Below, piece after piece: positions 1-35,917 of a stretch of DNA of 35,917 bases. This DNA comes from an uncultured Gammaproteobacteria bacterium. GTDB lineage: Bacteria; Patescibacteriota; Microgenomatia; 0-14-0-10-38-17. Under the pieces are notes generated by a model. It had not been told where the DNA came from. It made no database searches and saw nothing but the letters and a program-made list of their open reading frames with translations. Each line of letters opens with the position of its first letter. Within the stretch, counting starts at the first letter, position 1. The stretch covers positions 72,676 to 108,592 of the forward strand of contig CAYGEH010000001.1 of assembly GCA_964348895.1 (NCBI GenBank). The letters are read 5' to 3'. The position numbers were made by a program, and so were the translations under genes.

Positions 1-135
1 ATAAAGCTGACTTAAGCGAAAGGCTAAATCAACTTCTTTTTTTGTTGTAATACAGCCACAAGAAGAAAGTGTTTGAGCGTTGGGTAAAACTGCCCAACCA
101 CAAGAAGCTAATCCTGGATCAATGCCTAAAACCAT
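1..135 (-). CDS. ruvC: Holliday junction resolvase RuvC, N-terminal 45 aa (runs off the window start)
   Basis: Not in the ORF track. Manual translation from the ATG at 135 gives MVLGIDPGLASCGWAVL...GCITTKKEVDLAFRLSQLY, the RuvC GIDPG N-terminal motif. TGtTATACT lies 10 nt upstream (146-154). Confidence 0.9.
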   Translation of the reverse strand, partial: MVLGIDPGLASCGWAVLPNAQTLSSCGCITTKKEVDLAFRLSQLY

Positions 136-231
136 AATAATTATTAGTATAACAAATAACAGTAAGAATCCGCCTCTACGTATGAAGTATAAGTAAAAAA
201 TAAAAAAACAATTCGCCCAAAGACAATAAAA

Positions 232-978
232 CTAGCGGGTAGTAATCTCCACGCTGGTAATAACTATCGGATCAACTGGCGAAGAATTTTCTCCCATCCG
301 ACTGGACCTAACTGGGGCGGTGGCAATCCGATCAACTGTTTCTATCCCCTCGACCACCCTGCCAAAAATAACATAATCAGGAGGAAGATCATAATCTTGA
401 TGAAGAATAAAAAACTGACTGCCATTGGTGTCAGGTCCGGCGTTAGCCATCGCCACTGTTCCTCGACTATATTGCCCCTCAAATGGCTCATCGTCAAATC
501 GATATCCTGGACCACCGCTCCCGTCGCCGTTAGGACACCCGCCCTGAATCATAAAGCCCCTAACTATGCGATGAAAAATAATTTCATTATAAAAACCCTG
601 ATTGGCCAAAAAGACAAAATTATTAACTGTTATTGGGGTATTTTGCTCTAATAAGTCAATTATAATTGTTCCCGCTGATGTGGTTAAGGTTGCAAGATAG
701 TCTCTGTTTTCATTAATGGCTAGCGGTGGTGGAGAGGAAAATGAGATTTGTTTTTCTTCGTTATTCACTTCTGTTTGGGTTGTTAGTTCTTGATTGTTAA
801 GATTTTCTGTCAGTGTTGATTGATTGGTGATCGGGTCAGTTTCGGTCAAAAGTCCTCCCCCTAGGGAATCATTTCCAGTTTCATTGAACAAGCGATTCGC
901 TCGGGGTCGATAAACAATTCCTAGGCCCACCAAAACTCCAAAAAAAATTAACCCCACCACTAACTTCTTTTTATTCAT
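232..978 (-). CDS. Cyclophilin-type peptidyl-prolyl cis-trans isomerase with N-terminal membrane anchor and T/N/E-rich linker
   Basis: FHRIVRGFMIQGGCPNGDGSGGPGY, GTVAMANAGPDTNGSQFFI, YVIFGRVVEG; hydrophobic helix at aa 6-22. Confidence 0.95.
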   Translation of the reverse strand: MNKKKLVVGLIFFGVLVGLGIVYRPRANRLFNETGNDSLGGGLLTETDPITNQSTLTENLNNQELTTQTEVNNEEKQISFSSPPPLAINENRDYLATLTTSAGTIIIDLLEQNTPITVNNFVFLANQGFYNEIIFHRIVRGFMIQGGCPNGDGSGGPGYRFDDEPFEGQYSRGTVAMANAGPDTNGSQFFILHQDYDLPPDYVIFGRVVEGIETVDRIATAPVRSSRMGENSSPVDPIVITSVEITTR

Positions 979-993
979 AAAAAATATTATTTT

Positions 994-1401
994 TTAGGAA
1001 CGCCTAGCTAACTTTGCTCTGTTAATAATTTCCATTAACTCGCCCTCTTCCGTCTCAATTACTTTTTCTCCAGTTAAATTTTGATATTGCCAAAGGTCTT
1101 CAGAAAGCGAACCCTCTAGTTCTTTTAAGGAAAGCCTAAGCTCTCCAACCTTTTCTTTCATTGTAACTACCGCTGGATCTTTTAAAATTTGCTGACGAGT
1201 GGCCAAATAAACTTTTTTGGTTTCCCTGTGTTTGGCCTCGTGGTCTTGATAAACAGGATCATTCTCGAAAGAGCTTTCAAACATTTCTCTTTGTTCTTTT
1301 AGCTTCTCCCTCGCCTCTTGAATTAAAGAGTATGTTCGCCTAATTTTAGCTTCCAAAACTAAGAAATCGGCTTTTTTTTGCTCGTCATCTTGATCAGCCA
1401 T
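994..1401 (-). CDS. Hypothetical charged, coiled-coil-like protein (135 aa)
   Basis: Long K/E/R-rich ORF. Start re-called to MADQDDEQ (1401) because TATAGT sits 7 nt upstream; the 12-codon extension in the track is probably spurious. Confidence 0.75.
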   Translation of the reverse strand: MADQDDEQKKADFLVLEAKIRRTYSLIQEAREKLKEQREMFESSFENDPVYQDHEAKHRETKKVYLATRQQILKDPAVVTMKEKVGELRLSLKELEGSLSEDLWQYQNLTGEKVIETEEGELMEIINRAKLARRS

Positions 1402-1459
1402 GGGTAAGACTATACAAAAAAAAATTTCATTTATCAAGAAGCTCTTTTATCTTCACGCC

Positions 1460-2329
1460 TTAAAGCACTCTACTGCTGGCTCTGTCTTGTTTTTTGATTT
1501 CAGGTAGAAAGTAAACACTATAACCAAAATCATCTTCGCCAACTGGCTTTGCTTGACCCCTAACAACCGCTTCCATTGGTAAACAAAAAAAACAACCCGA
1601 CTCTCCCTTGGGACAAGCAAAGCGGTCAAGTTGATAAGAAAGGCGAATTTCCTTGCCAATTTTAAGCAGCTTCTTGAGAGTTTGTTTCCGAGATGGTAGC
1701 TCAATTTCTTGAGGGTAATTTTGTCGATCTAAATACCAAAATGAAGCTTTCTTTACTGGTCTTTCCTGGCATTTTTCCGCAATTAAGCGGTAAATTGGTA
1801 GTTGCAGAGAATCTTCCTCTTCGCTTCCTTGTCCAGTTTTAAAATCAATAATTCCAACAGCGTTTTCTTCAGGAAAATATTCGAGCCAATCAATTTTGCC
1901 GCAAAGAATTAAATTATCTTTTTCTGACAACCAAAAGTGGGGTAAATCTAGGTTAATTTTAACCGCCAAGTTTACTAAAGGACCAGGGCTATTTGTTAAA
2001 CGAGCAATCATTTCTCTTCCTCTTTGCTTGTAGCGATTTTCTGTTTCTCTGTTGTCAAATCCACCCCTGGGGCCAGAAAATTTCTCCCAAATTCGATCAA
2101 ATCGAGCCATTAAGGGCAAAGCCAATCGCTCGTCTTTGGGCAAAACAGAAATCTCTTCAAGCACCTCGTGGAGTACTTGTCCCAAAGTAAGTGGAGCCGA
2201 AACCAGCTTTATTTTCCGACCAGTTTTAGGATCACGATAAATGTGTTTTAAAAAATAGGCTCGAGAACATTTTTGAAAATCAACAATTGAGGTGTGAGAC
2301 AACCAAGCGGCACTATAAGAATCAGCCAT
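1460..2329 (-). CDS. PD-(D/E)XK RecB/AddB/Cas4-like nuclease with putative 4-Cys Fe-S staple
   Basis: WLSHTSIVDFQKC...LGQVLHEVLE, GKIDWL...IIDFKTG, LQLPIY (QxxxY); one N-terminal Cys plus C-terminal CPKGESGCFFC. Confidence 0.88.
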   Translation of the reverse strand: MADSYSAAWLSHTSIVDFQKCSRAYFLKHIYRDPKTGRKIKLVSAPLTLGQVLHEVLEEISVLPKDERLALPLMARFDRIWEKFSGPRGGFDNRETENRYKQRGREMIARLTNSPGPLVNLAVKINLDLPHFWLSEKDNLILCGKIDWLEYFPEENAVGIIDFKTGQGSEEEDSLQLPIYRLIAEKCQERPVKKASFWYLDRQNYPQEIELPSRKQTLKKLLKIGKEIRLSYQLDRFACPKGESGCFFCLPMEAVVRGQAKPVGEDDFGYSVYFLPEIKKQDRASSRVL

Positions 2330-2336
2330 ATTTGTA

Positions 2337-2345
2337 ATTATAACA
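2337..2345 (-). promoter_or_regulatory. Extended -10 promoter (TGtTATAAT), 7 nt before the nuclease ATG
   Basis: Minus strand reads ctgtTATAATtacaaatATG. Confidence 0.7.
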
Positions 2346-2360
2346 GCAGATCTTTTTCTA

Positions 2361-2376
2361 TTTTTTTTTTTTTTTT
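2361..2376. repeat. T16 homopolymer
   Basis: 16 consecutive T at 2361-2376, immediately upstream of the nuclease promoter. Confidence 0.9.
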
Positions 2377-2444
2377 GCGAAAGAGCCTTTTGGTTTTTGC
2401 CAAAAATGTCCGTGATTTTTTAAAACAAAAGGTAAGGCTTTCTT

Positions 2445-2762
2445 TTAAGAACACTCTCCCTCAAAGTAATAAGCTACAGCCTCGTTTCGACAGGCAAAAC
2501 AACTATTACTATAAGTTTGATTATTGTTTCCGCAAACTGGCTGATAAATTTCAAAACAAACTTCCGCCCCTCTTTGTTCTTCATAACAAAAGACTGCTGT
2601 CTCGGTTGATGGGGTTTCGTCAATAAAAGAAGACTCATTATCCTCTCTGTTTGTCTCCCTTAGTGTTTCTTTTCTATTTAGGTTGCTAAAATTTAAACCC
2701 AAAATTACCAAAAGAAATAAAATCGCCAATAAAATTAATACTAATCGACTATTTTTGGGCAT
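2445..2762 (-). CDS. Membrane-anchored Kazal-type serine protease inhibitor domain protein
   Basis: N-terminal hydrophobic helix, then C-X9-C-X7-C-X10-C-X2-C-X12-C containing CFEIYQPVCGNNNQTYSNSC (Kazal PVCG..TYxNxC signature). Confidence 0.85.
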   Translation of the reverse strand: MPKNSRLVLILLAILFLLVILGLNFSNLNRKETLRETNREDNESSFIDETPSTETAVFCYEEQRGAEVCFEIYQPVCGNNNQTYSNSCFACRNEAVAYYFEGECS

Positions 2763-3420
2763 TATTTACCTCTTTTTTATAGCAAAAATAAGAATAAATT
2801 GTTAAAAAAATCGCTGACAAAAGCACTGGGACGATTACTAGCCAAAAACCAAGATCTGGTAAAAAAAACCCTCCCAGAGCGATTAAACCTGAAATCTTAA
2901 ACAATAATCCACCTAAGCTATGGGTTTTTTGCCAAACTAAATCTGAGCTAATTGTCCAAGGAGTTTTGACACCAATAAACCAATTTCGCTTGGTCTTTTC
3001 CAATAAAGATCCCGTTAACCAAAGTAAAATTGCAAAAGGTAAAACCATAAAATAAATCAGATTAAATCGCCAGCCCAAATTCCAAGCTAAAACCAAAAGA
3101 TGAAGATAAAGCAGAAACAGCAGTATCAAAACAATAAAGCCATCAAAAGGAGAGCGAAATTTTTTAATATTTTCCCTTAGAGGATCAATTCGGGGGATTA
3201 ACCAAAACAAACCAAGCATTATCAGGGCTATTATTGGAGACAAAAATAAACCCCAAAAGCGAGAAAGATAGCTATTGGGTTGACCTAAGTAATCCCAACC
3301 GGAAACCATTTTTTCTGGCATCCGAGAATAAAAAAGCCCCCCCAACAAGAACCCTAAAAACACCAGTAAAACCATTAACCAATTGACCCATTCTTTACTG
3401 TTCTTTCTTTTTCTTGTCAT
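2749..3420 (-). CDS. SdpI/YhfL-family membrane immunity protein (with DUF1648-like N-terminus)
   Basis: About 6 TM helices; RIDPLREN, KRNWFIGVKTPWTISSDLVWQKTHSLGG motif typical of SdpI. Confidence 0.85.
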   Translation of the reverse strand: MTRKRKNSKEWVNWLMVLLVFLGFLLGGLFYSRMPEKMVSGWDYLGQPNSYLSRFWGLFLSPIIALIMLGLFWLIPRIDPLRENIKKFRSPFDGFIVLILLFLLYLHLLVLAWNLGWRFNLIYFMVLPFAILLWLTGSLLEKTKRNWFIGVKTPWTISSDLVWQKTHSLGGLLFKISGLIALGGFFLPDLGFWLVIVPVLLSAIFLTIYSYFCYKKEVNNAQK

Positions 3421-3469
3421 TTCCTTAAATTAAAACAAAAAAAAGACTTGAAGGCAATTCTTTTTTTTA

Positions 3470-3478
3470 TGATATAAT
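3470..3478 (+). promoter_or_regulatory. Extended -10 promoter (TGaTATAAT) for the 3511 gene
   Basis: TGATATAAT at 3470-3478; TTGAAG at 3448-3453 (19-nt spacer); AGGA just before the ATG. Confidence 0.6.
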
Positions 3479-3510
3479 AACTAACTGTGGTTTTTAAAAA
3501 CCTATAGGAT

Positions 3511-4383
3511 ATGAATAATAAAGAGGTCTTATTATTTCCAGAGCAACAAAAATATTTTACTCAACGTGGTGAAGCCTTTGTCATCGGTGAAGACATCACA
3601 AAAAAATACCCAGATCAAATAGGGTTTTTAACCAATCAAGGCTTATGGAAAAACTGCCTAAGAAAACATCGAGGCGGTCTTGGTTTGGCCTTGCTCTTAG
3701 ATGCTGATAAACAAACTGGCTTTGTTTTTAACCCCAACAACCAACAAATAGAAAATATATTTTCTATTCAACAAGAATCATTACCCGAAACAATCGCTGG
3801 AGCCATTGTTGTTTGCCCCCGTTCCCCCAACAGCCTAGAGTCTATTTCCGCTAACCTAGAAAGCATCCTCCTTTTTCTTTCAGAAGATGCGCCAGTTTTT
3901 GCTTTTGAAGATTTCCCTGAAAAGAACAATATTGACAAATCGCAAATAACCCAAGAGGCTCAAGCAAGAAAAGAGGCTCTTTTAGACTTAGGATTAGCAG
4001 AAGCAAAAATCTTAACCAGGCCAACCCTACAAAAAGGCGAGAAAATAAACTCCTTTTTAGTTTGGCGAAGTCGAATGCCCAAAAACTGGCGACCAAGAAA
4101 ACCAATTAACCTTCTTGATGAGGGTCCGCTTTGGCGAAGAAGCTTAGTGGAAAACTCTTTGATAGGGGCGACAAGACAATACGAACGAGCAGGGCTTACC
4201 GTCTTGAATGATGACGAAATTAGAGAAGCCCTAAGAAAAACTACCTTTCCTCTTAATACTATTGGGCAGGCAAAAATGGCTTTTGGCTTTCAAGTTGAGG
4301 CGCGTTGTGGTTGTTGTTGGAGCATTGATCTAAAGGGGGTTCAGACAAGAACTTATCAGTGCGAACGAGATTGTCAAAGTTAA
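3511..4383 (+). CDS. Hypothetical protein, 290 aa, with C-terminal Cys cluster (RCGCCW...QCERDC)
   Basis: Long ORF with its own promoter, filling the gap between neighbouring genes; no family recognised with confidence. Confidence 0.75.
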   Translation: MNNKEVLLFPEQQKYFTQRGEAFVIGEDITKKYPDQIGFLTNQGLWKNCLRKHRGGLGLALLLDADKQTGFVFNPNNQQIENIFSIQQESLPETIAGAIVVCPRSPNSLESISANLESILLFLSEDAPVFAFEDFPEKNNIDKSQITQEAQARKEALLDLGLAEAKILTRPTLQKGEKINSFLVWRSRMPKNWRPRKPINLLDEGPLWRRSLVENSLIGATRQYERAGLTVLNDDEIREALRKTTFPLNTIGQAKMAFGFQVEARCGCCWSIDLKGVQTRTYQCERDCQS

Positions 4384-5549
4384 CCGATAACAACTGCTAT
4401 TGGTGTTAATTTAATTTCCATTTTAGCTAGTTGTTCTTGATTTCTAATCACTTTTTCAATATCTTTGTAAGCCCAAGGAGATTCTTCGGCAATATTTCCC
4501 TTTTTCACTTTTCCCAAAACAACCCCCCTATTTTCAATATCGGCTAAAACCATTTGGGGAGAATATTTTTTCTTGGCTTCGTTTCTTCCCATTGACCGAC
4601 CAGCACCATGGGCACAAGAAGAAAAGCTATCTTTATTCCCCAAACCTGTTCCAAGATAAGATGGGGTTCCTAAGCTTCCTGGAACAATCACCGCTTCTCC
4701 TTTTCCAGCTCGAATTGCTCCTTTTCGATGAACCCAAACCTGTTTACCAAAGTGGATTTCGCAGGCGGCATAGTTATGGTGAACATTAATTGTTTCGCTA
4801 AAATTAACAGAGCCAAAGATTTCTTCTAGAACCCTTTTGGCCTTAGCTAAAATCACCTGTCGGTTTTTCTGAGCAAACTCCATCGCCATTTCCATCGCTT
4901 CAATATAGGCCTCCGCCTCTGGTGTTTTGCTGTCAAAATAGGCTAAATCATAGTCTGGTAAGTCAAGGCCCTTGTGATAGCATTGTTTTTTTGCCATTTG
5001 ATGAAACAAGCTGGCGACAGCGTAACCAAAATGCCGAGAGCCAGTGTGAACCATCAAAGCTGCTTGACTCTGTTCGTCTTTTAATAAATCAACAAAATGG
5101 TTTCCTCCACCCAAACTCCCAAGCGATCTTTGGGCTCGATCAACTTCTCTCTCAAGCTCTGGCGGTAATAACTCTTTCCTTAAAAAAAGAGTTCCGGGCT
5201 GGGGTTGATCATAAACTCCAAATCCAATTGGAATTTCTCGCCTTATCTGGTTAACAAATCTTTCTAGATCGTTCATCTTAATCTTCTCAATTGGAATGTC
5301 GGTTCCGACATAAGCCATACCACAACCAATATCTACCCCAACCGCGTTGGGACAAATCGCTCCCTCCAGGGCCAGAACACCGCCAATGGGCATACCATAA
5401 CCAAGATGAGCATCTGGCATTAGGGCGACATGGTGATAGGCTGAAGGAAGATTAGCCATATTTTTGGCTTGCCTCAAACAGGTCTCCTCTAGTTCTTTTG
5501 GATCAGCAAAAACAAGCAGGGGAACTTTTTGATCTTTAATTATGATCAT
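4380..5549 (-). CDS. rtcB: RNA 3'-phosphate/2',3'-cyclic-phosphate ligase RtcB
   Basis: MPDAHLGYGMPIGGV, VGVDIGCGM, SLGGGNHF, HTGSR, HHNY, WVHRKGA, PGSLG, SCAHGAGR (guanylylated His motif). Confidence 0.96.
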   Translation of the reverse strand: MIIIKDQKVPLLVFADPKELEETCLRQAKNMANLPSAYHHVALMPDAHLGYGMPIGGVLALEGAICPNAVGVDIGCGMAYVGTDIPIEKIKMNDLERFVNQIRREIPIGFGVYDQPQPGTLFLRKELLPPELEREVDRAQRSLGSLGGGNHFVDLLKDEQSQAALMVHTGSRHFGYAVASLFHQMAKKQCYHKGLDLPDYDLAYFDSKTPEAEAYIEAMEMAMEFAQKNRQVILAKAKRVLEEIFGSVNFSETINVHHNYAACEIHFGKQVWVHRKGAIRAGKGEAVIVPGSLGTPSYLGTGLGNKDSFSSCAHGAGRSMGRNEAKKKYSPQMVLADIENRGVVLGKVKKGNIAEESPWAYKDIEKVIRNQEQLAKMEIKLTPIAVVIG

Positions 5550-5559
5550 AAGAAAGGCT

Positions 5560-6357
5560 TCACTTCTGTTCGTTATGCCAAAAGGTAATTATTTTCTCTC
5601 TGCGACTATCCAAGGATTCTTGGTTAATAATCCCCGCTCCGCTAATACAACCGCCTTCGCAATAAAGAATATCCAGTAATTTTATTTCTGGTTGACTAGA
5701 AAATTCCTGAAGTGTTTTCTCGACTAATTCTGGTCCAGAAATAACACTATATTCGGAATCAGTAAGCGTTTTGGTTAGTCCAGACGATTGGGCCAATCCT
5801 CCGGAAATCGGATAGAGCCTTGTGTGCGAGGCAGCAAGGTCAAAAGAATAATCTTGGTCGCTTTTTTGAGGAAAAATATTTTTAATTCTAAATATTTCCG
5901 CTATTTCTTGATAAGTTAAAACCACTATCTCTAGCTCCGCGTGGTCCTCTTTGGCTTCTAATTTCTTGGCAACACACGGACCAATATAGACTTTTCGATG
6001 ATTTGGATATTTTTCGGCGACTATTTTTGCCGTAGCGATCATTGGTGAATCAACTAAAGCTAGAAATGGAACAAGATCGGGGTATTTATTTTTAACTAAA
6101 CGAACAATCGTAGGACAAGGAGCAGTGATATATCTTTGACCAGGACTAAGTTTTAATAAATCAAGCAGTTGGCGATTGGTCTCCACCGCTCCGACCCCAA
6201 CCTCAACCACATGGCCAAAACCCAATCGCCTTAACATTCCAACAAACTCAGGATAAGAAAAATCAACCAGAAAAGATGGGGCAATCATCGCCACCATTTC
6301 CTCTTTTCTCTCCACAAATCCAAGAATTTCTTCTATTTCCGCAGTGTAATTGCTCAT
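5560..6357 (-). CDS. Stand-alone [FeFe]-hydrogenase H-cluster-domain protein (ultraminimal, 265 aa)
   Basis: IAPSF; P1 ITAPC81PT; DSPM; P2 GPC128VAK131KLE134; P3 DILYC233EGGC237ISGAG. No accessory ferredoxin domains. Confidence 0.88.
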   Translation of the reverse strand: MSNYTAEIEEILGFVERKEEMVAMIAPSFLVDFSYPEFVGMLRRLGFGHVVEVGVGAVETNRQLLDLLKLSPGQRYITAPCPTIVRLVKNKYPDLVPFLALVDSPMIATAKIVAEKYPNHRKVYIGPCVAKKLEAKEDHAELEIVVLTYQEIAEIFRIKNIFPQKSDQDYSFDLAASHTRLYPISGGLAQSSGLTKTLTDSEYSVISGPELVEKTLQEFSSQPEIKLLDILYCEGGCISGAGIINQESLDSRREKIITFWHNEQK

Positions 6358-6365
6358 AAATAAAG

Positions 6366-6881
6366 TCAGAGTCTGTTAATCTTTTTTAAAAAGAAATAGG
6401 CCAATAAACCACCAACTAAAGCGGTAAAAAGCTGCGACCAACCCATCATCAAGACTATTCTTTGGGCAACTTCTCTTTTACTAAATAAGCCAACCACTGT
6501 CATGCTGGAACTGAATAAGAAGAAGAACTTTAAAGTGCCGGCCACCACTACTCCTAGCCAATAATTGTCCTTCAAATAATTAAAAGCTATTACTAATATA
6601 GTGTTTCCCACCATGATAAAAGGAATCATTGGGGCTAAAACTGGAGGCAAAAGGCCAGTGGATAACGCGATTAGACTTGGGATCAAGCCAACTAAAATCC
6701 CCGCCTGAACACCCAAAAGAATAGTGGAAACAAATAGGGTAGCGTTAACAAGGGGACCAGTAATCGCCTGATGTCCAAATAAGGGCGCCAGGGTAGCAAC
6801 CCCCACTAAAATTACAAGCTGGGTTAGAAAAAGAATTCTTTCTTTGTCTAGTGTTAAAATTTTTGTTTTATTCATAAACAT
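6366..6881 (-). CDS. ECF-transporter S-component-like integral membrane protein (about 171 aa, about 6 TM)
   Basis: Size, hydrophobic pattern and the motif HQAITGPLVNATLF...GLIPSLIAL...GLLPP...PFIMVGN match my recollection of S-component families. Start re-called to MFMNK (6881, or 6875). Confidence 0.65.
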   Translation of the reverse strand: MFMNKTKILTLDKERILFLTQLVILVGVATLAPLFGHQAITGPLVNATLFVSTILLGVQAGILVGLIPSLIALSTGLLPPVLAPMIPFIMVGNTILVIAFNYLKDNYWLGVVVAGTLKFFFLFSSSMTVVGLFSKREVAQRIVLMMGWSQLFTALVGGLLAYFFLKKINRL

Positions 6882-6959
6882 TCTCGTTCTTGTTTTCTTG
6901 TTGCTATTTTCGCGTAAAATCAGCTGGCGCACTGTTTAAATAATTCAATCCGTGTTCTT

Positions 6960-6968
6960 ATTATGACA
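6960..6968 (-). promoter_or_regulatory. Probable extended -10 promoter (TGtCATAAT) for the S-component/hydrogenase/rtcB operon
   Basis: Minus strand reads gtgtCATAATaagaacacgg; implies a 5' leader of about 70-80 nt. Confidence 0.45.
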
Positions 6969-7091
6969 CAAAACTTCTATCTCTTAATTGGTTAGACTCA
7001 TAGATTTAGAAGTTTTTCACCTTGTAAATATGCACTCAATGGCTTCAAGTGTTCTATCCCCTTATATGATCTGTAATAAAAATAATTTTCA

Positions 7092-7520
7092 TTATTTTTT
7101 ATATAAAACAAAATGCGGCAAGAGATTTAAGTCAATATAGTTAAACATCCAATAATTAGCCCTTTTAGCCGTTTGTGGTAATTGATATTTTTTTAAATTA
7201 TTTTTCGATACAAAAGGATAAAATCTAATTTCTTGATGGCTCCCAGATTTATCTTCCCACTTAAAATTAGCTATCATTGGAGGAACGAGAAAACCTGATT
7301 TCAACACTTTGTCCATTATCTGCCAACCTGCTCCAAAGATTTTCTTTTTTGGCTTTGAAAGATTGGTTTTTACTTGTGCCCGAAAAGAGCATCCTGTACA
7401 TTGGACATCATAGAGTGGGTAGTTGGGAGGTAGAGCCATTAGTTTCTTGCTACAATTTGGACAAGGGACAAGTTCAATAACTTCTAGTTCTCCTGTATTT
7501 CCAGCTTGTTTATTAGACAT
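7092..7520 (-). CDS. DpnI (Dam-replacing)-like nuclease, catalytic domain only (142 aa)
   Basis: GE..CPNC-x14-D-x2-CxxC-x4-QxK; later GAGWQIM and LPQTAKRANY..YIDLNLLP, colinear with the recalled DpnI motifs CPNC..PVADFYCxxC..ELKS, DGAYxTM and LAPTARRAGW..IDLSQVP. Confidence 0.75.
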   Translation of the reverse strand: MSNKQAGNTGELEVIELVPCPNCSKKLMALPPNYPLYDVQCTGCSFRAQVKTNLSKPKKKIFGAGWQIMDKVLKSGFLVPPMIANFKWEDKSGSHQEIRFYPFVSKNNLKKYQLPQTAKRANYWMFNYIDLNLLPHFVLYKK

Positions 7521-7559
7521 ATTTTTATTTTTTCTTTGTTACAGGTGTGGCTTTTTCTT

Positions 7560-7805
7560 TTAGTTATTTTCAGTGATCCTTGCCAGCCAAACACCACCAA
7601 CAATTCTAAAAAAGAAGTTAACTAAATATCAAAACAGACGCTATTAGTTTTATTGTGGTCTTTGCGACTGTTGTAATAAAATTTTCCTTTTGGGTGTTTA
7701 ATTTTTTCTATTAACTCTAGTTTAATTTTCTATCAATCCCTCATCATAAAATCGACAAAGCTTATTTTCTTCGGTAATCTTTTGTCCACAAAACTTACAT
7801 AACAT
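7560..7805 (-). pseudogene. Decayed zinc-ribbon/membrane protein gene
   Basis: ATG at 7805 (3 nt after the RDD gene stop) gives MLCKFCGQKITEENKLCRFYDEGLIEN* (stop 7722-7724), paralogous to MYCKHCGEKIPKDSKFCRHCG with the fourth Cys lost. Hydrophobic fragments (TIKLIASVLIF; LVNFFFRIVGGVWL) follow in other frames. Confidence 0.65.
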
Positions 7806-7808
7806 ACA

Positions 7809-8423
7809 TCATTGTCCCTCACTAAGACTGTAAAGATAAGCCCATACGATAACTGCAATTGCCGTTAATATATAAGCCAAAACTAGCCTTCTTTCTTCTT
7901 TAACCACTATTGTCCCTGTTTTTGTATCATGCCACGCTTGCCTTTTGTCATTCTTGTTCATATTCCAATATCCGACACCAAAGAAAAGCAGTGAAAGAGG
8001 TTGTAACAATGAACGCCCCAAAGCTGACCCAAAACCCAACCTTTCTTTGTTCTTGGTAAGAATTCTCAAACCATATAAATGTTTACCAGGGGTAGTTGAC
8101 CAGATGCTTAGAACTAAAGTATTATATATAACAAAAGATAGATAGCTCGAAACCATATTAGACAAATCCCAAACACCCTCACCAAATATTGGACCTAAAA
8201 CAAAACCTATTACAAATATATAGCCTACTCCTACCACCAAATAATCAATCAAATACGCACCAAGCCTAATCCAGAAACCAGCATAGTCTAATTTTGTGGA
8301 GCTTTTAGTCATCTCCTCTGCTATAGATAATTCCTTGTGACGGTTGCCAACAATCTTATTTCCACAATGCCTACAAAACTTGCTATCTTTGGGTATTTTT
8401 TCCCCACAATGTTTGCAATACAT
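7809..8423 (-). CDS. Zinc-ribbon + RDD-family membrane protein
   Basis: N-terminal CKHC-x10-CRHC; YAGFWIRLGAYLIDY, TPGKHLYGLRI, RQAWHDTKTGTIVV (RDD signature). Confidence 0.9.
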   Translation of the reverse strand: MYCKHCGEKIPKDSKFCRHCGNKIVGNRHKELSIAEEMTKSSTKLDYAGFWIRLGAYLIDYLVVGVGYIFVIGFVLGPIFGEGVWDLSNMVSSYLSFVIYNTLVLSIWSTTPGKHLYGLRILTKNKERLGFGSALGRSLLQPLSLLFFGVGYWNMNKNDKRQAWHDTKTGTIVVKEERRLVLAYILTAIAVIVWAYLYSLSEGQ

Positions 8424-8460
8424 GTATTTCGCTTCTTCTTACTTAAAAGGTGTTAATTTT

Positions 8461-9075
8461 TTATAAATCATAGTCGGCGCTTTCTATTTTCCAAGTCCAC
8501 CAAGATTGGCCTCGTGGGTAAAAATTTATAGGAACCTGAAAGCTAAACGCCCCGTTTGCCTCGGCACCACTCCAAATGGTTACAATACGAGTATCAAAAT
8601 GTCTTTTCAGAGCCTCGTCATAATAAAAGTCTAGTCTCACACTTACATTCCGGGCCGCCCCTGAATAAGCATTTTTTAAGGTTCCCACAAAATAGCTTTC
8701 AAAATAATCGTCATAAATGATGTCATAATCAGTTATATTTAGATGGCTTATGGGGAAGGTGGCGGATTCTGTTTTAATATTTGTTGTTTGGCTCTTTTCG
8801 CTTGACAGTGAAGCTAGCACTGTTATTCCAATAAACCCTAGTATAGTCCCCACGCAGGCAATAAACACAAACCTTTCAATAGGTTTTTTTGAAAACATTT
8901 CCTTTTTCTTTGGTCTGAATATTACATCATCAATCTTTTCGATCTCTTCGTGAAGCGAAGCAGCTATGGTTTTAACTTTTTTTAAATTTTCGGAGGTTAA
9001 CTCAAATCCACATTCCTGACAAAATTTACTTCCTTTTAAGTTCTCGAACAAGCATTGGGGGCATTTAATCTTCAT
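8461..9075 (-). CDS. Zinc-ribbon + single TM + FxLYD-like extracellular beta-sandwich protein
   Basis: CPQC-x10-CQEC; TM helix at about aa 70-90; VGTLKNAYSGAARNVSVRLDFYYD resembles the FxLYD domain. Confidence 0.7.
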   Translation of the reverse strand: MKIKCPQCLFENLKGSKFCQECGFELTSENLKKVKTIAASLHEEIEKIDDVIFRPKKKEMFSKKPIERFVFIACVGTILGFIGITVLASLSSEKSQTTNIKTESATFPISHLNITDYDIIYDDYFESYFVGTLKNAYSGAARNVSVRLDFYYDEALKRHFDTRIVTIWSGAEANGAFSFQVPINFYPRGQSWWTWKIESADYDL

Positions 9076-9084
9076 ATTAAATTC

Positions 9085-9873
9085 CTAACCAGATTTTATC
9101 ATAAAGCTTTCTCTCCAAAACAGCATTAAGTTTTTAATTCTGTTGGTAATTAAGGGGTGGCTAATCAAAAACTCGCTGAATTTTACAGAACTCATTTCTG
9201 CGGTCTTAATTTGGGCTACATAGCCTTTTATGTTTAGTTGCTCATATAACTTCTTGCCAACAGCCAATTTGATTAAAGCCGAAAGGGCACTATCGATATT
9301 CTTCGTAAGTATTAATCCACACCTGTCACAGGAATATTCTGTTTTTCTACTCCAAAGTCCAAAAATTAGTCCACTTAAAACATTATTATTTCCTATTGGT
9401 ATGAACAAAGTAGACAGTTTTGTGTGTCCGGCTTTATAGTGTCCTAATTCATGTCCTATTACAAAACTTAGTTCCTTCTGACTAAGTTGTTCTACAAGAG
9501 CTGAATTTAAAACTACCGTGCAACTTGTTATCCCAAGAGTAAATGCATTAAGATAGGGGTCTTGAATGATATACAAAGAAGCCCTTGGAAGCTCTAATTT
9601 CGTTGCTTGATCTCTAAATAATTCATAAATGTCTGAATATTGACCTTTGTGCACCCTAATGGCGTTCCCTAAAAATTGTGCTTGCTGTAACCGCACATAA
9701 ATTACAGCCCCAAAGAGGACAAACAGAAAGATGTAAATATCGAATATATAAAGAAAAAGGCTTATTCCAATAAGAGTAGCAAGGCTTAAAAGAAAGGCAA
9801 GATGTTCGCGGGGAACACGAAACATCCACGCCTCTACTTTGTTTATCTCATTTTCATAAGTTTGATTTTTCAT
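9085..9873 (-). CDS. M48-family (HtpX/Ste24-like) membrane zinc metallopeptidase
   Basis: Two N-terminal TM helices; YIIQDPYLNAF, FVIGHELGH (HExxH), WSRKTEYSCDR, SHPLITNRI. An alternative start at Met17 (9825) is possible. Confidence 0.9.
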   Translation of the reverse strand: MKNQTYENEINKVEAWMFRVPREHLAFLLSLATLIGISLFLYIFDIYIFLFVLFGAVIYVRLQQAQFLGNAIRVHKGQYSDIYELFRDQATKLELPRASLYIIQDPYLNAFTLGITSCTVVLNSALVEQLSQKELSFVIGHELGHYKAGHTKLSTLFIPIGNNNVLSGLIFGLWSRKTEYSCDRCGLILTKNIDSALSALIKLAVGKKLYEQLNIKGYVAQIKTAEMSSVKFSEFLISHPLITNRIKNLMLFWRESFMIKSG

Positions 9874-9876
9874 TTG

Positions 9877-9947
9877 TTGCCCAGCTAGGATTCGAACCTA
9901 GATTCTTCGGTTCAGAGCCGAATGTCCTACCATTAGACGACCGGGCA
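9877..9947 (-). tRNA. tRNA-Gln, anticodon CUG; CCA not encoded
   Basis: TGCCCGG/CTGGGCA acceptor stem (U1-A72), D-arm GTCTAATGGTAGGAC, anticodon arm TTCGG-ctCTGaa-CCGAA, T-arm CTAGG-TTCGAAT-CCTAG; discriminator A followed by CAA. Confidence 0.97.
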
Positions 9948-9962
9948 TTAAAGTTAAGGCTT

Positions 9963-9971
9963 ATTTTATCA
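9963..9971 (-). promoter_or_regulatory. Extended -10 promoter (TGaTAAAAT) for tRNA-Gln
   Basis: 15 nt upstream of the mature tRNA 5' end, inside the gltX-tRNA gap. Confidence 0.55.
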
Positions 9972-9986
9972 AAAAAAGAGAAAAAG

Positions 9987-11402
9987 TTAGCCTAAGGTAA
10001 CTTGAAGTCTTTCTAGGCTTTCTCTTTGCCCTAAAATCGCCATCGAATCATTAATCGGTGGAGTCTGACAAGAGCCGGTAATGGCTATTCGTAAAGTCAT
10101 AAAAAAGTCGCCTGTTGGCCAATTGTTTTTCTCAATTAAAGCCATTAGTTTAAGAGTTATTTCTTCTTCTTGCCATTTTTCAATAGATTGAAGCGCTTTA
10201 ACTGCTTCGACTAAATAATTCTTATAATCTCCTTTAACATTTTTAGCTAAAAAGTCTCTTGTTACCTTGGGGGCTTTGAAAAAAAATCCAGCTAAGCTAT
10301 TAAATTCGGTTAATTTAACTATCCTGTCTTTCACTAGCGGAACAATTTTAATTAACAAGTCCTCGCTTACTCCCTCAGAAACGAACGGTTTTAATAATTC
10401 AACTAGCTCTTTAGTGTTCTTCATTCTAATATATTGACCGTTAAACCAATCTAGTTTTTTAATATCAAAAACAGCGTTTTGTTTTTGAATTTTTTTGTAA
10501 TCGAAAACCTCTGTTAGTTCTTCTAGGGAAAGAAGGTGAGAATTATCTTGATAAGACCAACCAAGATATACCATAAAATTAATCAGTGCTTCTTTTAAAT
10601 AACCTTCGTCACGGTAGTCAAGGACTGATTTTGCCCCATGTCTCTTGGAAAGCTTAGTTTTATCCGGCCCCAAAATTAAGGGCAAGTGCATCATTTCTGG
10701 CACCTCCCAACCTAAAGACTGATACAGAAAAAGATGTTTAGGGGTAGAAGAAATCCACTCTACTCCTCTGATAATATGACTAATTTCCATATCATGATCG
10801 TCAACCACAACCGCCAAGTGATAAGTGGGAAAACCGTCCGACTTTAATAATACTTGGTCGTCTAAGTCTTTAGAATTAATAGTAATTTCCCCTTGAATCA
10901 AGTCAACCCAAGTAAAATCTTTTCTTTCGGGCATTTTTATGCGAATCACAAATTGGCCCATTTCTTTCTTTTCCTCGATTTCTGTTTTTGACAAAGATAA
11001 GCAATGGCGATCATATTTGGGGACTTGACCAGTCTTTCCTTGCTCTTGGCGAAGATTATTTAGGCGAACAGAAGGGCAAAAACAATAATAAGCAACCCCT
11101 CTTTCAACTAATTCTTTGGCCACTTCCTGATAACGAGCTAGGCGTTGGGACTGAAAATAAGGGGCAAAGACTCCTCCCACCCCAGGGCCCTCGTCCCAAT
11201 TTAATCCCAAAAACTCTAATATCTCTAAGATTTTTTCTAAAGACTCTGGTTGGTACCTTTTTCTGTCGGTGTCTTCCACTCGAACAATAAACTGCCCCCC
11301 AGTTTGACGAGCCAATAACCAATCAAAAAGAGCGGTTCTGCTGTTACCAATATGGGGAATTCCGGTTGGGGAAGGAGCAAAACGAACTCTAACTGACCTC
11401 AT
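9987..11402 (-). CDS. gltX: Glutamyl-tRNA synthetase
   Basis: VRVRFAPSPTG.PHIGN (HIGH), RVEDTD, DGFPTYHLAVVVDD, KLSKRHG (KMSKS). Start re-called to MRSVRV (11402), 10 nt after TGaTAAAAT. Confidence 0.97.
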   Translation of the reverse strand: MRSVRVRFAPSPTGIPHIGNSRTALFDWLLARQTGGQFIVRVEDTDRKRYQPESLEKILEILEFLGLNWDEGPGVGGVFAPYFQSQRLARYQEVAKELVERGVAYYCFCPSVRLNNLRQEQGKTGQVPKYDRHCLSLSKTEIEEKKEMGQFVIRIKMPERKDFTWVDLIQGEITINSKDLDDQVLLKSDGFPTYHLAVVVDDHDMEISHIIRGVEWISSTPKHLFLYQSLGWEVPEMMHLPLILGPDKTKLSKRHGAKSVLDYRDEGYLKEALINFMVYLGWSYQDNSHLLSLEELTEVFDYKKIQKQNAVFDIKKLDWFNGQYIRMKNTKELVELLKPFVSEGVSEDLLIKIVPLVKDRIVKLTEFNSLAGFFFKAPKVTRDFLAKNVKGDYKNYLVEAVKALQSIEKWQEEEITLKLMALIEKNNWPTGDFFMTLRIAITGSCQTPPINDSMAILGQRESLERLQVTLG

Positions 11403-11412
11403 CTTGGTTTGA

Positions 11413-11438
11413 ATTTTATCATCTCTGGGTGTTATACT
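11413..11438. promoter_or_regulatory. Back-to-back extended -10 promoters: TGaTAAAAT (minus, 11413-11421, gltX) and TGtTATACT (plus, 11430-11438)
   Basis: Both motifs are read directly in the 68-bp divergent gap. Confidence 0.65.
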
Positions 11439-11470
11439 CAAACGTAAGGGTTGTCCTCTTTAGTAAAAAA

Positions 11471-12544
11471 ATGAGCCAATTAACTCAAGCTGCCCATTAT
11501 GCCCGAAAGTTTATTAAGTTTTCTCTTTTGGGTCTAGCTGCAATCATTCTTCTCGTACCTCTTGCTAGGGCCTTTGGTGAATATTGGCGAGATCGTAACC
11601 CCGTCCCCCCTCCACCGCCAAACATGGCTCTTGGTAAAATTCCACCCATTAATTTCGGCTTAGAAAGACATCAGCTAGAAGATTTTTCTTTTCAACTCCA
11701 AACCCCAGATGGTGGACTTCCGAGTTTGGGAACCCAATCCAGGGTTTATTTCATTCCAATTTTAGGCTCTAGGTTTTTCGACGAAGATAAAACCAGAAGA
11801 ACAGCTTCTCAAATGGGATTTACCAGAGAGGTTGGTAAAATTAGCCCAACTCGCTTTGCTTTTTCTAATCCTAGAACTAACGCCACCATAAGAATAGACA
11901 CCGTTAACAACAACTTTGAAATTAGCTTTCCTTGGGAAGAAAGTCTTTTCTTTGTTAATAGCCAAGGTCCCGAACAACTTCAGGCTTTAAGGTCAGTCCA
12001 AAATTTTTTGTCCAGAGCCAATTTATGGCAAGAAGATATCGCGCCGCAAAATGCAACTTTTTTGTTTTTGAAATATGATCAAGAACAGCAAGATCTAATC
12101 GCTGTCTCCTCCTTGTCAGAAAGCCAATTAACTAAAGTAAACCTAAGAAGGACCGATTTGGATGGCAAGCAAATTATGCCTCCTGATCCTGACGAGGCGA
12201 ACATTTCTTTTATTCTTTCTTCTCAAAGAGAAAATCAAGAAATTATTTTCGGCAAATATATTCGCTACCCCATTAATTATGATCGCTGGGGAACATATCC
12301 GATTAAATCTTCAGTTACCGCTTGGGAGGAACTTAAGTCTGGGCAGGGCTTCATTGCTCGATTGGGAAACAATTCCGTCAATGAGCCAATTATTATTCGC
12401 AGTGTCTATTTGGCTTATTTTGACCCTGAGGTGCCTCAGGATTTTTTGCAACCAATTTTTGTCTTTGAGGGTCTTAATGATTTTCTAGCCTACCTCCCCG
12501 CCCTAGACCCCTCAATGGTTAGTCAAGAAAATCAAACAAATTAA
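11471..12544 (+). CDS. Hypothetical membrane-anchored extracytoplasmic protein (about 357 aa)
   Basis: N-terminal TM helix followed by PVPPPPP; C-terminal IIIRSVYLAYF...LQPIFVFEG (weakly YycI-like). Start re-called to MSQLTQ (11471). Confidence 0.8.
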   Translation: MSQLTQAAHYARKFIKFSLLGLAAIILLVPLARAFGEYWRDRNPVPPPPPNMALGKIPPINFGLERHQLEDFSFQLQTPDGGLPSLGTQSRVYFIPILGSRFFDEDKTRRTASQMGFTREVGKISPTRFAFSNPRTNATIRIDTVNNNFEISFPWEESLFFVNSQGPEQLQALRSVQNFLSRANLWQEDIAPQNATFLFLKYDQEQQDLIAVSSLSESQLTKVNLRRTDLDGKQIMPPDPDEANISFILSSQRENQEIIFGKYIRYPINYDRWGTYPIKSSVTAWEELKSGQGFIARLGNNSVNEPIIIRSVYLAYFDPEVPQDFLQPIFVFEGLNDFLAYLPALDPSMVSQENQTN

Positions 12545-13508
12545 CTTCTTGGGGAGAAAAGCTGACCAACCCCCAACCAAGCAAGTTTTGAGTTTCCCAG
12601 AAACGATTTGGAGATCCCAAAACAACACTTAAAAACCGACGACCATTTTGCTCCCAAAGACCAATAAAACAAGCACCCGCCTGAAAAGTGTAGCCAGTTT
12701 TTACTCCTAAAATCCCAGGAAAAGTCAACAAATCATTAGTAGTTTTAATTTGATAACAATTATCGCCAGTCAAATTACAAATCTGCCCATCTCCACGCTG
12801 AATGGTTTTAGCGAAATCATCATTTTTAAGAGCATATTTTGTTAAAACAAGCAGGTCTTGGGCGCTGCTATAGTGGTTTGCTTCATCAAGGCCATGAGGA
12901 TTAGCAAAGCGTGTGTTTTCTAGTCCTAAAAGTGTAGCTTTTTCATTCATCCGAGCAACAAAGGCTGTTTTTCCTCCTGGAAAGTTATCAGCTAGAATGT
13001 CCGCCGCGTCATTCCCCGACATTACCAGTAAAGCATAAAACAAATCCCGAACCAAGAACTGTTCTCCAGGAATAACGCCAACGGTTCGCCCTAGGCTTTG
13101 GTTTCGATTAACAGTCGCAATTTGATCTAGTCCCATTTCTTCTAAAACAATCAAGGCTGTCATAATTTTGGTTAGAGAAGCCATGGGAAGAGCCTCGTCA
13201 ATATTTTTCTGATAAAGAATTTGGCCAGAATTATAGTCAAGCAAAAGGGCTGAACGAGCTCCAATCAGTGGCTCCCCCGTCAAAGACTTAACTAAAAGTG
13301 GTGGCAAAGAAGGCAGAGCCTGATAAGAATAATTGGCTTCAATCGCCAGCCCCCCTTTTAAGGGCAAGGTTTCATAAAAAGAATTTCCAGGAAGAAAGAC
13401 TAAGCTAAGGGCAACAAGAAAGAAAAATCCAAACTGCAAAGAAAAGACTTTTTTCAGTTTTTTTCTAAAAACGAGGCTTGCTCTAGACAGCTTTATCAAT
13501 ATTTTCAT
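12519..13508 (-). CDS. D-alanyl-D-alanine carboxypeptidase (peptidase S11)
   Basis: PMASLTK (SxxK), VMSGND (SxN), GVKTGYT (KTG), FANPHGLD; N-terminal TM. Confidence 0.95.
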   Translation of the reverse strand: MKILIKLSRASLVFRKKLKKVFSLQFGFFFLVALSLVFLPGNSFYETLPLKGGLAIEANYSYQALPSLPPLLVKSLTGEPLIGARSALLLDYNSGQILYQKNIDEALPMASLTKIMTALIVLEEMGLDQIATVNRNQSLGRTVGVIPGEQFLVRDLFYALLVMSGNDAADILADNFPGGKTAFVARMNEKATLLGLENTRFANPHGLDEANHYSSAQDLLVLTKYALKNDDFAKTIQRGDGQICNLTGDNCYQIKTTNDLLTFPGILGVKTGYTFQAGACFIGLWEQNGRRFLSVVLGSPNRFWETQNLLGWGLVSFSPQEVNLFDFLD

Positions 13509-14871
13509 TAGCAATTTTTAAACCCAACTCTTCTAATTGAACTAAATCAACCTCACCCGGAGCCTCCATTACTGCCGTTCGACCAGAGGCGTTAACTGGA
13601 AAAGCAATTACCTCCCTAATACTCTCTTCTCCTAATAAAATCGCTGTCAGGCGATCAAGACCAAAGGCAATTCCACCATGGGGTGGTACTCCATAAGCAA
13701 ATGCCTCCAAAAGATGGCCAAATCTTTCTTTAATATCTTTTGGGGAATGGCCTAAAATTTTGAAAATTTGTTCTTGAATTTTAGGGTCAGTAATTCTAAT
13801 GCTGCCGCCAGCGATTTCCTGGCCGTTTAAGACTAAATCATACTGCCAAGATCGCACCATCAAAGGGTCGCTTGCTAGTTGGCTTAAATCGTCTGGGTTA
13901 GGACTGGTAAAGGGGTGATGAACTGGGTTAATTTCTCTGGTCTTAGTTTTTTCAAAAAGAGGAAAATCAACAATCCAAGCAAAAGCTAATTCCTTTAGAT
14001 TAGCTGGGTCTTTTCTTAAGTCTGGCTTATCGGTTTGATATTTTTCCTTTGCTTCTTGATAAGAAATTCTAGGAAAGGGTCTTTGATTTACCGCTAATCC
14101 AACTTTTTCTATCACCTCAATAACTACTTCTTCCATTAAATTTAAAACATCATCTCGAGTAACAAAAGACATTTCTACATCAATTTGTTTAAATTCTAAT
14201 CCTCTATCAGCTCGCAAGTCTTCATCTCGAAAACAAGTAGCAATTTGAAAATACTTTTCAATTCCCGCGACCATCAATAGTTGTTTATACTGTTGAGGCG
14301 ATTGAGGAAGAGCATAGAACTTACCTTGATGAAGTCGAGAGGGAACCAAAAAGTCTCGCGCTCCTTCTGGGGTTGACTTGGACAAGTTGGGAGTGTCAAT
14401 TTCCCAAAACCCTCGATCCGACAAAGATTGGCGAACCGCTTGAGTTAGTCGATGACGAAACTCTAAGTTTTTCTCTAATCGTGGTCTACGCAAGTCAAGA
14501 TAGCGATACCGAAGCCTTAAATCGTCATTAATTTTCTTACCTAAGCCAGCAACATCAAAGGGCAAATCCTTCGCTTTAGACAAAACCGTCACTTTTCTTG
14601 CCTCAATTTCAATTTTACCAGTCGAAATTTTATCGTTAATTAGGCGCTCGGGGCGCTCTTTGACTAATCCCTCAATTTTTAAAACAAATTCATTTTTTAT
14701 AGGTCCAAATAAGTCGCTTCTTCCCACAACTTGAATTAAACCAGAGCGATCTCTAAAATCAACAAAAACTAGCTTGCCGTGATCCCGAATACTGTTAATC
14801 CAACCATAGAGGCTTACTTCTTTTCCAACCTTATCAATCGTTTGAACAATTAGGGTTCTTTCCGTTAACAT
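13483..14871 (-). CDS. aspS: Aspartyl-tRNA synthetase, bacterial type, lacking the GAD insertion (about 462 aa)
   Basis: RDHGKLVFVDFRD, RYRYLDLRR, KSTPEGARDFLVPSR, FYALPQSPQ, CFRDEDLRADR, PPHGGIAFGLDR. Start re-called to MLTER (14871). Confidence 0.96.
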   Translation of the reverse strand: MLTERTLIVQTIDKVGKEVSLYGWINSIRDHGKLVFVDFRDRSGLIQVVGRSDLFGPIKNEFVLKIEGLVKERPERLINDKISTGKIEIEARKVTVLSKAKDLPFDVAGLGKKINDDLRLRYRYLDLRRPRLEKNLEFRHRLTQAVRQSLSDRGFWEIDTPNLSKSTPEGARDFLVPSRLHQGKFYALPQSPQQYKQLLMVAGIEKYFQIATCFRDEDLRADRGLEFKQIDVEMSFVTRDDVLNLMEEVVIEVIEKVGLAVNQRPFPRISYQEAKEKYQTDKPDLRKDPANLKELAFAWIVDFPLFEKTKTREINPVHHPFTSPNPDDLSQLASDPLMVRSWQYDLVLNGQEIAGGSIRITDPKIQEQIFKILGHSPKDIKERFGHLLEAFAYGVPPHGGIAFGLDRLTAILLGEESIREVIAFPVNASGRTAVMEAPGEVDLVQLEELGLKIANENIDKAV

Positions 14872-14877
14872 TGCTAA

Positions 14878-14886
14878 ATTATAGCA
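14878..14886 (-). promoter_or_regulatory. Extended -10 promoter (TGcTATAAT), 6 nt before the aspS ATG (leaderless)
   Basis: Minus strand reads ggTGcTATAATttagcaATG. Confidence 0.75.
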
Positions 14887-14958
14887 CCAAAAATTATTAA
14901 CAAGCAAAAAATTAAGCTCTTAACAAAATCCTAATTTTAAATTTCGAAGATTCGTGTT

Positions 14959-16464
14959 TTAGGTGGTAATTTTTAGAGCTGTTTTAATTTTTTTCTTAGC
15001 CAAACGGGTTTTGGCAAAATCTAGCCAAGAAGAAGCTGGACCCTTTCGGTTGCGATCTAGTATTATTTCAACAATTTCGCCATTTTTGAGTTGATAATCT
15101 AAACCAACCATTCTGCCGTTAACTTTAGCCCCTCCAGTTTGATAACCCATTTTGGTATGAACAGCATAAGCAAAGTCAATTGGAGTGGCTCCGTCAGGCA
15201 AGTCGAAAGCATCACCCTTGGGAGAAAAAACAAAAATCCGATGTTCTAGAGCATCAAACTTGACTGAGGCAATAAAATCACTAGAGTCAATAATTTCGTC
15301 TTGCCAGGCAGCCAATTGCTGAACCCAAGCCATTTTTTCCTTCGGCGAAAAAAAGCTTATTTGATCAATTTTGCTTGAATCAGTCCTGGTTTTTGATTTT
15401 ATTTCCGAAAAATACCAATGGGCGGCCGCCCCATACTCGGCCTGCTCGTGCATTTCTTCAGTTCGAATCTGAATTTCAATTATTTGACCATCACCCAGAA
15501 AAACATTGGTATGAACTGAGCGATAACCATTTGGTTTAGGCTGAGCAATCCAGTCCCGTACCCCCAGATGAGGAACTGGACGCCAAAGCTTATGAACTAA
15601 GCCTAGGGCCAAGTAACACTCATTAATGCTGGAGGTTGTAATTCTTAGGGCCATTAGATCGTGAATGTTGTCCATGTTTTTTTCATTCTCTGGCCGCAAT
15701 AGTTTTCGCCACAAACTATAAAGATGCTTGGCTCGACCATCAACCTTTGCTCTAACTCCTTCTTTGGCCAACTCTTTCAAAATGGTTCTTTTAAGTTTTT
15801 TAATCCGCTCTTCGGCTTTATTATAATAAGAATCAGAGTATTCAATTAACCATTCGTATTCAGCCGGATAGCAATAGAGGAAAGCCAAGTCTTCTAATCC
15901 CCCCTTAACCTGCCCCATCCCTAATCTTTCTGCCAGTGGCGCATAAACTTCTAGGGTTTCCTCAGCAATACCAAACTGTTTTTCGGGAGGTAAGTATTCT
16001 AGGGTTAACATATTATGATAGCGATCGGCTAATTTAATAAAAACTACCCGTAAGTCTCGAGACATTGCCAAAAACATTTTTCTTAAGTTTTCAATAAATT
16101 GACTGTTATTAGAACCACGCAGACGAACTCGACTAACTCGAGTTAAACCATCAACCAGTTCCGCTATTTCTTCACCAAAAACTCCTTTAATGTCTTCCAC
16201 CTTGATCGAAGTATCCTCAACCACATCATGTAAAAGAGCCGCTACAATTGAGGCTGAATCCAATTTCCAGTCAACAATAATCTTAGCTACGGCTAAAATA
16301 TGGGTAGTTACCGGAGCACCAGAGAGGCGTTTTTGCCCTTGATGAGCGGTAATTGCAAATTCATAGGCTCGATTAATTAAGTCAAGGTCGGCCTCAGGAT
16401 GATAGTCCTTAATCTGGCCAAGTAGCTCTTCAAAGGTAATTTCTTTAATTTTATTAAACAGCAT
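14959..16464 (-). CDS. rel: RelA/SpoT homologue (HD hydrolase + synthetase + TGS; no ZFD/ACT), 501 aa
   Basis: LLHDVVED, KLADRYHNM, YAPLAERLG, GRAKHLYS, PKPNGYRSVHT, EIQIRT, TPIDFAYAVHT...GAKVNG. Confidence 0.93.
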   Translation of the reverse strand: MLFNKIKEITFEELLGQIKDYHPEADLDLINRAYEFAITAHQGQKRLSGAPVTTHILAVAKIIVDWKLDSASIVAALLHDVVEDTSIKVEDIKGVFGEEIAELVDGLTRVSRVRLRGSNNSQFIENLRKMFLAMSRDLRVVFIKLADRYHNMLTLEYLPPEKQFGIAEETLEVYAPLAERLGMGQVKGGLEDLAFLYCYPAEYEWLIEYSDSYYNKAEERIKKLKRTILKELAKEGVRAKVDGRAKHLYSLWRKLLRPENEKNMDNIHDLMALRITTSSINECYLALGLVHKLWRPVPHLGVRDWIAQPKPNGYRSVHTNVFLGDGQIIEIQIRTEEMHEQAEYGAAAHWYFSEIKSKTRTDSSKIDQISFFSPKEKMAWVQQLAAWQDEIIDSSDFIASVKFDALEHRIFVFSPKGDAFDLPDGATPIDFAYAVHTKMGYQTGGAKVNGRMVGLDYQLKNGEIVEIILDRNRKGPASSWLDFAKTRLAKKKIKTALKITT

Positions 16465-18142
16465 TTTCTCTAATGTCTTTAATGTTTAATTGTAATGTTT
16501 CCTTTTTTTGATAGCGATTTATAGTCAAGCTAAAAACTAAATCAACCCGATCACCAATCATCAAACTTTTTCCCCCTAACCCAAACCCAATTCCCAAGAG
16601 AGTTCGCTGTTTATTTAACTTTGTTTTGGCTGAAATTCTTTCTAATGAACTAAGAGCACCTTCCTCAAGAACTAGCTTTAGGTGATCGCCGTTTCGACCA
16701 ACCTTTCTTATTTCTCTAATTATAACCCCAGAAGTATAAAAAAGTGGTTCTGGGTTTGCTAGACCAAACGGCTTAAATTGATCCAGGCGAAGAAAAAAGG
16801 AACGGCTAAGATCAGTAAAACTAACTTGAGCGTCAATTGTTAAGACTGGAATTAGAGCTTTTTTGTCAATCTCTTTTTCTGCTAAAGTCAAGAACTCTTT
16901 TTTAAGCCTGTCAAGATTCTTTCTTTCAATTGTAAATCCAGCGGCTAGGGGGTGACCACCAACATCAACTAGACAATTAAGTTGTCTTAGGGCCAAAATA
17001 ATATTAAAACCTCTAATCGAACGACATGAGCCTCTAAAAAAACCATTTTCTTCTGCCAAAACCACACTGGGCCGACAAAATTTTTCTGTTAACTTACCTG
17101 CGACCAGTCCTATAATACCAGAATGGAAAGAGGGGTGATAAACAAAGATTGCCTTTTGTTTGGTTAAATTTTCTTCAACAACTATTTTCTCGGCTAATTT
17201 CAGGGCCTGTTCGGTTAAAAGCTGTCTCTCTCGATTCGCCAGATCTAGTTTTTGGGCTAAACTCTTAGCCCTTTCCTTGTCTAGAGTACAAAGCAGTCTG
17301 ACAGAATCAAGAGCGTGATATAGTCGCCCCATGGCATTAAGTCGAGGACCAAGTAAAAACCCTAAATGATAAACAGACAGGTCTTCAGTATTAATTCCCG
17401 CCTGATTCATTAAAGCTCTTAATCCAACCCTGTCGGTTTTTACCAAATCTTCTAAACCATATTTAACTAAACTGCGATTTATTTTTAATAAAGGAATCAT
17501 GTCTGTCACTGTCGCCAACGCCAGCAGGTCAAGAGCATAAGTTTTATTTCCCAAAACTTCTCTAGCAAGAAACCAGGCCACCGCTGCTCCGCAAATTTGA
17601 TCACTCCAAATAAGAGCAGACGTTTTGGGGGGCAAACTTTTAGCTCGAGCGTGATGGTCGGTAACTATTATCTTCACTCCCATTTTGGTGATTTTGTCGA
17701 TTTCCCAATGAGCGACAATTCCATTATCAACAGTAACTATTAGGCCAAGATCGGGGTTTTCCTGATAAATCTGTTTAAAAGATTTATAATTTAAACCATA
17801 TCCTTGAGCCCGATCAGGAATAAACGGCAGAACATTAAAACCAGATCTCCACAGCGCCTCCCATAAAATAGTTGTCCCAGCAATACCGTCAACATCATAA
17901 TCGCCCCAAACTAAAACTTTTTGATTTGCCTCCTTAACTGACCAAAGAATCTTAATTGCCCTTTCAATTTCTCTTTGATTAATCCCCGCTTGAGTGGGAG
18001 TAAGCTTACTGGGGTGCTGGGGTTTAAAAAACTCTAAAACATCTTTAATTTCTCGATCAGCTAATAAAAAATTAATAATTTCTTCTCGTCGTTTAAGGAC
18101 GGTTTTTGCTTGGGGAACAAACTTAATTTGCCAGTCTTTCAT
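16454..18142 (-). CDS. recJ: Single-stranded DNA-specific exonuclease RecJ
   Basis: WGDYDVDG, VTVDNGI, VTDHH, ATVTDMIPL, GPRLNAMGR, GSCRS, GGHPLAAG, PFGLANPEP. Confidence 0.96.
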   Translation of the reverse strand: MKDWQIKFVPQAKTVLKRREEIINFLLADREIKDVLEFFKPQHPSKLTPTQAGINQREIERAIKILWSVKEANQKVLVWGDYDVDGIAGTTILWEALWRSGFNVLPFIPDRAQGYGLNYKSFKQIYQENPDLGLIVTVDNGIVAHWEIDKITKMGVKIIVTDHHARAKSLPPKTSALIWSDQICGAAVAWFLAREVLGNKTYALDLLALATVTDMIPLLKINRSLVKYGLEDLVKTDRVGLRALMNQAGINTEDLSVYHLGFLLGPRLNAMGRLYHALDSVRLLCTLDKERAKSLAQKLDLANRERQLLTEQALKLAEKIVVEENLTKQKAIFVYHPSFHSGIIGLVAGKLTEKFCRPSVVLAEENGFFRGSCRSIRGFNIILALRQLNCLVDVGGHPLAAGFTIERKNLDRLKKEFLTLAEKEIDKKALIPVLTIDAQVSFTDLSRSFFLRLDQFKPFGLANPEPLFYTSGVIIREIRKVGRNGDHLKLVLEEGALSSLERISAKTKLNKQRTLLGIGFGLGGKSLMIGDRVDLVFSLTINRYQKKETLQLNIKDIRENAV

Positions 18143-18193
18143 GATAGAATGAGGTTGATAATTATTAAAACTTCAAGCTATAAGCATATTATA

Positions 18194-19573
18194 ATGAATA
18201 ATCAAATAATTGCCAAAACTAACCTTTCTTTGCCTCAAACAGCCCTTTCTTTTTTTCAAAATTTTCATCAAGCTGGCTTTGATATTTTTTTAGTCGGAGG
18301 TGCCGTTCGCGATCTATTATTAAAACGACCACTTAAAGACCTTGATTTCACCACCTCCGCTACACCAGAAAAAATCCAAATCCTTTATCCTAAAAGTTTC
18401 TATGATAATACTTACGGTACAGTTAAAATTCCCCAACCTAAAACTAAGATTGAAATTACCACTTTCCGCTCTGAATTTGATTATGATGATTATCGTCGGC
18501 CCAGTAAGGTTATTTGGGGGAAAACCATTGAGGAGGACCTGGCCCGACGAGACTTTACTATTAACGCTCTGGCTCTAGGGGTTAGGGCAAAACAAAAAAC
18601 ACTTCAACCAAGCCTAGTCGATGTTTTCGCTGGTCAAAAAGATTTAAAGAATGAGCTAATTAGAACCGTTGGTAGCCCAGAAGAACGCTTTAATGAAGAC
18701 GCTTTAAGATTATTAAGAGCCATTCGCCTTTCGGCCCAATTAAGTTTTAAGATTGAAGCTAAAACCCTGAAAGCGATTAAAGAAAAATCTTCTTTAATTG
18801 AAAGGGTTTCTTGGGAAAGAATTCGGGAAGAGCTTTTTAAAATTTTACAAACAGATCAGGTTGAATCTGCTTTTGAACTAGCCAGAAAAACTGGTCTCAT
18901 TAATTACCTTCTTCCCGAGCTAATTGAGGGTTATAAGTTAGAACAGAAAGGTCATCATCTTTGGGAGGTTTGGAAACATTCTCTTCTCTCCGCCCAATAT
19001 TGTCCAGTTAGCGATCCAATCGTTAGACTTGCTGCCTTAATTCATGATGTCGGAAAACCAATTGTAGTTAAAGATGAAAACGGAGAAAGAACCTTTCACA
19101 ACCATGAGGTCGCTGGTGCTTCTCTGGCTTATCAAATTGGGCAAAGATTAAGACTCTCCCGAAAAGATTTAGATCGTTTGGTTAAACTAGTCAGACACCA
19201 TCAGTTTTCTGTTTCTGAAAAACAAACTGACAGGGCTATTAAGCGCTTTATTAGAAAAGTTGGGCTAGAAAATGTTTCTAGTTTGTTGGCTCTAAGAACC
19301 GGAGATCGCTTGGGTAGTGGAGCCAAGGAAACTTCTTGGCGAACCGAGCTATTTAAAGAAAGACTTGTTGCAGTCCAAAAAGAACCCTTTTCCATTAAAG
19401 ATTTAAAAGTTGATGGCTATGATGTAATGAAAACTTTAAACCTTTCTCCTGGACCAAAAGTGGGTAAAATTTTGGCTCAAATTTTTACTCAAGTGGATCA
19501 GGGTAAATTATTAAACGAAAGAGAGCTGCTTTTGGAGGCAATAAAAAATAATCAACTAAGCAAAGAGGAATAA
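18194..19573 (+). CDS. cca: CCA tRNA nucleotidyltransferase (class II) with HD domain
   Basis: VGGAVRD..DLDF, EITTFRSE.DY..YRRP loop, EDLARRDFTINA, FNEDALRLLRA, LIHDVGKP; no poly(A)-polymerase signature seen. Start re-called to MNNQ (18194). Confidence 0.88.
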   Translation: MNNQIIAKTNLSLPQTALSFFQNFHQAGFDIFLVGGAVRDLLLKRPLKDLDFTTSATPEKIQILYPKSFYDNTYGTVKIPQPKTKIEITTFRSEFDYDDYRRPSKVIWGKTIEEDLARRDFTINALALGVRAKQKTLQPSLVDVFAGQKDLKNELIRTVGSPEERFNEDALRLLRAIRLSAQLSFKIEAKTLKAIKEKSSLIERVSWERIREELFKILQTDQVESAFELARKTGLINYLLPELIEGYKLEQKGHHLWEVWKHSLLSAQYCPVSDPIVRLAALIHDVGKPIVVKDENGERTFHNHEVAGASLAYQIGQRLRLSRKDLDRLVKLVRHHQFSVSEKQTDRAIKRFIRKVGLENVSSLLALRTGDRLGSGAKETSWRTELFKERLVAVQKEPFSIKDLKVDGYDVMKTLNLSPGPKVGKILAQIFTQVDQGKLLNERELLLEAIKNNQLSKEE

Positions 19574-19575
19574 AT

Positions 19576-20451
19576 TTAACCCCGCTGTTTTCTCCTTAAT
19601 TTCCATTTTCGCCAAACCACTAAAAGAGGCACAACCAGGAAGGTTGACGAATAGGTTCCTAAGGTTATTCCTATCAAAAGGGCGGTGGCAAACCAGCGAA
19701 CCGTTTCTCCCCCCAACAGCAAAATTGCCACTAACATAAAAATAATTGTCCAAGAGTTGTTAATGTTTCTAACGACAGTGGCATTAATACCCTCGTTGGC
19801 CACTTTTTCAATTTCCGCTTCTTGAGTAAAGGATTGTTTAAGCTGGTCTTTCATATAGCCAAAAGTTACCACAGCATCATAGACTGAGGTTGCCAGGGTG
19901 GTTAAGGCAGCAGTAACAAAAAGAGAATCAACTGGGGCTCCCAAAAATCGTCCCAAAAAAGCAAAGCTTCCCAAAAGAATTAAATTATCGTGAATCATTG
20001 CTAGTGCCGCCGCCAAACCAAGGTCAATATCTTTAAAACGCCAGGCAATATAAAGTAAAACCAAAATAACAGTCAGGGCAATTGCTAACAAAGCCTTTCT
20101 AAACAACTCTTGACCAAAAGTAGGACCAACCGTTTCTAATCGCGAAACAACCAATCCTCTTTCCTCAAAGAAGCTAACTGCTCTGTCCCTTTCTTCCCAT
20201 CCTCCTTCAAGGCGAACAAGCAAACTCTCTGCTCCAGTTTCTTGAACTTGAACTACTGCCAGCCCAGCATCACCGAGCTCTTTTCTTAAATTAGACAAGT
20301 CTTCTTCTTGTTCAAACGAAACCTCTACTAATGAACCACCAACAAAATCCACCCCTAAAACTAAACCAAAACGAATCAAACCATAAATTGAGGCTGAAAC
20401 CAAAAAAACAGAAAGAATAAAGCTAATTAAGCGATATTTAATAAAATTCAT
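19576..20451 (-). CDS. secF: Protein translocase subunit SecF
   Basis: LGVDFVGGS, ETVGPTFGQEL, MIHDNL, SVYDAVVTF, GTYSSTFL. Confidence 0.94.
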   Translation of the reverse strand: MNFIKYRLISFILSVFLVSASIYGLIRFGLVLGVDFVGGSLVEVSFEQEEDLSNLRKELGDAGLAVVQVQETGAESLLVRLEGGWEERDRAVSFFEERGLVVSRLETVGPTFGQELFRKALLAIALTVILVLLYIAWRFKDIDLGLAAALAMIHDNLILLGSFAFLGRFLGAPVDSLFVTAALTTLATSVYDAVVTFGYMKDQLKQSFTQEAEIEKVANEGINATVVRNINNSWTIIFMLVAILLLGGETVRWFATALLIGITLGTYSSTFLVVPLLVVWRKWKLRRKQRG

Positions 20452-20466
20452 TTTAAAAAAATATAA

Positions 20467-21795
20467 TTATTTACCAAAAACCTTCATTAGATTTCTGGTA
20501 ACGATAATGCCAGTAAAAAGTGATGTTACTACTCCTAGGCTCAAAGTTAAAGCAAACCCTCTTACCATTCCGGCTAAGGGCAAAAACGACCAATCAAAGG
20601 GATTAAATAAAACAAAGCCAGCAATCAAAATACAAATATTAGCATCTTTAATAGACTCCCAAGCTTTACCTAAGGCTAATCCTTGAGCAATTCTATTTTC
20701 CTTGCCAGCGCGCTGTTCTGCTCTTAGTTTTTCAAAAATAACAATATTAGAATCTACCGCCATTCCCACTGAAAGAATAAAACCAGCAATTCCTGGAAGG
20801 GTTAGGGTAATTGGAATTACTCGATACAGAAAAAAAGAAACTAAGGCATAAATCAGCAAAGAGATACAGGCAAATAAACCTAACTTTCCATAAAAACTAA
20901 TCATAAAACCCATTACTGCCGTTAATCCAACTAGTCCGCCAATAATGCTTTCCCTCACTGATTGAGCACCAAGAGTTGCCTCAACGGTTTTTTGGCTAAC
21001 TAGATCTAGGGAGACCGGCAGGGCTCCGGCATTTAGTTGGGCAGCCAATTTTTTGGCCTCATCAAGGGTGAAATCACCACTAATTAAAGCCTGTCCCTGG
21101 GTGATTGGTTCTTCAACAACCGGAAAAGATAGGGGCATTTCGTCTAAAAAAATTGCTAAAATTTGTCCTTGAACTTCTTGAGTGATTTGAGCAAACTTTT
21201 CTCTTCCTTGATCGGTAAATTCTAGGGTTACCACCGGCTGATTGGTGTTCTGATTAAAACTTACTCCCGCTGATTCTAAATCGCCACCAGTTAAACCAAC
21301 TGAAATAAACCCAGCCGCAGGAGAAGCTTCGTCAACTTGACGTCTAAAATCCAAAGAGGCTGTTTGCCCAACCAAATCGATTGCTTCTTGAACATTTTCC
21401 ACCCCCGGTAGTTCAACAATAATTCTTAGAGTTTCGTTTTCCCAAGCCGATTGAACTAAGCTTTCGGCAACACCATAAATGTCAATCCGACGACGAATAT
21501 TTTCTGTTAAAGATTCAGACAGACGATCTCTTTCTTGGCTTCCAGTTAGGTTTTCTGTTTGAGTTTCAAAAACTAAATGGCTCCCTCCAGCTAAGTCTAA
21601 GCCCAAACGAAGAGGATAGTAGGTGGGAACCTCTAGTCCCAAAAAAGAAATAGTCGGACGAGGCAGATTAAAACTAAAGTCAAGGGGGCGTCCTAAAAAG
21701 TTAGTTTTAACTGAAATTTGAGAAGGTAAATTAATATACAAACAAAATAGACTTAAAACAACAATGGTGATAAAAATCTTAATTGGTCGAGTCAT
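20467..21795 (-). CDS. secD: Protein translocase subunit SecD
   Basis: LRLGLDLAGGS, RRIDIYGVAE, LNAGALP, TLPGIAGFILSVGMAVDSNIVIFE. Confidence 0.95.
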   Translation of the reverse strand: MTRPIKIFITIVVLSLFCLYINLPSQISVKTNFLGRPLDFSFNLPRPTISFLGLEVPTYYPLRLGLDLAGGSHLVFETQTENLTGSQERDRLSESLTENIRRRIDIYGVAESLVQSAWENETLRIIVELPGVENVQEAIDLVGQTASLDFRRQVDEASPAAGFISVGLTGGDLESAGVSFNQNTNQPVVTLEFTDQGREKFAQITQEVQGQILAIFLDEMPLSFPVVEEPITQGQALISGDFTLDEAKKLAAQLNAGALPVSLDLVSQKTVEATLGAQSVRESIIGGLVGLTAVMGFMISFYGKLGLFACISLLIYALVSFFLYRVIPITLTLPGIAGFILSVGMAVDSNIVIFEKLRAEQRAGKENRIAQGLALGKAWESIKDANICILIAGFVLFNPFDWSFLPLAGMVRGFALTLSLGVVTSLFTGIIVTRNLMKVFGK

Positions 21796-21800
21796 CTCTT

Positions 21801-22376
21801 TTAGGTTAAAAGGTGGGTCTCATTGCCTAAAACGGTTAAGCGAGGAGCCATTAAAAGATTGGTTAAAAATGGGTCTTTGCCCGAGTAGCGAAACCTAAAT
21901 TCCGCCTCATCCATCACTGAATAATTAATTTCTCTTTTTTTGTTTCTTTCTTCTTGAGAAATCAATGCCGACAATTCTGGCAAAATAACCTCACCAACAA
22001 CAAAAACATCAATCGCTTCGTCTTGTCTGGGTTTCCCTTGGGCAAAACTTTTAGAAAAAAAGACCCATTTTATTTTCCCCAAGCGAGGCTGATTTTTAAT
22101 AATTGCCTCTCCTAGGCCAACCGTTTTTAGAAAAAGTAATAAAAGTGCCTCATAGTGAACAAAGTCTTGGTCAAGATAAAAATAAATCCGATTAGCTCTT
22201 TTTTCGCTTTTAAGAAGACCAAGTCTCCTCAGATTATCCAGCTCCCGACGAACGGCATTTATTTGCTCGTTAATCTTTCTGGATAATTGCCGACCATAAT
22301 AAAGCTTGTCGGGACAAGAAAAAAAGGTTTCCAGTAACTTAATCCTTACCTTAGAAACAAATAGATGACGAAGCAT
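21801..22376 (-). CDS. Winged-HTH fused to a degenerate minimal nucleotidyltransferase (MNT-like) domain
   Basis: N-terminal wHTH (YGRQLSRKI..NAVRRELDNLRRLGLL); C-terminal FSKSFAQG...EAIDVFVVG (degenerate GS..DxD). Confidence 0.7.
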   Translation of the reverse strand: MLRHLFVSKVRIKLLETFFSCPDKLYYGRQLSRKINEQINAVRRELDNLRRLGLLKSEKRANRIYFYLDQDFVHYEALLLLFLKTVGLGEAIIKNQPRLGKIKWVFFSKSFAQGKPRQDEAIDVFVVGEVILPELSALISQEERNKKREINYSVMDEAEFRFRYSGKDPFLTNLLMAPRLTVLGNETHLLT

Positions 22377-22379
22377 AAA

Positions 22380-23573
22380 TTAAAACTTAATCGTGTTTCC
22401 GGCTGGAACAACTCCTATCCAAATTGGACCTCGGTTTAAGCGTATTTCTGCACCAGTATTGTCAAAAAAACGTGTTCGACTGGTTCGAGACTGTTTCTCC
22501 CAAGTTCCTCTCTTGGCTTGTCCATCTTGAAAAACTAATAGCTGTCCAGTGCCAATAACATCATAAAGAAGGTGTTTGTTCTCTCCAAAAGGACCTCTTT
22601 CTCGAGCAAACTGAACAATTACAGTTTTAGCAGACAGGGTTTCATCGTTAATAAAATCCTTTTGGGCTTCCTCTCCATTATAACGAAGATAGATGTTCTT
22701 CTCTTTGTCATATCGCCAAATAACGTCATAATTTGGCTGATTAGACCAAAAATAAACTTCAATTTCAGCAACGTCACCTCGATTGGCCAGAATCTCCTCT
22801 TCTTTGAATAACCAAGGTCGAAAATTTTTGTTCCAGTCATCCCCAGTTTGAGTAGTTTTATTGGTCAATCCTCGCTGGGCTGCTTTTTCCCATAGAGCAG
22901 GAGTATCGCAATACACGGTGTGTTCGGTGGCAATGTCTGCCCCTAGCCGAGTGTCTCGACGACACTCTCTATAGGAAAGAGAAAATTGATTTAGGTCGCT
23001 CCAGGTTCCTTTGTTCATCCAACCATACTGGCGAATTTGACAAAGAGCCCTGGCTTCTTCGCGAACAGTTAGATCCCCACATTCCCCAGCCCCACCAACA
23101 TGAACATAAAGAGGATAGTCGCCATATTCTGAAGCCCAATCTAAAAAGTAGGTCCTGGCAGAACGAACCGGTCCAATGTCATATTTTTCTTCCGCTTTCA
23201 ATGCAGCCTGACAATAAAAAACCGCCAAAAACCTCGTAATTCCCCCCTCAGCAACTACTTCATAAACCACATCCGCCCTTGATAACCCAGACTGAGGACG
23301 AGCCTCTAGATGATTTTCTATTGTTGCTGTTAGAGGCCGACGAGTCTGCCAAAGGTCTCTTTCGGTTTTGGTAAAATAAGCTCCATTGAGAGGACATTCC
23401 TGATCTCTGGGTCCAAGAGCAACGATTTGGTCTCCCTGTTCACCCTGGCTAGTCGGATTAATTATTGTCGCTCCTTGATGGTTAAAATAAGCAAACGCCG
23501 CCCAAGAGACCCCAGTAACCGCCAAGTATAGCCCAATTCCGCCTCCAATAAGAAGTTTTTTTCTTTTATTCAT
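22380..23573 (-). CDS. DUF3048-family membrane-anchored protein
   Basis: IENHLEARPQSGLSRADVVYE...EGGITRFLAVF, GPVRSARTYF, H.GG. Start re-called to MNKRKK (23573). Confidence 0.88.
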   Translation of the reverse strand: MNKRKKLLIGGGIGLYLAVTGVSWAAFAYFNHQGATIINPTSQGEQGDQIVALGPRDQECPLNGAYFTKTERDLWQTRRPLTATIENHLEARPQSGLSRADVVYEVVAEGGITRFLAVFYCQAALKAEEKYDIGPVRSARTYFLDWASEYGDYPLYVHVGGAGECGDLTVREEARALCQIRQYGWMNKGTWSDLNQFSLSYRECRRDTRLGADIATEHTVYCDTPALWEKAAQRGLTNKTTQTGDDWNKNFRPWLFKEEEILANRGDVAEIEVYFWSNQPNYDVIWRYDKEKNIYLRYNGEEAQKDFINDETLSAKTVIVQFARERGPFGENKHLLYDVIGTGQLLVFQDGQAKRGTWEKQSRTSRTRFFDNTGAEIRLNRGPIWIGVVPAGNTIKF

Positions 23574-24057
23574 TAGTCGATTTATGTTTACCACTAATAG
23601 CTTGCTTTATAGCTTCTTTTTCTTCCTTAGAAAAAGAGCCATCAGTTTTACCGCCAGTAACATTCTTGGTATAAAGCCTTGTTCCTTCCCGACTGTGAAA
23701 ACTAGAAACAACTATACCATTGTTTTCTCCATCCAACAAGACCAGGGAAAAGCTTTGATTGCCGCCCGTTTGGTTAAAGGGATTATATCTAATTATCGCC
23801 ACTTTTTGAACATGACTCTTAGTTTTATTTTCTAGAGCAACAAGGGCGTTTTTGTTAAGCTTCGTCTCTTTTCGGTTTTCTTCCTGATCGACAACTAATT
23901 TCTGAACAATCTTATCTAAATTGCTGGATCCAGCACCTCTTATTAATCGCTGGTACTTTCTGATCGTAAAAATAAGCAACAAGGTTAATGCTACCAGCCA
24001 AAAAAAAACTGCTAGCCAAACTAAATTTAAATCAATCCCAAAGTTAGCTAAAACCAT
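23566..24057 (-). CDS. DUF4446-family protein
   Basis: N-terminal TM and coiled coil; KVAIIRYNPF...GGNQSFSLVLLD..NNGIVVSS.HSREGTR.YTK. Confidence 0.88.
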   Translation of the reverse strand: MVLANFGIDLNLVWLAVFFWLVALTLLLIFTIRKYQRLIRGAGSSNLDKIVQKLVVDQEENRKETKLNKNALVALENKTKSHVQKVAIIRYNPFNQTGGNQSFSLVLLDGENNGIVVSSFHSREGTRLYTKNVTGGKTDGSFSKEEKEAIKQAISGKHKSTNE

Positions 24058-24154
24058 CTATCCCTATAATAACTTTCTCCTAACAATAATGTCAACAAAA
24101 AAATTCTATCCTTTCCGCTTGCAAACCAGCTTTGCTTAAGCTAAGATAAGGCTG

Positions 24155-24370
24155 ATGGCTAAAAAAACTAGAAAAGAAAAACTAGCCGCCGATTTAAGAA
24201 GGAGTCGCCCTGTTGTTTCTCAAAACTCTTTTCTCAAAGTGGGCCAAACACCATCCACCGTTCTTTCTCCTAATCCTTATCCCCACGTTAAAGGGGATCT
24301 TTTAAAAAGCATTCTTTTGGCCTTGCTTATTCTTGGTCTTGAGCTTGTGTTATACTGGCAACTAAGTTGA
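24155..24370 (+). CDS. Small hypothetical protein with basic N-terminus and C-terminal TM helix
   Basis: 71 aa; TAAGAT 7 nt upstream; YPHVKGDLLKSILLALLILGLELVLYW tail-anchor pattern. Confidence 0.7.
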   Translation: MAKKTRKEKLAADLRRSRPVVSQNSFLKVGQTPSTVLSPNPYPHVKGDLLKSILLALLILGLELVLYWQLS

Positions 24371-24454
24371 AGCTAAAAATGTTAAATGTTTCTCGCTTAA
24401 TTAGCAATCAGTTTCAAAAAAGCTTATTAAACTGCCCAAAAGGGGGTGACAACA

Positions 24455-24598
24455 ATGACCTTTTATTGCGTTAAGTGTCGCGAAAAAAAAGAAGTTGACA
24501 ACTACGAAACCGTTACTTGGAAAAATGGTCGTCGAGCCGCTAAGGCTAAGTGTCCAAATTGTGGCACCGGTATGTATCGAGTGCTTCCCATGGCATAA
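24455..24598 (+). CDS. 47-aa zinc-ribbon protein (DUF5679-like)
   Basis: Not in the ORF track. MTFYCVKCREKKEVDNYETVTWKNGRRAAKAKCPNCGTGMYRVLPMA; SD-like GGGGGTGA upstream. Confidence 0.85.
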   Translation: MTFYCVKCREKKEVDNYETVTWKNGRRAAKAKCPNCGTGMYRVLPMA

Positions 24599-24826
24599 CG
24601 GCCAGAAAGTTGTTTCTTTTTAAACAACCAAAACAACTCACTTGTTTTCTCTTAAAAAACATTTAAGGGGTAAGATAAGTGGGTTTTTTGGTGTTACTGT
24701 AAAAAAGCTGTTTAAGTTCTTCATTTTTTTTTATTTTCATTGTTTTAGACTTGCTCTCTTTATTTGTTACCAAAAGATAATTTACTTCAAAGCTGCCTCG
24801 CCTAATTATCGTTTCAACAAAGAAAT

Positions 24827-25837
24827 TTAATTTGAATAAAAAATTGTTTTTCCTTCTCTGGTCATTTTAATTGGCCATTCTTTGCTAACAGCTTCCTTTG
24901 TTTTAACGTCAATAATAAGCTCAACTAGAATTCCCCTTTCGACCTCGGGCTGAAAAAATTGATCAAAAACAAAATTTCCTAAAGAATAATAAATTGTTTT
25001 TCCTTGATAAATTTCTTTTTGTTGAACCACATGAGGATGTGACCCAATAATAAGATCAACCCCCTGATCAATAAACTCTCTGGCTAGTTTTTCAATAACA
25101 GCCCCAGCGCGAGGTTGATATTCATTGCCCCAATGGGAATAAAGAATTAGCCAATCAACCTTTCCCGCTAAACTAGCAATATCTTCTTTTGCAGCCACCA
25201 AACCTCCTTCAAGAAACTGATTGTAGTTAACAAACCCCAAAACTAAACCGTTAATTTCTTTTGTTATGGTTCTGTTCTGCCTGTCTCCAGTAAATCCAAA
25301 AAAAGAAACTCCACTATCGGTTAAATATTCTCTGGTTGTCAACAGGCCTTCTCGGCCAAAATTTAAAATATGGTTGTTTCCTAAAGAAACCAGCCTAATG
25401 TTGTGATTGGCCAACAGAGGGGCAACTTGAAGGTCGAAAGTGAAAATAAAGTTCTTGGGTGTTCCTGGAACTGTTCCCAGGCTAAGCGAAGAATTTTGAG
25501 TAATCGGTCCCTCCAAATTAGCAACAACTAGGTCATACTCTAAAAAGAATTCCTTAAGATCAGAAAAAATAGGGTCATAACTTCCTCGTTGCTGGCTCTT
25601 GAAACGAATGTGGCGATCAAACATTAGATCTCCTCCAAAGAGAAGCCTTACCTTGGTTGCTGTTTTTTTGTCATCATTTAACCAATTATCCTCCTCTGTT
25701 TTGGGGTAATCAGATAGAGAGTCTTCGTTTTTAAAAAAAAATAAATTTATTTTTGGCCAAGACAAAATCCCCACTCCTAGCATCAAGAAAAAGGTTGTTA
25801 AAAATATAATCGCTTTTTTTCTCATCACTTCTGTCAT
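24827..25837 (-). CDS. CapA/PGA_cap-family metallophosphoesterase, membrane-anchored
   Basis: GDLMFDR, NLEGP, LGNNH, HWGNEY, IGSHPHV, YSLGNFVFDQ. Confidence 0.92.
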   Translation of the reverse strand: MTEVMRKKAIIFLTTFFLMLGVGILSWPKINLFFFKNEDSLSDYPKTEEDNWLNDDKKTATKVRLLFGGDLMFDRHIRFKSQQRGSYDPIFSDLKEFFLEYDLVVANLEGPITQNSSLSLGTVPGTPKNFIFTFDLQVAPLLANHNIRLVSLGNNHILNFGREGLLTTREYLTDSGVSFFGFTGDRQNRTITKEINGLVLGFVNYNQFLEGGLVAAKEDIASLAGKVDWLILYSHWGNEYQPRAGAVIEKLAREFIDQGVDLIIGSHPHVVQQKEIYQGKTIYYSLGNFVFDQFFQPEVERGILVELIIDVKTKEAVSKEWPIKMTREGKTIFYSN

Positions 25838-27360
25838 TACATATCGCCAAGCTTTTGCGATCGAAAACTTAGGGCTTCAGCAAGGTCATTCTGGCTAATT
25901 ATTTCTCGATTGGCCAAGTCAGCAATTGTTTGAGCCACCTTAATAGTCCGATAAAAGCCCCGAGCTGAAAGAGCCATTGTTTCTGAAGCAGAAGAAAGCA
26001 TTGACCAAGACTGGTTTTCCATGCGACAAAACCGCTTTACTTCTTTGCTTCCCATTTCGGCATTGGAACCCAACCGAGTACCAACAAAGCGCTGATGTTG
26101 TTTTTTCCGAGCCTCTTCTACCTTTAACCTAACTTTACTTGAACTTTCTCCGTTTTCTTTTTGAATTAGTTTAGTAATTGGTACGGCTGGAACCTCAACA
26201 TGAATATCTATTCTGTCCATCAGAGGCCCAGAAAGACGCTTTTGATAACGACTAATTTCCGTCGAAGAACACCGACAAACTTTTTTAGAATCACCCAGAA
26301 AACCACAAGGACAGGGATTTGAGGCGGCCACTAAAGTAAATTGGGCTGGATAAGAAAACCGACCCCGAGATCGAGCAATGCTTACAAAACCATCTTCTAC
26401 TGGTTGACGCAGAGCCTCTAAAACATGTCTGGGAAATTCTGGTAATTCGTCCAAAAACAAGGCCCCTCGATGGGCCAAAGAAACTTCTCCTGGAAGAGGA
26501 AAGCTTCCTCCACCAATCAAACCAACCTGAGAAACACTATGGTGGGGGCTTCTAAAAGGACGAAGACTAACCAAGCCTTTTTCTAAATTGCCAGAAACCG
26601 AATAAATTTTCGTTACCTCCAAAACCTCTTTCTCGGTCATTGTCGGCATAATTCCCGGCAAAGCTCTCGCCAATAAAGTTTTTCCAGAGCCGGGTGGTCC
26701 ATAAAAAAATAAATTATGTCCTCCAGCGGCGGCAATCTCTAGGGCTCTTTTTGCTTGGCTCTGGCCGTTAATATCTTTAAAATCAAAATCTATTTCCTGT
26801 TTTTGAAAAAGAATTTTTCTATTAAAAACAAAGGGTTTAATCAGCTTTACTTCACTAAAATGAAGCAACAATTCTCTTAATTTTTTTAAGGGATAAACAA
26901 CCAAGTCTCGGATAATCGCCACTTCTACTGAATTATCAAAGGGAACAAATAATTCCTTTATTCTGGATTCTTTTGCCAAAATAGCCGCCGATAAACAACC
27001 ATTAACCCGACGAAGATCGCCACTTAGCGATAATTCTCCTAAAAATAAACCACTGAGGTTAGTTTTTATCTGACCAGAAGCTCTAAGTATTCCCAGAGCA
27101 ATCGGCAAGTCATAAAAAGTTCCCATTTTGGGAATATCGGCTGGAGCCAAATTAACAATTATCCTGTGGCTAGGAAAATCAAGTCCAGAATTCTTAATCG
27201 CACTTCTAACTCTTTCTTTGGCCTCCTCAACCGCCTTGTCTGCTAGGCCAACAATGGTAAAGCTAGGTAGTCCTTGATTAGAAACATCAACCTCAATATC
27301 TATGCCAACTGCCTCTAGTCCTAAAATCGCTGCCGAAGACACTCTGGCCAACATAGCCAT
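25837..27360 (-). CDS. comM: YifB/ComM Mg-chelatase-related AAA+ ATPase
   Basis: LPSFTIVGLAD..V.EAKERVR, NLAPAD, GPPGSGKT, PFRSPHH, PGEVSLAHRGALFLDE, NPCPCG; TAATG stop/start overlap with the capA-like gene. Confidence 0.95.
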   Translation of the reverse strand: MAMLARVSSAAILGLEAVGIDIEVDVSNQGLPSFTIVGLADKAVEEAKERVRSAIKNSGLDFPSHRIIVNLAPADIPKMGTFYDLPIALGILRASGQIKTNLSGLFLGELSLSGDLRRVNGCLSAAILAKESRIKELFVPFDNSVEVAIIRDLVVYPLKKLRELLLHFSEVKLIKPFVFNRKILFQKQEIDFDFKDINGQSQAKRALEIAAAGGHNLFFYGPPGSGKTLLARALPGIMPTMTEKEVLEVTKIYSVSGNLEKGLVSLRPFRSPHHSVSQVGLIGGGSFPLPGEVSLAHRGALFLDELPEFPRHVLEALRQPVEDGFVSIARSRGRFSYPAQFTLVAASNPCPCGFLGDSKKVCRCSSTEISRYQKRLSGPLMDRIDIHVEVPAVPITKLIQKENGESSSKVRLKVEEARKKQHQRFVGTRLGSNAEMGSKEVKRFCRMENQSWSMLSSASETMALSARGFYRTIKVAQTIADLANREIISQNDLAEALSFRSQKLGDM

Positions 27361-27411
27361 AGCTTACTCCAATTAAAACTTCGTCGCAAGAAGAGGATGA
27401 TTAAGGAAAAA

Positions 27412-27769
27412 CCCTCAAGAGAGAGTAAGCCAGGTTCTGTTTTGCGATGGAAATCTATCTAATGCTCCTAAACTAAAGATTAAGGCGGAAGTGGCCATCT
27501 TTTTTTGGATTGCAACCGGGAGGATTGCCTCGCTCGTCAAAGACAAGCGCATCGCCTCAGGCGATCGTTTCACCCCAATCCCTTCAGTCTCAATAACTTT
27601 TGACCGAAAAGAACTGGAATCGTCTCTGTGGCTCTAACTGTTCCCGTCCAAAAGTAGGACGAGACCCCCAAACCTTAATTGGGGCACCGAACTTCCTGTT
27701 GCCTGGACTTTCCTCTCCGTTATCTCTAAAAAAATAGAAACAACAGAGTATCCATCCTTCTCTTAAGGG
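27412..27769 (-). ncRNA. rnpB: RNase P RNA (A-type-like, apparently lacking P18)
   Basis: GAGGAAAGTCC (27705-27715) and ACAGAACCTGGCTTA (P4 partners); GCCACAGA; GTGAAAC; P1 cccttaagaga/tctcttgaggg; P2 and P3 pairings visible. Ends are approximate. Confidence 0.93.
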
Positions 27770-27776
27770 TAGGCTA

Positions 27777-27785
27777 ATTATATCA
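27777..27785 (-). promoter_or_regulatory. Extended -10 promoter (TGaTATAAT) for rnpB
   Basis: 7 nt upstream of the predicted P1 5' end. Confidence 0.75.
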
Positions 27786-27802
27786 AAAAAGAAGCCAAGA
27801 CT

Positions 27803-28789
27803 CTAGTTTATTTTTCCAATTTGAGGCAAAACTACTTCCTTAACCAAAACCTTAATTATTAATATTGTCGGCAAAATAAACACTGCCCCAACCACTCCAG
27901 CTAAACGAAACCCAATCAATAACCCTAAAAGAGTAATTATTGGATTAATACCAATAATACCCTCCATCACCTTCGGAGTAATAAAATTACTTTCTAATTG
28001 CTGTATCGTTAAGAAAACTAGGGTTGTCAATAAGCCCATTGTCGGGCTAATAGTAAAGCCGATTATAATCGCTGGAACGGCGGCAACAACCGGACCAACG
28101 CTAGGCAAAATCTCTAACAAGCCAGCCAGAAAGGCCAGAGGTAAAGCATAGGGAAGACCCAAAAATAGCAGAGCCAAGTAAATCAAAAAGCCAACAACAA
28201 ACATCATTAATAATCGGCCCCACAGCCAATGACCCACTTCTGTCTCCGACTTTTTGATTATTTCTTCGATTCTTCCAGCCAACCCCTCACCAAGAAAATT
28301 ACCCAACCGAGTCGATAATTTTTTTCTATCCAGAATTAAATAAAAGCTAACTACAAAAACAGCAAGCACTTGAACTAAATTGCTAAAAATAGCTTGAGTC
28401 ACCCGAAAAATATCTCCCGACAGCGGTAAAATGCTTCTTAGCGGATCGCGTAAAAACTCTAATAGCCAATCGCTAGCCCCAGTTTGTTCGCCTAATTTAA
28501 TAATTTGTTGAATCAATAAAGCACTTTGTTGTAATAGGGGCCCAGCCAAAAGAAACAGGGCTAGGGCTAACAAACCAAAAAAGATTAAATAATTTAATAA
28601 AATTGCTATTGCTCTAGGAATTCTTAAGCTTTCTAGTCTATTAACCCCTGGACCTAAAGCCAACATTAGCAACAAACCAACATAGAAAATCAAAATAATA
28701 TCTCGAATTAAATAAGCAAACCAGAGTAGAAATAAAATACCTAAGACAAAAAGGATTGTTTTATGGGAAATCTCCACTTTTTTAATCAT
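27803..28789 (-). CDS. AI-2E family transporter (PurR-regulated permease PerM-like)
   Basis: Multi-TM; LALGPGVNRLE, AGLLEILPSVGP, IQQLESNFITPKVM, INPIITLLGLLIG. Confidence 0.92.
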   Translation of the reverse strand: MIKKVEISHKTILFVLGILFLLWFAYLIRDIILIFYVGLLLMLALGPGVNRLESLRIPRAIAILLNYLIFFGLLALALFLLAGPLLQQSALLIQQIIKLGEQTGASDWLLEFLRDPLRSILPLSGDIFRVTQAIFSNLVQVLAVFVVSFYLILDRKKLSTRLGNFLGEGLAGRIEEIIKKSETEVGHWLWGRLLMMFVVGFLIYLALLFLGLPYALPLAFLAGLLEILPSVGPVVAAVPAIIIGFTISPTMGLLTTLVFLTIQQLESNFITPKVMEGIIGINPIITLLGLLIGFRLAGVVGAVFILPTILIIKVLVKEVVLPQIGKIN

Positions 28790-28808
28790 CGTTATTACTA
28801 ATATACCA

Positions 28809-29795
28809 TTAGTTTATTTTTCTTGCCACTTTGGAAACCAACCCCTCTTCTTGGGCCATAAACCAGTTTATTGCTTTGTTCTTTTTAAACCAAGTAATTT
28901 GTCGCCTGGCATATTGACTTTCATTTTTTCGCCAACGATCAAGAACTCCTTGAAGGACTTTCTTTTTTTTGTTTTCTGGAGAAAAAAAATATTCCTCCCA
29001 CTCTTGGTAAGCAATGGTTTGACCCAAAGCGCTGTGTTCAAAACTATACTTACCCAAAAGCCTCTCTATTTCCTCTTTTAAGCCCAATTTAAGGCGATTA
29101 TTAATTCTTTGGTTAATTCTTTGCTCAAGCTTTGACAAGGGGGCTTTTAGGCCAATCCAAATAATATTTTCTTTGGCCAAAAACAAGTGTTCTGTTTTTT
29201 TTACTTGATCGGTTTTTTTACTAATAGCAACCTCAATCGCCCTGATCAATCTTCTTGGATTATGTTTATCGGAGTTGTTCATTTTATTAAAGCGAGCGAC
29301 ATCAAGTTTGTTTAGCTTTTGCTGAAGCTCTAGAAGACTTAATTGATCAAGTTTTTTACGCAAATCTTGGTTTGGTTTTACTCCGATAGTTTCAACTCCC
29401 TCAGTTAGAGCTTTAAGATAGAATCCAGTTCCGCCAACCAAAATAGGCAACTTTCTTCTCTCCCAAATGTTATTTATCACAGGAACAGCCACCTTAAGAT
29501 AGTCAGCCACACTAAAACGATAATCAGGCCAAACTAAATCTAGCAACCAAATTGGTACTCCTGAAACTAAATAATAGCCAATTTGATATTTTTCTTTTTT
29601 TAATTCTGGAGCTAGGCTTTTTGTCTTAAATTCTAGCCCCACAGGAATGTCTTTTCCGGTTCCAATATTCATTCCTCGATAAACTTGGCGAGAGTCAGCA
29701 TTAACCAGCTCGCCGTTAAGCTTCTTGGCTAATTTAACGGCCAAGGCTGTTTTTCCAACTCCCGTTGGTCCACAAATAATTAACAGCTTTTTCAT
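28809..29795 (-). CDS. miaA: tRNA dimethylallyltransferase
   Basis: GPTGVGKT, NADSRQVYRGMNIGTGK, VGGTGFY, NPRRLIRAIEV, YARRQITWF. Confidence 0.97.
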   Translation of the reverse strand: MKKLLIICGPTGVGKTALAVKLAKKLNGELVNADSRQVYRGMNIGTGKDIPVGLEFKTKSLAPELKKEKYQIGYYLVSGVPIWLLDLVWPDYRFSVADYLKVAVPVINNIWERRKLPILVGGTGFYLKALTEGVETIGVKPNQDLRKKLDQLSLLELQQKLNKLDVARFNKMNNSDKHNPRRLIRAIEVAISKKTDQVKKTEHLFLAKENIIWIGLKAPLSKLEQRINQRINNRLKLGLKEEIERLLGKYSFEHSALGQTIAYQEWEEYFFSPENKKKKVLQGVLDRWRKNESQYARRQITWFKKNKAINWFMAQEEGLVSKVARKIN

Positions 29796-29885
29796 CTTTT
29801 CTTTCTTTTTCTTGTCAATATTACAGAGCTCTAAAATAAACTAGATTAAAAACTAATAACAAAAAATATTTACAAGGTAGCTCTT

Positions 29886-30995
29886 TTAAAAAACTTGCCT
29901 TGAATTAATTAATTTTTCTAAAATTTGCCAGCGACGCTTTTTCTCAGCCCAAGAAACGTCGTCAACCAACTTCTCTGCTACAGTTCCCGGTCTTGGTGAA
30001 TATTTATTAATATAAGCTTTATAAAAATCAACCTTCTGGCAGAGGTCAACCGTTTTCAAGAATTGCTGCTTTGTCTCCCCAGGAAAACCGACGATAATAT
30101 CGGTACTAATCAAAATATCAGGAACTTCTTTTTTAATTTTTTCTACTAATTTAATATATTGAATTGCAGTATATTTTCTATTCATTTTTTGCAATATTTC
30201 TTCATCGCCAGATTGAACTGGTAAGTGAAGTTGTCGACTTACCTTATTGAACTTAAGGGACTTAATAATGTCATTATCTAAATCGTGAGGATTAGAAGTT
30301 AAAAAAGAAATTTCTTCAACTTCTTTCAGATTATTAAGCGTTCCAATAAGTCGAGCAAACGGGGTAGTAAAATCATCACAGTCCAAAACTTCTAATTGAA
30401 CTTTTTTTAAATCTTTGCCGTAACTATTAACATTTTGGCCCAATAAGAAAACTTTTTGTCGACCATTATTTTTTGCCACTTGCTTGATTTGACAGATTAT
30501 TTTTTCGGGATCAAGAGACTTTTCTCTCCCTCTAGCATAAGGAACAACGCAATAGCTACAAAAGTTACTACAACCGTCTATAATAGAAACATAAAGTGGA
30601 CCAACGTCTTTTTTTTCAGAAAAACTACAATTAACCTTAACCGCCCAATGTTGAAAAATAAATTCTGGCCAAGAAGAGGATTTAACGAAATAATTAACTC
30701 TGTCGACAAACTTTTCTTTTAAATATTCGTTTTTATGATAAAGAAGACATCCAGAAACAATGACTATTGGCTGTTTTTCCTTCTTGTTTAAATTATACGC
30801 CAAACCAATGACTCGATCTTCGGCCGACTGACGAACGGCACAGGAATTAATTATTACCAAGTCAGCTTTGTTTATTGTTTGGCTTTTTTTTAAACCAACT
30901 TGATCTAAAAAAAAAGAAATTTTTTCTGAGTCAACCTTGTTGGTTTGACAACCAAAGGTTTTAATATAATAGGTTTTTGCCTTAATAAGAAGCAT
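29886..30995 (-). CDS. miaB: tRNA methylthiotransferase MiaB, lacking a TRAM domain
   Basis: TFGCQTN, NSCAVRQSAE, SGCL (UPF0004 domain); GCSNFCSYCVVPYARGRE (CxxxCxxC); GQNVNSYG; YSPRPGT. The protein ends at KLINSRQVF. Confidence 0.88.
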   Translation of the reverse strand: MLLIKAKTYYIKTFGCQTNKVDSEKISFFLDQVGLKKSQTINKADLVIINSCAVRQSAEDRVIGLAYNLNKKEKQPIVIVSGCLLYHKNEYLKEKFVDRVNYFVKSSSWPEFIFQHWAVKVNCSFSEKKDVGPLYVSIIDGCSNFCSYCVVPYARGREKSLDPEKIICQIKQVAKNNGRQKVFLLGQNVNSYGKDLKKVQLEVLDCDDFTTPFARLIGTLNNLKEVEEISFLTSNPHDLDNDIIKSLKFNKVSRQLHLPVQSGDEEILQKMNRKYTAIQYIKLVEKIKKEVPDILISTDIIVGFPGETKQQFLKTVDLCQKVDFYKAYINKYSPRPGTVAEKLVDDVSWAEKKRRWQILEKLINSRQVF

Positions 30996-31081
30996 TTTTA
31001 TTTTATAAATAATTCACAAACAGCTCCACTTGTAGCACTTCTTTTAGTTCTAGAAAAAGAGGGTCTTGTCGGGATTTTTAT

Positions 31082-31594
31082 CTAGTCAATAAAACAAACC
31101 TTGCTTTTTTCATAATCTTGATTAGAATGGGGCGGTTTTTTTTCATCGGGATAGCCAATTGGAAAAGTGGCTATAACTCTAAAATCTTCAGAAATATTAA
31201 GAAGATTTCTAATATACCGCTCGCTTTCTTCTCCCTGACTTGTCTTTGAGTCGCGATTTTGTACCCAACAAGTTCCCAGTCCTTGATTTGTTGCCTCTAA
31301 ATAAATATGAGCTCCTACAATTGAAGCATCTTCCAGCCACTCCCTAGACAAATCTTTATTGGCGCAAACTACAATAGCCAAAGGGGCTTGGGCTATAAAT
31401 GAACCCCAGGGTGTTGCTTGGGCTAACTTGGCTAGAATCTCCTTGTTTTTTACCACCCAAAATCGCCAGGGCTTTCTGTGATTAGCCGAGGGAGAAAATT
31501 GAGCGGCCATTAGAATTGCCTCTAATTTTTCTTTTTCAACTGGTTTATTTTGATAAACCCGAATACTGCGTCGTTTTCTAATTATCTCAAGCAT
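31082..31594 (-). CDS. Nitroreductase-family flavoprotein
   Basis: RRSIRVY, AQFSPSANHRKPWRF, GLGTCWV, PIGYP. Confidence 0.93.
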   Translation of the reverse strand: MLEIIRKRRSIRVYQNKPVEKEKLEAILMAAQFSPSANHRKPWRFWVVKNKEILAKLAQATPWGSFIAQAPLAIVVCANKDLSREWLEDASIVGAHIYLEATNQGLGTCWVQNRDSKTSQGEESERYIRNLLNISEDFRVIATFPIGYPDEKKPPHSNQDYEKSKVCFID

Positions 31595-31668
31595 TTTTAC
31601 TAAAATAGATTATACTATACCTCATTTTTCCAGCCTAAATACCCCAATTTTTTGGCATTATTAAAAAA

Positions 31669-32730
31669 CTATTTACCCGCCCTAAACTCTACCACTTCAT
31701 TGCCCACAAATTGATAATCTCGCCCCTCAAACCTTGTTTTGCCAAAATTACGACAGTTAACCCAACCTCCTAACTTAATAAATTGATCGAGGCTAACTAT
31801 TTCTGCCTTGATAAAGTTTTTTTCAAAATCAGAATGAACTATTCCAGCCGCCCAAGAAGCCAAGGCTCCTTTTTTAATCGACCAGGCTCGAGCCTCTTTA
31901 TTGTTAGCGGTATAAAAACTAACCAAGCCTAAATTTTTATAGGCCTGATTAATTAATTGCTCTAGGCTAGACTTGTTAACCCCAAGGCTAACTAAGTATT
32001 CTTTTCTTTCTTTTGGAGACAGTTGAGATAACTCTGTTTCCATCTTGGCAGAAATAATCATCACCTCTTCACTGAAAAGATCACTAATATTCTTAGAGTT
32101 GGTCGTCACCATTTTTTCTTCAACATTTAAAACAATCAGCTCTGGTTTAGTCGTCAACAGAAAAAAACTGTCTAAAATCTCTTTTTCTTCATCAGTAAAA
32201 TCAACAGTATTAAGAAGTTTTCCTTCTTTCAACAAAGAAGTAATCTTCTTGGCTAACTGAAGGCGAGCCAAGTCTTCTTCTGTTTTTGTTTTTTTGTTCA
32301 AAAAGTTTTCTAAAACCTCAAGATCCTTTAGAGCTAGCTCCATTCTCAAAACAGCCAAATCTTCTTGGGGATTAATTGAGCCAGCCCTAGAAACATTCTC
32401 ATCAGCAAAGGCACGTAAAATATAACAAATTAAGTCTACTTCTCTAATATGGGCCAAAAATCTGTTCCCCAAACCTTCTCCAGTGGCAGCTCCCTTAACT
32501 AGCCCAGCAATATCAATAAACTTAACCACCGCTGGAACTACTTGTCGACTACCAGCAACCTTACCCAAAATCGGCAATTTGTTATCTGGCACTTCGACTA
32601 CCCCAATGTTAGGATCAATTGTACAAAAAGGATAATTTTCCGCCCGAGCCACCTGACGACCAAGAAGGGCATTAAACAAGGTTGACTTACCAGCGTTGGG
32701 CAAACCAACTATTCCAACCGATAAAGACAT
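31669..32730 (-). CDS. ychF: Ribosome-binding ATPase YchF
   Basis: GIVGLPNAGKSTLFN, NYPFCTIDPN, DIAGLVKGA..GEGLGNRFL, HSDFEKNFIKAE. Confidence 0.97.
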   Translation of the reverse strand: MSLSVGIVGLPNAGKSTLFNALLGRQVARAENYPFCTIDPNIGVVEVPDNKLPILGKVAGSRQVVPAVVKFIDIAGLVKGAATGEGLGNRFLAHIREVDLICYILRAFADENVSRAGSINPQEDLAVLRMELALKDLEVLENFLNKKTKTEEDLARLQLAKKITSLLKEGKLLNTVDFTDEEKEILDSFFLLTTKPELIVLNVEEKMVTTNSKNISDLFSEEVMIISAKMETELSQLSPKERKEYLVSLGVNKSSLEQLINQAYKNLGLVSFYTANNKEARAWSIKKGALASWAAGIVHSDFEKNFIKAEIVSLDQFIKLGGWVNCRNFGKTRFEGRDYQFVGNEVVEFRAGK

Positions 32731-32736
32731 ACTTCT

Positions 32737-32768
32737 ATTATACCCCTCAAAAATAATTAAGTTATAAT
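32737..32768. promoter_or_regulatory. Back-to-back TATAAT boxes for ychF (minus, 32737-32742, 6 nt to ATG) and tatD (plus, 32763-32768, 8 nt to ATG)
   Basis: Two perfect TATAAT hexamers in a 46-bp divergent gap. Confidence 0.75.
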
Positions 32769-32776
32769 CTTAAACA

Positions 32777-33577
32777 ATGCTTTTCGATACCCATTGTCAT
32801 CTTAATTTTGAAATCTTTGATAATCAAGAAGAAGCGGTTCTCAACCGTGCTCTTGGGGCTGGGGTTGATTTCTGTTTAGTGCCGGGGTCAAACCTAATCA
32901 CCTCAAAAAAAGCGATTATCTTAGCTAAAAAGCATCAAACTCTTTTCGCCGCCGTCGGCGTTCACCCTCATCATGCTCAAGAAAAAATCGACTTTAACGA
33001 GCTAGAGGACTTGGTTCAAAACTCTCAATGTTCGGCAGTAGGCGAAATTGGCTTAGATTATCATCAATACCAAGAAACAAAACATAAACAATATCAGCTT
33101 GATCAGCACTTTAAGGAAGACCAAAAAAACCTCTTTGTTAGGCAAATAGAATTAGCCAAAAAATATAGAAAACCAATTATCTTTCACAATCGAGAAGCAA
33201 AAGAAGATATTTTGATAATAATCAAAAAACACTGGAATAAAAAACTAGAATACAAAACAGTGTTTCACTGCTGTGAACCAGATGAAGAAGTATTAGCCTT
33301 TGCTCAAAAATATAATATTTTTATTGGTGTTGATGGTGATGTCACTTATTGGAACAAAAAAGCTCTTTTTATCAAAAAAGTCCCCCTAGAAATGCTTGTT
33401 CTGGAAACCGACAGTCCCTATTTAACCCCTGAACCAGTCAAGAAAGAAAAAAGCTTTCCCAACGAACCCAAAAACCTTATTTTTCTTGCCCAGTTTGTTG
33501 CGAAACTAAAAAATATTCCCCTTTCCGTTCTCGCCCCTCAAACCACCGCCAACGCCAAAAGGCTTTTTAACCTTTAA
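32777..33577 (+). CDS. tatD: TatD-family DNase
   Basis: DTHCH, GVHPH, GEIGLDY, IFHNRE, FHC, LETDSPYL. Confidence 0.95.
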   Translation: MLFDTHCHLNFEIFDNQEEAVLNRALGAGVDFCLVPGSNLITSKKAIILAKKHQTLFAAVGVHPHHAQEKIDFNELEDLVQNSQCSAVGEIGLDYHQYQETKHKQYQLDQHFKEDQKNLFVRQIELAKKYRKPIIFHNREAKEDILIIIKKHWNKKLEYKTVFHCCEPDEEVLAFAQKYNIFIGVDGDVTYWNKKALFIKKVPLEMLVLETDSPYLTPEPVKKEKSFPNEPKNLIFLAQFVAKLKNIPLSVLAPQTTANAKRLFNL

Positions 33578-33608
33578 CTCTTTTTGGTCCGCTTTCTCTT
33601 GATTTACC

Positions 33609-34478
33609 TCACCCACGAAGAGCCTGTCCCACTTCTTCTAAAAACCTAAAACCCTTTTCGTGAAACGGAGAACCAGGCAGTTGTTGGAATGGGGAAATAA
33701 CAACCTCCACTCGTAAAGAGCTAACTTCTATTTCTTTTGCTGCTTCAGCCACCTCTTTTAGAATGCCCTTACCAGCCAGCAGGTCACTAACCTCATTGCC
33801 AGAAGAAGGATTAATATCAACCACCTTGATTCCATCTGAAAAAGTCTTAAACTGTCTTTCCCATTCGCCCTGTAGCGGTCTAGTTGGTAATCCAGGCTGA
33901 CTTATTACTCGCCTTGAGGGAAGAAGGTGTTTTGGGTCAAAAACTAAACCAAACCCTCTTTCTTTAGCTTTGGCTAAAATTTCTTCAGAAGAAAGATTTA
34001 TACCCTGGTTTATCTCCACTAAAAGCCTGTCGTCTGGAAAATCTACATCAATCTCGTGAGAGATAAACTTCACTTCTGGAAAAGCTTCGGTTATTTCCCG
34101 AAAAAGCCTGTCACAAGTTGTTTCGCTAGGAAAAAAAGAGTCTTGAAGTATGGGTGGCTCGCTTGTATCTCCTCTATATCTTTTCCAATGTCCAATCAGG
34201 CCAGCCAAAACCGATTTTGTTAAGTTGTCTTCTGCAGTGGGGTTCCATGCTTCTTCAATATGGACAATCTGGAGAGGTGATCTTTTTATTTGATCGACCC
34301 CACTCTCCATTAAGGCCCTAAAGGGTAAAATACACCCAGATTGATAACCTGCTTTGGTCAAACCCCCCAGCAACTCTTTAAAATCTTCCTCTCTTATTGT
34401 AAGAAGCAAACCCCCTGCTAGGTTATATTCAAGCTTTGGGACTTCCGCCCCCGTTGTCTTTTGAGTCTCCATCGACAT
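33609..34478 (-). CDS. Hypothetical protein, possibly a degenerate xylose-isomerase/AP-endonuclease-like TIM barrel
   Basis: Alternating beta/alpha pattern with LLVEIN, LVFDPKH, VVDI, LRVEV; TGaTAGAAT 9 nt upstream (34488-34496). Confidence 0.55.
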   Translation of the reverse strand: MSMETQKTTGAEVPKLEYNLAGGLLLTIREEDFKELLGGLTKAGYQSGCILPFRALMESGVDQIKRSPLQIVHIEEAWNPTAEDNLTKSVLAGLIGHWKRYRGDTSEPPILQDSFFPSETTCDRLFREITEAFPEVKFISHEIDVDFPDDRLLVEINQGINLSSEEILAKAKERGFGLVFDPKHLLPSRRVISQPGLPTRPLQGEWERQFKTFSDGIKVVDINPSSGNEVSDLLAGKGILKEVAEAAKEIEVSSLRVEVVISPFQQLPGSPFHEKGFRFLEEVGQALRG

Positions 34479-34575
34479 AATATTTGTATTCTATCATGGC
34501 CCTGTCTTTGGATTATTTTTTTAATTGTTCCCGTCTTGGCTCTTTCTACTTTCAAAACGAATTGAAAGACAAACT

Positions 34576-34615
34576 AAAAAAGCGCCACAAAAACAAAATC
34601 TGTGAGCGCTTTTTT
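34576..34615. terminator. Intrinsic terminator downstream of HU (hairpin flanked by A6/T6, potentially bidirectional)
   Basis: AAAAAAGCGC-CACA...TGTG-A-GCGCTTTTTT inverted repeat. Confidence 0.8.
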
Positions 34616-34628
34616 AAATAGGTTAAAG

Positions 34629-34904
34629 TTATTTAACCGCTCGCTTAAGGGCTTTACCTGGACTAAATCGAGCTGCTCGATGAGCTTTGACCTTAACGGT
34701 TTCACTGCCACCCGGAACGATTACTTTTTTCTCTTTAACCATGGTAGTTCTAAAGGTACCAAATCCAGAAATAACCACTTTAGACTCCCCTCGGGCTAAA
34801 GCTTTTTTAACTTCCTCTAAGAACAAGTCAACCACCTCACGGGCGTTTTTCTTAGTAGTATTGGCTTTCTTGGCTACCTCTTCAATAATTTTACTTTTGA
34901 TCAC
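34629..34904 (-). CDS. hup: HU/IHF-family DNA-binding protein
   Basis: KSKIIEEVA..., ISGFGTF, FSPGKALK; GTG start with AGGAGGT SD at 34914-34920. Confidence 0.9.
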   Translation of the reverse strand: MIKSKIIEEVAKKANTTKKNAREVVDLFLEEVKKALARGESKVVISGFGTFRTTMVKEKKVIVPGGSETVKVKAHRAARFSPGKALKRAVK

Positions 34905-34980
34905 TTTTGTTCCACCTCCTTTTTAAAAAACAATTTTTTCTATTGATAAGTCAATTAGTCTCATTAAATAGGCAAAAAAT

Positions 34981-35009
34981 AGAATAACTAATTTCGATCA
35001 GACTGTCAA
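34981..35009 (-). promoter_or_regulatory. Canonical sigma70 promoter TTGACA-N17-TATTCT for HU
   Basis: TTGACA (35009-35004), 17-nt spacer, TATTCT (34986-34981). Confidence 0.75.
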
Positions 35010-35011
35010 GA

Positions 35012-35917
35012 TTAGTCCTCTTCTAGGGGGGCAGTTTCAGTGGCTCTAACCTCCCGAATCACCGTCACTCTAATTCTACCGGCCCAACGGGCCATTTCCT
35101 CTAACCTTTCAGCAATTTCGTGTGCCAAAATCGTGACCTCATCATCAGAAACCTTCTCTGGTTCAACCACTACCCTGACTTCTCTACCCGCCTGATAGGC
35201 GGCTACATCAACCACTCCGGGGAAAGATTTTGCCGCTTCCTCTATTTGAGTCATTCTTTCAACATAGTCTTCGTGTGGCTCATAACGAGCCGCTGGACGA
35301 GAGCCAGAAATTGCATCGGCAACCCAAATGATAGCTGATTCCATTGAGGAAAACGGCTTGTCTTCGTGATGTTCGGCGATAGCATTAACCACCTTCTCTG
35401 GCATATTATATTTCCTGGCAATTTCTACCCCTAAATCAATGTGGGACCCCTTGCGATCAGTAACTATCTTGCCAACATCATGAAGAAGACAGCCTAGCCG
35501 AACAACATCCACATCCGCTTTTAATTGGCGAGCAATTTCCATTGCAATTTTGGTTTCTTCTAAAACATGAACTAATAGGTTTTGACCATAAGAAAAACGA
35601 AACCTAAACTTGCCAATCATTTCCATTAATTCTAGGGGCAAGTCATAAACACCCACTGCCTGACAAAGTCTGGTTCCCTCTTCTAAAATAATTTTATTTA
35701 CTTCTTGCTTAACTTGATCAACTACTTCTTCAATTCTATTGGGTTGAACTCGACCATCACGAATTAGCTTCTGAAGAGCTCTTCTGGCAACCTCTCTTCT
35801 TTGAGAGTCAAAAGAAGAAAGGCGAATTTCCCCTTCTTCTTCTAAATCTAAATCTACCCCAGTGGCTCGCTCAAAAACTCTAATGTTTCTTCCCTCTCTG
35901 CCAATAATCTTGCCCTT
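35012..35917 (-). CDS. rny: Ribonuclease Y, C-terminal 301 aa (5' end lies outside the window)
   Basis: The frame is open to the window end: KGKIIGREGRNIRVFERATGVD (KH domain), RFSYGQN, LLHDVGK (HD), ADAISGSRP, AYQAGREVRV. The 35656 start in the track is internal. Confidence 0.96.
   Translation of the reverse strand, partial: KGKIIGREGRNIRVFERATGVDLDLEEEGEIRLSSFDSQRREVARRALQKLIRDGRVQPNRIEEVVDQVKQEVNKIILEEGTRLCQAVGVYDLPLELMEMIGKFRFRFSYGQNLLVHVLEETKIAMEIARQLKADVDVVRLGCLLHDVGKIVTDRKGSHIDLGVEIARKYNMPEKVVNAIAEHHEDKPFSSMESAIIWVADAISGSRPAARYEPHEDYVERMTQIEEAAKSFPGVVDVAAYQAGREVRVVVEPEKVSDDEVTILAHEIAERLEEMARWAGRIRVTVIREVRATETAPLEED

What the first reader, a model, noticed from the sequence alone, without database searches (positions are those of the whole stretch)
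5560..6357. Ultraminimal [FeFe]-hydrogenase-like protein: only four Cys, all at H-cluster ligand positions
Seen: 265 aa with exactly four Cys (C81, C128, C233, C237), which map to the four H-cluster ligands of motifs P1/P2/P3. K131 and E134 (CxxKxxE) are kept, and there are no ferredoxin/F-cluster domains. Established: in group A enzymes (CpI numbering) P1 is TSCCP with the proton-transfer C299, P2 is MPC and P3 is ExMxC. Here C299 is Pro (TAPCP), M353 is Gly and M497 is Leu, a pattern closer to the non-prototypical sensory/ultraminimal lineages. Similarly small H-domain-only enzymes have been described from DPANN archaea. Inference: a CPR symbiont may carry a stripped H2-evolving or H2-sensing enzyme, or a Nar1/IOP1-like Fe-S protein that binds no [2Fe]H.
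Basis: partly seen in the sequence, partly recalled or inferred. Interest (0 to 1): 0.85.

Follow-up and report, generated by a model that had tools for sequence, protein, structure and literature searches.

The report
Minimal CPR [FeFe]-hydrogenase with membrane partner
This is a stripped-down, 265-residue [FeFe]-hydrogenase catalytic domain from a Patescibacteria (CPR) genome, the bacterial counterpart of the "ultraminimal" hydrogenases recently shown to be active in DPANN archaea, and it is almost always encoded just behind an uncharacterised vitamin-transporter-like membrane protein that also accompanies hydrogenases in those archaea.

Summary
Window 5560-6357 (minus strand) encodes a 265-aa protein that is a single PF02906 H-domain. 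It has exactly four Cys, at the H-cluster ligand positions, and K131/E134 are kept. Pro, Gly and Leu stand at CpI C299, M353 and M497. It belongs to a large family of 257-279-aa proteins in Patescibacteria, in which the four Cys and the pocket-lining residues are invariant. In NJ trees this family joins archaeal (Nanoarchaeota/Pacearchaeota) H-domain-only proteins in one clade (bootstrap 92). That clade sits next to the multidomain group C sensors (86), as published for group E. The AlphaFold model is confident and matches HydA catalytic domains.

A ~175-aa six-helix membrane protein with the fold of an ECF-transporter S component lies directly upstream in 73 of 84 loci. The same family flanks group A1 and HydABC hydrogenases in DPANN archaea and is evidently the undescribed "hyd6TM" of Greening et al. 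2024.

Most likely this is a real but slow ferredoxin-coupled hydrogenase working with that partner. H-cluster loading is unproven, and no maturase gene lies in the window. I rate it a new variant of a known kind, of moderately high interest.

The parts
5560..6357 (-). Gene for the minimal H-domain-only [FeFe]-hydrogenase homologue (265 aa).
   Evidence: ORF and translation. PF02906 E 3e-34. AF2 pLDDT 90.6, and Foldseek TMq 0.72-0.80 to HydA of HydABC, CbA5H and CpI.
6271..6282 (-). A26-P27-S28-F29, equivalent to CpI A230-P231-S232. This is the backbone that holds the proximal CN ligand.
   Evidence: Invariant in the family and kept in nearly all sensors and minimal proteins. The CpI role is from established knowledge.
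6112..6126 (-). P1 motif T78-A79-P80-C81-P82. C81 is a [4Fe-4S]H ligand. Pro80 replaces the proton-relay Cys299.
   Evidence: Alignment to TSCCP of solved HydA chains. C81 is invariant and P80 is >=90% conserved.
5956..5982 (-). P2 motif G126-P127-C128-V-A-K131-K-L-E134. It carries a Cys ligand, the Lys that binds the distal CN, and its Glu partner. Gly replaces M353.
5632..5673 (-). P3 motif D229-I-L231-Y-C233-E-G-G-C237-I-S-G-A-G242. C233 is a cluster ligand and C237 is the Cys that bridges to [2Fe]H. Leu replaces M497.
6366..6881 (-). Conserved partner gene: a six-helix membrane protein with an ECF S-component-like fold ('hyd6TM'-type). It is 171 aa counted from the Met that aligns with the family start. 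The mechanical ORF runs on to a GTG at 6932. It stops 8 nt before the hydrogenase start codon.
   Evidence: Directly upstream on the same strand in 73 of 84 family loci. AF2 pLDDT 85.5 with six helices. The nine best Foldseek hits are all ECF S components (RibU, ThiT, PanT; eight with TMq 0.53-0.68, one 0.48). Weak PF12822 hit, 25.3 bits, below the 30.7 cutoff. Homologues lie next to hydrogenase genes in CPR and DPANN.
6960..6987 (-). Promoter-like site (TTAAGA-16-TG-CATAAT) ahead of the membrane-protein gene. It is a possible start of the two- or three-gene transcript.
   Evidence: This is weak: the number of such sites in the region is not above the shuffled expectation.

Best explanation
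The gene encodes a genuine, extremely reduced [FeFe]-hydrogenase. It belongs to a Patescibacteria-specific subclade of the H-domain-only ('ultraminimal', group E-like) lineage.

Shown:
- The protein is one condensed H-domain.
- Its only four Cys sit at the positions that bind [4Fe-4S]H, and C237 is the one that bridges to [2Fe]H.
- The residues that cradle the CN/CO ligands are invariant: A26-P27-S28, S104-P105, K131-E134, S185-G186-G187.
- There is no accessory cluster.
- The canonical proton relay (C299/E279/S319/E282/R286) is replaced by P80/T60/A100/Q63/L67.

Inferred: a solvent-exposed H-cluster exchanges electrons directly with a small soluble carrier such as ferredoxin. Protons arrive by a non-canonical or solvent route. 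The expected result is a slow enzyme biased to H2 evolution that disposes of fermentative reductant, as shown for the archaeal group E enzyme Fm.

Inferred: it works as a unit with the S-component-like membrane protein encoded just upstream, 8 nt apart here and overlapping in most relatives. That protein either tethers the enzyme at the membrane or supplies something the enzyme needs.
For: - Domain and motifs.
- Invariance of the ligand and pocket residues down to 33-45% identity.
- Confident H-domain model and fold matches.
- Phylogeny: the CPR subclade has bootstrap 92. All H-domain-only proteins (CPR plus Nanoarchaeota/Pacearchaeota-type) form one clade with bootstrap 92. That clade plus the group C sensors separates from groups A and B with bootstrap 86 (smaller trees).
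- An archaeal minimal protein (L169/P0140) has the same NCBIfam score profile as the window protein and the same membrane gene overlapping its start.
- The membrane partner also flanks group A1 enzymes, including the Micrarchaeota UBA95 locus whose enzyme 'Mu' evolved H2 in Greening et al., and HydABC operons in DPANN (PMC11216029).
- The group E enzyme Fm binds [2Fe]adt and evolves H2 although its genome lacks HydEFG (PMC11216029).
- A metatranscriptome contig 99% identical to the window covers the 5' end of the gene.
Against: - No HydE/F/G, ferredoxin or PFOR gene lies in the 36-kb window. The whole genome could not be examined.
- Pro at the C299 position has no biochemical precedent that I know of, and loss of this Cys nearly abolishes turnover in group A enzymes.
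- The motif signature (non-Cys at 299, Gly at M353) is the one found in low-activity sensory enzymes.
- The reference sequences Fm and Na were not available, so 'group E' is represented here by proxies.
- The trees are neighbour-joining only.
- The RNA contig could derive from contaminating DNA.
Confidence: 0.55

Rival explanations
1. It is a detached H2/redox sensor module. The H-domain binds an H-cluster but turns over slowly. It reports H2 or redox state to the adjacent membrane protein, gating transport, in the way the H-domain of group C proteins reports to PAS, kinase or GGDEF outputs.
For: The nearest multidomain relatives (30-37% identity) are Fer4 + H-domain + PF04060 + PAS/HisKA/GGDEF/sigma-54 proteins. 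It shares the sensor-type signature of non-Cys at C299, GPC and SPM, and TSPCP occurs in many sensors. It is tightly coupled to a transporter-like protein.
Against: It has no PAS or output domain and no PF04060 Cys motif. The minimal proteins form their own clade apart from the sensors. The same membrane protein accompanies catalytic group A1 and HydABC enzymes, which are not sensors. The characterised group E enzyme is catalytically competent (PMC11216029).
Confidence: 0.17
2. It is a hydrogenase-fold Fe-S protein without [2Fe]H. It carries only the [4Fe-4S] cluster and serves as an electron carrier, a redox/O2-sensitive switch, or an Fe-S handling factor, functionally like eukaryotic Nar1/IOP1.
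For: No maturase genes lie in the window. The proton relay is completely lost. In one sublineage the gene sits between rubrerythrin/desulfoferrodoxin and a DUF362 protein, which suggests a role in oxidative-stress electron flow.
Against: Residues that matter only for holding [2Fe]H are invariant across more than 400 clusters and in distant relatives. These are the bridging-Cys context CxGGC, K131-E134, A26-P27-S28 and S104-P105. One caveat from memory: Nar1-type proteins also keep the PCxxKKxE motif. The protein lacks the N-terminal Cys-rich domain of Nar1. Lack of maturases does not prevent activity of the archaeal relatives after maturation (PMC11216029). It is genetically linked to a partner of true hydrogenases.
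Confidence: 0.15
3. It is an annotation or assembly artefact, or a decaying remnant of a larger sensory hydrogenase gene.
For: Its length equals just the H-domain of 570-800-aa relatives.
Against: Intact ORFs of 257-279 aa recur in hundreds of independent contigs and several CPR classes, with strong purifying conservation and a conserved partner gene. The same sequence is present at even depth in four independent runs.
Confidence: 0.01

Closest known systems
Group E 'ultraminimal' [FeFe] hydrogenases of DPANN archaea (Greening et al., Cell 2024, PMC11216029; Fm from Ca. Forterrea multitransposorum)
   Same: It consists of the H-domain only, with condensed loops, a single [4Fe-4S] plus [2Fe] site, no accessory clusters, non-canonical proton-path residues and a host with a tiny genome. 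It clusters with archaeal H-domain-only proteins (bootstrap 92). The same membrane-protein gene lies upstream of one archaeal member.
   Different: The host is bacterial (Patescibacteria), whereas group E was described as an archaeal monophylum. It is shorter (257-279 aa against a mean of 286). It shares only 29-36% identity with the archaeal proxies. Pro stands at the C299 position where the archaeal proxies have Val. It forms its own subclade (bootstrap 92). Activity is untested.
Group C/D putative sensory [FeFe] hydrogenases (TmHydS, TamHydS types)
   Same: It shares 30-37% identity in the H-domain. It has the same signature: non-Cys at C299 (often Pro), Gly at M353, Met at Q325, and APSF. 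The sensors are the sister group in the tree.
   Different: It has no N-terminal Fer4 domain, no PF04060 Cys motif, and no PAS, kinase, GGDEF or sigma-54 output domains. It has CxxxC spacing in P3, where many sensors have CxxC.
Minimal group A1 hydrogenases (Chlamydomonas HydA1; DPANN 'Mu'/'Ia', 355-380 aa)
   Same: These are also H-domain-only enzymes. The DPANN members are flanked by the same membrane-protein family.
   Different: Group A enzymes keep TSCCP, MPC and the Glu/Arg proton path, and score 284-340 bits on TIGR02512 against 67 for the window protein. Identity to the window protein is only 26-30%. The gene order is reversed: hydA comes first, then the membrane gene.
ECF-transporter S components (RibU, ThiT, PanT), for the partner protein
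   Same: It has six membrane helices of about the same size. Foldseek gives TMq 0.53-0.68 at probability 1.0 for eight of the nine S-component hits. Conserved polar residues lie within the helices (Q38, N46, R75, N93, K118, Q150).
   Different: It has no significant sequence family. The PF12822 hit is below cutoff for the window copy and absent for the others, and there are no NCBIfam or PDB sequence hits. No EcfA or EcfT genes are nearby. Its substrate, if any, is unknown.
Eukaryotic Nar1/IOP1 (NARFL) hydrogenase-like CIA proteins
   Same: They share the PF02906 fold and keep the four H-cluster-type Cys while not being canonical hydrogenases.
   Different: Nar1 has an additional N-terminal Cys-rich ferredoxin-like domain and is eukaryotic. 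The window protein has no other Cys and groups with prokaryotic minimal and sensory clades.

Membership tests
[FeFe]-hydrogenase catalytic (H) domain | PF02906 domain above the curated threshold, with an H-domain fold. | tested here: met
   119 bits against a cutoff of 22.1. AF2 pLDDT 90.6, and Foldseek E 1e-13 to 1e-10 with TMq 0.7-0.8 to HydA structures.
[FeFe]-hydrogenase catalytic (H) domain | Four Cys ligands in motifs P1, P2 and P3, including the bridging Cys. | tested here: met
   C81, C128, C233 and C237 align to C300, C355, C499 and C503 and are invariant.
[FeFe]-hydrogenase catalytic (H) domain | The Lys/Glu pair that holds the distal CN (K358/E361), and the A-P-S backbone for the proximal CN. 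| tested here: met
   K131, E134, A26, P27 and S28 are invariant.
[FeFe]-hydrogenase catalytic (H) domain | The proton-relay Cys (C299) and the Glu/Ser/Arg pathway of prototypical enzymes. | tested here: not met
   P80, T60, Q63, L67 and A100 stand at these positions. This feature defines group A, not the superfamily; groups C, D and E also lack it.
[FeFe]-hydrogenase catalytic (H) domain | HydE/HydF/HydG maturases in the genome. | tested here: inconclusive
   None among the window's ORFs. The only radical-SAM gene is MiaB-like. The rest of the ~0.69-Mb contig could not be read. Most archaea with active relatives also lack these genes (PMC11216029).
[FeFe]-hydrogenase catalytic (H) domain | Binds [2Fe]H and turns over H2. 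| not testable with these tools
   This needs expression, maturation, FTIR and H2 assays.
Group E ultraminimal [FeFe] hydrogenase | H-domain only, about 286 aa, no accessory Fe-S domain. | tested here: met
   265 aa, a single Pfam domain and four Cys.
Group E ultraminimal [FeFe] hydrogenase | Phylogenetic placement with the archaeal group E sequences, as sister to group C. | tested here: inconclusive
   The NJ clade of CPR plus archaeal H-domain-only proteins has bootstrap 92 and sits next to the sensors with bootstrap 86. However, the published references Fm and Na were not obtainable. The archaeal proxies were identified only by gene context and source names. No ML tree was made.
Group E ultraminimal [FeFe] hydrogenase | Archaeal (DPANN) host, as the group was defined. 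| tested here: not met
   Relatives are named Nealsonbacteria, Staskawiczbacteria, Paceibacterota, Gottesmanbacteria and Saccharibacteria. The window has bacterial housekeeping genes.
Group C sensory [FeFe] hydrogenase | C-terminal PF04060 Cys motif plus a PAS and/or signalling output domain, and an N-terminal Fer4 domain. | tested here: not met
   All are absent from the window protein and present in its multidomain relatives.
Nar1/IOP1-like | N-terminal Cys-rich ferredoxin-like domain; eukaryotic CIA component. | tested here: not met
   There are no Cys outside the four H-cluster positions, and the genome context is prokaryotic.
ECF transporter S component (partner protein) | Six-helix S-component fold. 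| tested here: met
   AF2 model with six helices. The nine best PDB hits are all S components, eight with TMq 0.53-0.68 and one with 0.48.
ECF transporter S component (partner protein) | Sequence membership (PF12822 or a related model above threshold). | tested here: not met
   25.3 bits against a cutoff of 30.7 for the window copy, and no hit for five other members. No NCBIfam hit.
ECF transporter S component (partner protein) | Works with an EcfT/EcfA/EcfA' energising module. | tested here: inconclusive
   No such genes lie in the window. The genome-wide state is unknown.

The most novel reading that the evidence does not exclude
The S-component-like membrane protein may be a hydrogenase biogenesis factor of maturase-less ultra-small symbionts. 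On this reading it imports a preformed [2Fe] subcluster or one of its precursors from the host or the environment, and hands it to the exposed apo-H-domain encoded next to it. Two things would then be explained. One is why the same orphan membrane protein is genetically tied to three different hydrogenase classes (minimal E-like, A1 and HydABC) specifically in CPR bacteria and DPANN archaea. The other is how these organisms make active enzymes without HydEFG.
Probability: 0.1. Interest if true: 0.92.

Novelty: new variant of a known kind. Interest (0 to 1): 0.62.

Why it matters
- **Reach of the lineage.** The ultraminimal hydrogenase lineage was published as an archaeal monophylum. If confirmed, this finding extends it to bacteria. 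It also suggests that CPR and DPANN, the two radiations of tiny episymbionts, share both the enzyme and its membrane partner.
- **Size and chemistry.** At 257-265 aa these would be the smallest natural H-cluster scaffolds known, with an untested Pro at the proton-relay position. That is useful for defining the minimal requirements of H2 catalysis and for engineering.
- **H2 budgets.** The family is widespread in groundwater, sediment and wastewater Patescibacteria. It is listed in MAG studies simply as "Fe-Fe hydrogenase", so its real activity affects H2 budgets inferred for these communities.
- **Maturation.** The conserved hyd6TM-type partner gives a concrete, testable handle on an open question: how hydrogenases are matured or deployed in organisms without HydEFG.

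Tried and rejected
- The Fm and Na reference sequences were sought in the supplements of PMC11216029, but none are held. Archaeal proxies were used instead.
- Source names from cluster look-ups were almost all empty.
- A genome scan with the single protein found only one close relative. The first profile scan was swamped by sensor-type proteins. The metagenome scan was therefore used for synteny.
- For the membrane protein, Pfam and NCBIfam gave nothing for typical members and the PDB sequence search gave nothing. Only the fold comparison was informative.
- No fusion proteins joining the membrane protein to an H-domain were found.
- The radical-SAM gene next to an archaeal minimal hydrogenase (L170) is a TIGR04084 SPASM protein, not HydE or HydG. 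The window's own radical-SAM gene is MiaB-like and sits beside MiaA.
- The promoter and terminator scan was not above shuffled expectation.
- Rfam and tRNA scans found only tRNA-Gln.
- Literature searches found no description of this CPR family beyond generic "Fe-Fe hydrogenase" listings.
- Pocket volume or occlusion could not be measured because model coordinates are not exposed.
- A Nar1-like identity was rejected for lack of the N-terminal Cys domain.
- A gene-fragment or artefact origin was rejected because intact copies recur widely.
Full report
**1. What is there.**
The ORF at window 5560-6357 lies on the minus strand and encodes 265 aa. It has exactly four cysteines, C81, C128, C233 and C237, and the CxxKxxE Lys/Glu pair K131/E134. 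Pfam sees one domain, PF02906 (Fe_hyd_lg_C), covering residues 20-241 end to end at E 3e-34, and nothing else. NCBIfam gives only sub-threshold matches. The best is the group B1 model (141 bits against a cutoff of 450), followed by the group A model (67 bits).

HMMER alignments to solved HydA chains set TAPCP against TSCCP, IGPCVAKKLE against MPCTAKKFE, and DILYCEGGC against EVMACxxGC. In CpI numbering, which I take from my own knowledge of that sequence:
- Cluster ligands: C81 = C300, C128 = C355, C233 = C499, C237 = C503.
- CN-binding pair: K131 = K358, E134 = E361.
- Substitutions near [2Fe]H: P80 = C299, G126 = M353, L231 = M497.
- Proton-path positions: E279, E282, R286 and S319 are T60, Q63, L67 and A100.

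The strand was not stated.

**2. Family and conservation.**
The protein search returned more than 400 clusters of 240-290-aa proteins carrying only PF02906. Where sources named them, the names were Nealsonbacteria, Staskawiczbacteria, Paceibacterota or "Patescibacteria group". Genome scans added Gottesmanbacteria (45% identity), Saccharibacteria, Microgenomates, Levybacteria and Peribacteria.

Over 120 homologues the following are invariant or nearly so:
- the four Cys
- K131 and E134
- A26-P27-S28-F29
- T60-N61-x-Q63
- S104-P105-M106
- G126-P127
- Y182
- S185-G186-G187
- D229-x-L231
- the CxGGCxxG motif

These are the positions that line the H-cluster in solved enzymes. An AlphaFold2 model built on 57 sequences is confident (pLDDT 90.6, pTM 0.90). 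Its best PDB matches are the catalytic domains of HydABC HydA, CbA5H, CpI, DdH and CrHydA1 (Foldseek E 1e-13 to 1e-10, TMq 0.68-0.80).

**3. Relatives outside the family.**
The nearest non-CPR relatives share 30-37% identity. They are the H-domains of 570-800-aa proteins with an N-terminal 2x[4Fe-4S] domain, a PF04060 Cys motif, and PAS, HisKA-HATPase, GGDEF-HD or sigma-54 activator domains. That is the architecture of putative sensory group C hydrogenases.

A profile search of 1.8 billion representatives showed that several features characterise this whole sensory and minimal assemblage:
- a residue other than Cys at the C299 position
- Gly at M353
- Met at Q325
- the APSF motif

Pro at the C299 position is frequent in the multidomain proteins too (TSPCP).

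**4. Relation to the published ultraminimal enzymes.**
Greening et al. (PMC11216029) defined group E as archaeal H-domain-only enzymes, mean length 286 aa, sister to group C. They showed that Fm binds [2Fe]adt, gives H-cluster FTIR bands and is biased to H2 evolution. Most host genomes lack HydEFG. Their sequences were not retrievable, so I identified archaeal proxies:
- P0140 (286 aa) lies on a contig with an archaeal Hel308-type helicase gene.
- P0168 (316 aa) lies beside split archaeal rpoB genes.
- Homologues of P0140 are named Nanoarchaeota, Pacearchaeota or "archaeon", and one Absconditabacteria. The window's family comes next at 36-38% identity, ahead of group B1/B3 at 30-32%.

With 250 H-domains aligned by MAFFT L-INS-i, a neighbour-joining tree with 100 bootstraps gave the following (smaller trees gave 53-70):
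- The CPR "Pro-type" subclade containing the window protein has support 92.
- All H-domain-only proteins (CPR plus archaeal-type) form one clade with support 92.
- That clade plus the sensors separates from groups A and B with support 86.

The topology matches the published placement of E next to C. I therefore regard the window protein as a member of a bacterial subclade of an enlarged group E. Three caveats apply. The references were proxies, the method was NJ, and identity to the archaeal proxies is only 29-36%, no higher than to the sensors.

**5.
Directly upstream on the same strand, 8 nt from the start codon, is an ORF at 6366-6932. Its likely start is the Met at 6881, giving 171 aa.

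Among 89 family loci the wider neighbourhood varies. A homologue of this ORF nonetheless sits immediately upstream, usually overlapping the hydrogenase start, in 73 of the 84 loci that have enough upstream sequence. This includes the 45%-identical Gottesmanbacteria locus.

The family is annotated only as hypothetical and has no Pfam or NCBIfam model. The window copy alone gives a sub-threshold PF12822 hit. Its AlphaFold model (pLDDT 85.5) has six helices. The nine best PDB matches are all ECF-transporter S components (RibU, ThiT, PanT, folate S component), and eight of them have TMq 0.53-0.68 at probability 1.0.

A genome scan with its profile found 70 loci, in many Patescibacteria classes and in Woesearchaeota, Nanoarchaeota, Altiarchaeota, Aenigmatarchaeota and Micrarchaeota. 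A hydrogenase gene lies within 4 kb in 36 of 69 of these. Seven more have HydB- or HydC-like genes next to it, and several others are cut by contig ends. The arrangement differs by lineage:
- In CPR, the minimal gene follows the membrane gene.
- In DPANN, a 355-380-aa group A enzyme (TIGR02512 284-340 bits) directly precedes it. One such locus is Micrarchaeota UBA95, the source of the active "Mu" enzyme.
- Elsewhere in DPANN, a hydCBA operon adjoins it.
- The archaeal minimal gene P0140 also has it upstream and overlapping.

[quoted passage not shown] It appears only in the figure legends of Greening et al..

**6. Interpretation.**
Three lines favour a real hydrogenase over a bare Fe-S protein or a free sensor:
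- the invariant H-cluster environment
- clade membership with an experimentally active enzyme type
- a partner shared with catalytic group A1/A3 enzymes

The complete loss of the canonical proton path, and Pro at the relay position, argue for slow turnover or an alternative proton route. The absence of accessory clusters implies direct electron exchange with a soluble carrier.

No maturase, ferredoxin, PFOR or ECF energising gene occurs in the window. The window otherwise holds housekeeping genes: RtcB, GluRS, AspRS/AsnRS-type, RelA/SpoT, RecJ, CCA-adding enzyme, SecDF, MiaA/MiaB and YchF. I could not read the remainder of the ~0.69-Mb contig, so the maturation route is open.

A 259-nt contig from a wastewater metatranscriptome is 99% identical to 6110-6360. 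This hints at expression, with the usual DNA-carry-over caveat.

A small sublineage lacks the membrane gene. There the hydrogenase gene sits between rubrerythrin plus desulfoferrodoxin and a DUF362 protein, which hints at a link to oxidative-stress electron flow.

**7. Role of the partner.**
This is inference only. It may be a membrane tether or docking site. It may instead be a carrier, given the conserved intramembrane polar residues Q38, N46, R75, N93, K118 and Q150, which are typical of S-component binding pockets.

Synthetic [2Fe]adt can activate apo-HydA spontaneously (established semisynthetic maturation, as used in PMC11216029). These symbionts mostly lack HydEFG. So the most novel reading not excluded is uptake of a [2Fe] cofactor or precursor. 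I give that about 10%.

**8. Novelty and score.**
The protein family is already in the databases under a generic domain name. "Fe-Fe hydrogenase" is listed in Patescibacteria MAG papers, and the ultraminimal concept was published in 2024. In the searchable literature I found no description of any of the following:
- a bacterial (CPR) branch of the minimal lineage
- its still smaller size
- the TxPCP motif in a stand-alone enzyme
- the near-obligate pairing with an S-component-fold membrane protein shared across CPR and DPANN

I rate it a new variant of a known kind, with interest about 0.6.

Noticed in passing
window 2445-2762 (-): A 105-aa ORF with a Kazal-type serine-protease-inhibitor domain (PF00050 E 4e-8, above the curated cutoff). 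Kazal domains are unusual in bacteria, so this is odd in a CPR genome.
   Followed up: no
L003, L140, L149, L150, L153 (hydrogenase at about 5001-6800 of each locus): A sublineage of the same minimal hydrogenase lacks the upstream membrane gene. Instead it is flanked by rubrerythrin and desulfoferrodoxin upstream, and by a DUF362/Npun_F2552-like protein overlapping downstream. This suggests a link to O2/ROS detoxification.
   Followed up: partly
P0124 (representative-library hit, not in the window): A 4122-aa protein made of many tandem, nearly identical group A HydA units (TSCC, MPC and MCEGGC motifs) joined by Gly/His/Asn-rich linkers. It looks like a hydrogenase polyprotein, probably eukaryotic.
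   Followed up: partly
L219 (4452-5270); L178, L182, L187, L193, L196, L205, L208, L210, L211, L217: A contig labelled Bathyarchaeia carries the CPR-type membrane-gene plus minimal-hydrogenase pair. Many MAG contigs labelled 'Methanosarcinales' carry DPANN-like hydCBA plus the membrane gene. These may be mis-binning or mislabelling, or lateral transfer.
   Followed up: no
L067 9172-9825 (-): A homologue of the membrane protein (E 3e-22) lies about 1.4 kb downstream of a 674-aa sensor-type hydrogenase gene in a Spirochaetota MAG. The association may therefore reach beyond CPR and DPANN.
   Followed up: no
window 4380-5549 (-) and 3511-4383 (+): An RtcB RNA ligase gene follows the hydrogenase gene after 10 nt on the same strand. 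It is not a conserved neighbour in other loci. A convergent 290-aa ORF with no family match and a Cys-rich C-terminus (CGCCW...CERDC) overlaps its 3' end by 4 nt.
   Followed up: partly
window 7092-7520 (-): A 142-aa protein matches the DpnI / Dam-replacing family (PF06044, E 1e-8). It has two CxxC pairs and lies just upstream of the operon. It may be a solitary methyl-directed restriction-type nuclease.
   Followed up: no
window 6110-6360: A wastewater metatranscriptome run (X14) holds a 259-nt contig 99% identical to the 5' part of the hydrogenase gene. Near-identical DNA occurs in four runs of one study, and related DNA in sediment, groundwater and landfill metagenomes.
   Followed up: partly

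Follow-up and report, generated by a model that had tools for sequence, protein, structure and literature searches.

A stand-alone 142-residue DpnI-family protein of Patescibacteria with the predicted features of a methyl-adenine-dependent nuclease

R.DpnI of Streptococcus pneumoniae is a type IIM/IIE restriction enzyme that depends on Gm6ATC (PDB 4ESJ and 4KYW). It consists of a catalytic domain (residues 1 to 182) and a winged helix (residues 183 to 254), and in its active site D53, E64, and K66 are ligands of two metal ions and the attacking water (PMC4117772). Two CxxC motifs bind zinc in the crystal, and the catalytic domain alone cuts Dam-methylated DNA and spares unmethylated DNA, with specificity for both the methyl mark and the sequence (PMC3424567). 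The founder of the DpnI / Dam-replacing family (PF06044) is Drg / NmeBII, the endonuclease of the Neisseria "dam-replacing gene," which has GmeATC specificity (PMC4269198).

Here we analyze a 142-residue protein encoded within a window of 35,917 nucleotides (the whole stretch of DNA that was studied) from a Patescibacteria genome. It resembles DpnI in its modeled fold (TMq 0.78), in a predicted Cys4 zinc ribbon around the catalytic aspartate, in the D and xK elements of the active site, and, by alignment, in the positions of the leucine/arginine/aromatic cleft and of the putative guanine-reading Arg and Lys residues; both proteins are also solitary, without a cognate methylase. In contrast to DpnI, which has 254 residues and a winged helix (type IIE), it has no winged helix, and its ORF ends at about DpnI residue 155. 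It further differs by a Gln in place of E64, by the replacement of G137 and G140, by a recognition loop that is longer by one residue, and by its place in a separate deep clade. With Drg / NmeBII it shares the Pfam family and, as far as the gene content of its host suggests, the setting of a horizontally acquired accessory gene in a genome without Dam activity, but the Neisseria gene replaces dam at a fixed locus, whereas the gene described here lies in a variable segment adjacent to a tRNA-Gln gene, with no dam remnant.

MspJI and the Mrr-type enzymes have the same D...QxK form of the PD-(D/E)XK site and are solitary and modification-dependent, as is predicted for the 142-residue protein, to which they are related in sequence at the superfamily level only. 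These enzymes have a separate N-terminal reader domain, which is SRA-like in MspJI. Cleavage by them occurs at a distance, whereas the one-domain protein would read and cut within the site, like DpnI. In type IV enzymes fused to a winged helix (such as HhiV4I and its relatives, PMC11037411) and in the HARE-HTH proteins P0128 and P0253, m6A-sensing or HTH readers join nuclease cores in a modular way; the 142-residue protein differs from them in having no reader module at all.

Results

The open reading frame

The gene and a promoter-like site are placed as follows:

7092 to 7520, minus strand: ORF of 142 amino acids, predicted single-domain DpnI-family (PF06044) zinc-ribbon PD-(D/E)XK nuclease (ORF, Pfam, AF2, Foldseek, dN/dS).
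7603 to 7632, minus strand: promoter-like TTGATA-18-TAGAAT, which precedes the ATG by about 80 nt (consensus scan).

The ORF scan places 142 codons on the minus strand with the ATG at 7520; an earlier note on this interval had given no strand, which is assigned here. Plus-strand ORFs across 7092 to 7520 are short and without support. All of the residues named in that note are in place, namely E11, C20-P-N-C23, D38, C41-T-G-C44, Q49-V-K51, and the C-terminal TAKRANYWMFNYIDLNLLP. The gene is single-copy in the genome, and a 1.1-kb stretch that contains it is identical, with 0 differences, in four independent Logan assemblies. Because four separate public assemblies agree fully, the stretch is no assembly artifact. 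When RNA evidence was looked for, the public runs carrying the stretch proved to be DNA metagenomes only. The promoter-like site is a candidate only, as such sites are no more numerous in the region than in shuffled sequence. By eye, neither a signal peptide nor a membrane segment is visible in the protein sequence. Homologues are already annotated publicly as "DpnI domain-containing protein," and our literature search found no paper describing the stand-alone form.

Family membership and predicted fold

The protein passes the curated gathering cut-off of PF06044 (35 bits against 26.7), with amino acids 14 to 136 matching profile positions 28 to 152 of 183, and a six-frame search of the genome with this profile also scored above the cut-off (34.5 bits). 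No further Pfam domain was found in the protein, and NCBIfam held no fitting model. Matches in PADLOC (the DpnI-type mREase_II model, E 0.002) and in PHROGs (an unannotated phrog) were weak. A PDB search with the single sequence gave no match, and a profile built from 20 homologues retrieved DpnI (4esj/4kyw) with E 1.3e-3 and no other credible match.

An AF2 model computed from a diverse alignment of 39 sequences reached a pLDDT of 96.6 and a pTM of 0.89; a model from a shallow alignment of 20 near-identical sequences (pLDDT 44.5) was discarded. Foldseek matched the retained model to DNA-bound DpnI among PDB structures (4kyw_A, E 1.1e-7, probability 1.00, TMq 0.78, 25% identity), and the next matches other than DpnI, to Hjc resolvases and SwaI, had TMq values of at most 0.42 and E above 0.04. 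The AF2 and Foldseek results and the alignment of the cysteines agree on the PD-(D/E)XK fold of the DpnI crystal, into which a Cys4 ribbon with predicted zinc binding is inserted. The earlier note had read the ORF as a stand-alone DpnI-like catalytic domain with a D...QxK site and had named the lack of a structural match to DpnI as evidence that would count against it; the match is strong, and sequence, profile, and fold evidence agree with that reading. The likeness to DpnI in sequence and modeled structure is beyond chance.

The active site and the zinc ribbon

Three elements of the predicted catalytic center were located by alignment to DpnI:

7488 to 7490, minus strand: codon of E11, a Glu on the N-terminal helix (residues 3 to 17 in the model), aligned with DpnI E25 and present in 121 of 121 homologues.
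7389 to 7463, minus strand: Cys4 zinc-ribbon insert (C20, C23, C41, and C44) around the catalytic D38 (7407 to 7409).
7368 to 7376, minus strand: Q49-V-K51, the (E/Q)xK half of the active site, aligned with DpnI E64-L-K66 (profile alignment).

The four cysteines align with both CxxC motifs of DpnI and are the only invariant columns in the diverse alignment A2, in which Q49 and K51 are at least 90% conserved. Among the close homologues, E11, D38, Q49, K51, and the four cysteines are invariant in 121 of 121. D38, Q49, and K51 align with D53, E64, and K66 of DpnI, so that D38 and K51 match their DpnI counterparts and a Gln stands in place of E64. E11 is a candidate for an extra metal or water ligand.

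Members of both family clades have a Gln here as a rule, among them the 181-residue P0234, which scores 180 bits against PF06044. In MspJI the QxK form is active and the Gln is required, the Q355A mutant being dead (PMC2938202). Since the Gln is near-invariant in the family and its counterpart is essential in MspJI, the change from Glu to Gln gives no signal of a defect, and by alignment and by analogy Q49 represents a variant of the site with no sign of a broken one.

The recognition loop and the methyl pocket

One further feature corresponds to the DNA-reading loop of DpnI:

7137 to 7190, minus strand: recognition loop K111-Y128 (KYQLPQTAKRANYWMFNY), counterpart of the DpnI major-groove loop 123-144 with the m6A methyl pocket (HMMER, MAFFT).

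We compared the residues by reading the profile alignment against the paper on the DpnI-DNA structure (PMC4117772), with PDB chain numbering equal to DpnI numbering plus 3. In DpnI, L129, R135, and W138 form the methyl-binding cleft, W138 makes the main methyl contact, and G137 and G140 pack on W138 (PMC4117772). The proximal guanine is read by R135 and the distal guanine by R126; N48 touches N2 of the proximal guanine, S17 touches the minor groove, and the main chain of D78 touches N4 of cytosine (PMC4117772). The counterparts and their conservation among the 121 close homologues are as follows:

DpnI S17: N3 (by register), Asn in 119 of 121.
DpnI N48: N33, Asn in 76 of 121 and otherwise Gly, Ser, or Asp.
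DpnI D78 (main chain): G63, invariant.
DpnI R126: K111, kept in 115 of 121.
DpnI L129: L114, invariant.
DpnI R135: R120, invariant.
DpnI W138: W124 (HMMER) or Y123 (MAFFT), with Y123 invariant and W124 present in 105 of 121.

W124 is exchanged for Lys, Glu, or Met in the other 16 homologues, and M125 and F126 are also invariant; we lean towards Y123 rather than W124 as the counterpart of W138. G137 of DpnI corresponds to N122 and G140 to M125 or F126, and the loop is longer here by one residue. As judged from the alignment, the DNA-reading residues of the DpnI catalytic domain are thus largely present, and the rim around the methyl cleft appears remodeled. Because the residues of the methyl pocket and the guanine contacts are largely retained, Gm6ATC or a close relative is the default expectation for the target, and a new specificity, which had been raised as a possibility in the earlier note, looks less likely than was suggested there. 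The loop differs strongly in the sub-lineages L006, L007, P0134, and P0135, and it is therefore evolvable.

A short form rather than a truncation

The 142-residue protein corresponds to about DpnI residues 15 to 155. Relative to the DpnI catalytic domain, about 14 N-terminal residues and the last 27 or so are missing. The statement that the ORF stops where DpnI continues into its winged helix therefore holds as to the absence of the winged helix, but not as to the end point, which falls some 27 catalytic-domain residues earlier.

A word-indexed search returned 1629 relatives, the best 120 of which are 138 to 156 residues long (mode 143) and 70 to 82% identical to the protein. An exhaustive search of 50%-identity representatives gave 179 clusters. 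In comparisons with 12 homologous genes, synonymous differences were saturated (pS 0.69-0.93) and nonsynonymous differences were few (pN 0.14-0.32), with dN/dS of about 0.05-0.18; the gene is old and under strong purifying selection. On the 3' side of the stop codon there is no winged-helix remnant, only a 160-bp AT-rich spacer followed by an unrelated gene.

These data bear on whether recent truncation of a full-length, two-domain DpnI gene left the ORF as a pseudogene, for which its being shorter than DpnI at both ends would speak. Against this stand the lengths of its relatives (138 to 156 residues in 121 of 121 close homologues, mostly 137 to 167 residues among near-full-length matches to the 50%-identity representatives, and 153 residues in the only congener that has the gene), the purifying selection, and the lack of any remnant past the stop codon. 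The earlier note had listed truncation, with full-length orthologues in close relatives, as a possible objection; lengths in the family are fixed, close relatives have the short form or no gene at all, and the pseudogene reading is effectively refuted.

Place in the family tree

In a maximum-likelihood tree of the catalytic region, the family splits into two deep clades, both supported at 100/100. In clade B, DpnI stands next to P0234, nested among stand-alone proteins of 133 to 167 residues and three longer ones of 254 to 330 residues, of which only P0253 matches HARE-HTH, just under the Pfam cut-off. Clade A, which includes the 142-residue protein, consists nearly entirely of stand-alone proteins. 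A long branch with full support lies between it and the DpnI clade, and the identity of the 142-residue protein to DpnI is 20 to 25%. Nested within clade A is P0128, a fusion with a C-terminal HARE-HTH domain that is 51% identical to the 142-residue protein, together with a pair, P0212 and P0242, that lacks the D...QxK catalytic residues and of which P0212 carries an FtsK-gamma domain.

By sequence, the one-domain form is the common state and the commonest architecture in both deep clades. Because DpnI and the fusions nest among short forms, readers of the winged-helix type appear to have been added more than once, with the direction of change tentative as the tree was rooted at its midpoint. 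The earlier description of the protein as DpnI minus its winged helix is thus apt as to the architecture, but the short form is the commonest in the family and represents no odd loss.

Distribution and genomic context

The genome comprises 710 kb in 3 contigs, with 38% G+C and 96.8% completeness, and the named homologues come from Patescibacteria assemblies. The conserved form was found in 6 of 401 evenly sampled genomes of the phylum (about 1.5%), each from another family. One of four congeners has the gene (a 153-residue form, on a 1.6-kb contig), and none of three same-family genomes of other genera has it. The gene is accessory, with a patchy distribution, and on these counts the idea of a housekeeping gene, which its high conservation had suggested, was rejected.

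The surroundings of the gene include the following features:

2330 to 9875, no strand: variable segment of about 7.5 kb between tRNA-Gln and a conserved PD-(D/E)XK gene, with the nuclease gene among unrelated accessory genes (synteny).
9876 to 9947, minus strand: tRNA-Gln (CTG), edge of the variable segment (ARAGORN).
7722 to 7805, minus strand: 27-codon remnant of a third zinc-ribbon membrane-protein paralogue (MLCKFCGQKITEENKLCRFYDEGLIEN*), directly upstream of the nuclease gene (translation).

Past gltX and tRNA-Gln, the minus-strand run consists of an M48 peptidase, two zinc-ribbon membrane proteins, the 27-codon remnant (41% identical to the N-terminus of the neighboring RDD protein, E 9e-8), and the nuclease; beyond it lie an S-component-like membrane protein, a minimal [FeFe]-hydrogenase, and RtcB. 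The congener G403 has 2.9 kb of unrelated genes after gltX-tRNA-Gln, and next to them homologues of window positions 2329 to 235; since synteny resumes only there, 2330 to 9875 is a variable segment. Other relatives have none of its genes at this place; the sole resemblance is a short zinc-ribbon motif that matches the RDD gene.

We considered several forms of mobility or linkage. In comparisons with 13 homologous loci, similarity at the DNA level reached no further than the ORF borders (7081 to 7527), which speaks against a mobile cassette with conserved ends. The variable segment contains no copies of the last 18 to 35 nt of tRNA-Gln (allowing up to about 20% mismatches), and neither meaningful repeats nor a shared intergenic repeat family was found, so the locus gives no sign of a defined mobile unit. 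Adjacency to a tRNA was rejected as a family trait, since 5 of 12 loci have a tRNA gene within the 2 to 12 kb covered at each, which by a rough estimate is close to chance. Six other homologue contexts share no conserved neighbor, and a link to the nearby RtcB or hydrogenase genes was rejected on this ground. Several of the six are rich in defense genes (type IIG Eco57I-like enzymes, GmrSD-HNH with an EcoRI-type methylase, NERD, DUF2726, and a SocA_Panacea toxin-antitoxin gene), and the remainder, half of those examined, are housekeeping neighborhoods. A phage or plasmid origin was likewise set aside, as IMG/VR and the GenBank phages held no relatives and plasmids gave one weak partial match, in Azospirillum.

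The methylation background

The nuclease is solitary: as the earlier note had stated, no methyltransferase is nearby, which holds for window positions 232 to 20451, where a cognate enzyme is absent, and none of the six other loci has a constant neighbor. The same note had called GATC common in the window, and we counted 104 sites. The genome has 2061 (observed/expected 0.96), that is, no avoidance, and no Dam-type (PF02086) gene was found in the 96.8%-complete assembly. Its sole clear N6/N4 methylase gene (DPPF motif, 615 amino acids) directly follows an 861-residue helicase-nuclease gene, and by eye the two look like a type III res-mod pair. With GATC at 0.96 of expectation, an enzyme that cut unmethylated GATC would be lethal here. 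A solitary sequence-specific nuclease without a protective methylase is viable only if the host lacks its target.

Among the six other carriers one has a PF02086 gene, in a sample of seven genomes that is too small for statistics on an anti-correlation with Dam. That carrier, G008, is the only other one with a Dam-family methylase, which lies 2.8 kb from its nuclease copy, and in this copy L114, R120, and Y123 are all replaced. A variant loop beside a Dam-family methylase fits a reading of the Gm6ATC type.

Discussion

The results point to a functional, single-domain, methyl-adenine-dependent restriction nuclease of the DpnI family, type IIM or type IV-like and probably specific for Gm6ATC, a reading to which we assign a probability of about 0.6 from sequence, model, and analogy. 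It is the most economical one because no methyltransferase lies near the gene, the genome has no Dam-type gene, GATC is not avoided, and the recognition residues are conserved. The earlier proposal of a compact, modification-dependent defense nuclease agrees with the sequence, profile, and fold data, with activity and modification dependence as the inferred part.

By analogy with DpnI, a monomer would wrap one full recognition site, the N-terminal helix (residues 3 to 17, with the invariant N3) meeting the minor groove and the beta-sheet and long loop 108-128 entering the major groove. R120 and K111 would read the two guanines. A hydrophobic cleft lined by L114, R120, and an aromatic residue (Y123 or W124) may receive the two N6-methyl groups that lie next to each other when a G-m6A-T-C-like site is fully methylated. 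Mg2+ would be held by D38, Q49, K51, and probably E11, with one strand cut per binding event. In a host without a Dam-type methylase, its own 2061 GATC sites would be unmethylated and safe, and the enzyme would cut phage or plasmid DNA that arrives from Dam+ sources. It would thus act as a one-gene restriction system that needs no winged-helix effector, its gene being accessory in a variable region past tRNA-Gln.

That the winged helix improves DNA binding by the DpnI catalytic domain (PMC4117772) counts against the sufficiency of one domain, and the isolated catalytic domain was expressed poorly (PMC3424567). Further points against the preferred reading are the distance of clade A from DpnI, the differences of detail in the pocket, the Gln at the position of E64, and the lack of phage or viral relatives.

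A stand-alone modification-dependent nuclease could instead have another target, a different m6A context or a hydrophobic base modification read by a remodeled pocket, which we consider unlikely though by no means negligible. The exchange of both packing glycines (N122 for G137, M125 or F126 for G140) together with the extra loop residue, the variation of N33 (N/G/S) and of W124 (Lys, Glu, or Met in 16 of 121), the divergent loops of L006, L007, P0134, and P0135, and the deep separation of clade A from DpnI would all fit such a change. Yet the DpnI guanine and methyl readers (R135, R126 as Lys, and L129) are kept, invariant or nearly so in the sub-type, and the retention of an identical loop in 121 homologues points to a single target that is fixed and common, for instance the Dam site. 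The Gln in place of E64 could also be taken to mean a weak or inert DNA-binding protein, a regulator or a site blocker at methylated sites that has lost a metal-binding Glu; non-catalytic descendants do exist in the clade, in the form of P0212 and P0242 without D...QxK, with the fusion to an FtsK-gamma DNA-binding domain. We regard this as very doubtful, as D38, Q49, K51, and E11 do not vary among 121 homologues, both clades have Gln as a rule, P0234 with its 180 bits included, and cleavage by MspJI requires Q355 (PMC2938202).

For a restriction enzyme, an identity of 70 to 82% between distant lineages is unusual, and this level of conservation leaves some room for the same chemistry to serve a purpose other than defense. 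Nucleotide synthesis is reduced in Patescibacteria, which also take up DNA, and a methyl-DNA-specific nuclease could serve nucleotide salvage from the Dam-methylated DNA of a host organism or the environment while sparing the symbiont genome. Conservation that is unusually strong and ancient for a defense gene (dN/dS 0.05-0.18, synonymous saturation) and the housekeeping character of half of the examined contexts would agree with salvage. It is quite improbable all the same, for presence in about 1.5% of phylum genomes and one of four congeners fits an accessory trait better than a metabolic need, none of the seven contexts links the gene to competence or salvage genes, and a signal peptide or membrane segment is not visible by eye. 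That the protein is a housekeeping nuclease like Hjc or RecU, recognizing structure rather than sequence in Holliday-junction resolution or repair, has a very slim chance: it is small, Hjc structures are the next Foldseek matches, and its E...D...QxK spacing presumably resembles that of Hjc, but those matches are weak (TMq 0.37-0.39, E above 0.04, against 0.78 for DpnI), conservation extends to the zinc ribbon and the DpnI recognition loop, and, unlike core repair genes, this one is missing from about 98% of phylum genomes.

For the preferred reading, a single-domain Gm6ATC-type nuclease, the stand-alone form varies the architecture of an enzyme that is already well understood, and as a concept it is moderately surprising. 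A bolder version, to which we give little weight, holds that a self-sufficient methyl-DNA-specific nuclease of one domain and about 140 residues is the basic and predominant state of the family, onto which DpnI_C, HARE-HTH, and FtsK-gamma were grafted several times, and that its exceptional conservation among ultra-small symbionts may reflect a role beyond phage defense, telling Dam-methylated host or foreign DNA from the cell's own unmethylated DNA, for example in the processing of imports. If this were true, no natural modification-dependent restriction enzyme known so far would be smaller, and the protein would discriminate self from non-self DNA in a manner specific to an episymbiotic lifestyle.

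If active, this natural enzyme of 142 residues, about half as large as DpnI, would read and cut a methylated site within one domain, and the winged-helix effector would be dispensable in nature. Methylation-sensitive DNA tools could then be built on a compact scaffold, and the sensing of N6-methyladenine by a PD-(D/E)XK core alone could be studied in a clean system. For Patescibacteria, the enzyme would represent a widespread one-gene device against foreign DNA that is suited to tiny genomes.

The segment that carries the nuclease gene

The single-domain DpnI-family nuclease gene lies in a segment that is not syntenic with the congener, a same-genus genome (G403), and that follows gltX-tRNA-Gln. 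The segment and its borders in the window are:

1460-2329, minus strand, PDDEXK_1 (PF12705) nuclease gene, 289 aa, conserved border of the variable segment
2330-9875, non-syntenic segment, 7.5 kb
9876-9947, minus strand, tRNA-Gln, edge of the 7.5-kb segment

The PDDEXK_1 gene keeps its synteny in the congener (71% identity), which has 2.9 kb of different genes in place of the segment. An integrase, tRNA-tail repeats and a shared intergenic repeat are all absent from 2330-9875. At the homologous locus L022, a tRNA-Ser gene (5879-5968) is followed 33 bp on by the start of the DpnI-like gene (6001-6432); tRNA adjacency was rejected as a family trait, as its frequency over 12 loci was, by a rough estimate, not above chance.

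Upstream of the nuclease gene, we observed the start of a broken gene:

7722-7805, minus strand, 27-codon remnant of a third zinc-ribbon membrane-protein paralogue, MLCKFCGQKITEENKLCRFYDEGLIEN*

The remnant is 41% identical to the N-terminal start of the adjacent RDD protein, itself a zinc-ribbon membrane protein. Immediately upstream of the nuclease gene the remainder of this third paralogue is absent, a loss possibly caused when the nuclease gene inserted there.

Divergent homologues

In the homologue L003 (G074:C32:15455-15880), an in-frame TGA follows codon 120 and similarity extends past it; either the TGA is a fresh nonsense mutation or the G074 genome decodes TGA as sense. In one sub-branch of clade A, the deep branch that holds the window protein, P0212 (211 aa) and P0242 (234 aa) have lost the D...QxK residues and carry N...RFE/RFI instead. 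P0212 ends in a C-terminal FtsK-gamma winged-helix domain, while P0242 gave no Pfam match; both probably descend from the nuclease as DNA-binding proteins without catalytic activity. Locus L006 of another carrier, G008, comprises:

G008:C4:46468-46890, DpnI-like gene
G008:C4:49716-50504, Dam-family (PF02086) methylase domain, within a 618-aa frame 2.8 kb from the DpnI-like gene

The recognition loop of this DpnI-like protein is rewritten (RKRFTTIKKSGRELWMFNY), which may represent a specificity switch.

Possible methylation and restriction in the own genome

Outside the window, the own genome encodes:

C1:320893-325328, helicase-nuclease and methyltransferase ORFs

The helicase-nuclease (861 aa) has a DEAH-like FSDEAHH and a C-terminal PD...EVK, and directly following it is a 615-aa DPPF methyltransferase (PF01555, 176 bits), the sole clear N6/N4 methylase of this genome. 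The pair resembles a type III res-mod system. Whole-genome observed/expected ratios revealed no depletion of GATC (0.96) or CTAG (1.11) and strong depletion of TGCA (0.42), ACGT (0.45) and CGCG (0.54); the depletion of these three palindromes may reflect restriction pressure at those sites, whether ongoing or past.
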